In this document: piece by piece, positions 1-64,000 of the stretch
Numbering within the stretch: position 1 is the stretch's first letter
Layout: each line of letters opens with the position of its first letter
Source of the DNA: an uncultured Bacilli bacterium
GTDB taxonomy: Bacteria; Bacillota_I; Bacilli_A; RFN20; CAG-288
DNA: 64,000 bases
Direction of reading: 5' to 3'
Assembly: GCA_944372245.1 (NCBI GenBank)
Contig: CALVYN010000001.1
Coordinates: forward strand, 616 to 64,615
Translations under genes and position numbers: made by a program
Notes under the pieces: model-generated
What the model was told of the DNA's origin: nothing
The model's database searches: none
Seen by the model: only the letters and a program-made list of their open reading frames with translations

Positions 1-1
1 C

Positions 2-283
2 TACACGATCAACCTGCTGGCTCAATTCCTCAAGATGTGCGAGACCACCGATGTCAGCCCCGACTATCGCAGAGAGGGAATCAACAAGCTAGTTCGCCTG
101 CTCACCAAAGAGGAATACATCCGCGGTCTGGATACGCTCGAGACGACCACCGATGAGATCAAGTCCACGCTGAACATGATCCTCAGCGAGGAACCCCATT
201 ATGTCGAGGCGACCACCCTCAACCGCAAGGGCCGGACGAGGAAGAGCCGGTTCCTCAACATGAAATACAATATCTTCGATTAG
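2..283 (+). CDS. 3' part of an unidentified protein; the 5' end lies outside the window
   Basis: The frame of ATG 35 is open back to the window edge and ends at TAG 281-283. Codon usage is GC3-rich like the neighbours. A hairpin terminator follows. No motif recognised. Confidence 0.5.
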   Translation, partial: YTINLLAQFLKMCETTDVSPDYRREGINKLVRLLTKEEYIRGLDTLETTTDEIKSTLNMILSEEPHYVEATTLNRKGRTRKSRFLNMKYNIFD

Positions 284-291
284 AAATGAGA

Positions 292-321
292 AATCCCAGC
301 TTGCAGCGGCTGGGATTTTTT
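292..321 (+). terminator. Rho-independent terminator
   Basis: 9-bp stem AATCCCAGC / GCTGGGATT (292-300 / 309-317) with an 8-nt loop, running into T-run 316-321. Confidence 0.75.
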
Positions 322-432
322 ATGCGTGGTTTTGAACGAGCAGAATGACGAGAAGAGTTCAGCTCACACATAATTCTGGTTCACCGCCGTGCTCTCTTCT
401 CTAGCAGCGGTCAGGGGTGTAAAATAACCAAT

Positions 433-513
433 TGCCATCGCGGTGTCTCCGCTTCGAACCAGGTCAGGGCCGGAAGGCAGCAGCCTTAAGATGCGGTTGC
501 ACGTGCGGTGGTT
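433..513 (+). ncRNA. ffs: Signal recognition particle RNA, small 4.5S-like type; boundaries approximate
   Basis: ACCAGGTCAGGGCCGGAAGGCAGCAGCC (459-486) matches the universally conserved SRP helix-8 core (E. coli 4.5S: ACCAGGUCAGGUCCGGAAGGAAGCAGCC). Flanking arms CCATCGCGGTG / CACGTGCGGTGG can pair. A T-rich tail follows (513-525). Confidence 0.85.
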
Positions 514-563
514 TATTTTTATTTTCTGAGAAACCTATCACGCGATATGAGGAGGTGCGCTCG

Positions 564-1001
564 ATGACCAATACCGATCTGAACCGGGCAATCGAGTGCG
601 CCCTGACAGCCGCACGAAAAGCCCTAGCCGCCGGCGAGATCCCCGTCGGCGCCTGCGTCATGACTGCGGATGGAACAATCCTGGCCAGCGCTGGAAACCG
701 GTGCGAGCAGGATGGCACCCAGCTGGGGCACGCCGAGCTCTACTGCCTCGATGAAGCCTCGAGAAAGACGCCGGGCCGCCGGCTAATCGACTGCGCCCTC
801 GTCGTCACCCTGGAGCCCTGTCTGATGTGTTTGGGTGCCGCCCTCAACGCGGGGATCAGCCGGGTGTACTACCTCGTCTCCTCCCCCGACTCCGGTGCCT
901 TCACCCGCTACGATGTCCACGCCAGAATCGAGGAGCACCACCTCGAATCGGATGAGGCTCAGAAGCTCCTGACGGACTTCTTCAAGACCTTGAGAAAGTA
1001 G
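564..1001 (+). CDS. tadA: tRNA adenosine(34) deaminase
   Basis: ATG 564 has GAGGAGG about 8 nt upstream. CDA-fold zinc motifs HAE and PCxxC (EPCLMCLGA) are present. 145 aa. The ORF-track start at 432 overlaps the SRP RNA and is rejected. Confidence 0.85.
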   Translation: MTNTDLNRAIECALTAARKALAAGEIPVGACVMTADGTILASAGNRCEQDGTQLGHAELYCLDEASRKTPGRRLIDCALVVTLEPCLMCLGAALNAGISRVYYLVSSPDSGAFTRYDVHARIEEHHLESDEAQKLLTDFFKTLRK

Positions 1002-1614
1002 CCCCCAGATTGCAGGTCACCATCAGGCAACCCCTGAGGCAGGTGACCCGCCCGGGGCCTTTTTCAAACTCGTTGGAGATGCCGAGGGAGGAGGTTCGCT
1101 CCAGCTCGCCCTCATAGGAATATCTGAATCCCTCGATGCGCACGCTGGAGCTATTCGGCAGGGATTGAACCGAGATCCGCCCCTGGCCAGAGATGGTGAT
1201 TTTCGAGCCTTCAGGGACGAGAAAAACCTGTTGATTCTGCTCGATGAAACGGATGAAGAATCCCTGGCGAGCATAGCGGGAGGCGACCTCGAGATTGGAT
1301 ATCACCATGTCGATTCTCGGGCCGGAGAGACCGCCGATCACAGTTGCGAACTCGCAGCCTAATTCAGAAGCCACCTTCAGGCTCTCATCGAAATCGGTAA
1401 CATCCTTATCTGTCGGAAGTATGTGTTTAATTTTTATGCTATCAATCTTTGAAGCATCCTCGATTGAGTCGCAGTCACCGACGAAGATAGGAGGTCTTAT
1501 GTTCAGCCTTTCGAGCAGGTCAAAACCTCCATCGACCGCGATGGTGAGATCGAAATTCTCCTCCAGTCTCTCAAGCTGACACTCGCCCGCCAGGGCGATG
1601 AGGCAGGAGCTCAC
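982..1614 (-). CDS. thiN: Thiamine pyrophosphokinase
   Basis: Contains VGDCDS (GDxDS) and DKDVTDFDESL (KDxTDxE) motifs. The GTG start at 1614 overlaps the glf TGA stop (GTGA). The longer track ORF (to 1665) would overlap the glf 3' end. Confidence 0.75.
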   Translation of the reverse strand: MSSCLIALAGECQLERLEENFDLTIAVDGGFDLLERLNIRPPIFVGDCDSIEDASKIDSIKIKHILPTDKDVTDFDESLKVASELGCEFATVIGGLSGPRIDMVISNLEVASRYARQGFFIRFIEQNQQVFLVPEGSKITISGQGRISVQSLPNSSSVRIEGFRYSYEGELERTSSLGISNEFEKGPGRVTCLRGCLMVTCNLGATFSRS

Positions 1615-2732
1615 TTCTGGATCAGCCCCTCGGACTGGGCCATGGTGAAAGCCTGGGACACGCACTCGCCCATGGAGAGGTTTGCAAAGGTGGCGAGGCG
1701 GCCGCCGAAGAGGACGGGCTCGTCCGCCACCAGCTTGAGATACTTCTGAGCCAGCTGGGTGTTGCGGTTGTCCTGGATGGGGTAGTAGGGCTCATCCTGG
1801 GGGCCGCGATACTCCTTGGGATACTCGAAGCTGACCACGGTCTTGGGCGAGTTGCAGCTGTCGGGTGTGAGGAAGCGGTGCTCGATCACGCGGGTGTAGG
1901 GGACTGCGCGGTCGGTGTAGTACATGACCGCCGTACCCTGATAGTTGGTGCCGTCCATGACCTTGGTCTTATAGACGAGAGAGCGGTACTCCAGCATGCC
2001 GAGCTTGCAGTCGAAGTACTGGTCCAGAGGTCCGGTGTAGACGACCTTGTCCGCCAGGGCGGAGAGCTCCTGGCGGTCCTTCAGAAAGTCGACTCCGAGG
2101 CGCACCTCAGCCCGGGAGAGCATCTTCTCCAGAATCGGGGTATAGCCATCGACGGGGACACCCTGATACTCCTCGGTGAACTCGGTCGTGTCAAAGGAGT
2201 AGGAGATGGGGCGCTGGCCCACCAGATAGGTGGGCAGAGTCGTCGCATCGCGGTTCCACTCCTTCTCGATGTAACCCTTGACCAGGGTCTTGTAGATGCT
2301 CCGGCCGATGGTGGCGAGGGCGTGGCTCTCGGCCGAGACGTCCTTGACGACATTCTCCTCGGCGATCTCGCGCGCGACCTGGCGCTTGGCGTCGGCCGGG
2401 TTGGCGGTGCCGAAGACCTCGTAGCAGGTCTGAAGGCTTATGGGCAGGTGGTAGATCTTGCCCTTGAAGTTGGCGACGGGATGGTAGGTGAAGCGATTGA
2501 ACCTGCCAAAGCTATTCAGGTAGTTCCAGACCGCCGCATCGGAGGTGTGGAGGATGTGGGGGCCGTAGAGGTGGACTTGGACGCCCTCCCTCTCCTCGGT
2601 CCGGAGGTTGCCGCCGATGGCGTTGCGCTTCTCCACCACCAGGACCTTCTTGCCGGCGGCGGTGGCCAGATCGGTGAAGACGGCTCCAAACAGGCCGGCG
2701 CCGACGATCAGATAGTCGAATTGTTTATCCAT
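1611..2732 (-). CDS. glf: UDP-galactopyranose mutase
   Basis: N-terminal FAD fold DYLIVGAGLFG, the LYGPHILHT motif, and 373 aa, all typical of Glf. Confidence 0.9.
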   Translation of the reverse strand: MDKQFDYLIVGAGLFGAVFTDLATAAGKKVLVVEKRNAIGGNLRTEEREGVQVHLYGPHILHTSDAAVWNYLNSFGRFNRFTYHPVANFKGKIYHLPISLQTCYEVFGTANPADAKRQVAREIAEENVVKDVSAESHALATIGRSIYKTLVKGYIEKEWNRDATTLPTYLVGQRPISYSFDTTEFTEEYQGVPVDGYTPILEKMLSRAEVRLGVDFLKDRQELSALADKVVYTGPLDQYFDCKLGMLEYRSLVYKTKVMDGTNYQGTAVMYYTDRAVPYTRVIEHRFLTPDSCNSPKTVVSFEYPKEYRGPQDEPYYPIQDNRNTQLAQKYLKLVADEPVLFGGRLATFANLSMGECVSQAFTMAQSEGLIQK

Positions 2733-2788
2733 ATATCAGTAAGTCTTTCTCTTTCAGTGTGTGCCCGCTGGGTGCGGGCAGCCTATTT

Positions 2789-2813
2789 TATAAAAATCGC
2801 AGGTCCCCCTGCG
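2789..2813 (-). terminator. Second of two tandem terminators after yitT
   Basis: Minus strand reads CGCAGG-GGGA-CCTGCG followed by ATTTTTAT. Confidence 0.55.
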
Positions 2814-2849
2814 GGTTTACAGGACAATTCAAACCGGAGAGAGAAAACT

Positions 2850-2882
2850 GAAAAGAAAAGGAGAGCCGGTCTCCCGGCTCTC
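2850..2882 (-). terminator. Rho-independent terminator overlapping the yitT stop codon
   Basis: Minus strand reads GAGAGCCGG-GAGA-CCGGCTCTC followed by CTTTTCTTTT. Confidence 0.7.
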
Positions 2883-4119
2883 ACTGCTTATTCTCGCCCT
2901 TGCGCTCCTCGCGCCGCTCGCGCTTCTCCTGCTTGATGACGCGGTCGACATCCTTCTTGATGTCCTTGGCCTTGGCCTGGTCGGCCTTGCGGGCCTCCTT
3001 CTCCGCGCGCTTGAAGCTGTCGGCAATCTTGCGCTTGCCCTTCTCGGGAATCTGCTTGATGGATTCATCATCGTCATAGGAGAATCCATAGCCCCGAACC
3101 TCGGAGACCGAGGAGACGGTCACAAAGGCGCTAGCATCGGTGCCCTGGATCAGCTTCACCAGGTCGTTGTACTCCTCCCTGGTGAAGGAGACGGAGACCA
3201 CGTAGCGGTCCGCACCGGTGTAGCCGCCTTGGGCGGGATAGATGGTCGTGCCGCGGCCCATGTCCCGATTGATGGCATCGGAGATCTCCTTCCAGCGGCT
3301 GGAGATGATTTCGGCCTTGTACATGCTCTGGGAGCCGACGAACAGCGTCTTGATCATGACCGAACAGATGATGGCTGAGAGGATGCTCACTGCGCCGGAG
3401 ACCAGGTCCTGGACCACGCAGATGCCGATGATGACGATCGAGGCATCGATGATGATGGAGACGGTGTTGGCCTTGAGGCGGGTGTGGTTGGAGATGGCGA
3501 TGATCAGACAGTCGGTGCCGCCGGTGGAGCCACCGCCCTTGAAGGCCAGGGCCACGCCCAGACCCAGGACCACGCCGCCGATGAGACCGGCGACGAGGAC
3601 CACGCCGGCGTTGCCTTCGGCTGCTGCACCGCCAGTGGCTTCAAGACTTTCGCCCACAAAATAGTTCTCGAGCCTCATCCACCCCATACCCGGAGCGTCG
3701 CGGATTGCGTCGAAGACCCAGACGAAGATAGGATAGACGACGGTCGAGATACCTGTCTTGAGGGTGAAGTCGAAGCCGACGATGAAGAGTCCCAGGATGA
3801 AGAAGAAGACGGTCAGGATCGTGATGAGGGTGTTGATACCGCCGATGGCATCCAAGCTGCCACCGCACAGCTTGACCACCGCCTCGATGACCAGGGCGAT
3901 ACCCGAGTTGCCGCCGGAGATGATGTTGGCCGGGACCATGAAGATCGAGGTGTTGAAGGAGAGGAGGATGGTGCCGATGATGACCAGCGCCATGTTGAGG
4001 GCGATTCTCGAAGGCTTAACGTCCTTATACTGAGTGCGCCATTCCTTCTTAAATTCCAGAATCTTACGATTGAACCAACTTCTGATGGCGCTATTAACTT
4101 TAGAGGTGAATTCAGCCAT
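2881..4119 (-). CDS. YitT-family membrane protein (DUF2179 C-terminal domain) with a Lys/Glu/Arg-rich tail
   Basis: Multi-TM N-terminal region rich in Gly. The DUF2179-like segment is [35 protein letters not shown]. The start overlaps the prfB stop by 8 nt. Confidence 0.7.
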
Positions 4120-5234
4120 TTGACCGCGACCTCACGAAGTTCCAGCGCAGGAAGGCATCGATGAAGCCATCGAGGTTGCCGTCCATCACCGACTGGACAT
4201 CGGTCTCGGAGTAGTCGGTCCGATGGTCCTTGACCAGGGTGTAGGGCTGGAAGACGTAGGAGCGGATCTGGCTGCCCCACTCGATGTCCTTCTTCACGCC
4301 ATTGATGGCCGCCAGCTTGGCCTGGCGCTCCTTCTCCATGCGCTGGAAGAGCCTGGCCTTGAGCATGTTCATGGCCATGGCCTTGTTCTGCATCTGGGAG
4401 CGCTCGACCTGGCAGGTCACCACGATGCCGGTGGGCTTGTGGATGATGCGGACGGCCGACTCGGTCTTGTTGACGTTCTGGCCGCCGGCACCCGAGCTGC
4501 GATAGGTCTCGATCGTCAGGTCGGCGGGGTTGATCTGGATGTCGATCGTGTCGTCGATGGCGGGCATGACGTTGACCGAGGCGAAGGAGGTGTGCCTGGC
4601 GTGCGAGGCATCGAAGGGAGAGATGCGGACCAGGCGGTGCACGCCCAGCTCCGACTTGAGCCGGCCGTAGGCGTAGCGCCCCTGGATCTGGATGGTGGCC
4701 GAGGAGATGCCGGCCTCATCGCCCTCCTGGTAGTCCACCAGGATGCACTTGTAGTGGTGGGAGTCGGCAAAGCGCTGATACATCCTCAGAAGCATCGCCG
4801 CCCAGTCGTGAGCCTCGGTGCCGCCGGCGCCGGGGTGGAAGTCGATGATGGCGTCCATCCGGTCGTAGGGCCCCGAGAGATAGGTCTCGCGCTCGAACTC
4901 CAACGAGTCCCGCTCCAGGTTCTTGACACTGATCTCAACCTGCTGGTGGAGGTCGCGGTCATCCTCCTCCTTCAGGAGGGCGATTGCGCCCTGGCAGTCC
5001 TCCAGCCGCTGCTCCAGAGAGAGCAGCGACTCGCGCTGCCCCTGGAGGTTTGAAAGCTCGCCGTTGACCTTCGCCGCCTGCGCCGGGTCGGACCAGAATC
5101 CGTCAGCGCTGGCCTTCTGCTCCAGCTCGGCGATTCTCGCCTCTATCCGAGGTAGGTCAAAGCCCACCTCTCAGTCCACTGAGGCGAGAGGCGATCGTCT
5201 CAGTCTCGTTTCCGAGTTCGTAGAGTTCCTTCAT
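4112..5234 (-). CDS. prfB: Peptide chain release factor 2, made by a programmed +1 frameshift
   Basis: Frame 0 runs ATG 5234 ... CTT(5162-5160) TGA(5159-5157) and encodes [25 protein letters not shown]. The +1 frame continues [13 protein letters not shown]... with SPF and GGQ (SGAGGQNVN) motifs. Total 373 aa. Confidence 0.93.
5156..5171 (-). promoter_or_regulatory. RF2 autoregulatory +1 frameshift site
   Basis: Minus strand reads AGA GGT GGG CTT TGA C. This is an internal SD-like AGGTGGG, 3 nt before the slippery CTT-TGA-C. Confidence 0.9.
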
Positions 5235-5296
5235 AGTTACCTCAACTTTCTACATCTGCAAACGAATGTTTAATCGAATTTTCTCAGCAATTACAG

Positions 5297-8164
5297 TTAG
5301 TTCTTGAGCTCGCCGAGGAGGGACACCATCAGGGTGTCAAACTCCTTCTGCGACCCGAAAGCCGCCGTGGCCGAGGCGGGGACCTCGGGCTTGGACATGG
5401 CCGCCTTCAGAGTCATCGAGTCGGCATCGGAGAAGCCGGGGAAGGTGCCCACGATCAGGACGGAGAGCTCCTGCTTGCCCAGGTAGCCCATCTCGACCAG
5501 CTTGATCAGGGCGTTGACGACAGCGCCGGGGGCATAGCCCTTGTTGAGCAGGGACATGCACTCGATCTGGACGTCGCGGGCGGTTGGGCGATAGCTCTTG
5601 ACCGCCTTGGCCACCTCGCCAGCGGAAGCGTGGACCGCGCCGGAGTCGGCCGCGGCGCGGACGGAGTTGACGCTGCTGGCCAGACGGAGCTGGGCCGCCT
5701 TCTCGGCCGCCTGGGTGCGGGCCCGCATGGTGGAGGCCACCTCGGCCTGCTCCTGGTTCTCCTCGGCCTGAGCGCGGTTGCCAGCGCTGGTGCGGAAGCG
5801 GACGTTGAGCAGGCGGTAGACGATATCGTCGGCGATGGTCACCTGCATCTTGTCAAACATCGCGTAGCCCTCGTTGGTGTAGGCCTGGAGGGGATCGGTG
5901 TTGGCGTAGGAGCGGAGCCAGATGGCGTCTCTGAGCTTGGCCATGGTGTCGATGTGCTTGGTCCAGGAGCGGTCGATGCAGGTCATGGCGATCTGCTTCT
6001 CCGCGTAGTCCTGCATCTTCTTGGACCAGCCGGCCTTGTGCTTGGAGTAGAGGTCGATAAGGAGGGTCGCCAAATACTCGGTGCCCTCCTCCTCTGTCAG
6101 GCCCGCGAAGGCCTGGCCGTTGAACTTGCCCTTGGGCAGGTCGCGGGCCTCGACCAGGGTGGTCAGCTTGTCGGCATCGACCACGGTCTCCTGGTCGACG
6201 ACGTGGAGCGACTGCTGGATGAAGTTGTGCGCCGCGGTCTTGAAGTAGTCGGGGATGGTGTCGGAGATCGACTCGGAGTAGAGGATGTTGTCGCGCTTGG
6301 CGTACATGATCTCGCGCTGCTGGCGCAGGATGTCATCGTAGTCGAGCAGCGACTTGCGGGTATCGAAGTTCTGACCCTCGACCTTCTTCTGGGCCTGGGT
6401 GATCGAGCGGGTCATCATCGAGGACTCGAGCGCGCCGGGGCCCAAGCCCTCGAAGACCTTGGACATGGTGTCGGAGGAGAAGCGCTTGAGCAGGGAGTCC
6501 TGGATGGCCACGTAGAACTTGGAGTAGCCGGGGTCGCCCTGACGGCCGGAGCGGCCGCGCAGCTGGTTGTCGATGCGGCGAGACTCGTTGCGCTCGGTGC
6601 CGATGACGGCCAGACCGTTGTAGTGGCGTCTAGCCTGGAGCTCGGGATCCTTGCACAGGTCCTTCACGCCGGCGCCCAGCTTGATATCGGTACCGCGGCC
6701 GGCCATATTGGTCGCGACGGTCACCGCGCCCTTCTGACCCGCCTGGGCGACGATGGTCGCCTCGCGGGCGTGGTTCTTCGCGTTCAGGACCTCGTGGGGA
6801 ATGTTGTGCTGGTTGAGCAGGCGGTCGACGATCTCGGACTTCTCGACCGAGGGGGTGCCGATCAGGACGGGCTGGCCGTGGTTGTGGCGGTCGATGACGT
6901 CCTCGATCAGGGCGTTGTACTTGGCCTCCTCGGAGCCAAAGACGGAGTCGATGTCATCGAAGCGGATGACGGGGCGGTTGGTGGGGATGGGGATGACGCG
7001 CATGTTGTAGATCTTGCGGAACTCCTCCTCCTCGGTCTTGGCGGTACCGGTCATGCCGGCCAGCTTGTCGTAGAGGCGGAAGAAGTTCTGGTAGGTGATG
7101 GTGGCCTTGGTCACGGTCTCGGGCTTGATCTCGACGTGCTCCTTGGCCTGGATGGCCTGCTGGAGGCCATCGGAGTACTCGCGGCCCTTGAGGACGCGGC
7201 CGGTGAAGGAGTCGATCAGCTCGACAGCGCCATCGGCAACCATGTACTCGATGTCGCGCTTCATGATGTAGTTGGCCTTGAGCGCCTGCTGGATGCGGTG
7301 GACCAGGTCGGCGTAGCGGGGCTCGAAGAGGTTGGCGATGCCGAAGTCGGCCTGCAGCTTGTTGATGCCGGCGTCGGTCAGGGTGGCGACCTTCTTCTTC
7401 ACGTCGATGGTGAAGTCGACGTTCTCGTGCAGCGACTTGACCGCGCGGTCAGCCGCGGTGTAGGAGGAGACGGTCACGCCCGAGCCGCCGGAGATGATCA
7501 GAGGGGTGCGGGACTCGTCGACCAGGATCGAGTCGGCCTCATCGATGATGGCGAAGTGCAGACCCGTGTGGCGCAGGACGCGGTTGGCCACGGAGGTGGC
7601 CATGTTGTCGCGCAGGTAGTCGAAACCCAGCTCGGAGTTGGTGGTGTAGGTGATGTCGCAGTTGTAGGCCGCCTGCTTGTCGGCGGTGTTCTTGTCGTGC
7701 GAGTTCACGCCGACGGTCAGGCCGAGGAAGCGATAGATCTGACCCATCCAGTCAGCGTCGCGGGAAGCCAGGTACTGGTTGACGGTGACGACGTGGACAC
7801 CCTTGCCCTCCAGGGCGTTGAGGTAGACGGCCATGGTCGCGGTCAGGGTCTTACCCTCACCGGTCTTCATCTCGGCCACGTCGCCCTCGTTGAGGACGGT
7901 GGAACCGAAGACCTGGACGGGATAGGGATACTGTCCGATGGTGCGGCGCGCCGCCTCGCGGGCGGTGGCGAAGGCATCGGGCAGGATGTCGTCGACGGTG
8001 GCGCCCTCAGCCAGGCGCCGCTTCAGCTCGGGGGTCATATCCTTGAGCTGGCGGTCGGTCATCTTGCGGTACTTCTCTTCCAGGGCGAAAACGGGCTTAG
8101 CCTTCCTCTCGATCTTCTTGAGAGCGCGGGCATCAATGCGGAAAACCTTCTCGAGAAAACTCAT
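5297..8164 (-). CDS. secA: Preprotein translocase ATPase SecA, with an atypical C-terminal region
   Basis: 955 aa. Contains DEAD-motor motifs (MKTGEGKT, DEADSILVDE, TNMAGRGTDI). The C-terminal ~130 aa has no Cys-rich zinc finger. Confidence 0.95.
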   Translation of the reverse strand: MSFLEKVFRIDARALKKIERKAKPVFALEEKYRKMTDRQLKDMTPELKRRLAEGATVDDILPDAFATAREAARRTIGQYPYPVQVFGSTVLNEGDVAEMKTGEGKTLTATMAVYLNALEGKGVHVVTVNQYLASRDADWMGQIYRFLGLTVGVNSHDKNTADKQAAYNCDITYTTNSELGFDYLRDNMATSVANRVLRHTGLHFAIIDEADSILVDESRTPLIISGGSGVTVSSYTAADRAVKSLHENVDFTIDVKKKVATLTDAGINKLQADFGIANLFEPRYADLVHRIQQALKANYIMKRDIEYMVADGAVELIDSFTGRVLKGREYSDGLQQAIQAKEHVEIKPETVTKATITYQNFFRLYDKLAGMTGTAKTEEEEFRKIYNMRVIPIPTNRPVIRFDDIDSVFGSEEAKYNALIEDVIDRHNHGQPVLIGTPSVEKSEIVDRLLNQHNIPHEVLNAKNHAREATIVAQAGQKGAVTVATNMAGRGTDIKLGAGVKDLCKDPELQARRHYNGLAVIGTERNESRRIDNQLRGRSGRQGDPGYSKFYVAIQDSLLKRFSSDTMSKVFEGLGPGALESSMMTRSITQAQKKVEGQNFDTRKSLLDYDDILRQQREIMYAKRDNILYSESISDTIPDYFKTAAHNFIQQSLHVVDQETVVDADKLTTLVEARDLPKGKFNGQAFAGLTEEEGTEYLATLLIDLYSKHKAGWSKKMQDYAEKQIAMTCIDRSWTKHIDTMAKLRDAIWLRSYANTDPLQAYTNEGYAMFDKMQVTIADDIVYRLLNVRFRTSAGNRAQAEENQEQAEVASTMRARTQAAEKAAQLRLASSVNSVRAAADSGAVHASAGEVAKAVKSYRPTARDVQIECMSLLNKGYAPGAVVNALIKLVEMGYLGKQELSVLIVGTFPGFSDADSMTLKAAMSKPEVPASATAAFGSQKEFDTLMVSLLGELKN

Positions 8165-8208
8165 CTCATACCCCCTGTATCCTTATTTAAAGGTTGTAAA
8201 GCCTAAGA

Positions 8209-8236
8209 ATTATATTGCAACCAACCCATTTCCCAA
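8209..8236 (-). promoter_or_regulatory. Candidate sigma-70-type promoter for secA-prfB-yitT
   Basis: Minus strand reads TTGGGA, a 16-nt spacer, then TATAAT (-10 at 8209-8214). It lies about 45 nt upstream of the secA ATG. Confidence 0.5.
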
Positions 8237-8317
8237 AGTGCGAGAAGAATGTGTGTCATCTTCAAGCGATTAGTTTCCACCCTGCAGGTGGAAACAAGTC
8301 GCTTAAAAACCAGAGTG

Positions 8318-8348
8318 CGAAAACAAAAGGCGAGCCATCAGGCTCGCC
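8318..8348 (-). terminator. Rho-independent terminator
   Basis: GGCGAGCC-TGAT-GGCTCGCC on the minus strand, followed by TTTTGTTTTC. Confidence 0.75.
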
Positions 8349-8352
8349 ACTG

Positions 8353-8811
8353 CTACTCGGGCAGGATGATCGCCGTGCGATCCTCGCCCAGGAAGATGAC
8401 CTTGATGCTGCGGTCCAGCATCACTCTGGCATCCACCTCCCACAGAGGTCCCTGCGAGGGGACGTTGACCTTCTTCCCGTCAGGGAGCATCACGTTGAGC
8501 TCCAGATGGTAGCGGTTCTGCGTCCTGGCCCGCTCGACCTTGTAGGGCACCGCGCGGCAGATGACGCCGTGCTTCTTCGCCCGCAGGGAAAGGGTCAGAA
8601 GAATGACCAGTTCTGCCACGGACCAGAGGAGGAAGACGCCGCCGATGCAGGCCCCCAGGATGTAGAGCCACATCATCTCGACCAGGAAACCGATGACAAA
8701 GACGACGATGCCGAAGGCTCCGAGGATGGCATTCCTGATGACGCTGGAGAGATGCCTCTTGAAGGAGAGACTGTGCCAGCTGAGCTTAAAGAGATCTAGT
8801 CCTTCCGCCAT
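8353..8811 (-). CDS. Small membrane protein, unknown function
   Basis: Two clear hydrophobic helices followed by a soluble C-terminal domain. The start overlaps the upstream YfhO-like stop by 16 nt. Confidence 0.55.
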   Translation of the reverse strand: MAEGLDLFKLSWHSLSFKRHLSSVIRNAILGAFGIVVFVIGFLVEMMWLYILGACIGGVFLLWSVAELVILLTLSLRAKKHGVICRAVPYKVERARTQNRYHLELNVMLPDGKKVNVPSQGPLWEVDARVMLDRSIKVIFLGEDRTAIILPE

Positions 8812-11800
8812 ACCGGTGCTTTCCCATACGCCAGACTGGCCAGGCGCGACTCCATCAGAGCGCGGTCCTTGGCCTTGACGCTAGCCACCGTCACGAAGAT
8901 GCCGCCCAGGACCATGCCGATGATGCTGGCCCTGAGACCCAGCTCGAAGCCGGGAGCGGTGTAGGTCAGAAGGTACTCGTGCTCGCCGGGCTGAGCCACG
9001 AAGCCGACGAAGCCGCCGTGCGCCTTGAAGGTCTCCACGTCGGAGAGGACCATCTGGCCATCGTCCCAGCTGACCTCGTGCAGGGTCCAGCCGTCCTCGA
9101 AGGGCTGGTTGAGGACGGTGTATCTGGCCTCGTCGTAGTCGGTCTTGAAGCGGACGCGGTCGGTGGTCCGATCGAGGATCTCGACCGGCTCGGCGTTGAG
9201 CTTGTCCACCGCTAGGGCGTAGTCGCCATAGGACTGGACGTAGACCTTGGGCCGCTCGATCCGCTCGTTCTTCTCCATCGTGTCGTGGAGGACGCCGACG
9301 ATCTTGGCCACGGGCCGGTCGACGTAGAAGCCGTGGGCCGTCTGGTAGTCGGAGTAGGACTGCAGGCCGTCCAGGGGGATCTCCTCGTCGTTCTCGTCGA
9401 CGAACTTCCAGTCGAAGTTCTTGGTCGACTGGACCGAGATGTAGGCCGGGTGCTCCGGGGTGGCATCGGGGGCGAAGAAACTGCCATCTTCGGGCTCGAT
9501 GACCAGCTTGGTCCAATACAGCAGGCCCGTCACATCGGCAGCCGAGGCAGTGTCGTAATCGAACTCGATATCGGCGGGGAAGATGCTGTGACCCAGCGAG
9601 GGGCCGTCGAAGATGGGCTGGCCGTCCGCATCGTAGTCGGTGACGTAGCGGCCGTCGATCCACTGGGCCGCGTAGACCGTCACATCGGAGTCGGAGGAAT
9701 CGTTGTAGATCCTGATCGGGTAGAAGGCCGCGGTCTGGATGCGCAGGTTCCCCTGCGCGTCCTCGACCAGGATGGCCGTGACCTCATGGGCGTTCAAGCC
9801 GATGAAGGTACCCCGGCCCAGACCGTTGGGGAAGTCGAAGGTGAGGCCGTAGCGCTCGTTGGTGAAGGTGTAGCCTCCGTCGGTCCGGGCGCAGTCGAGG
9901 GTGATGTCGTAGGTGCGCTGGCTCCTGAGGTAGGTGAGCTCAGCCTCGTAGACATCGTCGGAGGATGTCGGGGTCAGGCTCACCGAGAGGGTGTCCGAGC
10001 TGCGGAAGTTCTGGCCGGCCGCATAGAACTCGTCGAGATCCCTGAAGGTGATGTCGGTGCCCTCAATAGCCTTCTCCAGCTCGGGCACCTGCTCCTCGTC
10101 CACGATGCCGTAGCGCAGGTAGGCGTACTCGTTGAGGTCCTCGTAGTCGCCGCTGTAGAACGAGCCGGAGGAGAGGACGGAGTCGAAGGGGAAGGCGAAG
10201 TCGACGAAGTCGGTATTCACGTAGAGGCTGCGAGCCACCTGCCAGGTGCTGTCGCCCTCGTAGTTCTTCCGGATGACATCCTGGAGGTTGACCAGCGCCG
10301 CGCGCTCGCTCTCGTCGGCGATCGCCTGGGGGTCGAGGTCCAGGACGTCGACATAGCCGAAGGGCACGTTCTGGTCGATCCTGGGCACCATGTAATACTT
10401 CACGCCCAGGAAGGTCTCCATGTTCACGCGCCTGGCGTGCTCGCCCATGCTCCAGTTCTGGTAGGTGTAGGGGATGTGCGACCAGTCGATGAAGTCCTGG
10501 GCGTTGACGGCGTAGACCGAGTTGAAGGCCGAGAGGCCGGAGTGGCCGATGACCATCGGCAGGTTGGGGTTGTCCCGGGAGGCATCGCCGTTCTGGATGC
10601 GGTAGTAACCCGGGTCGAAATCCTCCAGCGCCGAGACGATCTTCTGCTCGTTCCTCACGACCTCCTGGCCGTAGTTGACGCCGTTGACGTTGACCATGGC
10701 GTCGAGGCTGCCATACCCGTGGTTGTACATGGTCAGGTTGCCCATGATGATGGCCTCGACGCCGACGAGGAAGACGCTGGTGTGGGCGAAGAGCTTCTCC
10801 GACTTCATCATGAAGCGGAGGATGAGGTAGTAGATCAGGGAGATGGCCAGCGAGAGGGGCACCAGCTGGAAGCGGACCTCCCAGTCAGCGACCTGGTCGT
10901 AGACGCTGGGATTGTTCACCACGATGATGTAGGAGTAGACGGAGACGATGATCTGCCCGCTGACCAGCAGGGCGAAGGCGGCATCCAGCGACCACTTGGG
11001 TTTCTCCCTGATCCGGTCGATCTGGCAGCAGGCGAAGGCGATGATCCAGGCGGAGGGCGCGATGAGGAAGCGCGCATAGGGCAGGGTGAAGGCCGAGAAG
11101 AGGTAGTAGAAGAACGGGGTGAAGATGGTGAAGGCGATCAGGATCGCACCGATGATCCAGGAGGGTTTCTTCCTCTTGAAGCCCTCCAGCAGGCCCGAGA
11201 AGGCCATCAGCATGATCGGGGTGAAGACGAAGGAGGAGCCGGAGGAGTTGTCGTACCAGCTCACGCCCAGCAGGTTGGAGGAGTAGCAGCGGGCGGTCAT
11301 GAAGAAGAATCCGGCTCCGGGGTAGCCGTTCTGCAGCTCGCGGTCGAAGTTGAAGATCAGGTCGACAAGGTCCTTGAACCCCTTCCCGTTCTCGCCCTTG
11401 ATGGCCTCCAGCACCTGCTCCAGATAGGAGGCATCCTCGACACGGGGCAGGCCCATGGCCTGGGCGATGCCGGGCAGGAGGATGAAGGCGCAGGAGAGGA
11501 CGCCGATGGCGTAGGAACCCAGGCCCAGGCCGATGACCGCCAGGCGGTTTCCGGCCGTCTCCATGTGCTTCCACTCGGTGAAGTATCTAAAGAGCGCGTA
11601 GAAGGCGGTGGTGATGCAGAAGATGGCCATGAAGAAGTAGTTGGTGATGCCCTGGAGGAACAGCGAGCCGATGAGGAGCCTCGGATCTCGCTTAGCGATG
11701 ACCTGCTCGATGCCCCAGAGGATCAGGGGGAACATCACCAGGGAGTCGAGGAAGTGCTCAAACCAGAGGTAGTACATGACCCAGCCGCAGAAGGCGAAGG

Positions 11801-12332
11801 CCACGGCGCCGACCCGCCGAGAGGAGGCCTTGAGCCCGAAGCTCCGCAGGTAGAGGTAGAAGAAGAAGCCGGCTAGGGTCGTATCGAAGACGTAGCGGAG
11901 CGCCAGAAGGTAGGGGATCCAGTGTCGGGGGAACGGGAGCATCAGGATCTGCTGGATCGAGAAGAGCGAGTAGAAGCTGTTGCCGCCGATATTGTTCGTG
12001 CCGAGCGCGGAGGTCGTATCCCACTGGGGGAAGTGGCCGGTGCGGAAGAACTCATGCCACATGTCGTAGAAGGTGTAGGGGAAGGTCATCTCCTGGAGGT
12101 AGCCATCGCCCGACAGGGGCAGGGTGAACCCGTGGGTGATCCAGCCGTAGCCGAAGATGCAGAAGGCGAAGACCAGGAGCACGGCCCAGGTGATCAGAGC
12201 CTCGCGATAGCGGGTGGCGAAAGCTAGAAGCCTAGCCGCCAGGCGCTTGCCCAGACCCTCGAGGCGCAGATAGAGGCTCTGCGCTGCCGCAGTGAACAGC
12301 TCCGCGGTGAGTGGTGTCTCTCGATCCCTCAT
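8796..12332 (-). CDS. YfhO-family polytopic membrane protein (putative glycosyltransferase), unusually long
   Basis: 1178 aa. The N-terminal ~560 aa is multi-TM with a YfhO-like start (GDGYLQEMTFPYTFYDMWHEFFRTGHFPQWD). A large soluble region and a final C-terminal TM follow. GGAGGA lies before ATG 12332. Confidence 0.75.
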   Translation of the reverse strand: MRDRETPLTAELFTAAAQSLYLRLEGLGKRLAARLLAFATRYREALITWAVLLVFAFCIFGYGWITHGFTLPLSGDGYLQEMTFPYTFYDMWHEFFRTGHFPQWDTTSALGTNNIGGNSFYSLFSIQQILMLPFPRHWIPYLLALRYVFDTTLAGFFFYLYLRSFGLKASSRRVGAVAFAFCGWVMYYLWFEHFLDSLVMFPLILWGIEQVIAKRDPRLLIGSLFLQGITNYFFMAIFCITTAFYALFRYFTEWKHMETAGNRLAVIGLGLGSYAIGVLSCAFILLPGIAQAMGLPRVEDASYLEQVLEAIKGENGKGFKDLVDLIFNFDRELQNGYPGAGFFFMTARCYSSNLLGVSWYDNSSGSSFVFTPIMLMAFSGLLEGFKRKKPSWIIGAILIAFTIFTPFFYYLFSAFTLPYARFLIAPSAWIIAFACCQIDRIREKPKWSLDAAFALLVSGQIIVSVYSYIIVVNNPSVYDQVADWEVRFQLVPLSLAISLIYYLILRFMMKSEKLFAHTSVFLVGVEAIIMGNLTMYNHGYGSLDAMVNVNGVNYGQEVVRNEQKIVSALEDFDPGYYRIQNGDASRDNPNLPMVIGHSGLSAFNSVYAVNAQDFIDWSHIPYTYQNWSMGEHARRVNMETFLGVKYYMVPRIDQNVPFGYVDVLDLDPQAIADESERAALVNLQDVIRKNYEGDSTWQVARSLYVNTDFVDFAFPFDSVLSSGSFYSGDYEDLNEYAYLRYGIVDEEQVPELEKAIEGTDITFRDLDEFYAAGQNFRSSDTLSVSLTPTSSDDVYEAELTYLRSQRTYDITLDCARTDGGYTFTNERYGLTFDFPNGLGRGTFIGLNAHEVTAILVEDAQGNLRIQTAAFYPIRIYNDSSDSDVTVYAAQWIDGRYVTDYDADGQPIFDGPSLGHSIFPADIEFDYDTASAADVTGLLYWTKLVIEPEDGSFFAPDATPEHPAYISVQSTKNFDWKFVDENDEEIPLDGLQSYSDYQTAHGFYVDRPVAKIVGVLHDTMEKNERIERPKVYVQSYGDYALAVDKLNAEPVEILDRTTDRVRFKTDYDEARYTVLNQPFEDGWTLHEVSWDDGQMVLSDVETFKAHGGFVGFVAQPGEHEYLLTYTAPGFELGLRASIIGMVLGGIFVTVASVKAKDRALMESRLASLAYGKAPVWRKD

Positions 12333-12389
12333 GCTCGTTCCTCCTCGCTCGCTAAAGACGCTCTAAGCCCAAATTATATAGAACCGAGA

Positions 12390-12419
12390 CGAAAAAACCC
12401 TCGGATATATATCCGAGGG
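12390..12419 (-). terminator. Rho-independent terminator
   Basis: 9-bp stem CCCTCGGAT / ATCCGAGGG with a 4-nt loop. The minus strand is followed by TTTTTTC. Confidence 0.75.
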
Positions 12420-12429
12420 TCGCTGAGCG

Positions 12430-12996
12430 CTAGTAGTTGGCCAGCTTCTTGCCGATCTTGACCGAGCGGTCGAAGCGGCGGGAGGCGATGTGGCCGGAGA
12501 TGGCCCTGGCAATGAAGGGCACACCCAGGAAGAGGAAGAGGAAGACCAGGGGCAGGATGAAGCCCAGGCCATCGTAGACGCCCATCAGGGCCACGCTGCC
12601 GATGAAGCTGCGGGAGATGACGGCCGCCCTGAAGCCGACCAGGATGCCGACGATGCCGACCGCCTCGATCACGTCGCCGACGAAGAGCGAAGCGAGCTTC
12701 TGCCGGCGGGAGAAGAGGGGCACGACGGGACCCAGGATCAGGAAGGCGAAGAAGATGCCGAGCCAGTAGTTGGCCCGGCCGCCCTCGAAGGTGCCAAAGA
12801 CCAGCTGGAAGAGGTTGTACTCCTGCGTCACACCCTGGAAGGTCACGGTGCAGAAGGGCAGGACGAACAGCGCCAGCAGGCCCCAGCCGATCAGAGTCGA
12901 CAGGAGCATGGGCCAGACGGGACGATACTTGTCCACCGTCATCTCGAGGTCAGCCCGGACGGCTTTGGCCTCCGCTCTCTTTTGCTTGTCAGTCAT
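12430..12996 (-). CDS. Membrane protein, unknown function
   Basis: 188 aa with 4-5 hydrophobic segments and GC3-rich codon usage. No motif recognised. Confidence 0.55.
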   Translation of the reverse strand: MTDKQKRAEAKAVRADLEMTVDKYRPVWPMLLSTLIGWGLLALFVLPFCTVTFQGVTQEYNLFQLVFGTFEGGRANYWLGIFFAFLILGPVVPLFSRRQKLASLFVGDVIEAVGIVGILVGFRAAVISRSFIGSVALMGVYDGLGFILPLVFLFLFLGVPFIARAISGHIASRRFDRSVKIGKKLANY

Positions 12997-13043
12997 GAGG
13001 ATGTACCCCCTTTACAGATAATCTTTTTATATTTTAAGGCAAA

Positions 13044-14000
13044 CTAACCCTGCTTGCGCAGACGGAAGATATCGGCCCAGTTCTTCGTGCCGCTCTCCAT
13101 CTTGGAGATGATGGGGCCATCGCCCAGAACGACCATGCCGTAGCCGTTGCGGCCCAGGTGAACGGTGAAGAGGGGACCGACCTCGGAGATCTCGGAGAAG
13201 CTCAGATTCTTGACCACCTCGAGGACCTTCCTCTTGAGGTTGGCCACCTGGTCCTCGTCGCCGAGGTTGATAAAGCGCACGTAGATGCGCTTGAACTTCT
13301 CGGCGAACTCGCGCACGCGCTCGACCATGTAGGCGTCGACATCGTTGAAGGTGCGGGCCTTCTTTTCCACATCCAGACCGCCGGTGTCGGGGCTGACACC
13401 GATGATGGGCTTGATCCTGAGCAGGGTGCCGATGGCGAAGGAGAGCTTGGACAGGCGGCCGCCGCGATAGAGGTGGTCCAGCGAGCCCAGGGTCCAGATC
13501 TGGGAGGAGGAGCTGGCCAGCTCGTTGAGCTTGGCCGCGTAGCTCGCACCGGTCACACCCGCCTCCTTCAGATAGGGAATCGAGATGTTGAGCAGGGCAC
13601 TGACACCGAAGTTGGCCAGCGGGGCATCGACGAGGTGGACGTGCTTGTCCAGACCGCCCTCGAGGCTGGCCGCCGCCACCTTGGCGGCCTGGTAGGTTCC
13701 AGAGACGCCCTTAGTCATCGGCACGCAGACGATGTCCTTGTAGCCCTTGGCGAAGACCTCCTCGAAGCACTTCTTGAAATCGCCAGCGCTGGGGCAGGCC
13801 GTCTTGCAGGGCTTGTCGTCGTAGCCCGCGACGATCTCCTCGACCGTCCACTCGGGCTCGGGACGGGTCTCGGTTCCCAGGGTGATGTAGAGGGGGACAC
13901 GCTGAACCTCGATGAGCGCAGCGTACTCCGGATCGACAACAGTGGTGCTATCAAGAACGAGAGCGAAGTCGAGCTTTCTCACAGCGGTGTTCTCGGACAT
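13044..14000 (-). CDS. DegV-family fatty-acid-binding protein
   Basis: DegV-like N-terminus (FALVLDSTTVVD) and typical length (318 aa). ATG 14000 is preceded by GAGGAGG. The longer track start at 14042 lacks an SD. Confidence 0.8.
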   Translation of the reverse strand: MSENTAVRKLDFALVLDSTTVVDPEYAALIEVQRVPLYITLGTETRPEPEWTVEEIVAGYDDKPCKTACPSAGDFKKCFEEVFAKGYKDIVCVPMTKGVSGTYQAAKVAAASLEGGLDKHVHLVDAPLANFGVSALLNISIPYLKEAGVTGASYAAKLNELASSSSQIWTLGSLDHLYRGGRLSKLSFAIGTLLRIKPIIGVSPDTGGLDVEKKARTFNDVDAYMVERVREFAEKFKRIYVRFINLGDEDQVANLKRKVLEVVKNLSFSEISEVGPLFTVHLGRNGYGMVVLGDGPIISKMESGTKNWADIFRLRKQG

Positions 14001-14216
14001 AGGCAAACCTCCTCGAGAAATGGTGTTTTCTTGTTGCTCCAATTTTACCCGATATATTGTTAAGAAATAAAAATTTATGTCTAACTAAAGTAGTTTCAAT
14101 AGTTCTTAAACGCGATGGGGGTTGACTAGGTTAGACGCCTAGACTACCATTCTATTGCTCAAGAGATTGAGCCCTAAACTAGCTAACGATTACTAACATT
14201 AAATTCCTTTTGCTCG

Positions 14217-14252
14217 CTCCGGGTGTGGAAACACATCCGGAGTTTTTATTTT
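14217..14252 (+). terminator. Orphan plus-strand intrinsic terminator with no annotated plus-strand gene upstream
   Basis: CTCCGGGTGTG-GAAA-CACATCCGGAG (11 bp, one G-U pair) followed by TTTTTATTTT. The minus-strand reading has no U-tract. Confidence 0.6.
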
Positions 14253-14292
14253 CAAAATCGGCCTTAAACTTTCATTGAGATAGTTAAGTTGT

Positions 14293-14328
14293 GAATTAAA
14301 ATAGGAGCATTAGCTCCTACTTTTTTCT
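14293..14328. terminator. Bidirectional hairpin terminator downstream of the pmbA-like gene
   Basis: TAGGAGC-ATTA-GCTCCTA, flanked by an A-rich tract on the left and TTTTTT on the right. Confidence 0.6.
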
Positions 14329-14352
14329 TGATTTAATCTTGCTTAGATTTGC

Positions 14353-15696
14353 CTACTCAGCGCGCTGGCCGGGGATGCGGAACCAGGGAGTCAGACAGCC
14401 GTAGAAATCGCCGCGCTCGCGGGAGATCTCGTCGATCTTCTGGCAGGCCTCGGCCGCATTGCCGAGCAGGGTGCCGCTGACCGGGGTCTGGCGCTGGCCC
14501 TCGTGGACGATCCAGCCGGTGAAGGGGATGCGGTAGTCCAGAGTCTCGGGATCGACGCTCAGCTCTCTGGTGTTGTCAATCTCCTCAAGGATGAGACCCT
14601 CGCCCATGCTGCTGACCATCTCAGCCACGCCGGTGGCCGAAGGGGTCACGACCAGGTACTGGCAGCGGCAGTCATCGCCCAGACCGGCACAGCCGTTGGT
14701 CTTGCCGCCGTTCTTCTCCGCGTACTCGCAGTTGAGGAAGAGGCAGCGCAGGCGGCCTCTGTCGATGGCCATGAACTTCTCGGTGGGGGTGCCCTCCATA
14801 TCGAAGGGGCGGGCGAAGTCGGAGGCGGTGAAGGGGTCGTTGAGCACGATCAGCGTCTCGGAGAAGACGTCGGTTCCCAGCTTGCCCTGATAGACCGACT
14901 TGCCCTCAGCGATGCGCTTGCCGTCGAGGTGGCTGCAGGCCGCTGACAGGATGATGGCTGCCGCCTGAGGGCAGACCAGCACCGAGCCCTCGAAGGGCTC
15001 AGCCAGCGGAGTCAGACCCAGCTTGTTCGTGGCCAGGCGGACCACCGTCCGAGCTAAAAGCCCCTCGTCGATATTCTCCAAGCTCTTGCGCACGGGCAGG
15101 GAGGCGGAGGCTTTAACCTTCTCCTTGCCATGGGTAAGCTCCACCTCAGCCGCCAGCTTCAAGCCGTCGCGGCGGAAGCTTACGGAGGCGATGACGCCGG
15201 GCTCGAGGGAGGGATCGTAGCTGTACATCGTGGTGTGGCCCACGAAGTGGATCAGGTAGACAGACTGGCTCGAGATCTCGGATGAGGTCTCCTGGATACG
15301 CTTGGCGGTCTTCTCAGCCACCGCGGGCATCAGGTTGGGCGGCAGCTTGTCGAACTTGGACGAATAGGCATCGGACTTGCCCAGCCTCACGCCGGGCTTT
15401 AAGAACCAGGAGGCGCTGTAGGGACGGCCCTTGGCGCAGGCCCTAGACAGCTTCTTCGCCAGGGCGGTCGGGTCGAGGTCGTCGTCGACATCCTCGAGGT
15501 GGATCTCGGCGAGCTTACCATTCTTCAGGCCAGCCGCATCGAGGACATATTTGGTATCCAGCGTCTCGCTGCCACTTCCATCTTTGAGGGTGTAGATCTG
15601 AACGGTGTCGACAGCGAGGGTAAACCGAGCCGCTTCCAAGCCGGCCTCGCGGCTGGCGTTCAGCAGATTCTCCAATAGCGTCTTCTCATCTTCCAT
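14353..15696 (-). CDS. TldD/PmbA-family metalloprotease homologue; single copy in this window
   Basis: 447 aa with overall TldD/PmbA-like length and layout. The call rests on family resemblance, not a sharp motif. Confidence 0.65.
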   Translation of the reverse strand: MEDEKTLLENLLNASREAGLEAARFTLAVDTVQIYTLKDGSGSETLDTKYVLDAAGLKNGKLAEIHLEDVDDDLDPTALAKKLSRACAKGRPYSASWFLKPGVRLGKSDAYSSKFDKLPPNLMPAVAEKTAKRIQETSSEISSQSVYLIHFVGHTTMYSYDPSLEPGVIASVSFRRDGLKLAAEVELTHGKEKVKASASLPVRKSLENIDEGLLARTVVRLATNKLGLTPLAEPFEGSVLVCPQAAAIILSAACSHLDGKRIAEGKSVYQGKLGTDVFSETLIVLNDPFTASDFARPFDMEGTPTEKFMAIDRGRLRCLFLNCEYAEKNGGKTNGCAGLGDDCRCQYLVVTPSATGVAEMVSSMGEGLILEEIDNTRELSVDPETLDYRIPFTGWIVHEGQRQTPVSGTLLGNAAEACQKIDEISRERGDFYGCLTPWFRIPGQRAE

Positions 15697-15839
15697 GCTT
15701 CACCCCTTTCTGCGGTAGGAGCGGTCGAATAGTTGGAACCCGCATCGGTAGACCATTCAAAAAACTTCCTCAAACTCTTTAATATTATACGGCTTAAAGG
15801 GGTTCGGTTGCGCTTACACCCACCCGAAGGGAGGCCGGA

Positions 15840-16259
15840 ATGAAGGAGAAGAGCGTCGGAGCAGTTATTTACAGAGTGGCTGAAGATGGAAAGCGTCTCT
15901 ACCTTGTTCAGCGGATGAACCTGGGCCACTACTCCATCTGCAAGGGCCACGTCGAAGGCGATGAGACCGAGGTCGAGACGGCCACTAGAGAGATCCGGGA
16001 GGAGACGGGACTCGAGGTCGCCATCGACACCAACTTCCGCCACATCATCACCTACAGCCCCACCCCCGGCGTCATGAAGGATGTGGTCTTCTTCGTCGCC
16101 AGATACAGCGGAGACCAGATTCCGGCGGACAATCACGACGACGAGGTCAAATTCCAGAGCTGGTTCCCCCTGGACCAGGCTCTCCAGCTGATCACCCACG
16201 AGAGCGACAGGGAGACGGTCATCCTAGCGGATCAGTACCTTCAGAGCCAAGAAAAGTAA
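15840..16259 (+). CDS. Nudix hydrolase
   Basis: Nudix box GHVEGDETEVETATREIREETGL (Gx5Ex7REUxEExGU). 139 aa. Confidence 0.85.
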   Translation: MKEKSVGAVIYRVAEDGKRLYLVQRMNLGHYSICKGHVEGDETEVETATREIREETGLEVAIDTNFRHIITYSPTPGVMKDVVFFVARYSGDQIPADNHDDEVKFQSWFPLDQALQLITHESDRETVILADQYLQSQEK

Positions 16260-16292
16260 GTTCAAAACAAGTTAAATATATAAATAACAACT

Positions 16293-16321
16293 TAAAAACC
16301 ACCCGGACAGGGTGGCTTTTA
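16293..16321. terminator. Bidirectional terminator between convergent genes
   Basis: AAAAACCACCC-GGACA-GGGTGGCTTTT. Confidence 0.7.
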
Positions 16322-16344
16322 AGTTCAGCTTATCTGAAGCGAGA

Positions 16345-17337
16345 CTACTTCTCGATGACGCGATACTCGATCCAGTGGTCGATGGGCTTCTCGGGAGTCA
16401 GAGTGATCTCGTCGATGTTGAGCAGGAACATCTGAGGCTCGAGGGCGATGGCACGGCGCTTGTGGGCCATCTCGGTGCCGTTGTCGAACTTGACGGGGGT
16501 GCAGGAGTTATCGACATAGATGTTTATGGCATCCATATCGGTCAGAAGGTCGAGCTTGATCTGGTCGTTTTCCAGGCTGGCCTGAGGCTTCTCGCTGTCG
16601 ACCTCTGTGAACAGGAAGGTGTGGTCGATGGTGCGGGTGACCAGGTTCTCCTCGACCTCATCCATGCTGGCCTTCAGGGTGTGGGGAGTCCTGAAGTCGA
16701 GGCAGGGTAGAATGGGCTTCACGCCGGTGATGAGCTGGCTCTTGCCGTCGTCGTCACCCATCCGATCAGCGTTCATATACAGGGTCTCGCCGCTGACGTC
16801 ATTGTCGTCGCAGAGATCCCAGTAGATGTGGTTGGAGAAGGAGAAGGGGGTGAGGCGGTCGCTCTCGGCGTGGAAGCCGAGGCGGAAGGTGGGTGCGTCA
16901 TCCCTCAGGGTGTAGCTCACCTGAGCCACGACGTTGCCGGGGAAGCCGCACTCCCCATCGGGGCTGTGATAGGTGAAGGTGACAGTGGCCTCGCCCTCGC
17001 CCTCCTTAACCTCGTAGTCCCAGTTGCGGTAGGAGAGGGACTCCATCCTGCCGGCGTGCAGGCAGTCAGCCGGCTCGTTCTGAGGCAGGTTGAGGACCAG
17101 GTCGTGGAAGTGATACTCCAGGGGCAGACGGCCCGCCACGCGGGCCAGGGTCTTGCCGAAGAACTGGTTGGAGTCGGTGAACCCCTCGCGGTCGGAGAGG
17201 ACCAGGGTCAACCTCTTGCCCTTGTACTCGACGGTGTAGACACCCGCACCCACGGTGCAGGTGGTGACCTTCAGGCCCGATTTCGACTCGAGGGTGATCC
17301 AACTGGCTTCTCTGCTCTCTTCTACGGTGTGCTTCAT
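16345..17337 (-). CDS. Aldose 1-epimerase family protein
   Basis: 330 aa. The ECGFPGNVVAQVSYTL segment matches the G(F/Y)PGN...V.Y.L mutarotase signature. Confidence 0.75.
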   Translation of the reverse strand: MKHTVEESREASWITLESKSGLKVTTCTVGAGVYTVEYKGKRLTLVLSDREGFTDSNQFFGKTLARVAGRLPLEYHFHDLVLNLPQNEPADCLHAGRMESLSYRNWDYEVKEGEGEATVTFTYHSPDGECGFPGNVVAQVSYTLRDDAPTFRLGFHAESDRLTPFSFSNHIYWDLCDDNDVSGETLYMNADRMGDDDGKSQLITGVKPILPCLDFRTPHTLKASMDEVEENLVTRTIDHTFLFTEVDSEKPQASLENDQIKLDLLTDMDAINIYVDNSCTPVKFDNGTEMAHKRRAIALEPQMFLLNIDEITLTPEKPIDHWIEYRVIEK

Positions 17338-17528
17338 ACTGATAGTTCCTCTATATAAGCGTTAAAAGTATAGCCGTGGGAAAGGGTATTCCGCCGGCAA
17401 CCGTCTATGGAGATGCTCTTTCGTTCTCGATAATGTTTGAGTAAACAGGCTTGAGTTTTAGCCTTTTCGTGATTTCTAACTATTTTTACCGCCTAAAATA
17501 ATCCAGCCAACGAGGAGGAAGATTCAAT

Positions 17529-18173
17529 ATGTCAGAGAACAAGACCACCGGCAAGCTGACCGTCAGGGGCGAGGGGCGCGTGACCGCCACTCCCGATATC
17601 GCCGACATCACCATCGTCGTGGAGGTCCGCGGTGCGACCACCGCCGAGGCCTACAACAACGCCAGGCAGGCCACCGCCAAGATCGCCCAGGCCCTGAGCA
17701 AGTCCAAGATCGACCGCCAGGAGCTGAAGGTCTCCTCCGTGGATGTCAGACCGGAGTATCAGACCGTCACCGAGAACGGCCAGACCACCAGGAAGATGGT
17801 CGGCTACCTCGCCAGCGAGAACTACTCCGTCTCCGTCCCCACCGCCGATGACGTCCACGTGACCCTCATCTCCAACGTGGCCAAGCTCTGCCCCGAGGCG
17901 CGGGCAGACCTCTCCTTCCGTCTGGGCACCGCCACCGGCTTAGAGAAGGAGGCCCTGCGCCTGGCTGCCAAGAACGCCGCCAGCTCGGCCAAGGTCCTGG
18001 CCAAGAGCCTGGATGTCTCCATCGTCGGCATCGAGTCCATCGTCAAGGATGACAGCCCTGCGCCCTATGCGCCCCGCCGGGCGATGATGATGGCAGCCGC
18101 CGTCAACGACCAGGCCAACCCCGCCGAGCTGGAGGTGACCGCCGGCGTCACCGTCACCTTCCTGGTGCGATAG
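17529..18173 (+). CDS. SIMPL (DUF541) domain protein
   Basis: N-terminal LTVRGEGRVTATPDIADITIVV is the typical SIMPL start. GAGGAGGA lies upstream of ATG 17529. Confidence 0.7.
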   Translation: MSENKTTGKLTVRGEGRVTATPDIADITIVVEVRGATTAEAYNNARQATAKIAQALSKSKIDRQELKVSSVDVRPEYQTVTENGQTTRKMVGYLASENYSVSVPTADDVHVTLISNVAKLCPEARADLSFRLGTATGLEKEALRLAAKNAASSAKVLAKSLDVSIVGIESIVKDDSPAPYAPRRAMMMAAAVNDQANPAELEVTAGVTVTFLVR

Positions 18174-18227
18174 AGATCATCAGCATCAGAAGTCCCTGTT
18201 TAATTCCAGGTGAATTCTACCGAACTG

Positions 18228-18257
18228 CTCTGAAGCCATGGCTTCAGGGTTTTTTTA
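18228..18257 (+). terminator. Rho-independent terminator
   Basis: CTGAAGC-CATG-GCTTCAG followed by GGTTTTTTTA. Confidence 0.75.
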
Positions 18258-18333
18258 TCGTTTTGAAAATCCCAAAAAATGAATAAAGGTTGCTGCTCAT
18301 TCCAATCAGAGATCGGGATTATGCAACAGCTTT

Positions 18334-19596
18334 TTAGATTAGACTAGCTGGAAGAATCGGAGCTGCAACCTCGGAGTCGATTCGACTCCACCGAGGTACA
18401 TAGAGCAGTCTTCCCTCCGCATCGAAGATGCCCGGATAGCGATCCCTGAGCCACATGGGAACACCCAAACTCTTGAGAAAGTGCATCGCATTCTCAGCTT
18501 GAAGATCCGTAGAGATGCGGTCGCCAGAAACGAGAGGGCGGACAGTCAGTGGATAGTTCTTGGCGTGAATCTTATCGAGGTCATCGATGTCGATTCGCAC
18601 CCACTCGTTGCGATAGTGGAGAGGCCCATGAAGATGGATCTCCCTCTCGTTGATTCGGGGCAAATCACCCCCGAAGAAGATCCGCTGAGACGAGGGATAA
18701 AGATATAGACCATCCATCAGTTTCAGCCGTTGGCTCGGCTTTCCCAATAGTCGCTCATAGCAGAGATTTACCAGTGCTAGCTTTCGATCTTCGCTCAGTT
18801 TGACCGGCAGAGCATCGAGGCAGCGCAGGAGGAGGCGCCGCTGCTCTGAAATGGTTAGTTTTAGATATTCAGCCTTATAAAAGCCACCTTTAATATTGAT
18901 ATTTTCAATATTGCCAATCTCTTTTAACAGAATTGGAAGTTCTCTGTCCCTCTCCGCGAGCACCTCTTCGACGCGACTCTTGTCAGTCAGTTCATCCAGG
19001 CGAATCCTGTTGCGCTGGCGCACCGTGAAGCGGTTGGTGGGATCGTCGAAGTAAGGAATATTGTTTTCGCGTAGATACTCGATGATGTCGGTCCGATAGA
19101 GATCGAGGATGGGGCGGAAGACGCGGACTCCAAAGATGTCATTCACCGGCCTGAGCCCCAGATACGAGACTAAGCCACCACGCCTCTTCTGCATCAGATA
19201 GGTCTCGGCATCATCGTTTTTCTGGTGGGCGATCAGCACGCCCTGTGCCCCCAGTTTCTCCGCCTCCTTGGCGAACCAGCGATAGCGGATCCTCCGAGCC
19301 TCGTTCTCAAAGTCCACGTGAAAGTAATCGAGCTCGAGATCCAGAGTCAGAAGCGGGAGGTTCAAGCGTCGAGCCGTCTCCTTGACGATAGCGACCTCCG
19401 GAGCGATGGCCGTCGGCAGGTCGCGGTAGTTCACATAGGCGAGATAGAGCTTTCCAGGAGCGAAGACACGGCTGGCAATCTCCGCTAGGAACACCGAATC
19501 CGAGCCGCCAGAGAAACCCAGAAGGCAGGGTTCTGTCAGATCGATTCCGAGCTCTTCAAAGCGCTGGGGCAGATCGGATAGATCGATCCTACTCAT
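18334..19596 (-). CDS. tilS: tRNA(Ile)-lysidine synthetase
   Basis: PP-loop SGGSDS (LGFSGGSDSVFL). 420 aa. Follows an S4-domain gene as in Bacillus. Confidence 0.88.
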   Translation of the reverse strand: MSRIDLSDLPQRFEELGIDLTEPCLLGFSGGSDSVFLAEIASRVFAPGKLYLAYVNYRDLPTAIAPEVAIVKETARRLNLPLLTLDLELDYFHVDFENEARRIRYRWFAKEAEKLGAQGVLIAHQKNDDAETYLMQKRRGGLVSYLGLRPVNDIFGVRVFRPILDLYRTDIIEYLRENNIPYFDDPTNRFTVRQRNRIRLDELTDKSRVEEVLAERDRELPILLKEIGNIENINIKGGFYKAEYLKLTISEQRRLLLRCLDALPVKLSEDRKLALVNLCYERLLGKPSQRLKLMDGLYLYPSSQRIFFGGDLPRINEREIHLHGPLHYRNEWVRIDIDDLDKIHAKNYPLTVRPLVSGDRISTDLQAENAMHFLKSLGVPMWLRDRYPGIFDAEGRLLYVPRWSRIDSEVAAPILPASLI

Positions 19597-19843
19597 CTTC
19601 CTTGATGAGGCGATACATCTCGGTCACCTCGTTCAGCGGGCAGTAGCTCCTCAGCTGGAGCACCTCGACCGTGACCTTGATGCGGCCCTCCTCGCCCAGC
19701 GCGATGATGTCTCCGACCTTGACGTCGGTGGCCGGTTTGGCCAGCTTGCCGTTCACCGAGGCGTAGCCCGCATCTATGTACTCTTTAGCCTGACCGCGGC
19801 GGCGGATGAGATGAGTGACCTTGAGATATTTATCCAGACGCAT
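19589..19843 (-). CDS. S4-domain RNA-binding protein (YabO-like)
   Basis: MRLDKYLKVTHLIRRRGQAKEYIDAGYASVNGK is an S4 fold signature. 84 aa. Overlaps the tilS start by 8 nt. Confidence 0.8.
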   Translation of the reverse strand: MRLDKYLKVTHLIRRRGQAKEYIDAGYASVNGKLAKPATDVKVGDIIALGEEGRIKVTVEVLQLRSYCPLNEVTEMYRLIKEDE

Positions 19844-19903
19844 GGGGCACCTCCTCTGGTGGGAAGATTATCCAACAGATGAGAGATTACAACAAAGATG
19901 GGC

Positions 19904-19930
19904 GCAAAAAGACCGCCCGCAGGCGGTCTC
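19904..19930 (-). terminator. Rho-independent terminator
   Basis: Minus strand reads AGACCGCC-TGCG-GGCGGTCT followed by TTTTGC. Confidence 0.7.
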
Positions 19931-19945
19931 TCACTAACTGTCAGG

Positions 19946-21283
19946 TTAGAAGGCGAGGGAGCCCATGGGATCCCAGGGCTCGAGCTCGATGGGGGTCTCG
20001 CTCAGCTGAGCGAGCTCCTTCTTGGTGAGGTACTTCTTGTTGATGACAGCCTGGTAGGTGAACTCCTCGAACCACTTGTCGGACATGGCGAAGTAGCCCT
20101 TGTAGCCGACGGTGTCACCCCAGGAGTTCTCGACCTTCCAGCGGTCGGGATTGCCCTGGGCGTTGAGGTTGACGCCGGTGATGACCATGGCGTGGGTCAT
20201 CAGCGACTCGCCGTAGTCGACCCTCTGGCCCTTGTCCATGCCGAACTTGACGCCGAACAGGTCCTCGACATCGAAGATCTCGGGAGCCATGAAGCCGGTG
20301 TCGCGGGTGGAGAACTGGCCGACATCGGAGCCGAACCAGACGACCTCGCCGTCCTTGAGCTGGTTGACGCACAGCTCCTTGACCCGCTCGATGGGCAGGT
20401 TCAGATAGAGAACGGGATCACCGCCCTCGACGTTGTTGAGGTACTTGACGGTGAAGACGCGGTTGAGAGGACGGATGGGAGAGGGGCAGTTCAGGATGGA
20501 GACGTAGTCGTCAAGCTTCTTGCCGACGTACTGCTCGAAGAACTTGAGCGGGGTGATGTCCCTGACCACGCCGTAGTGGTCATCGGCATCCTTGTACTCC
20601 CAGGTGAACTTCTCGGGGGGCACACCGAGGCAGACGCAGAGGATCCGATAGATCTCGTTGAGCATGCCGTCCTTGATCTTGCGCAGCTCCTCGAGGGTCT
20701 TGCCACTCTCGTTGCCGGTGCGCAGGATCAGGGCATCCTCCCTCAGCTTGAGGGTGATGTACTTGTCCATCTCGGTGGTGTTCTCCGAGCAGGCGCTCTC
20801 GGGATAGACATCCTTGGGGCAGACGCCGTACTTGTGGATCAGGTTGACGATCATGGTCCACTGGCCGCCGTCGCCGATGGGGGAGGAGAGCAGGTGGTTG
20901 AGCAGGCGGGAGCCGACGGGCTCATTCAGGGTCTTCAGGATATTCTCCAGGAAGAAGTTGGACTTCTCGAGCTTGTCCCAGAACAGGGTGTAGGACTGCG
21001 AGAGCTCCATGTTGGTGATGTTGAGGTGCTTCATGACCTCGAGGCGGAGGACATTCATCGCCGCGAACATCCAGCAGCGGCCAGAGCGCTTCTGGTTGGT
21101 GATGTCGCCGGAAGGAACATCGATCGAGTAGGCGTTGACGAAGCGCTTGACCTCGTCGCGGTTGAGCGCGGTGGCGTTGATGCCGTTCTTGACGACCGCA
21201 TCCTGCTTGATGCGGTTAGCGCTGTCGGCGCTGAAGTTCTCGCCGTACCGCTTGATGTCTTCCAGACTGATTGAGATACCCAT
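19946..21283 (-). CDS. pepC: Aminopeptidase C (bleomycin-hydrolase type C1 cysteine peptidase)
   Basis: Catalytic Cys context QKRSGRCWMFAAMN. 445 aa with a PepC-like C-terminus. Confidence 0.9.
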   Translation of the reverse strand: MGISISLEDIKRYGENFSADSANRIKQDAVVKNGINATALNRDEVKRFVNAYSIDVPSGDITNQKRSGRCWMFAAMNVLRLEVMKHLNITNMELSQSYTLFWDKLEKSNFFLENILKTLNEPVGSRLLNHLLSSPIGDGGQWTMIVNLIHKYGVCPKDVYPESACSENTTEMDKYITLKLREDALILRTGNESGKTLEELRKIKDGMLNEIYRILCVCLGVPPEKFTWEYKDADDHYGVVRDITPLKFFEQYVGKKLDDYVSILNCPSPIRPLNRVFTVKYLNNVEGGDPVLYLNLPIERVKELCVNQLKDGEVVWFGSDVGQFSTRDTGFMAPEIFDVEDLFGVKFGMDKGQRVDYGESLMTHAMVITGVNLNAQGNPDRWKVENSWGDTVGYKGYFAMSDKWFEEFTYQAVINKKYLTKKELAQLSETPIELEPWDPMGSLAF

Positions 21284-21384
21284 TAAATAACCTCCTTTTA
21301 CAGACTCACTAAAGGGGTAGCACGTCTTAGTGCGTCATAGATTTTAGCGAGTAATACCTCTAAAATCTTCCACCGAGGTTAAAA

Positions 21385-22173
21385 ATGCACAAGATTCAAC
21401 ACGTTTTAATCGTCTCCCTGGGTCTTCTTATGGGCCTCGCTGCCTGTACTCCCAGCCAGGGGACGAGCTCTGACTCCTCCACCTCCTCGTCTCACATCAG
21501 CTCCTCCGTTTCCTCGGATAGCTCCTATCCCACATCATCTTCGTCGTCTTCCTCTTCTTCTTCCTCCTCTTCTTCAGAGGGTTTCAACTTTAATAACGCC
21601 TTCCAGGGCAATGTCTCCGACATCCCCTACTCCGACGCCGAGAAGCTCGAGGACACCGAGCCTCGGTACTACGATGGAACCTACTACGTGAGAGTTCCAA
21701 ACTCCGACACGATCCTCTACGAGGGCCAGTCCTACACCAGCGCGAATGACGTGGCGGCCTACCTGCAGTTCTTCGACGAGCTGCCTGTGAACTACGTCAC
21801 CGAGGACCGCCGGGATGAGATTACCTCCTACAACGATCTCGCCCTGGTCAATGGCACCTTCCAAAACCGCGAGGGCTACCTTCCCTACGGCTACGACTAC
21901 ACGGAGATCGACCTGCGCTCGGGCTACTCCTTCTACGTGGGTGGCGTCAGCCGCGGCACCGACCGCATCGTCTATGGCACCAACCCCCGCACCGGCGATG
22001 TCGAGGTGGTCTTCGCCACCTATGACCACTACGACAACTTCTCCGAATACCTCGGATACGAGGACGGGTGGAGCAAGAACTTCGGCCAGTCGGGCGATTA
22101 CAGAGCCCCTGAGGTCGGCGATGTCGTCTTCGTGGATGATACTGCCATCTTTGATTGGAACTACGTAGGTTGA
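21385..22173 (+). CDS. Lipoprotein with a Ser-rich linker and a barnase/RNase Sa (N1/T1 family) ribonuclease domain
   Basis: Lipobox LMGLAAC. Contains a Ser run. VAAYLQFFDELPVNYVT, FQNREGYLP, RGTDRIVYG and TYDHYDNFSEY align with barnase VADYLQTYHKLPDNYIT, FSNREGKLP (Glu73), RNSDRILYS (Arg83/87) and TTDHYQTFTKI (His102). Confidence 0.8.
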   Translation: MHKIQHVLIVSLGLLMGLAACTPSQGTSSDSSTSSSHISSSVSSDSSYPTSSSSSSSSSSSSSSEGFNFNNAFQGNVSDIPYSDAEKLEDTEPRYYDGTYYVRVPNSDTILYEGQSYTSANDVAAYLQFFDELPVNYVTEDRRDEITSYNDLALVNGTFQNREGYLPYGYDYTEIDLRSGYSFYVGGVSRGTDRIVYGTNPRTGDVEVVFATYDHYDNFSEYLGYEDGWSKNFGQSGDYRAPEVGDVVFVDDTAIFDWNYVG

Positions 22174-22193
22174 TAATTAGATTCTAAAGCCTA

Positions 22194-22226
22194 AAAGAGT
22201 GCGGATATCCGCACTTTTTATTTTTG
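22194..22226 (+). terminator. Rho-independent terminator
   Basis: AGTGCGG-ATAT-CCGCACT followed by TTTTTATTTTT. Confidence 0.8.
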
Positions 22227-22390
22227 TATCTATCTGTTTAACTCACCCTGTTCTTCTCGACTTTAGCCCCGCATCCGAAGCCCAGCACTCAGCTGGAGAT
22301 ATCTCATATCTTTATCCGTTTACCGCTTTCGCGGATGCGCGCGCACACGGGTAGTCTAAAATACCCGAGTAAACACGGGGGACCTCTAGT

Positions 22391-24004
22391 ATGGTGAAGT
22401 ACATTTTTATTGTGGGCGGCGTGATCAGCGGCATCGGCAAGGGCATCACCGGCTCGTCGATTGGCATGCTCCTCAAGTCGCGCGGCTACGATGTCGTACA
22501 GCAGAAGTTCGACCCCTACCTCAACGTCGATCCCGGAACGATGAACCCGCTCCAGCACGGCGAGGTCTACGTCACCGATGACGGCTTTGAGACCGACCTC
22601 GACCTGGGCCACTACGAGCGCTTCACCGGCGCCAACCTCGACCGGCGCTCCTCGGTCACCATGGGCCAGATCTACGAGACTGTCCTGGCCAAGGAGAGGC
22701 GCGGCGACTACGAGGGCCACACCGTCCAGGTCATCCCCCACGTCACCAACGAGATCAAGTCCCGCTTCTACCGCGAGGCGCACCCCGACCCCTCCAAGGT
22801 CAACAAGATCGCCATCATCGAGATCGGTGGCACCATCGGCGACATCGAGTCCCAGCCCTACTTCGAGGCAATCCGCCAGTTCAAGCACCAGGTCGGCTAC
22901 CAGAACTGCATCATCATCTGCACCACGCTGATCCCCTATCTCGCCGCCTCGGGCGAGCTCAAGACCAAGCCCACCCAACAAGCCATCAGAGCCCTCCAGT
23001 CCCTGGGTCTGCGCACCGACATCATCGTCTGCCGCGCGGAGAAACCTCTGCCCAAGCAGATCAAGGCCAAAATCTCCATGTTCTGCGACGTCCCCGTCGA
23101 CCACGTCATCGAGAACTCCGACTGCGATACCGTCTACCAGGTCCCCCTGATGCTGGAGAAGGAGGGTATCGCCAAGGCGGTCCTCTCCTCCTTGGGTCTG
23201 CCCGACACCCTGGGCCACCACGAGCGCTGGGATGCGCTCGTGGAGCACATCATCCACCCCTCCAAGAAGACCACCATCGCCATCGTGGGCAAGTACATGA
23301 ACCTCCACGACTCCTACCTGTCCGTCGCTGAGGCCATCAAGCACGCCGCCGCCAACCTCGACGCCGGAGTGGACATCAAGTGGATCGAGTCCGAGACCTG
23401 CGAGAAGAAGGATCTCGATGAGATCTTCAAGGGCGTGGATGGCATCCTCGTCCCCGGTGGCTTCGGCAAGCGCGGCTGCCTGGGCATGATCAAGGCCATC
23501 CGCTACGCCCGCGAGAACAAGATTCCCTTCCTGGGCATCTGCCTGGGTATGCAGACGGCCTCCATCGAGTTCGCCCGCGATGTCCTGGGCTATGAGGATG
23601 CCGACTCCACCGAGCTGGTCCCCGACACCAAGCACCCCGTCATCGATCTGATGAAGGATCAGAAGAACGTCAAGGATATGGGCGGCACCATGCGTCTGGG
23701 CGCCTATCCCTGTCGCCTGGCCAAGGACTCGCTGGCAGCCAAGCTCTACGGCAAGTGCGACATCAGCGAGCGTCACCGCCACCGCTACGAGTTCAACAAC
23801 GCCTACCGCAAGGAGTTCGAGGAGCATGGCATGAAGATCTCCGGCGTCTATCCCGAGAAGAATATCGTCGAAATCATCGAGCTGACCGACCACCCCTTCT
23901 TCATCGCGACCCAGGCTCACCCCGAGTTCAAGTCCAGCCTGACCGAGCCCCACCCCCTCTTCAAGGGCTTCATCAGCGCGGCGCTGGATTACGAAAAGAA
24001 GTAG
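22391..24004 (+). CDS. pyrG: CTP synthase
   Basis: MVKYIFIVGGVISGIGKGI N-terminus. Glutamine amidotransferase motifs GICLGMQ and HRHRYE. 537 aa. Confidence 0.95.
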   Translation: MVKYIFIVGGVISGIGKGITGSSIGMLLKSRGYDVVQQKFDPYLNVDPGTMNPLQHGEVYVTDDGFETDLDLGHYERFTGANLDRRSSVTMGQIYETVLAKERRGDYEGHTVQVIPHVTNEIKSRFYREAHPDPSKVNKIAIIEIGGTIGDIESQPYFEAIRQFKHQVGYQNCIIICTTLIPYLAASGELKTKPTQQAIRALQSLGLRTDIIVCRAEKPLPKQIKAKISMFCDVPVDHVIENSDCDTVYQVPLMLEKEGIAKAVLSSLGLPDTLGHHERWDALVEHIIHPSKKTTIAIVGKYMNLHDSYLSVAEAIKHAAANLDAGVDIKWIESETCEKKDLDEIFKGVDGILVPGGFGKRGCLGMIKAIRYARENKIPFLGICLGMQTASIEFARDVLGYEDADSTELVPDTKHPVIDLMKDQKNVKDMGGTMRLGAYPCRLAKDSLAAKLYGKCDISERHRHRYEFNNAYRKEFEEHGMKISGVYPEKNIVEIIELTDHPFFIATQAHPEFKSSLTEPHPLFKGFISAALDYEKK

Positions 24005-24056
24005 AGATCAGCCTCTCTCAGAACCGATTTATTGCCATAAAAAGACGATTGGATGA

Positions 24057-24113
24057 TTGCCAGACTAAGTGCAACTCAAAAGACGAGAAATTGCACTTAC
24101 TCTGGCAATTTTT
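24057..24113 (+). terminator. Long-stem terminator after pyrG
   Basis: 18-bp arms TTGCCAGACTAAGTGCAA / TTGCACTTACTCTGGCAA (one mismatch) with a 16-nt loop, followed by TTTTT. Confidence 0.7.
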
Positions 24114-24125
24114 AGATTGTTTCGG

Positions 24126-25172
24126 CTATCTCTTTCTCCCTCTCTTGGAGCGCTTGATTGAATCGAGGTCAAAGAGTCCAAGGTTAGCTAGAGGAAGCAT
24201 GACGGCATAGGTCACGACCGCGAGGATAGGCAGAGAGATGATGCCCGTCAGAAGGTCGCTGAACACTCCATAGGCATAGGGGATGGAGAAGTAGAGCTGG
24301 CCCCAGAAGGCTAGAAGCAGCGTCTTCACGGTGATCATCTCAAACAGCAGAATCGAATAGATATCCAGGAAGGAGAAGACCTTTTTCTCGGGTTTACCAC
24401 CCACATAGATATGCTTCAACTCGTGGATGGAGAAAGAGGCTTTAAATAGTTTCCAACCTATATTTCTAGATTTAGAGATGTCATCAACTCCACAGGAAGC
24501 AATCGCATTGAGGTCGAGCCTCATCAGGCCTAGGCCATCCCTGCGGATGGCTCGTTTGATCTCCTTATTGGAGCATCCGCTGAGCCCTCTGATTCTCCCC
24601 TTCAGCGCCTGGCGCACACGCAGCGGAAGATCATCCCCCTCACCGAACATCCGCCGGCTGAAGAAGACGGTCAGACCACCGCTGATCAGAGCGAGAGCGA
24701 CCACCCCGACCCCCAGCCCGATGCGGCCACCGAGGTCTAAGGGAATCTGATACTTGCCCTCGGCCGCATCGGGAATCACCAGGCCGAAGAAGGCGCCGAT
24801 ACCCAGGAGGCTGACCAGGATATCGAAGGCCCCGAGCGCCCGGCGGTGCCCCTTGAAGATCCGCATCAGAACCCAGGGGATGATACCTAATAGAGCCTGG
24901 TCGATGGTGTATCCATAGAGGTAGGCGCCCGAGCCGTTAGGGAACGCAAAAGCCCCGATCAGGTCGCCGCCGGCGCCAGCTACGGCGCCCCAGATGGGGC
25001 CGCAGGCCAGCGAAGCGAAGACGATCGGGACCGACGAGAAACCGATTCTGACCGAGGGCATGCCGCCCAGGGGCAGATAGATGGAGACGAAGCGATTGAG
25101 GATCACGTAGAGGCACATCAGGACGGCGGCCAGCGCGATCTTGAGGATTTCAGAATATGCGTGTCTTCTCAC
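24126..25172 (-). CDS. ECF-transporter S-component-like membrane protein (FolT-like) with a large internal insertion
   Basis: The N-terminal half resembles folate-family S components (RIGFSSVPIVFASLACGPIWGAVAGAGGDLIG). About 100 basic/soluble residues interrupt the TM bundle. 348 aa versus about 180 typical. GTG start with GGGAGGTGG, 18 nt after the smpB stop. Confidence 0.5.
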   Translation of the reverse strand: MRRHAYSEILKIALAAVLMCLYVILNRFVSIYLPLGGMPSVRIGFSSVPIVFASLACGPIWGAVAGAGGDLIGAFAFPNGSGAYLYGYTIDQALLGIIPWVLMRIFKGHRRALGAFDILVSLLGIGAFFGLVIPDAAEGKYQIPLDLGGRIGLGVGVVALALISGGLTVFFSRRMFGEGDDLPLRVRQALKGRIRGLSGCSNKEIKRAIRRDGLGLMRLDLNAIASCGVDDISKSRNIGWKLFKASFSIHELKHIYVGGKPEKKVFSFLDIYSILLFEMITVKTLLLAFWGQLYFSIPYAYGVFSDLLTGIISLPILAVVTYAVMLPLANLGLFDLDSIKRSKRGRKR

Positions 25173-25190
25173 TGGTCCACCTCCCGAGCG

Positions 25191-25670
25191 CTAGTCGTCG
25201 TAGCTGCCGCTCTGCTTGATTCTTCGGGCGAGGTTGCGCTTGATGTCGCGCTCCTTGATGACCTGACGCTTGTCGTAGGCCTTCTTGCCCTTGCCCAGGG
25301 CGATCTCCAGCTTGGCCTTGCCCCGGACGATGACCAGCTCCACGGGCACGATCGAATAGCCCGCCTGGTCGCGCTGCTTCATCAGCTTGGTGATCTCGCG
25401 CTTGTGAAGCAGCAATTTCTTATCTCTCATCGGGTCGGTATTGAAGATATTTCCCTCCTTGTAGGGAGTAATCTGCATACCGACAACATAGGCCTCGCCA
25501 TCGTGGAAGTCGACGAAGGCCCCAGTGAGGGAGACGTGGCCCATGCGGATGGACTTGATCTCCGTCCCCGTCAGCACCAGGCCGGCCTGGGTGAAGTCGG
25601 ACAGGAAGTAGTCGAACCGGGCGCGGCGGTTGGTCGCAATCAGCCGCTTTCCCTTCTCAGCCTCTTTCAT
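25191..25670 (-). CDS. smpB: SsrA-binding protein
   Basis: NRRARFDYF motif. 159 aa. The ATG overlaps the rnr TGA (TGATG). Confidence 0.92.
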   Translation of the reverse strand: MKEAEKGKRLIATNRRARFDYFLSDFTQAGLVLTGTEIKSIRMGHVSLTGAFVDFHDGEAYVVGMQITPYKEGNIFNTDPMRDKKLLLHKREITKLMKQRDQAGYSIVPVELVIVRGKAKLEIALGKGKKAYDKRQVIKERDIKRNLARRIKQSGSYDD

Positions 25671-28174
25671 CAGTCACCCACAGCGGGATCGTCGCCGCCC
25701 TTGCCGGTGTCCACCTGATCCCGATAGTCGAACCGCGTCTCCTGCTGGTAGGAGGGCTTGCGCCGGTCGTCGAACTGGTTGCGGCGGTCGTTGTGCCTGA
25801 AGCCGTCGCGGCGCGAATGGCCATCCCTGGAACGGTTGTCGCCTCCACCCCGGCGGAAGTTGCCGTGCCGGTCGTCACGGCTGTTATGGCGGTCGTCACG
25901 GCGGCGGTCGTCACGCCGGTCGCCAAAGCCGCCCTGGCGCGGACCGACTCTGGAGGGGCGGCGGTGGGTCTGGTGATACTCGAGGTGGCGGTCCGCCAGG
26001 TACTGAGACCGGGTGAAGACCGAGAGGTCATTCCTCTTGAGAGCCTCGAAGTCCTCGGGGGTGAGGTTGATACCCAGCTCCTCCATCATCTCGAGCGAGC
26101 AGAAGGTGACCTTGCGCGCGGGGATGTTGGCGCTCAGGACGCAGATGTCGATATCATCGCCCAGCTCGTAGTCGTGCTCGTGGCCGGGGGTGGTGTTCTT
26201 CACCATCATGCGCTTGTCGTCGTAGAAGTAGCGGTCGCGGCTCATGTACTCGAAGGGCATGAGGCCCTCGAGGCCGTTGTCCAGCTCGACGAACATGCCG
26301 AAGTCGAGGAAGCCGGAGATGTGGCCGTGGAACTTCTCGCCGATGCGGACGGAGAGGTACTTGGCGGTCTCGAGGTCATCGACCGAGCGCTCGATGACCT
26401 GGGCGCGCTTCTCGTCCGCGCTCAGGTCGTCGCCCAGACTCTTCAGCTGGTCGTAGAGGGCCTGCTTGTCGAAGGGCTTCTTCTGGAAGACATACTCGTG
26501 GAGCGCCCGGTGGACCAGGGTGTCGGGGTAGCGGCGGATGGGCGAGGTGAAGTGGAGGTACTCGGGCTCAGCCAGACCGAAGTGGCCCAGCTCGTCGGGG
26601 GTGTAGCGGGCCTTGGCCATCGAGCGGAGCATGACGATGCCCATAGCCTTGCGCACGTGCTCGTCCTCGATGCTGGCCAGGAAGGCGGAGAGGTTCTTGG
26701 CGTTGATGTCCGCCTTGATGGGGAATCTGGACATCAGATTCATCTTCTTCACGTACTCGACCAGGTTGCTGAGCTTATCCTCGGGGGGATTCTCGTGGAC
26801 GCGGTAGAGGGTGGGGATATCCAGCTTGTGCAGGAGCTTAGCCACCTCGATGTTGGCCACGATCATCATGTCCTCAATCATCTTCTCGGCCGCGCCCTGC
26901 TCCTTGATCTCCACGGCGATGGGGAAGCCGGTCTCATCGAGCTTGAAGTGCAGCTCGGTGGACTCCAGCTTCATCGCACCCTGCTTCTCGCGCTTGGCGC
27001 GGAAGACGTCGGCGCACTCCTTGAGGATGGTCAGAAGCTCCTGGGTCTCGGGGTTGAGGGACTCGGACTTGCCAGTCGCATAGTACTCGTTGACCTGGTT
27101 GTAGGTCAGACGGCCATGGGAGCGGATGACGGAGGGGTAGACCTCCGCCTTGAAGACGTTGCCGCGGCGGTCCATGTGGGCCCGGCAGGTGATGGCCAGG
27201 CGGTCGACGTTAGGATTGAGGGAGCAGATGCCGTTAGAGAGCTCCACGGGCAGCATGGGGACCACGCGGTCAGCCACGTAGATCGAGGTGCCGCGGTTGC
27301 GGGCCTCGGCATCCAGGGGATGGCCGGGGCGGACGTAGTGGGCCACGTCGGCGATGTGGATGCCGATGGTCCAGCCGAAGTCGGTACGCACGGCGCTGAC
27401 AGCGTCGTCGAAGTCGCGGGAGTCGTCGCCGTCGACGGTGACGATGTTCTCCTCCCTGAGGTCCTTACGGCCCTCGTAGTCCTCGGGGCGCAGCTCCTGG
27501 GGGATGGCCTGGGCCTCGTAGATGACCTCCTCGGGGAAGGCCATGGGCGCATCCTGGCTGGCGATGATCTGGGAGATGTCGCTGCCGACATCGCCGGCCT
27601 TGACCAGCAGGCGGTCGATGCGCACGCGCAGGTGGTTCTCGCCGCGCTCGAGGATGGTGGCCTCGATGTAGTCGCCGATGTTGAGGTCCTCAACCCGGTT
27701 CTCGACCACCTCGACCCGGATGCCGGCATTCTGCAGGTAGGCGATGCCCACCTCGGGCTTGCCGTCGCTGTCCATGGCGTAGTTGCCCTTGATCTTCTGG
27801 ACGTACTGCAGGGGGCAGACGAAGCGGGCAGCCCGGGGGCCGAAGCGGTCGAAGTCGACGTGGAGATAGGCCAGGTCGCCCACGATCATCTGATCGGCCT
27901 CGCGGCCGGTCAGGCGCACGTCGACCTTGCAGGGCTCGCGCAGGAGCTTGAGGTAGACGAAGGAGTGCTTCTTGGTGACGACCTTGCCCAGGCAGAGGGG
28001 GTCCTTGGTGATGTTGCGATACTTCTCGCCATCGAAGCTCACGAGGCCGTCGAAGACGAGCTCGTAGAGCAGGCGATGGAGGCGATTGGCCGAGATGGGA
28101 GCCAGCTTGGAGAGCTGCTCCTCGCTCATGTCCCCGTCTCTCTCGAGGGCTTTCAGGATATCTTCCTTGTTCAT
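25670..28174 (-). CDS. rnr: Ribonuclease R with an Arg/Asp/Gly-rich C-terminal tail
   Basis: RNB-domain motifs (DGDDSRDFDDAVS, HFGL...YLHFTSPIRRYPD) and an S1 domain. Start chosen at ATG 28174 (MNKEDILKAL). The track's 43-aa N-terminal extension has no support. Confidence 0.9.
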   Translation of the reverse strand: MNKEDILKALERDGDMSEEQLSKLAPISANRLHRLLYELVFDGLVSFDGEKYRNITKDPLCLGKVVTKKHSFVYLKLLREPCKVDVRLTGREADQMIVGDLAYLHVDFDRFGPRAARFVCPLQYVQKIKGNYAMDSDGKPEVGIAYLQNAGIRVEVVENRVEDLNIGDYIEATILERGENHLRVRIDRLLVKAGDVGSDISQIIASQDAPMAFPEEVIYEAQAIPQELRPEDYEGRKDLREENIVTVDGDDSRDFDDAVSAVRTDFGWTIGIHIADVAHYVRPGHPLDAEARNRGTSIYVADRVVPMLPVELSNGICSLNPNVDRLAITCRAHMDRRGNVFKAEVYPSVIRSHGRLTYNQVNEYYATGKSESLNPETQELLTILKECADVFRAKREKQGAMKLESTELHFKLDETGFPIAVEIKEQGAAEKMIEDMMIVANIEVAKLLHKLDIPTLYRVHENPPEDKLSNLVEYVKKMNLMSRFPIKADINAKNLSAFLASIEDEHVRKAMGIVMLRSMAKARYTPDELGHFGLAEPEYLHFTSPIRRYPDTLVHRALHEYVFQKKPFDKQALYDQLKSLGDDLSADEKRAQVIERSVDDLETAKYLSVRIGEKFHGHISGFLDFGMFVELDNGLEGLMPFEYMSRDRYFYDDKRMMVKNTTPGHEHDYELGDDIDICVLSANIPARKVTFCSLEMMEELGINLTPEDFEALKRNDLSVFTRSQYLADRHLEYHQTHRRPSRVGPRQGGFGDRRDDRRRDDRHNSRDDRHGNFRRGGGDNRSRDGHSRRDGFRHNDRRNQFDDRRKPSYQQETRFDYRDQVDTGKGGDDPAVGD

Positions 28175-28356
28175 GAATGATTCTCTCTTTCCGTGTTCGG
28201 ATCCCGCTAGGGGTGAGCGGCAGCGCTCAGTCCTGCACGAATCCGCCGCATCCGAGCCACGAAGCATAAATTCGCGCCAAAAAGTAATAATACAAAAAAT
28301 CACTACTGCAGAATATATATAAATAACCGAGCTTCAGGGTTTGGAACGCGATTCCA

Positions 28357-28384
28357 CGAAAAAAGCCGGCACTTCTGGCCGGCT
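28357..28384 (-). terminator. Rho-independent terminator after secG
   Basis: AGCCGGC-CAGAAGT-GCCGGCT on the minus strand, followed by TTTTTTCG. Confidence 0.75.
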
Positions 28385-28399
28385 CCGGTCTCGACTGGA

Positions 28400-28630
28400 T
28401 CAGTCGAAGTACATGCACAGGAGGGTGACGGTGAAGAAGACGACCGCAGTGATGAAGGTGATGATCGACAGGATCTTGTCGACACCTCTCTCCTTGGTGC
28501 GAGAGAAGATATTCATCTTGTTACCACCGGTGATGGCCGCGGAGGCACCCTCGCTCTTGCCGGACTGCATCAGGCAGATGGCGATCAAGAAGAGCGAGAC
28601 GATGAACAGGATGATCTCGGTAGCAGACAT
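28400..28630 (-). CDS. secG: Preprotein translocase subunit SecG
   Basis: 76 aa with two TM helices and a Gly-rich loop (MQSGKSEGASAAITGG). ATG 28630 is preceded by GGGAGGTG. Confidence 0.85.
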   Translation of the reverse strand: MSATEIILFIVSLFLIAICLMQSGKSEGASAAITGGNKMNIFSRTKERGVDKILSIITFITAVVFFTVTLLCMYFD

Positions 28631-28807
28631 GTGAGACACCTCCCAAAAAGCAGATTGATTATAAGGATTAAAGTTCATTTCTCAACTGCGGTAAATCGTA
28701 CATCAGATCTTTTTTCAAGGTGAAACTGGAAATTGGAGAGATCTAAAAGCAGTTCATCCCGCGCCCGGCGCGGAGAAAATGCTTCCTCGCGTTAAAATCT
28801 CTCCGCA

Positions 28808-30154
28808 ATGGAAAAGAGAAAAGAGAACCGGCTCGCCCTCGGTAAGAGGACGGGCAATCGATACTTCACGCCCAAGGGTGAGAAGCCGGCGACGGATGTC
28901 TGGGTCCGCCGCTGGTTGGGCCACCTCTGCGATGCGGTCATCGTGATCATCCTGGGCATGCTCATGTATGCGGCGGCCCTGGGCATCGCCGGGCCCTGCG
29001 GCTACGACGCCAAGATGGATGAGTACCATTCGGCCCAGGCCTGGAAGCTCGACTTCCTGACCGATGTCGGCATCATGGTGGAGAACGAGGAGGGCGACTC
29101 CACGCTCAGCGATGACGAGATGTTCACCCGCTTCATCCGCGCCTACGTCAGCCCCGAGACCCTGGTCTACCAGAAGGATGGTCAGACCCACTACACCGAC
29201 GACCTCATGGAGTTCTACCTCAACACCATCGAGACCCTGGATATCGACTTTGGCGACTACGATGTCCCCACCGACTCCAGAGAGTACTTCGACAAGATTC
29301 TCGTGCCCGATATCAATGAAGCAGTAAATGCCGATGTATTTGTATTTAATGAAGAAACCAATCTTCCCGAGCTGAATAAGAGTGTTGACCCTGAGAACCC
29401 CGATGTGCTCCCCTACTACGATCAGCTGGTCGGCTACGTCGGCGCAGATGAGAACACCCCGCCCGACTTCTCCGAGGCGACGCAGTCGTTCGCCCAGCGC
29501 GTGGCCCAAGCCTATCTGAGCGCTCGCATGACCGCCGGTCAGCTGGCGCTGTGCGACGTCACCGCCTACGCCAACGAGGTGGCACTGACCCGCATCTCCA
29601 ACGACCTGGGCATCATCCAAACCTGGTGCGTGATCGCCGGCTGGCTGGTGGCCCTGGTCGGATACCGGGCCGTGACCTTTGCGATCTTCAGATACGGCCG
29701 CACGATCGGCAAGCGGGTCCTGGGCTACTACGTGGTCGACAGCAAGCGGAGGAAGGCCAAGGTCTGGCAGCTGGCGGTCCGTACGGCCGTGGAGGCTGTC
29801 GAGCAGTTCTGGACCATCATCTTCGCCCTGCTTATCTCCTTCTCCGGCACGGCCTTCCAGGCCCCGCTCTTCAGGGTCTCAGGCCAGCCGGTGACGGTTT
29901 TCTGGTTCCTCTTGGGAAGCCTCGCCATCTACTTCATCTCCTGCTTTGTGGCCCTGTTGCGGCGCAACAACATGGACAGCCTGCACGACCTGGCCTCCCA
30001 CACGGTCTGCATCGCCCTGGAGGACTCCGAGATCATCGAGAAGCATCTGAAGGAGAATGAGACTCGCGTTGAGGAGGGCAGCGCCGAGGACGTCGCACGC
30101 AACCTCGACCCCGAGAGCGAGGTCAACGAGAACCTAGGAGGTGGACAAGCATGA
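28808..30154 (+). CDS. RDD-family membrane protein with a large acidic extracytoplasmic insert
   Basis: RDD-like N-terminus (RRWLGHLCDAVIVIILG) and GRTIGKRVLGYYVVD. 448 aa. No clear SD. Confidence 0.6.
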   Translation: MEKRKENRLALGKRTGNRYFTPKGEKPATDVWVRRWLGHLCDAVIVIILGMLMYAAALGIAGPCGYDAKMDEYHSAQAWKLDFLTDVGIMVENEEGDSTLSDDEMFTRFIRAYVSPETLVYQKDGQTHYTDDLMEFYLNTIETLDIDFGDYDVPTDSREYFDKILVPDINEAVNADVFVFNEETNLPELNKSVDPENPDVLPYYDQLVGYVGADENTPPDFSEATQSFAQRVAQAYLSARMTAGQLALCDVTAYANEVALTRISNDLGIIQTWCVIAGWLVALVGYRAVTFAIFRYGRTIGKRVLGYYVVDSKRRKAKVWQLAVRTAVEAVEQFWTIIFALLISFSGTAFQAPLFRVSGQPVTVFWFLLGSLAIYFISCFVALLRRNNMDSLHDLASHTVCIALEDSEIIEKHLKENETRVEEGSAEDVARNLDPESEVNENLGGGQA

Positions 30155-31191
30155 GAGATGTAGATAGAGAGATACCCGAGGAAACCCCTGAGACGGAGAT
30201 CAAGACGATCGGCGTGGAGTACGCCTCACCCCGAATCGGCAAGCGCACCACCGCCGTCCTCATCGACGGCGCCTGCCTGATCCTCTCCTGCATCATCCTC
30301 TTCATGCTCCTCTTCATGGGCACGCAGAATCTCGGTCTCTACAAGGATGCTAAGAACACGATCCACGACGTTGAGATGTCCACCGGCCTCTACGTCCAGC
30401 CTGAGGATGGAAGCGCCCCCGAGCTTCTGACCGACCGCTACGAGGATGACAGCGTCATCACGCCCGGCCAGCTCAACGAGATTTACAGCGATGCCCTGGA
30501 CGATTTCTTCGCCTCCGAGATCTTCTTCGCGGACGGCTCGGGCATCAGCTTCTACAACCAGCAGAAGGCCGAGCACACCGACCTTTTCTACAAGGTCGAT
30601 GGCCTGACCGAGGACGACCCTGGCCAATATCAGCCCCTGGCTGGCGCCAACCCCGAGGACCTGCTGGACTTCTATTCCACCTGCATCGATAACTCCGTCG
30701 GCTTTCTGACCAACGTTCCCACCTACACCGAGGCCTCCCAGACCCTGATGTGGGCCGCCATCGTCACCGGCATCCTGACCTATGTCATCTGCTACACGAT
30801 CTTCTTCTTCGCCGTCCCCTTCGCCTTCCGCCGCGGCTTTAGAACCCTGGGCATGGCCGCTGCCCGCTATGGCCGCGTCTACGTCGATGGTCTGAATCCC
30901 ACAGCCGGCCGCTTCGCCCTCCACTTTCTCTGGTCCTTCCTGACCCTGGGCATCGGCTTTGTCGCCCTCTTCATCCCCGTGGCCATCTCCATCACGATGG
31001 CGATGTTCGGCCGCTTCTCCCAGTCCCTCCCCGACTATCTGTCCAACACCTATCCCGTCGATATGACGCACGATTCGATCTACTTCACGCCCCGCGAATA
31101 CGCTGAGGCCCTGGCCAGCGGCCAGGCCGTCTCCTCCGCCCAGAGCCCCGAGGAGAAGGAGGCCCAGCGCCGGGAGGAAGGCGACCGCTAG
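30151..31191 (+). CDS. RDD-family membrane protein (paralogous architecture)
   Basis: ATGA overlap with the upstream gene. IGKRTTAVLIDGACLILSCIILF plus FRTLGMAAARYGRVYVDG. 346 aa. Confidence 0.55.
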   Translation: MRDVDREIPEETPETEIKTIGVEYASPRIGKRTTAVLIDGACLILSCIILFMLLFMGTQNLGLYKDAKNTIHDVEMSTGLYVQPEDGSAPELLTDRYEDDSVITPGQLNEIYSDALDDFFASEIFFADGSGISFYNQQKAEHTDLFYKVDGLTEDDPGQYQPLAGANPEDLLDFYSTCIDNSVGFLTNVPTYTEASQTLMWAAIVTGILTYVICYTIFFFAVPFAFRRGFRTLGMAAARYGRVYVDGLNPTAGRFALHFLWSFLTLGIGFVALFIPVAISITMAMFGRFSQSLPDYLSNTYPVDMTHDSIYFTPREYAEALASGQAVSSAQSPEEKEAQRREEGDR

Positions 31192-32057
31192 ATCTCCCGC
31201 TCGATCAGCATCTTCAGATCGCTCTCGACGGTGCCGTGGATCACGGCTCGCCCTCTGAAGGGATAGGGTCCATCCAGATACAGACGCCGCCTGAAGCGGC
31301 TGCCCAGATGCGACTGATAGGGCACGATATTCTCCTTCTGCAGCCTGCCGAGCACGAGCGCCGGGTCGATGCCGGCGCTCTTTGCGTAGCGCTCGATATT
31401 CCTAGCGCTGAAGATACCCGCCTCCGCGAGGAAGGCCCGATAGCCCACCTCATCGGGAAAGAGAAGCTCGCCGGATAGGGCGTCCGCCTCATCCTCCGCC
31501 TGGTCGCAGACCAGCTCCGCCTCGTCCGAGCGGAGGATGTGGGCGATCTCGTGGAACACGGTGAACCAGAAGGTGTCCACGCAGTGATTTCGGTCCGTGA
31601 CCAGAAGGAGATACCGGTCGTCCAGCCGCCGCATCGCTCCGTTGAGCCGGCTGCCCTCGAGGGTCGGCATCGCCACCACGACCACGCCGGCGCCATTTAA
31701 GATCTCAGCCAGCTCAGGCAAGAAGTTATAGTCGGCCAGAGTCAATCGCCGCAGCTGGGGAATCGCCTGAAAGAGCCGCCCACCATCGAATTTTGGTGTC
31801 TTCACCCGCTGGGCGATATTCATGGCTAGGGCGATCAGCAGAAGGCCCTCGAGATTGACGTGCCTCCCCGCCGCTCTGAGGGCCACCTCGGAGAAGAACG
31901 CCTTGGACTCCTCCAGGTTACGCACGGTATCTCTGACATCCTCCAAGGGATTATCGAGTTCCAAATCATCTCTAATAGCATCTATATAATCAATAGTCTT
32001 ACGGTTTAACAACTTTTCGTATTCACATTGAGATTTCAATATCAGACCTCCATCCAC
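31188..32057 (-). CDS. ImmA/IrrE-family (COG2856, M78) metallopeptidase domain protein with no adjacent HTH partner
   Basis: HEXXH motif in FTVFHEIAHIL. C-terminal IDPALVLGRLQKENIVPY is typical of the family. The start is uncertain (GTG 32057 or TTG 32039 after GGAGG). The stop overlaps the convergent RDD gene's stop in CTAG. Confidence 0.7.
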   Translation of the reverse strand: MDGGLILKSQCEYEKLLNRKTIDYIDAIRDDLELDNPLEDVRDTVRNLEESKAFFSEVALRAAGRHVNLEGLLLIALAMNIAQRVKTPKFDGGRLFQAIPQLRRLTLADYNFLPELAEILNGAGVVVVAMPTLEGSRLNGAMRRLDDRYLLLVTDRNHCVDTFWFTVFHEIAHILRSDEAELVCDQAEDEADALSGELLFPDEVGYRAFLAEAGIFSARNIERYAKSAGIDPALVLGRLQKENIVPYQSHLGSRFRRRLYLDGPYPFRGRAVIHGTVESDLKMLIEREI

Positions 32058-32102
32058 TCCACCTATAACTCCTCTAGGTACTCACTCTAAATATCCAGAC
32101 AT

Positions 32103-32131
32103 CGAAAAAGGTGGGCTCGCTGCAGCCCACC
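32103..32131 (-). terminator. Rho-independent terminator after the zinc-ribbon gene
   Basis: GGTGGGCT-GCAGCG-AGCCCACC on the minus strand, followed by TTTTTCG. Confidence 0.75.
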
Positions 32132-32153
32132 TTCAAATGCGAGAGAGTCTTCG

Positions 32154-32993
32154 CTAGAGGCGATAGTACACGCCGAAGTAGTTCAGTGCGTTCCGCATCG
32201 CCCTGATCGTCTTGACCGCGGTGGAGACCATGGTGATACCGGCGATCAGCATCGCGCCGCCGATGCCGACACCGGCGCAGAAGACCACAAACTCGAAGGA
32301 GTCGAACTTGAGGATCTTGGTGGTGATCGTGTAGTCGGGGGAGGTCTTGAAGGAGAGGAAGAAGAAGAGCAGGCCGACAATCAGAAGGATGAGACCCAGA
32401 ACCAGGAAGCAGCCTCCGGCCTCCGCCCGGTCCTTGGAGTTGTCAGCCCGCTTATGGAGATACTGAGCGAAGCTGTGGGCGTTGGTGGAGTCGTCAAGTG
32501 CGGGCAGCGCGGCATCGGCCTCGAGGGCCGCTCTGTGGATGGTGTCGATAGCCCGATGGGCCTTCTCCTCCTTGCCCAGAGCCGCCATGGAGAGGTCTCG
32601 GTTCTGCTTGGCCTGAGCCAGAGCACCGCGGTAGGATTCCTCCTCCTGCTCGTGCTCGCGGCCCTTGGTCTTCTCCAGCTTGGGCGCATAGAAGGCCTCG
32701 GTGTTGGCCACCTCGCGCTGGTAGGACTCCTCCGCCTTGTCGAGGCACTTCTGGTGGAAGCTGTGCAGGAGCTCGGGGGAGAGCTTCTCGCCGTGCGACA
32801 GGTCGCTCTCGGGGAAGAGGGGGCTGAGGTCGGTCAGGCGCTGCTCCTTCAGAGCGCGATGGTAGTTGGCCAGGGCCTCGGGGGTGACGTGCTTGGCGTC
32901 GCCCTCGCCCTGGGTGGACAGCAGGGGTCCATTGCACTTGCGGCAATAGGTGGCCCGGTCCTTGCAGTGGGCTCCACACTTATAGCAATACAT
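32154..32993 (-). CDS. Zinc-ribbon protein with a coiled-coil middle region and a C-terminal double TM anchor
   Basis: N-terminus YCYKCGAHCKDRATYCRKCNG (CxxC-x11-CxxC). A charged helical middle region. Two hydrophobic helices at the C-terminus. Confidence 0.65.
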   Translation of the reverse strand: MYCYKCGAHCKDRATYCRKCNGPLLSTQGEGDAKHVTPEALANYHRALKEQRLTDLSPLFPESDLSHGEKLSPELLHSFHQKCLDKAEESYQREVANTEAFYAPKLEKTKGREHEQEEESYRGALAQAKQNRDLSMAALGKEEKAHRAIDTIHRAALEADAALPALDDSTNAHSFAQYLHKRADNSKDRAEAGGCFLVLGLILLIVGLLFFFLSFKTSPDYTITTKILKFDSFEFVVFCAGVGIGGAMLIAGITMVSTAVKTIRAMRNALNYFGVYYRL

Positions 32994-33034
32994 GCCGTGT
33001 GCCTCCTTTCTTCAGATACGGAAACGGCTCGACG

Positions 33035-34969
33035 TTAGGCGGCGGGGTTGGCAGTGATGCTGACGATGTCCTTGACCTGAGGCTTGGCATTGAAGCAGGT
33101 GACGTAGCAGTCGAGGGTGTAGGTCTGGCCTTCGCCCAGGGTGGGCAGCTTCTTGAACTCGTCGGAGTTGGATTTGGAGCTGGAGTTGATGGTCTGGCCA
33201 TCGGTCAGGGTGAGGACCGCACGCTCGCCGCTCAGGTCGATCTTTTTGACGTTGTTGATCCGCAGGAAGTCGCCGGCGGAGACGAAATCAAGAGCAGCAA
33301 AATCGGTGGTGGAGTTGATGACCTTGGGGCTGACAGTGATATCGGCCGCATCCTCATCGAGGGCGATCAGGACATCCATCATCTCCAGACCGTAGTTGGA
33401 ATCCAGCACGGCGGGACCCATGATGGTGACCATGTCACCCTCCTTGGCACCCGCAGCCGAATAGTTCTCGGTGCCGTAGACATACATGCCGTCGCCGTTC
33501 TCATCGGTGACATAGAGGTTGCCGTACATGCTGTTGACGACGTGGCTCACCTTGCCGGTGAAGGCGATGTCGGTCTTGGACTTGTCGGCCGTCTCGTGCG
33601 CCGCGCGCAGAGCCGCCTTGGCCTCATCGATGGTCTGAACAGCGGGGGCGGCCTTGACGGTCACCTCGACGGAGTCGGACTTGGTCTTGTCGGCGTTGGA
33701 GGTAGCGGTGATGGTCGCCTTGCCGGCGCCGACACCGGTCACGTGACCCTGGGCATCGACGGTCGCGACCTTGGAATCGGAGGAGGACCAAGTGACGGTG
33801 GCATCGGTCTTATCGGCGGGGAGGGTGACCTCAGCGGCGAAGCTCAGGCTGTTGAAGGGGTCGGCGGTGTAGATGTCGTAGTTCTGGCCGGCAATGCTGA
33901 CGGAGACCTCGGTGACCTCGTTGTGCTCGAAGGTGAACTCATCCAGGTAGTTGAATTGGTAAGGAGTGTTGAGGCTGTTGTTGTAGCTCAGGTAGGTATA
34001 GGTGGAGAAGGTGTCGCCGACCCTCAGCTCGCCGACCTTATTACCCTCCAAATCGTTGTAGCGGCGGTCCAGATAGAGCTGGTAGGAGGTGTCGCCACCG
34101 CCGACGGTGAAGTCGACCGTGACGTTGCCCTTTTCGTTGGTGCTGACCTTCGAGACGAGGCCATCCTCGATGTAGAAGCGGCGGTTGATATCACCGGTGC
34201 TGGGCTCATAGCCATCGGCCAGCACGACATCGATAGGCTTGGCGTAGGTGTCGTCGGGATCGAGGATGGCGAAGGCCGTGACCGTAACCTCTGGCAGGCC
34301 GTTGTAGGGCTCGTAGGTACCGGTGACCTGGACCAGGGTCTCACCGATCACCAGATCGTCGGTGACATAGGAAGACTCAAAGTTGTAGAGCATCATCGCC
34401 TTGTCGCCGACAGCCACGAAGGCTCCTCTGTAATCGTCGAAGCCGGTGCTGACGACACCGTTGGTGCCCATCCAGTAGCCGACGAAGTTGACGGTGGCAC
34501 CGCTGGTCATCGAGGTGATGTCAGCGATGTCGTCCAGGTCGTTGGGGATGACCTTGACCAGGTAGTCGCGGGTGTAGACCTCATCGTCGATGGTGACGGA
34601 GGCGGTGAAGGCGCAGTAGGGGTTGTCGCGATCGAACTCGGCGTTGGCGATGACCAGCTGGTCGCCGTCGATGGAGGCGAGATTCTGGGCGCCGAGGGTG
34701 AAGGTGGCCGCGGCGTTGGCGAAGGTGGTCTTGCTCTGGTCGACGATGTAGGAGATGGTCAGGCCCTCATACAGGACGCTGGAGGTCATCAGATCGGCGC
34801 GGCGGCCAGCGAGGATACCGTTGGTGACCAGATTGGAGTAGCTGGCGTTGAGGGTGCCGAACAGATTGTCAGCGGTCTCCTTGTTGGCAGAGTTGCCGTT
34901 GCAGGCGGTCAGGCCGAGGCCGAGGAAGGCCAGCAGGCTCAGCACCTTAGCAGAATTTTTCTTGAACAT
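33035..34969 (-). CDS. Surface lipoprotein with OB-fold-like modules and a Big_2 (bacterial Ig-like) domain
   Basis: Lipobox LGLTAC. Big_2 signature VTWSSSDSKVATVDAQGHVTGVGAGKATITATS. Contains OB-like segments similar to those in the adjacent nuclease. Confidence 0.7.
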   Translation of the reverse strand: MFKKNSAKVLSLLAFLGLGLTACNGNSANKETADNLFGTLNASYSNLVTNGILAGRRADLMTSSVLYEGLTISYIVDQSKTTFANAAATFTLGAQNLASIDGDQLVIANAEFDRDNPYCAFTASVTIDDEVYTRDYLVKVIPNDLDDIADITSMTSGATVNFVGYWMGTNGVVSTGFDDYRGAFVAVGDKAMMLYNFESSYVTDDLVIGETLVQVTGTYEPYNGLPEVTVTAFAILDPDDTYAKPIDVVLADGYEPSTGDINRRFYIEDGLVSKVSTNEKGNVTVDFTVGGGDTSYQLYLDRRYNDLEGNKVGELRVGDTFSTYTYLSYNNSLNTPYQFNYLDEFTFEHNEVTEVSVSIAGQNYDIYTADPFNSLSFAAEVTLPADKTDATVTWSSSDSKVATVDAQGHVTGVGAGKATITATSNADKTKSDSVEVTVKAAPAVQTIDEAKAALRAAHETADKSKTDIAFTGKVSHVVNSMYGNLYVTDENGDGMYVYGTENYSAAGAKEGDMVTIMGPAVLDSNYGLEMMDVLIALDEDAADITVSPKVINSTTDFAALDFVSAGDFLRINNVKKIDLSGERAVLTLTDGQTINSSSKSNSDEFKKLPTLGEGQTYTLDCYVTCFNAKPQVKDIVSITANPAA

Positions 34970-35002
34970 CTTTTGTTCCTTTCTCTGTGGGTCGAAAGCG
35001 AC

Positions 35003-36382
35003 TTACGCCACCGTCTCGGTGGCGGAGATGGTCACATCGTTGGTGCTGAGAAGCTGAAGGCTGTAGCGGCCGTTGTAGCTGTCGATCACGCCGTGGAGGT
35101 TCGAGAGGGTCTTCCCCTCGAAGTAGGTCCAGGAGTGGATGAGCATGCCGTCGTCGCCTCTGAGCATGGCGCCATTGGGCATGTAGACCTGGACGTCCTC
35201 ACCCTCGGGGTTGGTGCACCACAGGGTGATGGCGTTGTTGGCGTAGTTGACGCCGGTGTCGGGATCAATCTCGTCGGTGCCACCCCAGCCGCGGGTGACG
35301 ACCAGATCGTCGCTCAGGGTAACGGTGGTATTGACGTTGAAGTCCCCCGCCAGAACCTGGGAGGAGGGGGCGACCTGGCTGGCCGAGGGGACAGGGTTGT
35401 TCTCGGAGATGAGGACGACGTCATCCTCGGTGGGGAAGTACTGGTTGTACTGCAGGTCGGTGATCTGGTAGTCGCCGTTGAACTCGGTGACGGCACCGGT
35501 GAACTCAACCATGTTGCCGACCTTGAACAGCGGCTTGGCGTTGCCCGAGTAGCCGGTGAACAGGTAGACGCCCCAGATGGAGCCGTCGTCGCTGACGGAC
35601 TCGACCCAGACGGACTGGACGCCCATGAAGGTCGAGACGATACCGGTCATGTGAACCTTCTTACCGGCGTACTTAGCGGCGTTCTTGTTGAACTCCTCGA
35701 TGCTGATCTCCGCCGCCTCGCCGACGTAGTAGTTGGGATCCACGACCGTGTCGGGGGCGAATATGTGGAGGCGGTTATCCTGGGCCTGTTTCTGAGCATC
35801 GTGGAAGATGTCATAGAAGGGGTAGTAGGACTCCATGCCGGTGATGGCGGAATAGCCCTCCTGGACGATCTCCAGGTTCAGGCAGCGGAAGTCATCGAGG
35901 GTGGGGCTCTCGACAGTCGCATACCAGATGAGGCTCAGCCAGCGCTGATTGTCGTCGTGCTCGGGTGCCTCCTCCCTCATGGTGGGGTTGGTCAGGACGA
36001 TGGTCGAGGCGCTCTCCAGCTTGTCCTGGACGAACAGGGAAGCGGACTTGCCCCACTTCTGGATGTCGGCGGTGGACTCCGGGGTGTTGATGTTGGCGTA
36101 GCGGGCGTCGACCTGACGCTTGTCCAGCTCGATGAAGTGGGTGGTATCGCCGTCGATGTACATCTGGACGGTGACCTCGCCCACGCCGACGTCGAGGAAG
36201 TTCTTTTCCTCGTACTCGAGGTTGAGCTTGGCCTGCGCGGCGTAGTCGATCAGCTCGGGCTCATCGCCACTGCCGGTGTTGGAGTTGCTGCTGTTGTTCC
36301 CGTTACCGCCGTTACAGCTGACGGGGAGGACGGCAGCCATGGTTGCCAGGGAGAGGATTCCCGCAAGACGATTGATTCTCAT
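35003..36382 (-). CDS. Thermonuclease (staphylococcal nuclease, SNase) family lipoprotein with C-terminal OB-like domains
   Basis: Lipobox LPVSC. SNase motifs YIDGDTTHF and ARYANINTPES. 459 aa. Confidence 0.8.
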   Translation of the reverse strand: MRINRLAGILSLATMAAVLPVSCNGGNGNNSSNSNTGSGDEPELIDYAAQAKLNLEYEEKNFLDVGVGEVTVQMYIDGDTTHFIELDKRQVDARYANINTPESTADIQKWGKSASLFVQDKLESASTIVLTNPTMREEAPEHDDNQRWLSLIWYATVESPTLDDFRCLNLEIVQEGYSAITGMESYYPFYDIFHDAQKQAQDNRLHIFAPDTVVDPNYYVGEAAEISIEEFNKNAAKYAGKKVHMTGIVSTFMGVQSVWVESVSDDGSIWGVYLFTGYSGNAKPLFKVGNMVEFTGAVTEFNGDYQITDLQYNQYFPTEDDVVLISENNPVPSASQVAPSSQVLAGDFNVNTTVTLSDDLVVTRGWGGTDEIDPDTGVNYANNAITLWCTNPEGEDVQVYMPNGAMLRGDDGMLIHSWTYFEGKTLSNLHGVIDSYNGRYSLQLLSTNDVTISATETVA

Positions 36383-36396
36383 TTTTTCTCTCCTCC

Positions 36397-37842
36397 CTAT
36401 TCGGTGTAGGCCATCAGAGCGTTGTTCACGGCCACGTTCATCAGGTTCATGATCTGACCGTCGATGTCGCTGCCGGTGAAGGTCAGAGTGCCAGCGATGA
36501 CGTTGCCCACGCCGGTGGTCTCGTCGCCACGGGCCTCGGCCGAGCCGAGGAAGGCGGGCGAGTAGAACAGCTGGTTGGCCTGGACGATTTTCTGGGTCTG
36601 GTAGGCGACCATGCTCTGGAGGCCCATGTTGTTGCTGTCGACGTGGAGCAGGTTGCCCTCGTTGTCGGTGGCCATGGGCTCATCGACGAAGGCGGCGTAC
36701 TGAGAGACGTAGTCCTGATACTGATCCAGCTCGTAGGAGGAGTAGCGGACGGGGTTGTAGGAGAGGGTGCTGCAGATCCGGTAGTTGGTCAGAGTGGAGG
36801 TAAGGAAGCGGTAGAAGCGCCAGCCCCACTCCAGCTCGGTCTCGGAGGAGCGGCGGAAGAAGCAGACGTCGGGACCCTGCTGGATGTAGGCGACGTTCTG
36901 GGTGTTGAAGACGGGCTCGGGGGCGATGCCCAGCTGGAAGTTGGGGGTGATGTTATAGGTCGAACCACCGGTTGAGCCGATGGCGATGATGCACTGCTCG
37001 TTGGTCAGGAACGAGGAGGAGTACTGGCCGCCCAGCGAACCCTTGGTCGCGAAGAGGTGGTCGTCGTAGTAGCCCTTCAGCTCCTTGACGAAGTTGCGAT
37101 TGCCCTCGTTGTTGAAGATGAAGGGGTTGCCGGTCTGGCTGGGGTCGGTGTAACCATAGCCCATCTGGTAGGCGTGGGTAATGAAGAGGTTGGAGTCGGA
37201 GTCCCAGATGACCGGATAGTGCTCGGGCTTATCCCAGTACTCGGGATTGCTGTCGTGGATGGTCCTGGCGACCTCGATCAGCTCATCCCAGGTGGTGGGG
37301 ATCTTCAGGTTGTGCTCGTGGAAATACGAGCGGTTGAAGTACATGACCTCGGTAGACTTGTAAAGGGGGACGGTATAGAGACCCTCCTGGCCGGAGATGT
37401 TCTTACCCTCGTCCCAGAAGGCCTTGACGAAGTCCTCGGCTCCGCCGCCCTCCTCGGCGGTGAATGTCATCTCCTCATCGTTGATAAAGGTGTTGATATC
37501 GACGAGGGCGTTGCTGGCCACGTAGGAGGCGGCGTGGTCGGGATAGGCCACGGCCATGGTGGGGGTGGTGCCGGCCGGGATGGCCTTGCTCACGGCGTCA
37601 TAGAGGCCGTTGTAGTCGCCTTGGGACAGGACCGTGATCTCGAGGTCCTCGGGCATCTCCGCGGCGTACTCCTCGCGGAACATGGGCACGAGGGTGTTGT
37701 TGATCAGATCGGTGGTCGCGTTGCCGCCGGAGACCCAGAAGACGACGTTGTGGCCGTCGTCGTCACCGATACCCTGACAGGCCGACAGGCCGGTGCTGGC
37801 AACAACCAGAAGCGCCGTTGCGATTCGCTTAGTGATTCTCAT
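36397..37842 (-). CDS. ABC transporter substrate-binding lipoprotein (family 1 / CUT1-like), paralogue 1
   Basis: Lipobox GLSAC. 481 aa. Shares IQQGPDVCFF and IAIGSTGGSTYN-type blocks with the two neighbouring genes. Confidence 0.75.
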   Translation of the reverse strand: MRITKRIATALLVVASTGLSACQGIGDDDGHNVVFWVSGGNATTDLINNTLVPMFREEYAAEMPEDLEITVLSQGDYNGLYDAVSKAIPAGTTPTMAVAYPDHAASYVASNALVDINTFINDEEMTFTAEEGGGAEDFVKAFWDEGKNISGQEGLYTVPLYKSTEVMYFNRSYFHEHNLKIPTTWDELIEVARTIHDSNPEYWDKPEHYPVIWDSDSNLFITHAYQMGYGYTDPSQTGNPFIFNNEGNRNFVKELKGYYDDHLFATKGSLGGQYSSSFLTNEQCIIAIGSTGGSTYNITPNFQLGIAPEPVFNTQNVAYIQQGPDVCFFRRSSETELEWGWRFYRFLTSTLTNYRICSTLSYNPVRYSSYELDQYQDYVSQYAAFVDEPMATDNEGNLLHVDSNNMGLQSMVAYQTQKIVQANQLFYSPAFLGSAEARGDETTGVGNVIAGTLTFTGSDIDGQIMNLMNVAVNNALMAYTE

Positions 37843-37886
37843 ATTTATCCTCGATCTTTCAGATGATGAGCACGGAGCGAAGGGCG

Positions 37887-39443
37887 CTAGGCCTGGGGCA
37901 GAGCCTGGGCGGCGTCGTTGAAGTACTGGTAGTAGAGGTCATCCAGGGCCGCGTCGGTCAGCTCGCCCTCGTGGGTGAGGGCACCGCTGAGCAGGTCGCC
38001 GACGGCCACGCGGGCCTGGGCGGAACCGACGAAGACGTCCGAGGTGAACAGGCGGTCGGTGTCGCCGTAGGTGCGGACCAGATCGTGGACGGCCGCATTG
38101 GCCTCCTTCTGGCGCTTCACCTGGTTGGTATCGGCATCGCTGACGACGGTCTTGTCCTTGAAGGCCTGCTGGTCGTAGGCGGAGGTGCGGACGGGCTCGT
38201 AGCCGGTCTCACCGGCCCAGACGGCGTTCCAGTAGCTGCCGGAGGTGTACTTGTAGAACAGCCAAGCCGCAGCCTTCTCCATGTTGGTCGCGCGGGAGAA
38301 GAAGCACATCGAGGGACCCTGGGAGATGACCGCATCGGTCTTGGCCAGGTCGGTGTTGACCTCCAAGCCCTCGACGAAGGAGCCGTCGTTCATGGTGGGC
38401 AGAGGGGCGACGCCGACCTCGAAGGGAACCTTGCCGCTGGCGTCGGCCTTAGGGACGCAGTAGTTGATACCGGCGGTGGAGGAGATGGTCATGAAGCACT
38501 GCTGGTTGGAGAAGGCCGAGGAGGTGTAGCCACCCGCGGTGTCCTGGGTCATGAAGTAGCCGGCGTCATAGTAGTTGCACAGCTGCTCCAGGAGAGCCTT
38601 GCCGCCCTGGTTCCTGGCGTTGTAGAAGCTCAGGGGGTTCTCCTGGGTACCATCGGTGTAGGGGATGCCCAGCTGCTGGCACATGGTGATGAACATGTTG
38701 TCGGAGGAGTCGTAGCCCAGAGGGGCGACCTTGCCGAACTGAGCCGCGGGGATGGTGAGCCACTTGTTGTCCATGATGGTCTTGCACAGCTCGAAGACGC
38801 CCTTCCAGGTGCTCAGCTTGCTCGCATCGAGGTTGTGGGCCTCGAAGAAGGTCTTGTTGTAGACCAGAACCTCGGAGGAGCGGGTGTAAGGCAGGGAGTA
38901 GTAGCCGTCGAGGCGCTCGTTGTGGATGATGTAGTTGTGGCCATCCTCGAGGTAGCCCTGGACGAAGTCGCTCTGCGCGGTGCCGTTGTTGTTGCCGTTA
39001 AACTGCGTGTCGCCGACGCCCAGACCGACGGTCTCATCGGTCATGTAGGGAGTCATGTCCTGGACGGCGAAGTTCGCGTTCAGGTAGGAGGCGACGTGGT
39101 CGGAGTAGCAGTAGGCCATGGTGGGGTTGGTGCCCGCGGGGATGGCGGTCTGCGCGTCCGAGAACAGGGTGTCGTAACCGCCTTTGGTGACGTGGTTGAT
39201 CTCGACGCCCTTGTACTCGCTCTCGAAGGCGTTGATCATCTGGTCGAAGATGGCCTGGTTAGTCTGGCCAATCGTGGTCCACAGGGTGACTGTGGTCTTG
39301 CCGTTCGCACCGCTCTTGAGCGCCTCCCAGTCGACACCCTCCATGGGGTTGGTGGCGTTGCCCTGACCGGAGCCAGCGCAGGAGGCGAGGGAGACGACGG
39401 AGAGCAGGCTGGCGAAGGCCAGCTTGGCGAGATTCTTCTTCAT
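37887..39443 (-). CDS. ABC transporter substrate-binding lipoprotein, paralogue 2
   Basis: Lipobox SLASC. 518 aa. Contains ISQGPSMCFF and MTISSTAGINY blocks. Confidence 0.75.
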   Translation of the reverse strand: MKKNLAKLAFASLLSVVSLASCAGSGQGNATNPMEGVDWEALKSGANGKTTVTLWTTIGQTNQAIFDQMINAFESEYKGVEINHVTKGGYDTLFSDAQTAIPAGTNPTMAYCYSDHVASYLNANFAVQDMTPYMTDETVGLGVGDTQFNGNNNGTAQSDFVQGYLEDGHNYIIHNERLDGYYSLPYTRSSEVLVYNKTFFEAHNLDASKLSTWKGVFELCKTIMDNKWLTIPAAQFGKVAPLGYDSSDNMFITMCQQLGIPYTDGTQENPLSFYNARNQGGKALLEQLCNYYDAGYFMTQDTAGGYTSSAFSNQQCFMTISSTAGINYCVPKADASGKVPFEVGVAPLPTMNDGSFVEGLEVNTDLAKTDAVISQGPSMCFFSRATNMEKAAAWLFYKYTSGSYWNAVWAGETGYEPVRTSAYDQQAFKDKTVVSDADTNQVKRQKEANAAVHDLVRTYGDTDRLFTSDVFVGSAQARVAVGDLLSGALTHEGELTDAALDDLYYQYFNDAAQALPQA

Positions 39444-39487
39444 TGCTTAGTTTCCTTTCTTTCCACTACAGTTCTGCGTCTTATCGA

Positions 39488-41050
39488 CTAGAGGGGGAGC
39501 TCCTCGATAGCGGCGTTGTAGTACTGATCGATCAGAGAGTCGATGATGGCCACATCGGTGTTGTTCTCGGAGTTGATGACACCGGGGAGCAGACCGCCGG
39601 CCGCGTTGCGCACGCCGCCGGAGCCGGGGAAGACATCGGTGGTGTAGGTCATCTCGTTCTCGTTGTAGGTCTCGATGACGTCGTACATGGCCCGCTTGGC
39701 GGGGTAGAAGACCTGGTCGTATTTGGGTTTGTTGCTCTCGGTGGGGATGGTGAACATGTTCTCGAAGGTCTCGGTCTCGTAGACGGACTGGCGCACGGGC
39801 GCATAGGTGCCGGCCGCGACCCACTGGGCGTTGAGGAAGTCCGAGGTGATGGTCTTGTAGAAGAGCCAGGTCGCCTCGTTGACGGCCTCATCGCCGGTCG
39901 AGAAGCAGACGACGCCGGGGCCCTGGGAGATGACCGCATCGGGGTTGGCATCGGCCGACAGGGCGGTGCCGTTGACCCAGTCGGTGCTGGAGGCGGGCAT
40001 GGGCAGGACGTCGATGGGGAAGTTCTCGTAGCCATCAGTGTCGTAGTTGTTCAGCCAGGAGAGACCGGCGGTGGTGGTGATGATCATCGCGCCGTCGTAG
40101 TTGGCGAAGCCGGAGGTGGCGTAGTAGTCGTCGCCCTGGCCGGCGGTCGCGCCGGTCACGAACAGGCCGGAGTTGTACTTGGTGGCCAGGTTCTGCAGCA
40201 GGGCGCGGGTCTGGGTCTTGCCCTGGCCGGCGCCGAACAGGACGGGATTCTCGGCCTCGCCGTCGACATAGGGGATGCCCAGCTGCTGGGTCAGGGTGAT
40301 GTAGAAGTTGGTGTCGTCCTCGTAGATCAGGGGCGCGCGGCCGTGGTTGGTGTCGGCGGGGGTGCCGTTCCACTTGGCGGCGTCATAGGCCTTGAGCTTC
40401 TCGCAGACCTCCCAGACACCCTCCCAGGTGGCGAGCTTCTCCTTGATGGAGTCATAGGTCACACCCAGGGAGTCAGCCAGGTCGGTGAGGATGGTGCGGT
40501 TGACGAACAGCATCTCGGTGGACTTGGACAGGGGCAGCTCGTATTGGCCCTCGACCTTCTCGCCGTCGATGGTGAAGTTGCGGCCCTCGTCGAGGTACTG
40601 GGCGATCATGTCGTCCGCATCGGTGTGGAGCTGGATCTGCTCGCCCTCGTAGGTGATGACGGGGTCGTTCTGACCGAAGCCGACCTCGGGGTCGGTCATG
40701 TACTGCGACATCTCGAGGACGCGGCCGGGCGCGGACTTGAGGTAGCCCGCGACGTAGTCGGGATAGGTGATAGCCAGGTTGGGCAGATTGCCCACGGCGA
40801 TACCCTGAGAGATCTTCTGATCGATCTCTCCGTACTCGCCAGCATCCTCCGCCTCGACGTGGATGTTGGGATAGGCGGTCTCGAAGGCCTCGATCAGGTT
40901 GGTGTAGTATTCGGCGGTACCGTTGCGAGTCCAGAAGGTGAGAGTGATGCTCTCATCGCCGGTAGAATCGCCGCCGTTGCCGTTGCAGGAGGCTAGCGTA
41001 CCAGCGCCAACGAGAGTGACGAGCGACAGAAGCAGAGCGGTTTTTTTCAT
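39488..41050 (-). CDS. ABC transporter substrate-binding lipoprotein, paralogue 3
   Basis: Lipobox TLASC. 520 aa. Contains ISQGPGVVCF and MIITTTAGLSW blocks. Confidence 0.75.
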   Translation of the reverse strand: MKKTALLLSLVTLVGAGTLASCNGNGGDSTGDESITLTFWTRNGTAEYYTNLIEAFETAYPNIHVEAEDAGEYGEIDQKISQGIAVGNLPNLAITYPDYVAGYLKSAPGRVLEMSQYMTDPEVGFGQNDPVITYEGEQIQLHTDADDMIAQYLDEGRNFTIDGEKVEGQYELPLSKSTEMLFVNRTILTDLADSLGVTYDSIKEKLATWEGVWEVCEKLKAYDAAKWNGTPADTNHGRAPLIYEDDTNFYITLTQQLGIPYVDGEAENPVLFGAGQGKTQTRALLQNLATKYNSGLFVTGATAGQGDDYYATSGFANYDGAMIITTTAGLSWLNNYDTDGYENFPIDVLPMPASSTDWVNGTALSADANPDAVISQGPGVVCFSTGDEAVNEATWLFYKTITSDFLNAQWVAAGTYAPVRQSVYETETFENMFTIPTESNKPKYDQVFYPAKRAMYDVIETYNENEMTYTTDVFPGSGGVRNAAGGLLPGVINSENNTDVAIIDSLIDQYYNAAIEELPL

Positions 41051-41177
41051 TTTGTTTGCCCCTCCATTCGGGCTGAATAACCATGCTTTACATCTCGTAT
41101 CGTCCAGGTCAGACCCCGACGGGCCTCGGTCCTGTCCCCAGTGTCAGCTCGACGAGCGTCTCGGATATGGGCGGGTA

Positions 41178-43415
41178 TCAACCCTTGATACCGGCGCGGC
41201 CCATACCCTTCATGATGTACTTTCTGAAGAAGATGAAGAGCAGGAGCAGAGGGACGGTGACATAGACGGTCGCCGCCATCTGCAGACCGTACTCGGCGAT
41301 ACCCGAGGCCGTGGTGAAGGAGTTGCGCAGACCGTTGGAGATCAGGCGGTACTCATCCTTGCCCGCGACCAGGTTGGGCCAGACGTAGGCGTTCCAGGAG
41401 CCCATCAGCTCGAGGATGCCGATCGTGATCAGCGTGGGCTGGCACAGGGGCACCATGACCTTCCAGAGGAAGCTCCAGTCGGACTTGCCGTCGACCTTGG
41501 CCGCCAGGTAGAGCTCCTCGGGAATCTGCTTGAAGTTCTGGCGCAGCAGATAGATGTAGAAGACGGAGACGCAGAAGGGCATGATCATGGACAGGTAGGC
41601 ATCCAGCCGGGTGGCCTCGGAGCCGATCCAGCCGAAGTTGGCCACGGTGATGTAGTTGGTGATGACCATCATCTCGCCGGGAATCATCATGGTCGCCAGG
41701 AACACCATGAACAGGGTGTCGCGACCCTTGAACTTGAGTCGGGCGAAGGCGAAGGCGGAGAAGATACAGGTCAGCAGGACGCCGATGGTCGAGCAGATGC
41801 CGACCACCAGGGTGTTGCTCAGATAGGTCAGGAAGTCGAACCGGTCGAAGACCTCAACGTAGTTGCTCCACATGACCGTCTCGGGCCAGAGGGTCGGGGT
41901 CACGGAGTTGACCAGCTCCTCGGTGGACTTGAGCGAGGTGTTGATCATCCAGTAGAAGGGGAAGAGGACCAGGATCGCGCAGACGCACAGGAACAGATAG
42001 ATGAAGAAGAGGTAGACGCCCTTGAGCGCGCGGTCGCGGCGCTCGACGGCCTTGACGTCGATCTGCTTGTTCTGGCCCTTGATGACCAGGCGCATGTTGG
42101 CGGTGTCGACCAGGGAGGAATCCCTGACGACATCGATGGGCTCGTAGTAGCGGGTGATATCCGCGTCGGGCGCGTGGTGGCGGGCCTGGTGGACGGAGGC
42201 GGAGATGCGATTGCGCACCCGGTCCCGCTGAGCCAGCAGGGCGTCCTGGGCCACGCCGGCCAGAGCCAGCTGGCAGTAGACGCGCTCGGACTCAGCCGCG
42301 ATGGCCGCCCGGTCGCCCCTGTGGGCCTTTATGAACTCCCTGAGGTGAGCGTTGAGGTAGGCCCGGCTCTCGCGCCGGCGCGCGGTCAGCTCGTCCAGCT
42401 TCGCGTCGAAGAGGTCGCGGCAGAGGTCGTAGGCCTCATCGGCCAGAGCGTCGCACTGGCGCCGGCCCTGGCGCTGGATCCTCTTCGCCTCGGCGGTGTC
42501 GGCCTCGAGGACGGAGATCGCCTCGTGGAAGGTCTGGTCCTCGGCCATGGCCTTGAGGCGCTTCTGGGCCACCTTCTCCGCCTTGCGGGCGTCGATCCTG
42601 TGCTGGCCCTTGATGCGGCAGGCAGAAGCCGCCCGCTGGCACTCCAGCTGGCGGATGGGGCGCTCAGCCCCGAAGGTGTAGGCCTTGTGGCACAGGGCGA
42701 CTAGGCTCTTGACGAACTCCGCGGGCTTGGTGCGGTTGAGCTTGGCGTAGGCCCTCTTGAGCTCAGCCAACTTCTTCATCTCCTGGCTGGACAGCTTGGC
42801 CTGGCCGCGGGCGGACAGGCGGGAAACCTTGGCGGCTAGGAGCGCCTCGGGGCTCCCGGGCTTGAGGGCGGCCTTGGCCAGCGCGTCGATCTGCTCGGGT
42901 TGGACATCCTTATGGTTCTGGATCTTCTCGGTCAGCTCGTCGATGCGCTCGAGCAGGTCCAGGCCCTTGATGGCCAGGGGCAGCTCGTCGGCGTAGATGC
43001 GGATGAAGGCCGGGTCGGCCGCCTTGGCCTGGGGGGCGATGGCCGCGATGAACTTGACCTCGCGGCGATACTCCTTGCGGGTCTCGGTGGTCAGGTTGGT
43101 GCGCATCTCGCGGATCTTGAAGCGGAGAGCGACAACTTTGCGCTTGGCCTCGCGGTCGCTAGCCTTGGAAGCCAGCTTGTCGGCGGTCTTCTGGCGCTTG
43201 ATGGCGAGGTTGTGATCGGCGGTCAGACGGTCGATGTTAGCCCGGTTCTCCCTGACGGCGTAGAGGCCGTGCTCCCGCAGGCCATCCAGCTGGAGCAGGC
43301 GGTCGTCGATCTGGGAAAACCGCGGGTCGGAATGCAGGTCCTCGATGACCTGCTGGGCGATACGCTCCTTCGCACTATTGAAGGACTCGCCCTCTCGCAG
43401 CATGGTCTTTTCCAT
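41178..43415 (-). CDS. Carbohydrate-type ABC permease (MalG/UgpE-like) fused to an N-terminal charged helical extension of about 450 aa
   Basis: The C-terminal ~290 aa has 6 TM helices and the EAA-loop LYLAAKVDGKSDWSFLWKVMVP. The N-terminal ~450 aa is rich in Arg/Lys/Glu/Ala, has no TM helix and no motif I recognise. Confidence 0.8.
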   Translation of the reverse strand: MEKTMLREGESFNSAKERIAQQVIEDLHSDPRFSQIDDRLLQLDGLREHGLYAVRENRANIDRLTADHNLAIKRQKTADKLASKASDREAKRKVVALRFKIREMRTNLTTETRKEYRREVKFIAAIAPQAKAADPAFIRIYADELPLAIKGLDLLERIDELTEKIQNHKDVQPEQIDALAKAALKPGSPEALLAAKVSRLSARGQAKLSSQEMKKLAELKRAYAKLNRTKPAEFVKSLVALCHKAYTFGAERPIRQLECQRAASACRIKGQHRIDARKAEKVAQKRLKAMAEDQTFHEAISVLEADTAEAKRIQRQGRRQCDALADEAYDLCRDLFDAKLDELTARRRESRAYLNAHLREFIKAHRGDRAAIAAESERVYCQLALAGVAQDALLAQRDRVRNRISASVHQARHHAPDADITRYYEPIDVVRDSSLVDTANMRLVIKGQNKQIDVKAVERRDRALKGVYLFFIYLFLCVCAILVLFPFYWMINTSLKSTEELVNSVTPTLWPETVMWSNYVEVFDRFDFLTYLSNTLVVGICSTIGVLLTCIFSAFAFARLKFKGRDTLFMVFLATMMIPGEMMVITNYITVANFGWIGSEATRLDAYLSMIMPFCVSVFYIYLLRQNFKQIPEELYLAAKVDGKSDWSFLWKVMVPLCQPTLITIGILELMGSWNAYVWPNLVAGKDEYRLISNGLRNSFTTASGIAEYGLQMAATVYVTVPLLLLFIFFRKYIMKGMGRAGIKG

Positions 43416-44377
43416 CAGTAGTGAACCCTCTTCTTGGAGACCTGCATCTCCACCACGGTGAAGACCAGGATGACGACGAACAGGAGAACGGCAGCGGCGG
43501 AACCGTAGTGGACACGGTTATCGCCGATGGTGTTGTACACGTAGTAGACGATGGTCAGCATGTTGTTCGGGCGCGAGGGGGAAGTCTGAGGTGCGGTGCC
43601 GAACAGACCGACGATGGAGTCGTATTCCTTGAAGGCGCCGATGAAGCTGGTGATGGTGATGTAGAGGACCTGGGGTGAGAGGAGAGGGATCGTGATCTTG
43701 CTGATGACCCTCATCTTGGGGGCGGAGTCCATCTTGGCGGCATCGTAGTACTGGTTGTCGATGTTCTGCAGACCGGAGAGGAAGATCAGGACCTTGTAGG
43801 GAAGAGACTTCCAGATGATGTAGAAGCAGAGGGCGAACATGCCGTGGCCCCAGTCGGCCGAGACGTTGATCCAGTAGTTGGGTTCGGGGATGCCGAAGAT
43901 GGCGTTGAAGATACCGGAGTTGCCTGCGAAGATGACCGAGAAGACCATACCGACCGCGATTCCGTTGGTGACATAGGGCAGGAAGAAGATCGTCTGGAAC
44001 ACCTTCCTGAGCGAGGTGATGGAGTTGAGGCAGATAGCCATCGCCAGAGCGATCAGGATCGAGATAGGCACGGTGACGAAGGTGATGATTGCGGTATTGG
44101 GGATGGCGAACTTGACGACGTCGGTGATGTACATGGGCGTCTGGACGAGCTCGCCTGTCACCTCGTCGGGGATGGGCATATAGCGATAGGGCTGAAGGCC
44201 CAGGACGATCGCGTAGTTCTCGAAGGTGAAGCCGTCCGAGGTCTGGGTCATGTAATCGTAGTTCTTGAGGAAGGAGATGCCGATCGTGTTGATTAGGGGG
44301 TAGAAGGTGAAGACGCTCAGCAGGATCAGAACGGGGGCAAGATACAGCCAGGCCTTCCAATTATTCTTGCTCTGCAT
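43415..44377 (-). CDS. Carbohydrate-type ABC permease (MalF/UgpA-like)
   Basis: 6 TM helices and the EAA-loop YYDAAKMDSAPKMRVISKITIP. Its stop overlaps the downstream start. Confidence 0.85.
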   Translation of the reverse strand: MQSKNNWKAWLYLAPVLILLSVFTFYPLINTIGISFLKNYDYMTQTSDGFTFENYAIVLGLQPYRYMPIPDEVTGELVQTPMYITDVVKFAIPNTAIITFVTVPISILIALAMAICLNSITSLRKVFQTIFFLPYVTNGIAVGMVFSVIFAGNSGIFNAIFGIPEPNYWINVSADWGHGMFALCFYIIWKSLPYKVLIFLSGLQNIDNQYYDAAKMDSAPKMRVISKITIPLLSPQVLYITITSFIGAFKEYDSIVGLFGTAPQTSPSRPNNMLTIVYYVYNTIGDNRVHYGSAAAVLLFVVILVFTVVEMQVSKKRVHY

Positions 44378-44385
44378 GCCGGCTT

Positions 44386-45546
<1,161 letters not shown>

Positions 45547-45780
45547 TTTTTAGCCCTTTCAACTTAATGGTCTCTGATTTTTGGGGGTCGCAAGAAAAAC
45601 GGCATGGAAGGTGTTTACAGCCGGCATTATACAGGGTCTCGCCCCCGGTAAAAATCCTCGCCAATTATGTATATAGTGATTTTTGAGAAAAAAGTTTTTT
45701 CATTTACGGCGTGAGGCTTTTCACGGCGATTCGGCATTTTTGCCCGTTTTCGTATAATTTCCGCCAGAAAGGCGGCGAAA

Positions 45781-47289
45781 ATGACCAAAAAAGCACTCTT
45801 ATCCCTCCTGGTGGCCCTCCCTGTGACCCTGGTGAGTGCCTGCCAGGGTGAACGCGGCCATCAAAGCGTTTTCAACAGTGGCTCCACCAGTTCCACCCCC
45901 TCCGTCTCCTACCCCGATTCCAGCGGTTTCGAGGGCACGCCGGACGAGGTATCCATCTTCTCAATCAACGATATGCACGGCAAGATTGACGGCTCCAACG
46001 GCTACAGCTCGATCATCGACCTGGACGGCTCGATCAAGGCCGACCCCAACTACGACCCGGCGACCTCCATCATCGTCTCGGCCGGCGACTCCTGGCAGGG
46101 CTCCTACGCCTCCGGCTACGACTACGGCAAAACCACCACGATCCTGATGGGCCTGCTGGGCGTTAGGGTCATGACCCTGGGCAACCACGAGTTCGACTGG
46201 GGCCTGGAGCGCATCCAGGAGAATATGGCCGCAGCCAACTTCCCCCTCATCTGCGCCAACCTGGTGGATGAGACCCAAGAGCGCCCCGACTGGATTGAGA
46301 GCCACGCCGTCATCAGCGTGGGCGACCTGGATGTCGGCTTTGTCGGGGTCATCGGCCCCGGGCTGGAGGCGGACATCAAGGTCGGGATGCTGGAGGATTG
46401 CTCCTTCAGCGAGGACATCTCTCTCGTAGCTGAGGCTTATCAGGACTGCGTAACGGAGGGGGCAGATACCGTCTTCCTTATCGCCCACGAAGATGGCTAT
46501 TCTTCATACCTGTATGAACTGTGCGATGCGATCGACTTCGCCGGCGTGTTCTGCGGCCACACCCACCAGTTCCAATCCTCCGACTTCAACGGCACACCCT
46601 GCGTCCAGGGCGGTTCGGACAACCGGGGCTACTCCTACATGGTCTATAGCACCGCCGAGGGAGAGGTCACCCGCTCGGGGTACCGCGAGGTCGGTTCGAT
46701 TTCCTCCTCCAACCAGGGGCTCAAGGATTACCTGTCCTGGTATCTGTCCAGCCTGCCCCACAACGCCTACGCTCAGATCCAGGGCTACTGGACCAAGCAG
46801 ACCTCGGGAAACTTCGTCCTCTCGGCCATGCTCTACGCCGTCAAGGTGATCTATCCCGACCTGGCGACCGACCGCCTGGTCTCCGTCCACAATACCGGCG
46901 GCATCCGGGGCTACTACCCCCAGAGCGATGAGCCTCAGGACTTCACCATGGACATGATCCAGATCGTCTCGCCCTTCGACAACAAGCTGATGCTCTTAAC
47001 CGACCGCACACCCGACTACTCGCAGCTGCGCCCCTCGGGCTACAACTACGTCTCCGACTACTCCTGCAGCGAGTGGCCCAGCGTTGACATCGTGACCATC
47101 GACTACCTGGTGAACGACAGCTACTCGGAGATGTTCTCACCCGAGGGGGCCATCGCCATCCAGGACCCCAACAGAGGTGGCGACTACCTGATCTACAACG
47201 TCGTGGCCGACTACGCCTCCCACCTGGATTCTCAGGGCATCATCATCGATTCTGCCGACTACCAGAGCGGTGCCGTCTATCCCGACTAG
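45781..47289 (+). CDS. Lipoprotein 5'-nucleotidase / metallophosphoesterase
   Basis: Lipobox LVSAC. Metallophosphatase motifs INDMHG, SAGDSWQGS and LGNHEFDWG. 502 aa. Confidence 0.8.
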   Translation: MTKKALLSLLVALPVTLVSACQGERGHQSVFNSGSTSSTPSVSYPDSSGFEGTPDEVSIFSINDMHGKIDGSNGYSSIIDLDGSIKADPNYDPATSIIVSAGDSWQGSYASGYDYGKTTTILMGLLGVRVMTLGNHEFDWGLERIQENMAAANFPLICANLVDETQERPDWIESHAVISVGDLDVGFVGVIGPGLEADIKVGMLEDCSFSEDISLVAEAYQDCVTEGADTVFLIAHEDGYSSYLYELCDAIDFAGVFCGHTHQFQSSDFNGTPCVQGGSDNRGYSYMVYSTAEGEVTRSGYREVGSISSSNQGLKDYLSWYLSSLPHNAYAQIQGYWTKQTSGNFVLSAMLYAVKVIYPDLATDRLVSVHNTGGIRGYYPQSDEPQDFTMDMIQIVSPFDNKLMLLTDRTPDYSQLRPSGYNYVSDYSCSEWPSVDIVTIDYLVNDSYSEMFSPEGAIAIQDPNRGGDYLIYNVVADYASHLDSQGIIIDSADYQSGAVYPD

Positions 47290-47310
47290 ATATACCAATC
47301 TCAATTCAAA

Positions 47311-47358
47311 ATAAAAAACTGCTTCTTCAGTTTAGTGCTGAATAGAAGCAGTTTTTAT
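47311..47358. terminator. Bidirectional terminator between convergent genes
   Basis: AAAAAACTGCTTCT, a 17-nt loop, then AGAAGCAGTTTTT. Confidence 0.75.
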
Positions 47359-47411
47359 TATTGAAATACGAAGCTAATTATGACTGGCTTAATTCAGAAG
47401 TCTCTTGGAGT

Positions 47412-48617
47412 TTAGTCCTCGAACATCTTGGCCAGGACCTTGGAGGTCAGAGCCATCTGATCGGCATCGACATACTCCATACGGCCGTGGGGATTGAAGT
47501 CGCCATCGCCGATATTGGGAGTGGGCAGACCCATGAAGGAGAGCTGCGAGCCGGTGGTGCCGCCCCGCACCGCCACGAACTCGTGGGGGATGCCCAGGGC
47601 ATCGAAGGCATCGGTGATGAGCTTCACGGACTCGGGGCACTCATTCACCTTCTCGACCATGTTGTGATAGGTATCGGTGACGGTGACGGTGACCCGGCCC
47701 TCGCCATACTTCTCGTTCATGATCTTGGCCGAGTGCTGGGCGATCTCCGCCATGTATCTGGCCTTGTTCAGGTCGTGGTCGCGGATGATGTAGGACATCT
47801 GTGCGTGCTCCTCGGAGGCGGTCATGTTGCAGAGGTGGACAAAGCCCTCCCGGCCCTCGGTGTGCTCGGGGCGGAGGAACGCGGGCAGGGAGCGGTCGAA
47901 CTCAATCGCCAGCTGGCAGGCGCTGATAAGGCGGTTCTTGGAGTTGCCGGGGTGGATGTTGAAGCCCTTGATCTCGACGTCCATCGCCAGGGCGTTGAAG
48001 GTCTCGATATTGATCTCCTCGAGGTCCTCGCCATCGACGGTGATGCCGAACTTGGCCTTCACCTTGTCCATGGAGACGTGCTCGGCATCCTCGCCGGTCT
48101 CCTCATCGGTGGTGAAGTGGAACTCCAGAGTGCGGTGCTTGCAGCGGTGGTTGGGCAGGTTGGCCAGGAAGTCCATGACCGCGGACATGCCGGCCTTGTC
48201 ATCGCCGCCCAGCAGGGTGGTGCCATCGGGGATGATCAGCTGGTGGCCGATGCTCTTCTTCAGCTGAGGGTAGTCCTCAGCGTGGAGGACGACACCGTGA
48301 CCGAAGTCGATATCTCCACCCTCGTAGGTGATGACCCGAGGCTTGATATCGCTGCCCTTAGCCGCGGGCGAGGTGTCCATGTGGACGAAGATGGCGACCC
48401 TGGGCAGGGTCTCCTCCTCAGAGGCGTTGAAGACGGCCCTGACGACACCGAAGTTGTTGACGTCCAGCTCGTCAGGGTTGAAGGACTTCAGCTCGGGGAT
48501 CAGAACCTCCCGACCGAAATCGTACTGCCTGTCAGTCGAGGCCTTGCCGGGGCGGATGGTCTCGCTGGAGGTCGTGTCAAAACTGACATACTTCTTGAAT
48601 CTCTCGATAATATCCAT
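47412..48617 (-). CDS. pepT: Peptidase T (tripeptide aminopeptidase, M20B)
   Basis: MDIIERFKKYVSFDTTS N-terminus. 401 aa. M20 metal-ligand context HMDT and DDKAGM. Confidence 0.88.
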   Translation of the reverse strand: MDIIERFKKYVSFDTTSSETIRPGKASTDRQYDFGREVLIPELKSFNPDELDVNNFGVVRAVFNASEEETLPRVAIFVHMDTSPAAKGSDIKPRVITYEGGDIDFGHGVVLHAEDYPQLKKSIGHQLIIPDGTTLLGGDDKAGMSAVMDFLANLPNHRCKHRTLEFHFTTDEETGEDAEHVSMDKVKAKFGITVDGEDLEEINIETFNALAMDVEIKGFNIHPGNSKNRLISACQLAIEFDRSLPAFLRPEHTEGREGFVHLCNMTASEEHAQMSYIIRDHDLNKARYMAEIAQHSAKIMNEKYGEGRVTVTVTDTYHNMVEKVNECPESVKLITDAFDALGIPHEFVAVRGGTTGSQLSFMGLPTPNIGDGDFNPHGRMEYVDADQMALTSKVLAKMFED

Positions 48618-48774
48618 TGTCTGCTCCTTGGATTCAGCGCTGTAATTTTCCTACAAGCGGCGAGGAAATTCAAAGTTGGGCGAGAGCACGAAACTGCCTC
48701 TATAAGAGGAAAAGAATTGTTTCTTAAAAAAAGATATATAGAGGCAACTTTAATCTGCCGCTCTACCCATCGGA

Positions 48775-48804
48775 TGAAAAAGCCACGGGCTGGTGGCCGT
48801 GGCT
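48775..48804 (-). terminator. Rho-independent terminator
   Basis: AGCCACGG-8 nt-CCGTGGCT. The minus strand is followed by TTTTC. Confidence 0.7.
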
Positions 48805-48833
48805 TCTGCTAGACCAAGATCAGATGTGGAATT

Positions 48834-50309
48834 TTAGGCGAGGACGTAGATCTCGAGACCGCCGATGATGGCACGAGCATCATTAACCTTATTGGTGGCG
48901 ATGGTGAGGGTGGTGGTCTCGCCGGTCACAGCGTACTCGACATCCTGCAGCTTCGCGATGGTGAGCTCCTGCGCCACATCGTTGACCGCGAGACTGACGG
49001 TCTTTCCGCTCCAGCTATGGACATCGGTGAGGACGACCTTGGCGATATTGATGGAAGAGCCGAAGGTCAGAGTGAACGTGCCGGAGGCACTGCCAGTTCC
49101 AAGCTTGATACCGGTGTATTCGTTCTGGGTGTTGTTACCAGTAGCAGCATAGGCCTTAGACTCACCAGTCGAACCAGTCAGAGTGAGACCGGTTCCGGAG
49201 GTGAAACCACTATTCTCATTGAGCTGGGTACCGATGGCACCTTCCTCCAGTTCCGCATTACCGGTGAGGACAGTGAAGTTGATGGAGGCACCCAGAGTCT
49301 CAGTGCCAGTAGGCTTGGTGACGGTGATGGTCTTGGTGGCGGTGATCTCGCCCACAGCCGCAGTGATGGTGACCTCGCCCTCAGCGACACCGGTCACGAC
49401 GCCATCAGCGCTGACGGTGGCGACCTTATCGTCGGAGGAGGTCCAGGTAACCTCGCCGGAGGCACCGGTGGGGTTGAGCTGGGCAGTCAGAGTGGTGGTG
49501 GAGTCGACGTAGACGCTGTCGGCACCATTGATGGTGATGCTCTCGAGGGTGGGGGCGCTCACAAACTCAGCCGCAGTGACGTACATGGAAGCATAGTTGT
49601 AGTAGCCGCCGAAGTAAGCGGTGATGTTATAGACGCAGCCCTCCTTGAACTCGGACTCGAACTCGCTGGGAACATACACAGGCTCGATTTTAGTATCGGA
49701 GCCCTCGATGGGAGCGACCCAATAGCTGCCATCCTTGGCGAGGGTGGTAGTCCAGGTGTACTCCTTGATGTCGGAGGTGGAGAAGGACTCAGCGGATTTC
49801 CAGCTGTTGGCAATCTGCGCAGTCAGAGCAGTGGGCTCAGCCGCGGTGTAGGTCTCACCCTCGAGAGGGGTAATCTCGGCATCGGCAGTGAACTGGAAGG
49901 CCTTATTGAAGGAATCGATCTTGCCGGTGACCTCAAGGGCATCACCGATGTTGTAATCGGTGGAATACTTATTCAGGTAGACATAGACAGAATCGGTACC
50001 GTCAGTCAGAACGAGACCCTTGGTGGTCTTGGCGTCCACGACACCGCGCACGGTGTAGGTCTCGCCCTCGGTGGTGATCTGACCGATGGAGTAGTCCTCA
50101 GAGGGGCCAACATCGGAGGAAGAAGAAGAAGAAGAGGAGGACGACGAGCTGGAAGAGGAAGAGGAGCTAGGCGTGCTGGACGACACAGGGGTGCTGCTAG
50201 AGGAGTCACTACCAGTGCTGGACGAATTGCCGCTAGCGCCGTTGCAACCCACCAGAGCGATGGAGGTAAACGCTAGCAGAATAGGCAGAAGCTTCCGAGA
50301 ACTTTTCAT
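48834..50309 (-). CDS. Surface lipoprotein: poly-Ser linker, OB-fold-like module, Big_2 domain
   Basis: ATG 50309 (GAAAGGAAA upstream) gives MKSSRKLLPILLAFTSIALVGC (lipobox). A long Ser run follows. Big_2 signature VTWTSSDDKVATVSADGVVTGVAEGEVTITA. Confidence 0.7.
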   Translation of the reverse strand: MKSSRKLLPILLAFTSIALVGCNGASGNSSSTGSDSSSSTPVSSSTPSSSSSSSSSSSSSSSSSSDVGPSEDYSIGQITTEGETYTVRGVVDAKTTKGLVLTDGTDSVYVYLNKYSTDYNIGDALEVTGKIDSFNKAFQFTADAEITPLEGETYTAAEPTALTAQIANSWKSAESFSTSDIKEYTWTTTLAKDGSYWVAPIEGSDTKIEPVYVPSEFESEFKEGCVYNITAYFGGYYNYASMYVTAAEFVSAPTLESITINGADSVYVDSTTTLTAQLNPTGASGEVTWTSSDDKVATVSADGVVTGVAEGEVTITAAVGEITATKTITVTKPTGTETLGASINFTVLTGNAELEEGAIGTQLNENSGFTSGTGLTLTGSTGESKAYAATGNNTQNEYTGIKLGTGSASGTFTLTFGSSINIAKVVLTDVHSWSGKTVSLAVNDVAQELTIAKLQDVEYAVTGETTTLTIATNKVNDARAIIGGLEIYVLA

Positions 50310-50447
50310 AGTTTCCTTTCTTTCTGAGTGCTCAAATCGCACTTGGCTCCTATCATATATCCAAATATAAATGTAAGCGGTGCCATTACCTCGCCCCCAG
50401 CTCGCCCTTGCTAGGCTATCGTGAAAATCCCCGGGAGGAACTTAGAA

Positions 50448-51446
50448 ATGGCCAAGAAATTCACCATAGCAGGCCTCGAGCTGGCCAATCGCTACGTCCA
50501 GGCACCCCTAGCTGGCTTCTCCGATGTGGCCATGCGCATCGCGGCCGCCCGTCACGGCGCTGGCCTGGTCTACACGGAGATGATCTCGGCGGCCGCCCTA
50601 GCCCGCCACTCCGAGGAGACCCTGGAGATGGTTCGCGAGACGAAGCGGGATGAGTGCCCCGTCGCCCTCCAGCTCTTCGGCTCGGACGCCGAGGAGCTCA
50701 GGACGGCTATCAGAATATGCGAAGCTGAAGGAAGGTATGCCTTCCTGGACTTCAACCTCGGCTGCCCCGTCCCCAAGGTCATGAAGCAGGATGCCGGCTC
50801 GCACCTGCTCACCGACCTGGATAAGGCCTACTCTCTAGTCAAGACCATGGTTGAGACCTCCAGCATCCCCATCGTGGTCAAGACCAGGCTGGGATACTCA
50901 AACCCTGAAGACTGCGTGAAGATCGTCCAGATGCTGGTCTCCGCCGGCGTCTCGGCCATCGCCATGCACGGAAGGACGAGAAACGAGTTCTACACTGGGC
51001 TCCCTCACTACGACCTGCTGACCAAGGCGAGGCAGGCCTGCCCCGTGCCCTTCATCGCCAACGGCAATATCGGTCCCGACAACGCGCTGAGCATCATGGA
51101 ATCCACCAGTGCCGATGCGGTCATGATCGGGCGCAACGCCATCGGCAATCCCCTGGTCTTCACCGACCTTCTCGCGGTCGAGGACGGCTTGGAGCGGCCC
51201 GTCAGAGCCGTGGAGACTCAGGCCCAGCTGCTGCGCGAGCAGCTTGCTCTGGAGTACTCGCGCAACGTCCCTCCCGCCAAGATCTCCGTCGAGTTCAGGG
51301 CCGCGGCCCCTGCCTTCTTCCAGGGTTTGCCCAACGCTAGAAGGATCAGGGGTCTGCTGGTCCACTGCTCCAGCCAGGAGGAGTATCTTCAGGCGGTGGA
51401 TAGGATCGTGGAGGTCGCACGGGATGGAGAAGAGATACAGGATTGA
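50448..51446 (+). CDS. dus: tRNA-dihydrouridine synthase
   Basis: ATG 50448 follows GGGAGGAA. VQAPLAGFSD and TIM-barrel Dus-like blocks (NLGCPVPKV, MHGRTR). Confidence 0.85.
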   Translation: MAKKFTIAGLELANRYVQAPLAGFSDVAMRIAAARHGAGLVYTEMISAAALARHSEETLEMVRETKRDECPVALQLFGSDAEELRTAIRICEAEGRYAFLDFNLGCPVPKVMKQDAGSHLLTDLDKAYSLVKTMVETSSIPIVVKTRLGYSNPEDCVKIVQMLVSAGVSAIAMHGRTRNEFYTGLPHYDLLTKARQACPVPFIANGNIGPDNALSIMESTSADAVMIGRNAIGNPLVFTDLLAVEDGLERPVRAVETQAQLLREQLALEYSRNVPPAKISVEFRAAAPAFFQGLPNARRIRGLLVHCSSQEEYLQAVDRIVEVARDGEEIQD

Positions 51447-52662
51447 TATTCCTCTCCCCAAGGAGGTCCAGCTGGCGCTGGACGAGCTGTCCAAGCGCGG
51501 GTATCGCGCCTTTGTCGTGGGCGGCGCCGTCAGGGATTCCCTGTTGGGCAAGGCGGCTCACGACTTCGATATCGCTTCCCCTTCCTCCCCGGGCCAGACC
51601 ATCTCCTGCTTCCCAGGTTTCGACATCTCCAGATCGGGCATAAAACACGGGACTGTCCGAGTCATCATCCACCACTACCCGGTGGAGATCACCACCTTTA
51701 GAACCGAGGGGAGCTATCGGGATCACAGACACCCCGACAGCGTCAGCTTCACCAGCTCCGCCGAGGAGGACTCGAAGCGGCGCGACTTCACGATCAACGG
51801 CCTCTACTATCGCGATGGAGAGGTCTATGACTTCCACGGCGGATTGGAAGATCTCAGCAGTGGAGTCGTCCGCGCGATTGGCGATCCGATCGAGAGATTT
51901 CAGGAGGATGCGCTCCGCATCCTCCGAGGTTTGAGGTTCTCCTGCCAGCTGGGGTTTGCAATCGAGGAGAGGACTAGAGACGCCATGGCCGAGTGCGCCC
52001 ACCTGCTGGGTGAGATCTCCGAGGAGAGGATCGAGGCCGAGATGATCAGGTTGGCCTCCTATCCCTCCTTCTACGATCTGATCAGAGAGAACTCTGCGGT
52101 CTTCCTCTCTGCCATCCCGATGCTTCCGCCTGCCTTCATCTCCCGTCTCACTAAAGAGGCTTGCGATGATCCATACGCCAACATCGCCGGGATATTCGAA
52201 GCGGGGAGGATCAGCCCCGATCTCGCCTACGAGATGCTGATGAGGCTGAAGTTTTCCCGCTCGAGCGCTCAGGCGATCCAGAGCCTATTGGATATCGACA
52301 GGTCGTTCACCCTGAAGGATGTGGAATCCCCAAAGAGGTTCCGTCTCCTACTCTTAGAATCCTTCCCTCTCAATCCCGAGGTCACCATCCGCTTCCTCTG
52401 CCTCAGGGATGCGATCGAAGGAAGGGATATCAGCGGCTATCGTCAGCTGCGAGAGCAGTCTGAGGATGTCGAGTTCACCTCCTCCATCCCCTCCTCGCTC
52501 TCAGACCTGAAGGTCACTGGACACGACCTTCAGCGGATTGGCTACAAGCCCGGCCCGATCTTCCACGAAGTCTTGAAGGAGCTGCTCCTCCAGGTCAATC
52601 AGCAGAACATCCCCAACGAGCGCAAGGCGCAGCTGGAGTGGCTAAAGAGGAGAGCGAGATAG
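51424..52662 (+). CDS. cca: CCA-adding enzyme (tRNA nucleotidyltransferase)
   Basis: Start at ATG 51424 (MEKRYRIDIP). GGAVRDSLLGK and DFDI motifs, RRDFTINGLYY. Overlaps the dus 3' end by 23 nt. Confidence 0.85.
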   Translation: MEKRYRIDIPLPKEVQLALDELSKRGYRAFVVGGAVRDSLLGKAAHDFDIASPSSPGQTISCFPGFDISRSGIKHGTVRVIIHHYPVEITTFRTEGSYRDHRHPDSVSFTSSAEEDSKRRDFTINGLYYRDGEVYDFHGGLEDLSSGVVRAIGDPIERFQEDALRILRGLRFSCQLGFAIEERTRDAMAECAHLLGEISEERIEAEMIRLASYPSFYDLIRENSAVFLSAIPMLPPAFISRLTKEACDDPYANIAGIFEAGRISPDLAYEMLMRLKFSRSSAQAIQSLLDIDRSFTLKDVESPKRFRLLLLESFPLNPEVTIRFLCLRDAIEGRDISGYRQLREQSEDVEFTSSIPSSLSDLKVTGHDLQRIGYKPGPIFHEVLKELLLQVNQQNIPNERKAQLEWLKRRAR

Positions 52663-52812
52663 AGCCGCAGGAGTATTCGTAAGTCTTTTACAGACCTGTA
52701 GTCCAAAAATAAAATGTGAAAACTCCATCGCTGAATCCACCGATTTTCCTATATAGCAATTATTTTTTCGGACATTACATACGATAGAATTTTCCCATCG
52801 AGGTATCAAACG

Positions 52813-53916
52813 ATGAATGCCAGAAGATTCTTTGCGGGTCTGCCCCTGTTTTTGATCGCTTGCATGCTAATTCTTTTCCTCGTTCCGACGTTGGAATACT
52901 ACGGGACCACCAGTGGTTTAAAGCTGAATTTCTCCTTCAACATGTATCAGCTATTCCTCGGCCTCAAAGGAGAGATGTACATCGCCGGGTACAAGATCGC
53001 CTGTTCGCCAAAGCCCATGGGGGACACCGTCTATGGCCTGGCCTGCTACATCCCCATCATCTGCGCCCTCCTCTACTGCCTCTTCTCGTCGCGCAAGAGG
53101 TTTACAGCGCCCTTCCTGGCCTCTGTCATCGCGACCATCGCGGCCTTCGCAGCCCCGATCATCTTCTTCTTCAACATGGATTTCATAACTAGCACTAAGG
53201 TCTATATCGCCAACTTCGATAGTTTCAGGGCAAATTGGAATTTTCCTCTTCTCGTTGCGGGCTCTGCCGTAATTCCCTGTGTAGTCGCATTCCTCTGTCT
53301 GATTTCTACCCTGATTAACATGGTTCTCATAATCAGGAGCAATACAGCGGACGATAAGTATTCGAGCGCCGAATATTCGTCGGGAAAATTCGGCGGTGTG
53401 GTCGCCGCTCTCGTCACCTTTATCATCCTAGTGACGGCCGGTCTCTCCTATGGTGCAGCCGCCTTCAGCGGTAAGCTCATCGACCCGGTCAGACCCATGA
53501 TAGACATCCCGGGGCTGGATAACGGTAATAATGGTCATTATGACGATGGAGATGACGGATGGATCGATGACGATTTTAACGACGGCTATGACGAGGAATA
53601 CTACGACACCAAGATCATCAACGGTAGCTACCAGCCCAGCGACGGTTCCTTCAAGTGGTCCTGGAGCGATGATGTCGGCTTGACCGACTTCACCGCCGTC
53701 GATGTCCGCGCACGTGTCAATCTCGATTTTGTGAGGATCAAAGTTGCCGCTCTCGACAAGAACAAGAATCCTCTCGCCTACGCCGAGGATGAAGTCTCAA
53801 ATCTCGTGGCGGGCAACACCTACACTCTGAAATATTCCAGCTGGGACTTCTTCGTTGAGATCTTCTCCATCAAGTACTATCGCGTCATCAAGATCGAATA
53901 CCGAATCACCCGATAG
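52813..53916 (+). CDS. Polytopic membrane protein with an Asp-rich linker and a C-terminal beta-rich domain, unknown function
   Basis: 367 aa with about 6 hydrophobic helices, an acidic run (HYDDGDDGWIDDDFNDGYDEEYYD), then a soluble domain. Codon usage is visibly less GC3-biased than core genes. Confidence 0.55.
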   Translation: MNARRFFAGLPLFLIACMLILFLVPTLEYYGTTSGLKLNFSFNMYQLFLGLKGEMYIAGYKIACSPKPMGDTVYGLACYIPIICALLYCLFSSRKRFTAPFLASVIATIAAFAAPIIFFFNMDFITSTKVYIANFDSFRANWNFPLLVAGSAVIPCVVAFLCLISTLINMVLIIRSNTADDKYSSAEYSSGKFGGVVAALVTFIILVTAGLSYGAAAFSGKLIDPVRPMIDIPGLDNGNNGHYDDGDDGWIDDDFNDGYDEEYYDTKIINGSYQPSDGSFKWSWSDDVGLTDFTAVDVRARVNLDFVRIKVAALDKNKNPLAYAEDEVSNLVAGNTYTLKYSSWDFFVEIFSIKYYRVIKIEYRITR

Positions 53917-54075
53917 GAGACTGACCATTAACGCTCGCTAAATCTCAGTTCTTTTTTGTCCCGTTTTGACAACAAGACAGTTATTTAATAGTTGAGGAGA
54001 ACTGAAAGTACGTTGTCTATTTTGGGGGAGATATATATGATTGAGGCATCCGGAAATTTTTTACGGGAGTGCCAA

Positions 54076-55212
54076 ATGCTAGCTAAATTCAGTGTCAGAG
54101 GATTCAAAAACTTCAGAGAGAAATTAACCTTTGATCTCACCAACACCGGGAAATATGCATTCAATGAATCCGAAATTAGAAATGGCATCATCAATAAAGG
54201 AATCATCTATGGTGTAAATGGTGCTGGAAAATCGAATCTAGGTGAGGCCATCTTTGACATCGAAAAAAACACCGTATTCTCCACTATGACTCTCGGGTCT
54301 CAGAACCCTCCTACCCCTTTAACTTCGGGAAATTATAGGACTGTGGGGTATACAGGACCAATTGAATTTGAATATGAATTCCGTTTTGACAATGACATTG
54401 TTAGATACAAATATGAGAAGGAAAGCGAATACGAAATAATCTCAGAAGATCTAGTAGTCAACGGGAAGACCATCCTCAAGTACAGACAGGGAACTGAAGT
54501 TAAAACTGATATACCCGAAGCCAATGGCTTTGATTTTTCGCGGATGCCCAAAGGAAAATCTGCTGTCTTTTATATGTTCACCTTCATTCGTTTCTCGCGG
54601 AATTCCCTTCTCAACCGGATGCTGGATTTTGTGAAGGGTATGCTTTGGTTCAACTGTTTAAGAGGAAGAAATGAAACCTCGGGATATATGCTTCCAAATG
54701 ACTTGATCGAGGATGCAATCGTCAAAGCAGGCAAAGTTAAGGATTTTCAAAAGTTTTTGGAGAAAGCAGGCTTGCAATACAAGCTTTCATCTAGAAGCCG
54801 TCTTTATTTACTTCCTAATAATCTACAAAAGGAAGCTCAAATTATCGTGACTGAAATGAATGGCGAACAAGTTCCTCTAGCCCCGCTTTTATCAACTGGA
54901 ACCAAAGCTCTTGAATTGTTCTTCTACTGGTCGATGAGATTCTCCGAAGTCACTTTTCTTTTCATCGATGAATTCGATGCCTTCTATCACTTCGAACTGA
55001 GCACCACTATAGTTCAGCTCTTAAATGAATACACGCAGTTCCAGTCTTTTGTCACGACTCATAACACTTCTCTAATGACTAACAAGCTGATGCGGCCTGA
55101 CAACATCTTCATCATCGAAAACAACAGGATCACTCCTGTCTGCAATCGCGATTATGGAGAGCTAAGAGAGGGTCATAATCTCGAAAAGATTTACAGAAAT
55201 GGGGGATTTTAA
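54076..55212 (+). CDS. ABC/AAA-type ATPase of the AAA_15/AAA_21 (COG1106-like) class
   Basis: Walker A GVNGAGKSN, signature-like LSTGTKALE, Walker B FLFIDEFD, H-loop VTTHN. 378 aa from ATG 54076 (GGGAG upstream). ATGs at 53992 and 54037 are alternative starts. Confidence 0.8.
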   Translation: MLAKFSVRGFKNFREKLTFDLTNTGKYAFNESEIRNGIINKGIIYGVNGAGKSNLGEAIFDIEKNTVFSTMTLGSQNPPTPLTSGNYRTVGYTGPIEFEYEFRFDNDIVRYKYEKESEYEIISEDLVVNGKTILKYRQGTEVKTDIPEANGFDFSRMPKGKSAVFYMFTFIRFSRNSLLNRMLDFVKGMLWFNCLRGRNETSGYMLPNDLIEDAIVKAGKVKDFQKFLEKAGLQYKLSSRSRLYLLPNNLQKEAQIIVTEMNGEQVPLAPLLSTGTKALELFFYWSMRFSEVTFLFIDEFDAFYHFELSTTIVQLLNEYTQFQSFVTTHNTSLMTNKLMRPDNIFIIENNRITPVCNRDYGELREGHNLEKIYRNGGF

Positions 55213-55953
55213 TTGAGAGGAGGCAAGAATCAGACTCTCATCCTTGTTGAATGAGAAAGGACAGAAAGACTTTTCTTTGAAAGGTTAAATAAAACAATTC
55301 TCGGAGATTACAAATTCAACATATTCGCATTCAAATGCGATATCTATGCCCTCTATCAATTTCTTCAAAAATATAATTTCGATATAGAAGTTCCTCAGGC
55401 ATTGATTGAATCACTCGATTCCATCACGAAAGAAGAAAGAGAGATTCTCCGGTCGACAAAATTCACTCGCATCTTTCTCGTATTCGACCTGGATATTAAG
55501 GATGATGGATTCGATTATGAAGAAAAGAAGCAACACCTCAAGAAACTCCAGCGGTTGTTTAACAACGAAACTGAATATGGTCTGCTTCTTATCAATTATC
55601 CAATGTTTGAATCTATACGAGAAAAATTCGATGGGGAACACTATTTCGACCCATTCACTAAGAAATCATATAAAGAAGTCATAGATAAAAGAGGAGAAAA
55701 GATAGACTTCAGCAAGTGTGATTACACGCGCATTCTATCGTTGATCAACAACTCTATCTGCTTAACCAACAGATTATTAACCGGCAGTACATCACGCCCC
55801 AAATACGAGTACATCAAAAGCACTTGGGAGCAGGGTATCGTCTTGGATGAAGAAATCAAACTTCTGGAGGAGAACGGAGAATTGCTTTGCCTCAATACCT
55901 CCTGTCAGCTTCCTCTAATCTGCGTTGGAGAAAAGCTCTACAAGAAGCTTTGA
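55213..55953 (+). pseudogene. RloB/Toprim-like gene interrupted by one in-frame TGA (55252-55254)
   Basis: TTG 55213 lies directly after the ATPase TAA, with GGGGGA 7 nt upstream. It reads RGGKNQTLILVE-TGA-ERTERLFFERL ... RIFLVFDLDIKDD, matching the RloB/Toprim pattern ILIVCEGEKTE..YF ... vFDxD, with the stop at the Gly position. The track only reports the part from 55402. Confidence 0.7.
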
Positions 55954-55956
55954 TAA

Positions 55957-57564
55957 CTACTTCTTCTCAGGCTCGCCGTCAATCAGGACCTCGAGCCAGG
56001 CAATTTCCTCATCCTTCTTCAATCTAGGGAAGAGAGGAACAGGATCGTTGACCGCGATGCCCGCGAGAGCATTCCGCTCGCTGAGGGTGGAGAAGTCGCG
56101 ATACTGGGCGGGGACATTCAGCTCGTCGAGAGCGGCGCTCGCCTTGGTGACCAAGAAGGGCGACAGGAGCAGAGAGGAGATGCGGATGGCGTGCGCCAGA
56201 GCGGCCATGGTCTCCTCGACCTTGGCGTTCTCGCCCTCCTTAGCGGCCTTCCAAGGGGCCATGTCATCGATGTACTTGTTGGCGATCAGAGCGATCTGCA
56301 TCGCGTGCTCCGCACCGGAGGTCACATCGAAGCGGTCCATCGCATCCATGTAGTTCTTCACCGCCAGATCGATATCGGCGAAGAGCTTCTGGGTGAAGGG
56401 GTCGTTCTCGGTGACAGCGGGGATCTTGCCGCCGCAGTACTTCCCGATCATGTTGATGGTGCGGTTGATCAGGTTGCCGTAGCCATTGGCCAGCTCGGTG
56501 TTGATGAGATTGACAAAGAGCGAGGGGGTGAACATGCCATCCTCGCCGAAGCGCACCGCGCGGGCCAGATAGTACCTGAGCGAGTCCAGACCGTAGCGGT
56601 CAATCAGAGGCTTGGGCTGAGGAGCGTTGCCCAGACTCTTGGAGAGCTTGACGCCAGAGCGGGTCAGAAGCAGGCCGTGGACCAGGATCTTGTCGGGCAG
56701 CCTGAGGCCCAGAGCCAGCAGCAGGATGGTCCAGTAGATGGTGTGGAAGCGATTGATCTCGCGACCGACCAGCTGGACGATCTCGCAGTCGGGACCCCAG
56801 AACTTCTCGAAGCGGCTCTGGTCATCGCTCAGATAGCCCAGGGCGGAGATGTAGTTGAGCAGCGCATCGATCCAGACGTAGATGATGTGCTTAGGATCCT
56901 CATCGATGGGGATACCCCAGGAGAAGGAGGTGCGGGTGATGCACAGGTCCTCCAGGCCGGGCTTGATGAAGGTGTTGATCATCTCGTTGAGCTTGCCGCC
57001 GGGGACGAAGTCGGGGTGCTCCTCGTAGAACTTGAGCAGCTGGGGCACATACTTCTTGCAGTTGAGGAAGTAGGCCTCCTCCGACTCCATGTGGCAGGGG
57101 CGGTTGCAGGAGGGGCAGAGGTTGCCGGGCTGGACCAGCTGCGAGGGAGTGAAGAAGGACTCGCAGGGGGTGCAGTACCAGCCGCTGTACTCTCCCTTGT
57201 AGACATCTCCCTGCTCCAGGAGCCGGGTGAAGACCTTCTTGACCACCGCCACATGGCGGGGCTGGGTGGTGCGGATGAAGTCATCGTAGTCGATGTGCAT
57301 CAGCTTCCAGACGTCCTGGAAGGTCTTGGCGATGCCGTCGACATATTCCTGCGGGGTCTTGCCCGCCTCTCTCGCCTTCTCCTCGATCTTCTGGCCGTGC
57401 TCGTCATCGCCAGTCAGAAAGAACACATCGCGGCCCTTCAGCTTCTCGTAGCGGGCGATGCTATCCGCAATCGAAGTGGTGTAGGCATGCCCGATGTGAG
57501 GCATACCCGAGGTGTAGTAGATCGGTGTCGTCACATAGAAGTATCTCTTCTTATTTTCAGCCAT
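55957..57564 (-). CDS. metG: Methionyl-tRNA synthetase (short form, no C-terminal Trbp111 domain)
   Basis: HIGH motif (MPHIGHAYT), KMSKS-like KLSKS, and a zinc knuckle CTPCESF...CPSC. 535 aa. Confidence 0.93.
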   Translation of the reverse strand: MAENKKRYFYVTTPIYYTSGMPHIGHAYTTSIADSIARYEKLKGRDVFFLTGDDEHGQKIEEKAREAGKTPQEYVDGIAKTFQDVWKLMHIDYDDFIRTTQPRHVAVVKKVFTRLLEQGDVYKGEYSGWYCTPCESFFTPSQLVQPGNLCPSCNRPCHMESEEAYFLNCKKYVPQLLKFYEEHPDFVPGGKLNEMINTFIKPGLEDLCITRTSFSWGIPIDEDPKHIIYVWIDALLNYISALGYLSDDQSRFEKFWGPDCEIVQLVGREINRFHTIYWTILLLALGLRLPDKILVHGLLLTRSGVKLSKSLGNAPQPKPLIDRYGLDSLRYYLARAVRFGEDGMFTPSLFVNLINTELANGYGNLINRTINMIGKYCGGKIPAVTENDPFTQKLFADIDLAVKNYMDAMDRFDVTSGAEHAMQIALIANKYIDDMAPWKAAKEGENAKVEETMAALAHAIRISSLLLSPFLVTKASAALDELNVPAQYRDFSTLSERNALAGIAVNDPVPLFPRLKKDEEIAWLEVLIDGEPEKK

Positions 57565-57600
57565 CTCAAAAGACCTCCACGTATCTCAAAGCAGCCCTAA

Positions 57601-57630
57601 ATTATATCTTTCACCCCTAGTCTCACCCAA
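57601..57630 (-). promoter_or_regulatory. Candidate promoter for metG
   Basis: Minus strand reads TTGGGT, an 18-nt spacer, then TATAAT (-10 = 57601-57606). It lies about 35 nt upstream of the ATG. Confidence 0.5.
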
Positions 57631-57636
57631 GGGGAA

Positions 57637-57662
57637 CACAAAAAGCGCACCGTCCGGTGCGC
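57637..57662 (-). terminator. Rho-independent terminator after rpmE
   Basis: GCGCACC-GGAC-GGTGCGC on the minus strand, followed by TTTTTGTG. Confidence 0.8.
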
Positions 57663-57683
57663 CCTATGTCTGTTATCCGCTGA

Positions 57684-57893
57684 CTACTTGCTGGTCTTGT
57701 TCAGCTTCTTGTTGAAGGCCTCGATGCGTCCAGCCTTGGCGTTCAGGTTCAGCTTGCCGGTGTAGAAGGAGTGGCAGTTGGAGCAGGTATCGACAAGGAT
57801 GCTGGGCTTGGTGGAGCCGACGGTGAAGGTGTTGCCACAGGTGGAGCAGGTGACGGTGGCCTGGTAGTACTTGGGATGGATTCCGTTCTTCAT
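57684..57893 (-). CDS. rpmE: 50S ribosomal protein L31, zinc-binding type A
   Basis: MKNGIHPKYY start and two CxxC pairs (CSTC, CSNC). 69 aa from ATG 57893. Confidence 0.9.
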   Translation of the reverse strand: MKNGIHPKYYQATVTCSTCGNTFTVGSTKPSILVDTCSNCHSFYTGKLNLNAKAGRIEAFNKKLNKTSK

Positions 57894-57946
57894 TTCAGTT
57901 AAGGGTCCTCTCTCTGGTCCGTTTCCAACGGAACGCAGCACTCTGC

Positions 57947-57976
57947 ATTATATATCAAAGATATGCCGACATTCAA
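57947..57976 (-). promoter_or_regulatory. Candidate promoter for rpmE
   Basis: Minus strand reads TTGAAT, an 18-nt spacer, then TATAAT. Confidence 0.5.
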
Positions 57977-58102
57977 AGGGGTATTTGCGAGGTCATCCGA
58001 AATTCAGAGTAGATAGGCGGCTCAGGAATTCAAGGTGAATAACAAGGAAAACTTATAGCCAATATTTAGGGTTGTTAGATTGAACTAAAGACCTCCAAGA
58101 GA

Positions 58103-58130
58103 CCAAAAAGAGCACCCTTTCGGGTGCTCT
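58103..58130 (-). terminator. Rho-independent terminator after groEL
   Basis: AGAGCACCC-GAAA-GGGTGCTCT on the minus strand, followed by TTTTGG. Confidence 0.8.
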
Positions 58131-58149
58131 CTCAAACCTTTAAACCGGT

Positions 58150-59790
<1,641 letters not shown>

Positions 59791-59812
59791 CTATCTCTAT
59801 AGGTGCGTGAGC

Positions 59813-60091
59813 TTACTCGACGATGGCGATGATGTCCTCGTTCCTCAGGACGAGATAGTGGTGGTCGCCCTGCTTGTACTCGGTCGCGGAGTACTTCTTG
59901 AAGAGGACCTTGTCGCCGACCTTCACATCGACGGGCAGATCGTGACCCTCCTCATCCTTGGTGCCGGGGCCGACGGCCACGACGGTGGCCACGCCCTCGT
60001 CATTCTCCTTGGTCTTGATGATGAGTCCGCCGACGTTTCTCTCCTCGGGCTCTCCCTCGAGAACCACGTAATCTCTCAAAGGTCTGATCAT
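59813..60091 (-). CDS. groES: Co-chaperonin GroES
   Basis: MIRPLRDYVVLE start. 92 aa. Located immediately upstream of groEL. Confidence 0.95.
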   Translation of the reverse strand: MIRPLRDYVVLEGEPEERNVGGLIIKTKENDEGVATVVAVGPGTKDEEGHDLPVDVKVGDKVLFKKYSATEYKQGDHHYLVLRNEDIIAIVE

Positions 60092-60142
60092 TTTTCTCTC
60101 TTAACCTCCTGGTTAGCGAGCGCTCCTCGCGCGGCAATCGAA

Positions 60143-60170
60143 AGTATATTCAGCAATTTAGCAATGTCAA
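60143..60170 (-). promoter_or_regulatory. Candidate groESL promoter
   Basis: Minus strand reads TTGACA (60170-60165), a 16-nt spacer, then TATACT (60148-60143). Confidence 0.55.
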
Positions 60171-60184
60171 TGCACAAGTGCTAA
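60158..60184 (-). promoter_or_regulatory. CIRCE-like HrcA operator (degenerate right arm)
   Basis: Minus strand reads TTAGCACTT-GTGCATTGA-CATTGCTAA, versus the consensus TTAGCACTC-N9-GAGTGCTAA. The 9-nt spacing and outer TTAGCA/TGCTAA are kept. Confidence 0.7.
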
Positions 60185-60210
60185 TTCAAGATTTCCCAAG
60201 GGTTTTACCC

Positions 60211-60981
60211 CTAGACCGCCGCCTTTTTCGTCACCTTAGTAATAAGGCTATCCGGAGCGATCTTCGCCCCGATCCTGAGGAGGCGATAGGCGAAGCCGGG
60301 GACGATGACAGCCTTGTTTTTAAACCATTTCTTCAGGGCATAATCCGCTACCCGACCCACATCCATCGGTTTGAATTGGAACTTGAGATCACCGGCCTTC
60401 TCAAAGCCGGTCGCCACCGGACCCGGGCAGAGGAGGGAGAGCTCCGCCCGGCTGTGAGCGATCTTCATCTCCCGCTGATATCCCAGGCAGAGGCGGTAGA
60501 TATAGGCCTTTGTGGCGTAGTAGGCCGCCATGTATGGGGCGGCTCCGAAGGCTGCCGCCGAGGCGGTGACTAGGATCCTGCCACCCGTCTTGTCGAAGCG
60601 CCGGAGGTAGGCCTTGATCAGGCGCTGGGTCGCCAGGCAGTTGACCTGGACCATCTGAATCTCCCGCTCGTCGATCCTCTCGTTCCGATAGTCGCCGAAG
60701 CAGCCAAAGCCGGCGTTGGCCACCAGAAGGTTCACCTCCTGGCAGGCGGGAGCCTCGATGAGCCTAGTGACATCCTCCATTCGGCTGAGGTCGGCTACGA
60801 CATAGTCGGTGCGGTCGGGATAAGCTGCGCGGAGCTTGGCAAAATTCCCCTCGTGGCGCGAGGCGCCCACGACGAAGCAGCCCCGGGCCAAAAGCCGCTC
60901 GGCCACCGCCAGCCCGATGCCCGACGAGGCACCGGTGACCAGCGCCCTCTGTCCCTTCAGATCCTCTTTCTGTCTCCTCAT
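60211..60981 (-). CDS. Short-chain dehydrogenase/reductase (SDR)
   Basis: ATG 60981 follows GGAGG. TGASSGIG cofactor motif and YxxxK (YYATKAY). 256 aa. The track's 124-aa N-terminal extension is rejected. Confidence 0.8.
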   Translation of the reverse strand: MRRQKEDLKGQRALVTGASSGIGLAVAERLLARGCFVVGASRHEGNFAKLRAAYPDRTDYVVADLSRMEDVTRLIEAPACQEVNLLVANAGFGCFGDYRNERIDEREIQMVQVNCLATQRLIKAYLRRFDKTGGRILVTASAAAFGAAPYMAAYYATKAYIYRLCLGYQREMKIAHSRAELSLLCPGPVATGFEKAGDLKFQFKPMDVGRVADYALKKWFKNKAVIVPGFAYRLLRIGAKIAPDSLITKVTKKAAV

Positions 60982-61035
60982 ATATGAGCCTCCGTTTCCT
61001 CGAAGTTTAGAATAATGGCCAGGAGGACAGAAAGC

Positions 61036-61380
61036 ATGCCCTATTTCCATATGACGACCAACGTCGCGCTGGATTCGACCACCCACGAGAAGCTCAAGAA
61101 CGCCTTCGGTCAGATCGTCAGCGACATCCCCGGCAAGTCGGAGACCTGGCTCATGGTCGGCTTCACCGCCGAGAGCGGAGCGCTCTACTTCGCCGGTTCC
61201 GATGCCCCCTGCGCCATGGTGGAGATTTCCTCCTACGGCAGGATCCCCACGGCGGCCTTCGACCCGCTGACTAGGGATGTCACCGAGGCCATCGTCAAAA
61301 ACACCGCCATCCCCGCCGATAGGATCTACGTCAAATACGCCGAGGTCGCCCACTGGGGCCTCGGCGGCGAAAACTTCTAA
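61036..61380 (+). CDS. MIF / tautomerase-superfamily protein (Pro-1 type), copy 1
   Basis: Starts MPYFHM (Pro after the initiator Met). 114 aa with MIF-like length and a beta-alpha-beta pattern. Confidence 0.55.
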   Translation: MPYFHMTTNVALDSTTHEKLKNAFGQIVSDIPGKSETWLMVGFTAESGALYFAGSDAPCAMVEISSYGRIPTAAFDPLTRDVTEAIVKNTAIPADRIYVKYAEVAHWGLGGENF

Positions 61381-61394
61381 AAGGAGAGAGAACT

Positions 61395-61739
61395 ATGCCC
61401 ATGATCGAATTCACCACCACCGAGAAGGTGGACGAGAGCACCGCCAAAGCCATCAAGAGGGCCCTGGGTGGCAACATCTCCATCTTCCCCGGCAAGCCCG
61501 AGGCTCGGGCCATGGTCGTGATCCACGACCAGACCCCGATCTTCTTCGGAGGCGAGCCCGGCCCCGCCGCGCTGGTCTCTGTCGCTCTGGTGGGCGAGCA
61601 GCCGACTGCGACCTACGATGAGTACGCCAGAACTGTGATCCAGCAGATCATCCAGATTCTGCCCAATCTGACCAAGGAGCGGTTCTACGTCAAATACCAG
61701 ACCCTGGAACACAAGGCCTGGGGCAAGGACGTCCTCTGA
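61395..61739 (+). CDS. MIF / tautomerase-superfamily protein (Pro-1 type), copy 2
   Basis: Starts MPMIEF. 114 aa. Paralogous to the upstream gene (shared ...RFYVKY / RIYVKY ...W... C-terminal block). AAGGAGAGAG lies upstream. Confidence 0.55.
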   Translation: MPMIEFTTTEKVDESTAKAIKRALGGNISIFPGKPEARAMVVIHDQTPIFFGGEPGPAALVSVALVGEQPTATYDEYARTVIQQIIQILPNLTKERFYVKYQTLEHKAWGKDVL

Positions 61740-61755
61740 TCAGAGACTCGAATAG

Positions 61756-62328
61756 CTACCAGACGAACTCGGTGTTGCGCGTGGCTCCCAGGATTCCCAC
61801 CAGGAACTTGGAGCCATATCTTTTGAGTATGTGCGCGATGATGTATCCCACTACGGGGACCATGATCACCTCGCCCAGAGCCACCCAGCCCATGCAGGCG
61901 TAGAGCGGCGTGGTCTCGCTCATGCCGAAGAGATAGAACAGCTCGAGTCCCACGCCCACGCCGTTGACGATCACCGGCATCAGGCTGGCGAGGAAGAGCT
62001 GCCGGAAGGGAATCATCAAGAGGCAGGCTAGCAGCGTGCAGCCCGTGCCGATGAGAAGGTCCCACCAGCTGGCCAGACCCAGACCTGCACCGAGGATGTT
62101 GGAGAGCAGACAGCCCACGGAGAGGCCCAGCGTATAGGCCGGATTGAAGAAGACCAGGATGTTGAGGATCTCGGAGAGACGGAACTGCAACATCCCATAG
62201 CTCATGTAGAAGGCTGCAGCCGAGAGCACGAAATAGAGTGCTCCGATCGCGGCGTTCCTGGCGATCATGCCGATTGAAAACCAGCTGCGGACGTCATTCC
62301 ATCCGCCTTTCTTACCTGTGTATGCCAT
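61756..62328 (-). CDS. queT: QueT-family queuosine-precursor transporter (COG4708)
   Basis: ATG 62328 follows AGGGGG. The GALYFVLSAAAFYMSYGMLQFRLSEILNILVFFNP block is typical of QueT. 190 aa, about 5 TM helices. Confidence 0.7.
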   Translation of the reverse strand: MAYTGKKGGWNDVRSWFSIGMIARNAAIGALYFVLSAAAFYMSYGMLQFRLSEILNILVFFNPAYTLGLSVGCLLSNILGAGLGLASWWDLLIGTGCTLLACLLMIPFRQLFLASLMPVIVNGVGVGLELFYLFGMSETTPLYACMGWVALGEVIMVPVVGYIIAHILKRYGSKFLVGILGATRNTEFVW

Positions 62329-62333
62329 GAGGC

Positions 62334-62378
62334 ACCCCCTGTTATTTTGTAGAGCGCGGTTGCATGGGTAGACGCGCT
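62334..62378 (-). promoter_or_regulatory. Candidate preQ1-I-like riboswitch aptamer overlapping the queT SD
   Basis: Minus strand reads AGCGCG-UCUACCCAUGCAAC-CGCGCU-CUACAAAAUAACAGGGGG. This is a P1 hairpin plus an A-rich tail resembling B. subtilis CCCUCUAUAAAAAACUAAGG. Loop CCC can pair with the SD GGG (P2). Confidence 0.45.
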
Positions 62379-62484
62379 TCAAACGGGTGAGATTTTAACA
62401 GGTAAAATCTCGGGTGCGAGATACAACCTTTAAATAACTTGAGAGAATTGAAACTGGAGTATTCTTAATAGATTGATAGACATA

Positions 62485-62515
62485 ATAAAAAGAACCGGCT
62501 GAGCCGGTCCTTTTC
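62485..62515. terminator. Weak hairpin terminator after the GntR-family gene
   Basis: A short GC stem ACCGG-CTGAG-CCGGT, flanked by an A-run and a T-run. Confidence 0.4.
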
Positions 62516-62540
62516 GTGTCTACGCTCTAGGCGAGGGGAC

Positions 62541-63191
62541 TTACTCCTCCTCTCCCTCCCTGAGGACACCGTAGACCAGGAAGGAGGTGACGCGGTCGAA
62601 GGTGTCGCCGTCCTTGCCGACGAACAGAATCCTGTCACCGACGTGCAGGACGAAGTCGGGGCCGACAGAGGTCTTGGCAATGCCATCGGAGCCGATGACC
62701 GCCACGATGGTGGCCTCGGTGTAGTTCCAGAAGTAGACCTCGCCGACGGTCTTGCCATCGAGCCAGCAGCCCTCGGGCACGACGACCTCGCTGAACTTGA
62801 CCGCCTCGGTGGTCTGATAGCGGAAGGAGTCGTTCATGTCGGCGATAGCCGCGTCGATCTTCAGATCGAGAGCCTTCTTCTCCTCGAGCAGGTTCTCCAG
62901 CTCCTGGTACTTAGCCTGGATGCGAGTCTCGCTGCGCCAGCGGGCCGCGAACTGCTGCGCGTGCAGGACGGACTCGACGAAGACGCCGACGCCCCTCTTG
63001 GAGCTGACGACCTTCTCCTTCTCCAGCAGGTTCAGAGCCTTTCTGACGGTCTCGGGAGAGACGCCATAGGAAGCGCCGAGGATCGAGCGACCCTTCAGGA
63101 GGGTGCCCTCCTTATACTCGCCGGTCAAAATCTTTCCACAGATATCCTGGGCGATTTTTAGGTACCTGGGAGTTCCTCTTTCTCTACTCAT
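62541..63191 (-). CDS. GntR-family transcriptional regulator with a C-terminal TrkA-C (RCK_C) domain
   Basis: N-terminal winged HTH (PRYLKIAQDI...LGASYGVSPETVRKALNLLEKEKVV). The C-terminus DGKTVGEV...ATIVAVIGSDG...GDRILFVG is TrkA-C-like. Confidence 0.8.
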   Translation of the reverse strand: MSRERGTPRYLKIAQDICGKILTGEYKEGTLLKGRSILGASYGVSPETVRKALNLLEKEKVVSSKRGVGVFVESVLHAQQFAARWRSETRIQAKYQELENLLEEKKALDLKIDAAIADMNDSFRYQTTEAVKFSEVVVPEGCWLDGKTVGEVYFWNYTEATIVAVIGSDGIAKTSVGPDFVLHVGDRILFVGKDGDTFDRVTSFLVYGVLREGEEE

Positions 63192-63339
63192 AAATTACCT
63201 CCTTCAAAGGCTTATTCAATCTAGCACACTAAATACTAGAAAGACAATAGTCAATTAGCAAAATCAACTAAAGCACCCCAATTTCAATTTTAAGTTGGTT
63301 TTAAGACAACCTCACTTTGAATGAAAGATTTTTGCGCCG

Positions 63340-63357
63340 TGTTTTCCGCGGAAAACA
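63340..63357. promoter_or_regulatory. 18-bp perfect palindrome, a candidate operator
   Basis: TGTTTTCCGCGGAAAACA lies in the divergent intergenic region between the GntR/TrkA-C gene and the next plus-strand gene. Confidence 0.4.
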
Positions 63358-63450
63358 GCCGGGTAAATTCGGGGTGAATCCACAGCGAGAAAAATCTTGT
63401 TTCTTCTTATATAATATCCCGGCGCAAATAAGGACGCCTGATATCGAAAA

Positions 63451-64000
63451 ATGCCTACTTGGAAATATCTGCTCAAATCCCTATACAGCAACCAGACCAT
63501 CATCGATGGGCGTAAGAGGCCTTTCTACTGGGCTCTGATGTTCTTCGTTCTCTCCATCTTTTTGATGTTCGTCGTGCCCCTGGCCCAGGGCTACCAGAAC
63601 GACGGCCGAGCCATCATCCAGCCCCAGTCCGACCAGGGCCTCAGCATAGCCCTGCACCAGCTCTCCCAGGATGAGAGGTTCCAGAGCCTCTACATCGAGG
63701 ATGGCGTGCTCAAGGACCACAGCCTCGCGGATCAACCCAACTTCGCCCGCGAGCCCGCACCCGGTGAGACCAACTTCTTCACCCAGACCAACCTGGCCAA
63801 CGCAGTGGTCGGCACCGGCTCGGGTCAGGTCTCCTGGACCGCTCCGGTCGACACCTCCTACCAGTTCATGAGCGAGATCACCGATGACGCCGGCAAAACC
63901 TACAACGTGCCCCTGCTGCGCGTCTTCTCCACCAGCCTCGATTCCAACGCCTCCCGCGAGGATCTCGAGGAGCTCAACGACCTGATGAACGCGAAGATCT
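63451..64000 (+). CDS. 5' part of a membrane protein of unknown function; continues beyond the window
   Basis: ATG 63451 opens a frame with no stop through position 64000. It reads MPTWKYLLKSLYSNQTIIDGRKRPFYWALMFFVLSIFLMFVVPL (one TM) followed by a GC3-rich soluble region. It is not in the ORF track because it has no stop. Confidence 0.6.
   Translation, partial: MPTWKYLLKSLYSNQTIIDGRKRPFYWALMFFVLSIFLMFVVPLAQGYQNDGRAIIQPQSDQGLSIALHQLSQDERFQSLYIEDGVLKDHSLADQPNFAREPAPGETNFFTQTNLANAVVGTGSGQVSWTAPVDTSYQFMSEITDDAGKTYNVPLLRVFSTSLDSNASREDLEELNDLMNAKI

Follow-up and report, generated by a model that had tools for sequence, protein, structure and literature searches.

What does an AT-rich island lying against metG encode, and are its genes still in a state to work? 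The question is raised by a 64,000-nucleotide stretch of DNA (hereafter the window) from an uncultured member of the Bacilli with a GC content of about 59%, for which the initial annotation had reported an abrupt switch in composition and an acquired two-gene defence module, namely an ABC-type ATPase followed by a Toprim protein. The island is real, as the GC fraction is 0.36-0.42 between positions 53800 and 55800 vs. 0.59-0.63 in metG and the outlying genes (approximately 0.60 in the flanks). The features discussed below are located in Table 1.

Table 1. Location of the features of the island and of its surroundings, in window positions (strand given as a dot where it does not apply).
Feature	Position	Strand	Basis or remark
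Strain-hypervariable segment: cca, 367-aa gene, ATPase, nuclease pseudogene, last ~150 bp of metG	51440..56100	.	Comparison with L087/L088
367-aa predicted membrane protein gene	52813..53916	+	GC ~0.50; neighbour of module
AT-rich leader	53917..54075	+	Upstream of ATPase; contains TTGACA 53966-53971; without convincing -10 hexamer
ABC-type ATPase gene, PDC-M12A / AbiLi-like, intact, 378 aa, stop TAA	54076..55212	+	ORF, motifs, profile matches
Walker A GVNGAGKSN	54211-54237	+	ATPase motif
Signature LSTGTK	54889-54906	+	ATPase motif
Walker B FLFIDEFD	54955-54978	+	ATPase motif
H-loop TTHN	55054-55065	+	ATPase motif
Approximate recombination breakpoint, haplotype A (window) vs. B (L003-L006), ATPase 3' end	55060..55080	.	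Identity and dS
RloB-like Toprim nuclease gene, PDC-M12B-like, pseudogene here	55213..55956	+	Ends TGA TAA; profile matches with Gly restored
Catalytic Glu13 of LILVE	55249-55251	+	Predicted Toprim Glu
In-frame TGA, codon 14 of nuclease	55252..55254	+	Replaces invariant Gly following catalytic Glu13
Toprim DxD, Asp92-Leu-Asp94 (FDLD)	55486..55494	+	Disrupted nuclease
Second conserved block NYPMFES	55594-55614	+	Nuclease frame
metG, methionyl-tRNA synthetase, 535 aa	55957..57564	-	Convergent right-hand neighbour; stop abuts module

Regarding the edges of the island, the TTGACA hexamer pointed out earlier is present in the leader but its reading as a promoter finds no support, as no acceptable -10 hexamer lies at 16-18 nt from it. 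Promoter-like sites in the region amount to 5 against 5.9 expected from shuffled sequence, i.e. no excess, and the sole such site reported in the leader is TTGTCT-17-TATGAT (54013-54041). With the partner hexamer missing and site counts at chance, a promoter at TTGACA was rejected. At the right boundary, the second frame ends TGA TAA (55951-55956) and the stop codon of the convergent metG (TAG, minus strand) starts at 55957; a terminator-like site sought between the two was not found, in agreement with the abutment without terminator described from the start. The immediate neighbours of the module are cca, the membrane protein gene and metG, and the 367-aa membrane protein gave no Pfam or PADLOC match.

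The 378-aa ABC ATPase proposed for the first gene holds, with a signature motif to be added to the Walker A, Walker B and H-loop motifs initially seen. It matches Pfam AAA_21 (E 4.1e-20) as well as the PADLOC profile PDC-M12A (E 5.6e-107, 356 bits, residues 1-378 on profile positions 1-367 of 369). Its AF2 model (pLDDT 87.5) returned 164 matches at E <= 1e-3 in a Foldseek search of the PDB, led by PtuA, Rad50 and SMC heads (E 1e-10 to 1e-7); a sequence search of the PDB with the same protein gave nothing meaningful, and exact-sequence look-ups of the ATPase and of MetG returned no match. The four motifs and the ABC head fold all being present, the protein falls within the SMC/Rad50/PtuA-like ABC ATPases (AAA_15/21). 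In an alignment of 70 ATPase sequences, the window protein included, 30 columns are invariant and the window ATPase keeps all of them.

The second frame opens with a TTG (55213) that immediately follows the ATPase TAA without a change of frame, just as annotated, and lies downstream of a GGGGGA Shine-Dalgarno-like run. The 246-codon ORF reported there is not open, since the residue given as x in LILVE-x-ERTE is the TGA at codon 14; the longest uninterrupted ORF with a start codon in this frame encodes 183 aa, from TTG 55402. The Toprim Glu and DxD motifs recognised in an RloB-like protein were well seen in view of their invariance, their position at predicted strand ends and the RloB match. 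Across 109 nuclease homologues, E13, G14 and D92 are invariant, and N128, Y129, P130, M131 and E133 are invariant or nearly so; D94 is an Asp in most of nine aligned close homologues and a Glu in one. In the AF2 model (pLDDT 95.6), strands are predicted at residues 6-12, 33-39, 86-92 and 123-129 and would build a four-stranded parallel sheet, with the Glu after beta1 (6-12) and the DxD after beta3 (86-92), which D92 ends. RloB is described in PMC12065111 as a member of the Toprim group bearing these residues.

With Gly restored at codon 14, the nuclease reaches Pfam RloB at E 2.1e-7 and 31.8 bits (gathering cut-off 31.5, model positions 2-110), while P0001, an intact allele, stays under this same threshold of 31.5 with 25.8 bits, and 47 of the 109 family members match RloB at E <= 0.01. 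Under the same restoration, the PADLOC profile PDC-M12B is matched over residues 5-233 (E 1.1e-34). In BFVD, the structural neighbour ranked first for the model bears the name 'RloB-like protein' (E 1.4e-3, probability 0.97). In the PDB, Foldseek gave no match at E <= 1e-3 and the weak matches (E 0.03-0.2) are enriched in type IIA topoisomerase chains (gyrase B, topoisomerase II, ParE); a sequence search of the PDB with the nuclease-family profile found nothing. The structural comparison suggested in the initial annotation gave the PtuA/Rad50/SMC-head matches for the ATPase; for the nuclease, AriB, OLD and GajA were not returned. Judged by its motifs, its predicted topology and its borderline RloB scores, gene 2 is a putative RloB-type Toprim protein.

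While subfamily and novelty had been deemed undecidable from sequence, PDC-M12 can be named from the two PADLOC profiles (E 5.6e-107 and 1.1e-34). By its sequence, the ATPase-nuclease pair is a copy of this AbiL-like candidate system and, since both proteins match PDC-M12, the pairing is one already catalogued rather than new, the window apparently adding a new, inactivated member. By their authors' account, PDC systems are 145 candidates awaiting testing, and a literature search for 'PDC-M12' found no paper naming it. The ATPase-plus-Toprim logic put forward at the outset stands, with the AAA_21 match (E 4.1e-20), the RloB-like gene 2 and a conserved operon; among the Pfam families suggested for the purpose, AAA_21 and RloB match but DUF4435 and Toprim_OLD do not. 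The ATPase gene lies directly upstream of the nuclease gene in 19 of the 19 loci with upstream DNA, including 4.4-kb Escherichia plasmids (ColE1-type), which carry little cargo besides the pair, Vibrio filamentous phages and IMG/VR contigs. A TAA separates the two genes in all three haplotypes of the present locus (see below), and in relatives the genes overlap by 8 bp.

What, then, is to be made of the TGA at codon 14? UGA encodes Gly in genetic code 25, and an origin of the island under this code or under code 4 looked attractive because the TGA falls exactly on the family-invariant Gly and because the gene ends TGA TAA, so that an organism reading TGA would stop one codon later. If the codon were decoded, as Gly (code 25), Trp (code 4) or selenocysteine, or by programmed or leaky read-through, the nuclease would be made and the module would work; consistent with this, the frame is otherwise whole with every conserved residue retained, and the island shares the high AT content common in code-4 and code-25 lineages. 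In the host, however, high-GC3 genes terminate with TGA, which makes it a stop codon there, and long ORFs such as those of metG and groEL run without interruption when translated with table 11. The 378 codons of the ATPase contain no in-frame TGA, the gene callers split the nuclease gene on two other assemblies too, and a sister haplotype carries, at this locus, an intact allele with GGA at codon 14 and TAA TAA at its end. From this sister allele and the host TGA stops, a code 25 or code 4 origin of the island was rejected, and decoding of the TGA so that the module works is very improbable, although a low level of UGA read-through would be compatible with the sequence. As the sister allele has GGA and TAA TAA, the window TGA is a derived point mutation and no ancestral coding convention.

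A sequencing or assembly error, leaving the gene intact in the organism, would need no more than one base, as the TGA is one base away from a sense codon. Yet two independent assemblies of other samples, L001 (ERR4096580) and L002 (ERZ24773505), carry this very TGA, and a search of 5.8 billion clustered proteins found no intact 246-aa protein with ~99% identity but only the 183-aa call (P0002), which makes an error scarcely credible. The TGA is, as these comparisons indicate, a real and recent nonsense mutation, a single G-to-T change (GGA to TGA). It is taken as recent because the rest of the gene keeps its conserved residues and bears the mark of purifying selection (dN/dS 0.24); the frame is otherwise free of frameshifts, all other conserved residues are retained, dS equals that of the metG 3' end, and derived residues are symmetric between the alleles (9 vs. 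10). Long-standing pseudogene decay was rejected from this dN/dS, the symmetric derived changes and the lack of frameshifts. As its gene carries a nonsense codon, the nuclease is predicted to end after 13 residues and the module, as written, would no longer be able to deliver its effector.

Other copies of the locus were traced via P0002 (the 183-aa product) and three homologues, P0001, P0010 and P0012. The intact 246-aa allele P0001 is 77-78% identical (BLAST) and sits at the same locus in L003-L006 (haplotype B), the only haplotype in which the nuclease is intact at this locus. Between the window (haplotype A) and haplotype B, nucleotide identity is 98-100% up to 55068 but 77-94% from 55069 into metG, and dS passes from 0.03-0.10 left of the breakpoint to 0.47-0.74 right of it. 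The drop in identity does not stop at gene 2 but extends, with an equal dS, into the metG 3' end, so that a recombination mosaic explains the 77% identity of this gene; effector-specific diversification was rejected on this ground. In L087/L088, the flanks share ~98% of their nucleotides with the window while, inside the segment, cca is 52-78%, the ATPase 74.5% and the nuclease remnant 55-74% identical; the 367-aa membrane protein gene is missing there, and thus amounts to variable cargo, present in haplotypes A and B and missing from C. MetG, which shares 80% identity with its counterpart in Bacillales bacterium UBA6449, has tRNA-synt_1g and Anticodon_3 domains as found on the L087 product (98% identical to that of the window).

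In other words, the cca-metG segment is hypervariable, with at least three deep haplotypes. The comparison of the metG-cca interval in relatives that the initial annotation had called for shows the module to be absent from the nearest GTDB species and strain-variable elsewhere; in the same slot, a neighbouring species has a different defence-candidate-like gene, PDC-M26A-like (E 2e-39). The word 'acquired' is therefore borne by the foreign composition and by the absence from the nearest GTDB species, but the module is old at the locus, with its three deep haplotypes, and the mobile-element signatures looked for, flanking direct repeats and tRNA genes, were not found, the former giving only short chance-level matches and the latter being absent from the window.

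Within this series, the effector is lost repeatedly. In L087/L088, ~540 bp of the nuclease gene are deleted, leaving a remnant of ~210 bp, and the ATPase is full length; in L089, a more distant family member, a separate nonsense mutation changes Tyr204 to a stop and the ATPase is intact. From these alignments, the predicted toxic partner is lost time and again, by nonsense, by deletion and by a separate nonsense, while the ATPase is retained. The ATPase might be kept because it is useful alone, as an antidote against incoming homologous nucleases or as a sensor for another effector, being remodelled and not simply decaying. Its ORF is indeed intact beside three independent effector lesions (window, L087/L088, L089), that of L087/L088 is full length beside the ~210-bp remnant although 71% identical, every invariant residue is retained in the window ATPase, and AAA partners of Toprim toxins are antitoxins in tested pairs (PMC10440598). 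Against such a usefulness, pairing is strict in 19/19 other loci and neither a second effector nor a second copy of the module was found in the window. The lesion in the window may moreover be too recent for the ATPase to have decayed, and toxin-first is the only order of loss that a cell survives, which by itself explains the intact-ATPase pattern. An ATPase useful on its own is consequently unlikely, and it is doubtful that the solo ATPase is itself selected, be it as an antidote against plasmid- or phage-borne homologous nucleases or because another effector re-uses it as its sensor. If true, such selection would describe a degeneration pathway leading from an abortive-infection module to an anti-addiction or immunity gene.

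The reading preferred for the island, with a probability of roughly 0.8, is that of a PDC-M12 module whose intact form would be an ATPase-held nuclease aborting infection and whose nuclease has here been lost recently to a nonsense codon. If the intact form resembles AbiL, PARIS and the AAA-antitoxin/Toprim-toxin pairs that have been tested, its two genes would be translationally coupled and the ATPase would both sense infection and hold the nuclease; a phage cue would release or activate the nuclease, which may cut host nucleic acid (tRNA or DNA) via a Glu13 / Asp92-x-Asp94 metal site and, by such cutting, would abort the infection. The proposed substrate and trigger come wholly from this analogy, as would any stoichiometry. 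In the tested pairs, AAA antitoxins neutralise Toprim_OLD toxins (PMC10440598). As related AAA and Toprim pairs have been validated only as toxin-neutralisation pairs, the intact module could also be a toxin-antitoxin or addiction cassette, or serve DNA/RNA housekeeping, and without a phage role 'defence' would be by association only; PDC-M12 is but a candidate, the ABC+TOPRIM system HEC-01 gave no defence, and the pair being nearly the sole cargo of 4.4-kb ColE1-type plasmids fits plasmid addiction. However, the founding relative AbiL is reported as abortive-infection (Deng et al., 1999, cited in PMC10440598), the module also occurs in phages and predicted viral contigs, and its slot is variable, a neighbouring species having the PDC-M26A-like gene there (E 2e-39). 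Besides, one module could have both a toxin-antitoxin and an abortive-infection role. An addiction or housekeeping function in place of defence is accordingly considered rather improbable.

For discovery, the ATPase-nuclease module brings little, its architecture being catalogued (PDC-M12, AbiL-like) and this copy broken, decaying and ordinary. The intact haplotype-B allele (P0001 with the ATPase P0009) provides a natural 'repaired' version for testing the candidate family, and the locus as a whole is a compact natural series in close strains, with an intact, a nonsense and a deleted effector, illustrating how the toxic effector goes first. Such a module would escape annotation pipelines or be mis-called by them, as gene callers give a 183-aa fragment without a domain.

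Among known systems, the two-gene ABC ATPase + TOPRIM arrangement of HEC-01 (Hma-embedded) resembles that of the window, but the ATPase matches HEC-01A weakly (E 2.2e-7) and the module belongs to another subfamily; HEC-01, an ABC+TOPRIM candidate of the PDC authors, gave no protection in the published assay. OLD (P2 Old, class 1/2) and GajA share the ABC ATPase and the Toprim with its Glu and DxD metal site, but are single fused polypeptides whereas the window pair is split by a TAA and has no Toprim_OLD Pfam match. As for Gabija, the match to the GajA HMM is confined to ~55 residues (E 0.0027) and no GajB-like helicase lies nearby. PARIS, in which the ATPase holds the nuclease until triggered and alongside which AbiL is placed among ABC-ATPase + Toprim systems (PMC11464382), likewise has a separate ABC ATPase and Toprim effector, and the window ATPase matches the AriA/AAA_21-type HMM (E 1.4e-21). 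It differs in that the window effector is without DUF4435 (PF14491; no Pfam match at E <= 1), without an AriB HMM match in PADLOC and without AriB in Foldseek, and in that AriA is a 55 kDa protein with a coiled-coil insertion vs. 378 aa here. With the RloA/RloB pairs of type I restriction-modification loci, the likeness lies in gene 2, which reaches RloB PF13707 at threshold and has an RloB-like BFVD neighbour; instead of adjacent hsd genes, the window module has cca, the membrane protein gene and metG.

On these sequence comparisons, the module has a closer relative in AbiL than in PARIS, OLD or Gabija. AbiL of Lactococcus lactis, reported to act in abortive infection and to have a toxic Toprim effector (PMC10440598), also consists of two genes, an ATPase and an RloB/Toprim-like effector; the window ATPase matches the AbiLi HMM at E 2.1e-40, covering only profile positions 49-281 of 326, and the nuclease gives a short partial match to AbiLii (E 6.5e-7, 28 bits, profile positions 29-84 of 170). 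Both are much weaker than the PDC-M12 matches, and the window copy is chromosomal and from a different host lineage. Closest of all is PDC-M12, from whose complete form, with both genes intact, the window copy departs by the nonsense codon of its B gene, but whose PADLOC profiles are the best matches for both proteins, the PDC-M12B match with Gly restored lying directly downstream on the same strand, with the same gene order and the same tight coupling.

In the AT-rich island next to metG, an ABC-type ATPase gene and a gene for a RloB-like Toprim nuclease form an inactivated member of PDC-M12, a known two-gene candidate family for phage defence in PADLOC. The abrupt switch in composition reported in the initial annotation holds, with a GC content of 0.36-0.42 at ~53800-55800 (400-base windows) vs. 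0.59-0.63 over metG and the genes beyond, and ~0.50 across the membrane-protein gene immediately left of the island. The Walker A, Walker B and H-loop motifs it listed are all found in the 378-aa ORF. The second frame opens straight after the TAA of the ATPase gene and in the same phase, with a GGGGGA run a few bases upstream, and its end adjoins the metG stop codon, as described, without a terminator-like site between the two. The upstream TTGACA hexamer is present, but a usable -10 hexamer is missing at a spacing of 16-18 nt, and the region holds no more promoter-like sites than chance predicts (5 vs. 5.9 expected), so that the promoter claim is weak. Besides, a 23-nt direct repeat (78% identical) containing CCGTTTTGACAA has one copy in the leader, spanning the TTGACA, and the other within the ATPase gene; it is probably due to chance.

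Features of the window at and around the ATPase-nuclease module
Feature	Position	Strand	Remark
502-aa lipoprotein-like surface protein	48834-50342	-	long poly-Ser linker
cca	51440-52662		
367-aa predicted multi-pass membrane protein	52813-53916		acidic Asp/Tyr-rich stretch
23-nt direct repeat	53961-53983 and 54381-54403		
TTGACA	53966-53971		
ATPase ORF, 378 aa	54076-55212	+	ATG start where family profile aligns; TAA 55210-55212
Walker A GVNGAGKSN	54211-54237	+	
Signature LSTGTK	54889-54906	+	
Walker B FLFIDEFD	54955-54978	+	
H-loop TTHN	55054-55065	+	
Second (nuclease) frame	55213-55956	+	TTG 55213; TGA TAA 55951-55956
In-frame TGA	55252-55254	+	
metG	55957-57564	-	convergent; stop codon begins at 55957

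Family matches, like the motifs and predicted folds, were obtained directly. In PADLOC, the ATPase matches PDC-M12A along its entire length (E 5.6e-107), ahead of AbiLi (E 2.1e-40) and of a generic model, AriA/AAA_21 (E 1.4e-21); in Pfam, it matches AAA_21 at E 4.1e-20. More than 4000 homologues are found at E <= 1e-10, and its AlphaFold model (pLDDT 87.5) resembles ABC heads, namely those of PtuA, Rad50 and SMC (E 1e-10 to 1e-7). Once Gly replaces the in-frame TGA, as in all HMM comparisons here, the second frame matches PDC-M12B (E 1.1e-34), AbiLii (E 6.5e-7) and, at threshold, Pfam RloB (31.8 bits, cut-off 31.5), while DUF4435 and Toprim_OLD give no Pfam match even at E <= 1. The subfamily, which could not be named initially, is thus PDC-M12. 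A profile search gathers 1513 representatives of the nuclease family, and E13, G14, D92, G123 and P130 are invariant in a 109-sequence alignment. The intact 246-aa allele P0001 is modelled very confidently (pLDDT 95.6, pTM 0.92), with strands at residues 6-12, 33-39, 86-92 and 123-129, Glu13 ending the first and Asp92 the third; in this predicted structure, the strand arrangement and the placement of both residues make up the Toprim signature; a published description counts RloB as a Toprim protein carrying the same residues (PMC12065111). Structural searches with the nuclease model gave weak results: in the PDB, nothing reached E <= 1e-3, type IIA topoisomerase chains were overrepresented among the weak matches, and AriB, OLD and GajA did not appear among them, while the top BFVD match is 'RloB-like protein' (E 1.4e-3, probability 0.97).

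Gene order and coupling are equally direct: in each of the 19 related loci with DNA upstream (14 IMG/VR contigs, one Escherichia plasmid, one Vibrio filamentous phage and three metagenomic contigs), the ATPase-family gene lies directly upstream of the nuclease-family gene on the same strand. The Escherichia plasmid is mobilizable and 4.4 kb long, with the module as almost its sole cargo, and the pair adjoins recF-gyrB in three metagenomic contigs. The ATPase + Toprim logic proposed at the outset was therefore right, and the pair, the novelty of which was left undecided then, is a conserved, mobile operon already catalogued in PADLOC. The plasmid is pEA04.6 of Escherichia albertii (NZ_CP130162.1); in small Rop-type mobilizable plasmids, where the module is nearly alone, the two genes overlap by 8 bp. 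In filamentous vibriophages, exemplified by Vibrio phage 10N.286.54.F2_PE002, the ATPase is annotated Paris_II__AAA_21. PADLOC PDC systems comprise 145 candidates, recognised by their location inside loci for BREX, DISARM or type I R-M, and HEC-01, a related ABC+TOPRIM candidate, gave no defence in the same study (bioRxiv 10.1101/2024.01.29.577857).

The window copy is broken. The second frame, announced as a 246-codon ORF, reads LRGGKNQTLILVE, TGA, ERTERLFFERL, so that the 'x' of the motif first described is a stop codon, and ORFs with a start codon reach 183 aa at most here, the longest running from TTG 55402. In four metagenomic contigs with the same gene order (cca, 367-aa membrane protein gene, ATPase, second gene, metG), hereafter haplotype B, the second gene is intact (246 aa), with GGA at this position and TAA TAA vs. 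TGA TAA at its end. A donor using code 25 (TGA = Gly) is ruled out by this GGA and by the host, which uses the standard code, TGA occurring alongside TAG and TAA at the ends of its high-GC3 genes and its long genes being uninterrupted. Sequencing error is likewise ruled out, the TGA being identical in two independent assemblies and no intact near-identical protein being found in a 5.8-billion-protein collection. The TGA is a real nonsense mutation and the derived state, both directly observed. It is recent, because dN/dS between the window and haplotype-B alleles is 0.24, derived residues are balanced between them (9 vs. 10), and the window gene has no frameshifts and retains all other conserved residues. 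Since translation stops after residue 13 and a restart at TTG 55402 would miss the first two strands (beta1, beta2) together with the catalytic Glu, the window module is predicted to be non-functional as a nuclease system.

The cca-metG locus occurs in at least three haplotypes and is a mosaic shaped by recombination, its variable segment spanning ~51440 to ~56100. Nucleotide identity between the window (haplotype A) and the haplotype-B contig L003 is 98-100% from cca to ~55068, and 77-94% beyond, across the ATPase 3' end, the second gene and the metG 3' end, with dS of 0.03-0.10 left vs. 0.47-0.74 right of the breakpoint. This breakpoint is sharp (~55060-55080, within the ATPase 3' end), and the divergent tract reaches the metG 3' end. 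Effector-specific diversification is rejected as the reason why the second-gene proteins are 77% identical, since dS is 0.474 in this gene and equally in metG; the figure reflects the breakpoint near 55070. Haplotype C (contigs L087/L088) lacks the 367-aa gene present in A and B, and has lost ~540 bp of the second gene, a ~210-bp 3'-end remnant staying. Judging from protein identity with the window (MetG 98%, Dus 98.5%, GroEL 100%, L31 99-100%), its flanks belong to the same species, while the ATPase is 71% identical and the CCA enzyme 67%. The essential core gene cca (L087 4525-5763; 52-78% nucleotide identity), flanked by dus, metG, rpmE and groEL that are 98-100% identical between the same strains, appears to have been drawn into the hypervariable slot, a deep allele taking its place. 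The 367-aa membrane protein has no Pfam or PADLOC match. The 502-aa surface protein is strain-variable too, its strongest segments being 74-93% identical to L087/L088 and a second, N-terminal-part segment 55%.

Effector lesions arose independently three times, in the window, haplotype C and the more distant contig L089, with the ATPase intact in 3/3. In L089, the ATPase of which is 53% identical to that of the window, the partner has a TAT-to-TAG change at codon 204; L090 and L091 share the L089 ATPase unchanged, and their 244-aa partner is intact (L089 4601-5212 vs. L091 4639-5373, where the module adjoins recF-gyrB). In IMG/VR copies uncut by a contig end, the nuclease is always full length. 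Most simply read, the toxic partner is what a cell can afford to lose first; selection on a solo ATPase seems quite improbable.

As to origin, the nearest catalogued species, Bacillales bacterium UBA6449 (MetG 80% identical), lacks the module. Its metG-cca interval carries different cargo, 6.7 kb in all, among which is a 564-aa McrB-like AAA protein with a partial match to PDC-M26A (E 2e-39) and a weak one to Pfam AAA_5. This occupant of the same interval suggests that the slot is a defence hotspot. A 463-aa Cys-rich protein follows the McrB-like one (L007 15114-18204), and an unrelated 393-aa membrane protein lies in the same interval. Neither tRNA genes nor noteworthy flanking repeats were found at the module. 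Acquisition, as first proposed, agrees with the foreign composition and the absence from UBA6449, but it was not recent, the module being old at this slot, with at least three haplotypes.

The main practical use of these results lies in the intact haplotype-B allele, which provides a natural construct with which PDC-M12 can be tested. If the family works like PARIS, AbiL and the AAA/Toprim toxin-antitoxin pairs tested so far, the ATPase would sense infection and restrain the nuclease, which, once released, would cut tRNA or DNA through a Glu13 / Asp92-x-Asp94 metal site and thereby abort infection. AbiL has been grouped with OLD, Gabija and PARIS as ABC-ATPase plus Toprim systems (PMC11464382), and Toprim_OLD toxins are neutralised by AAA-ATPase partners (PMC10440598).
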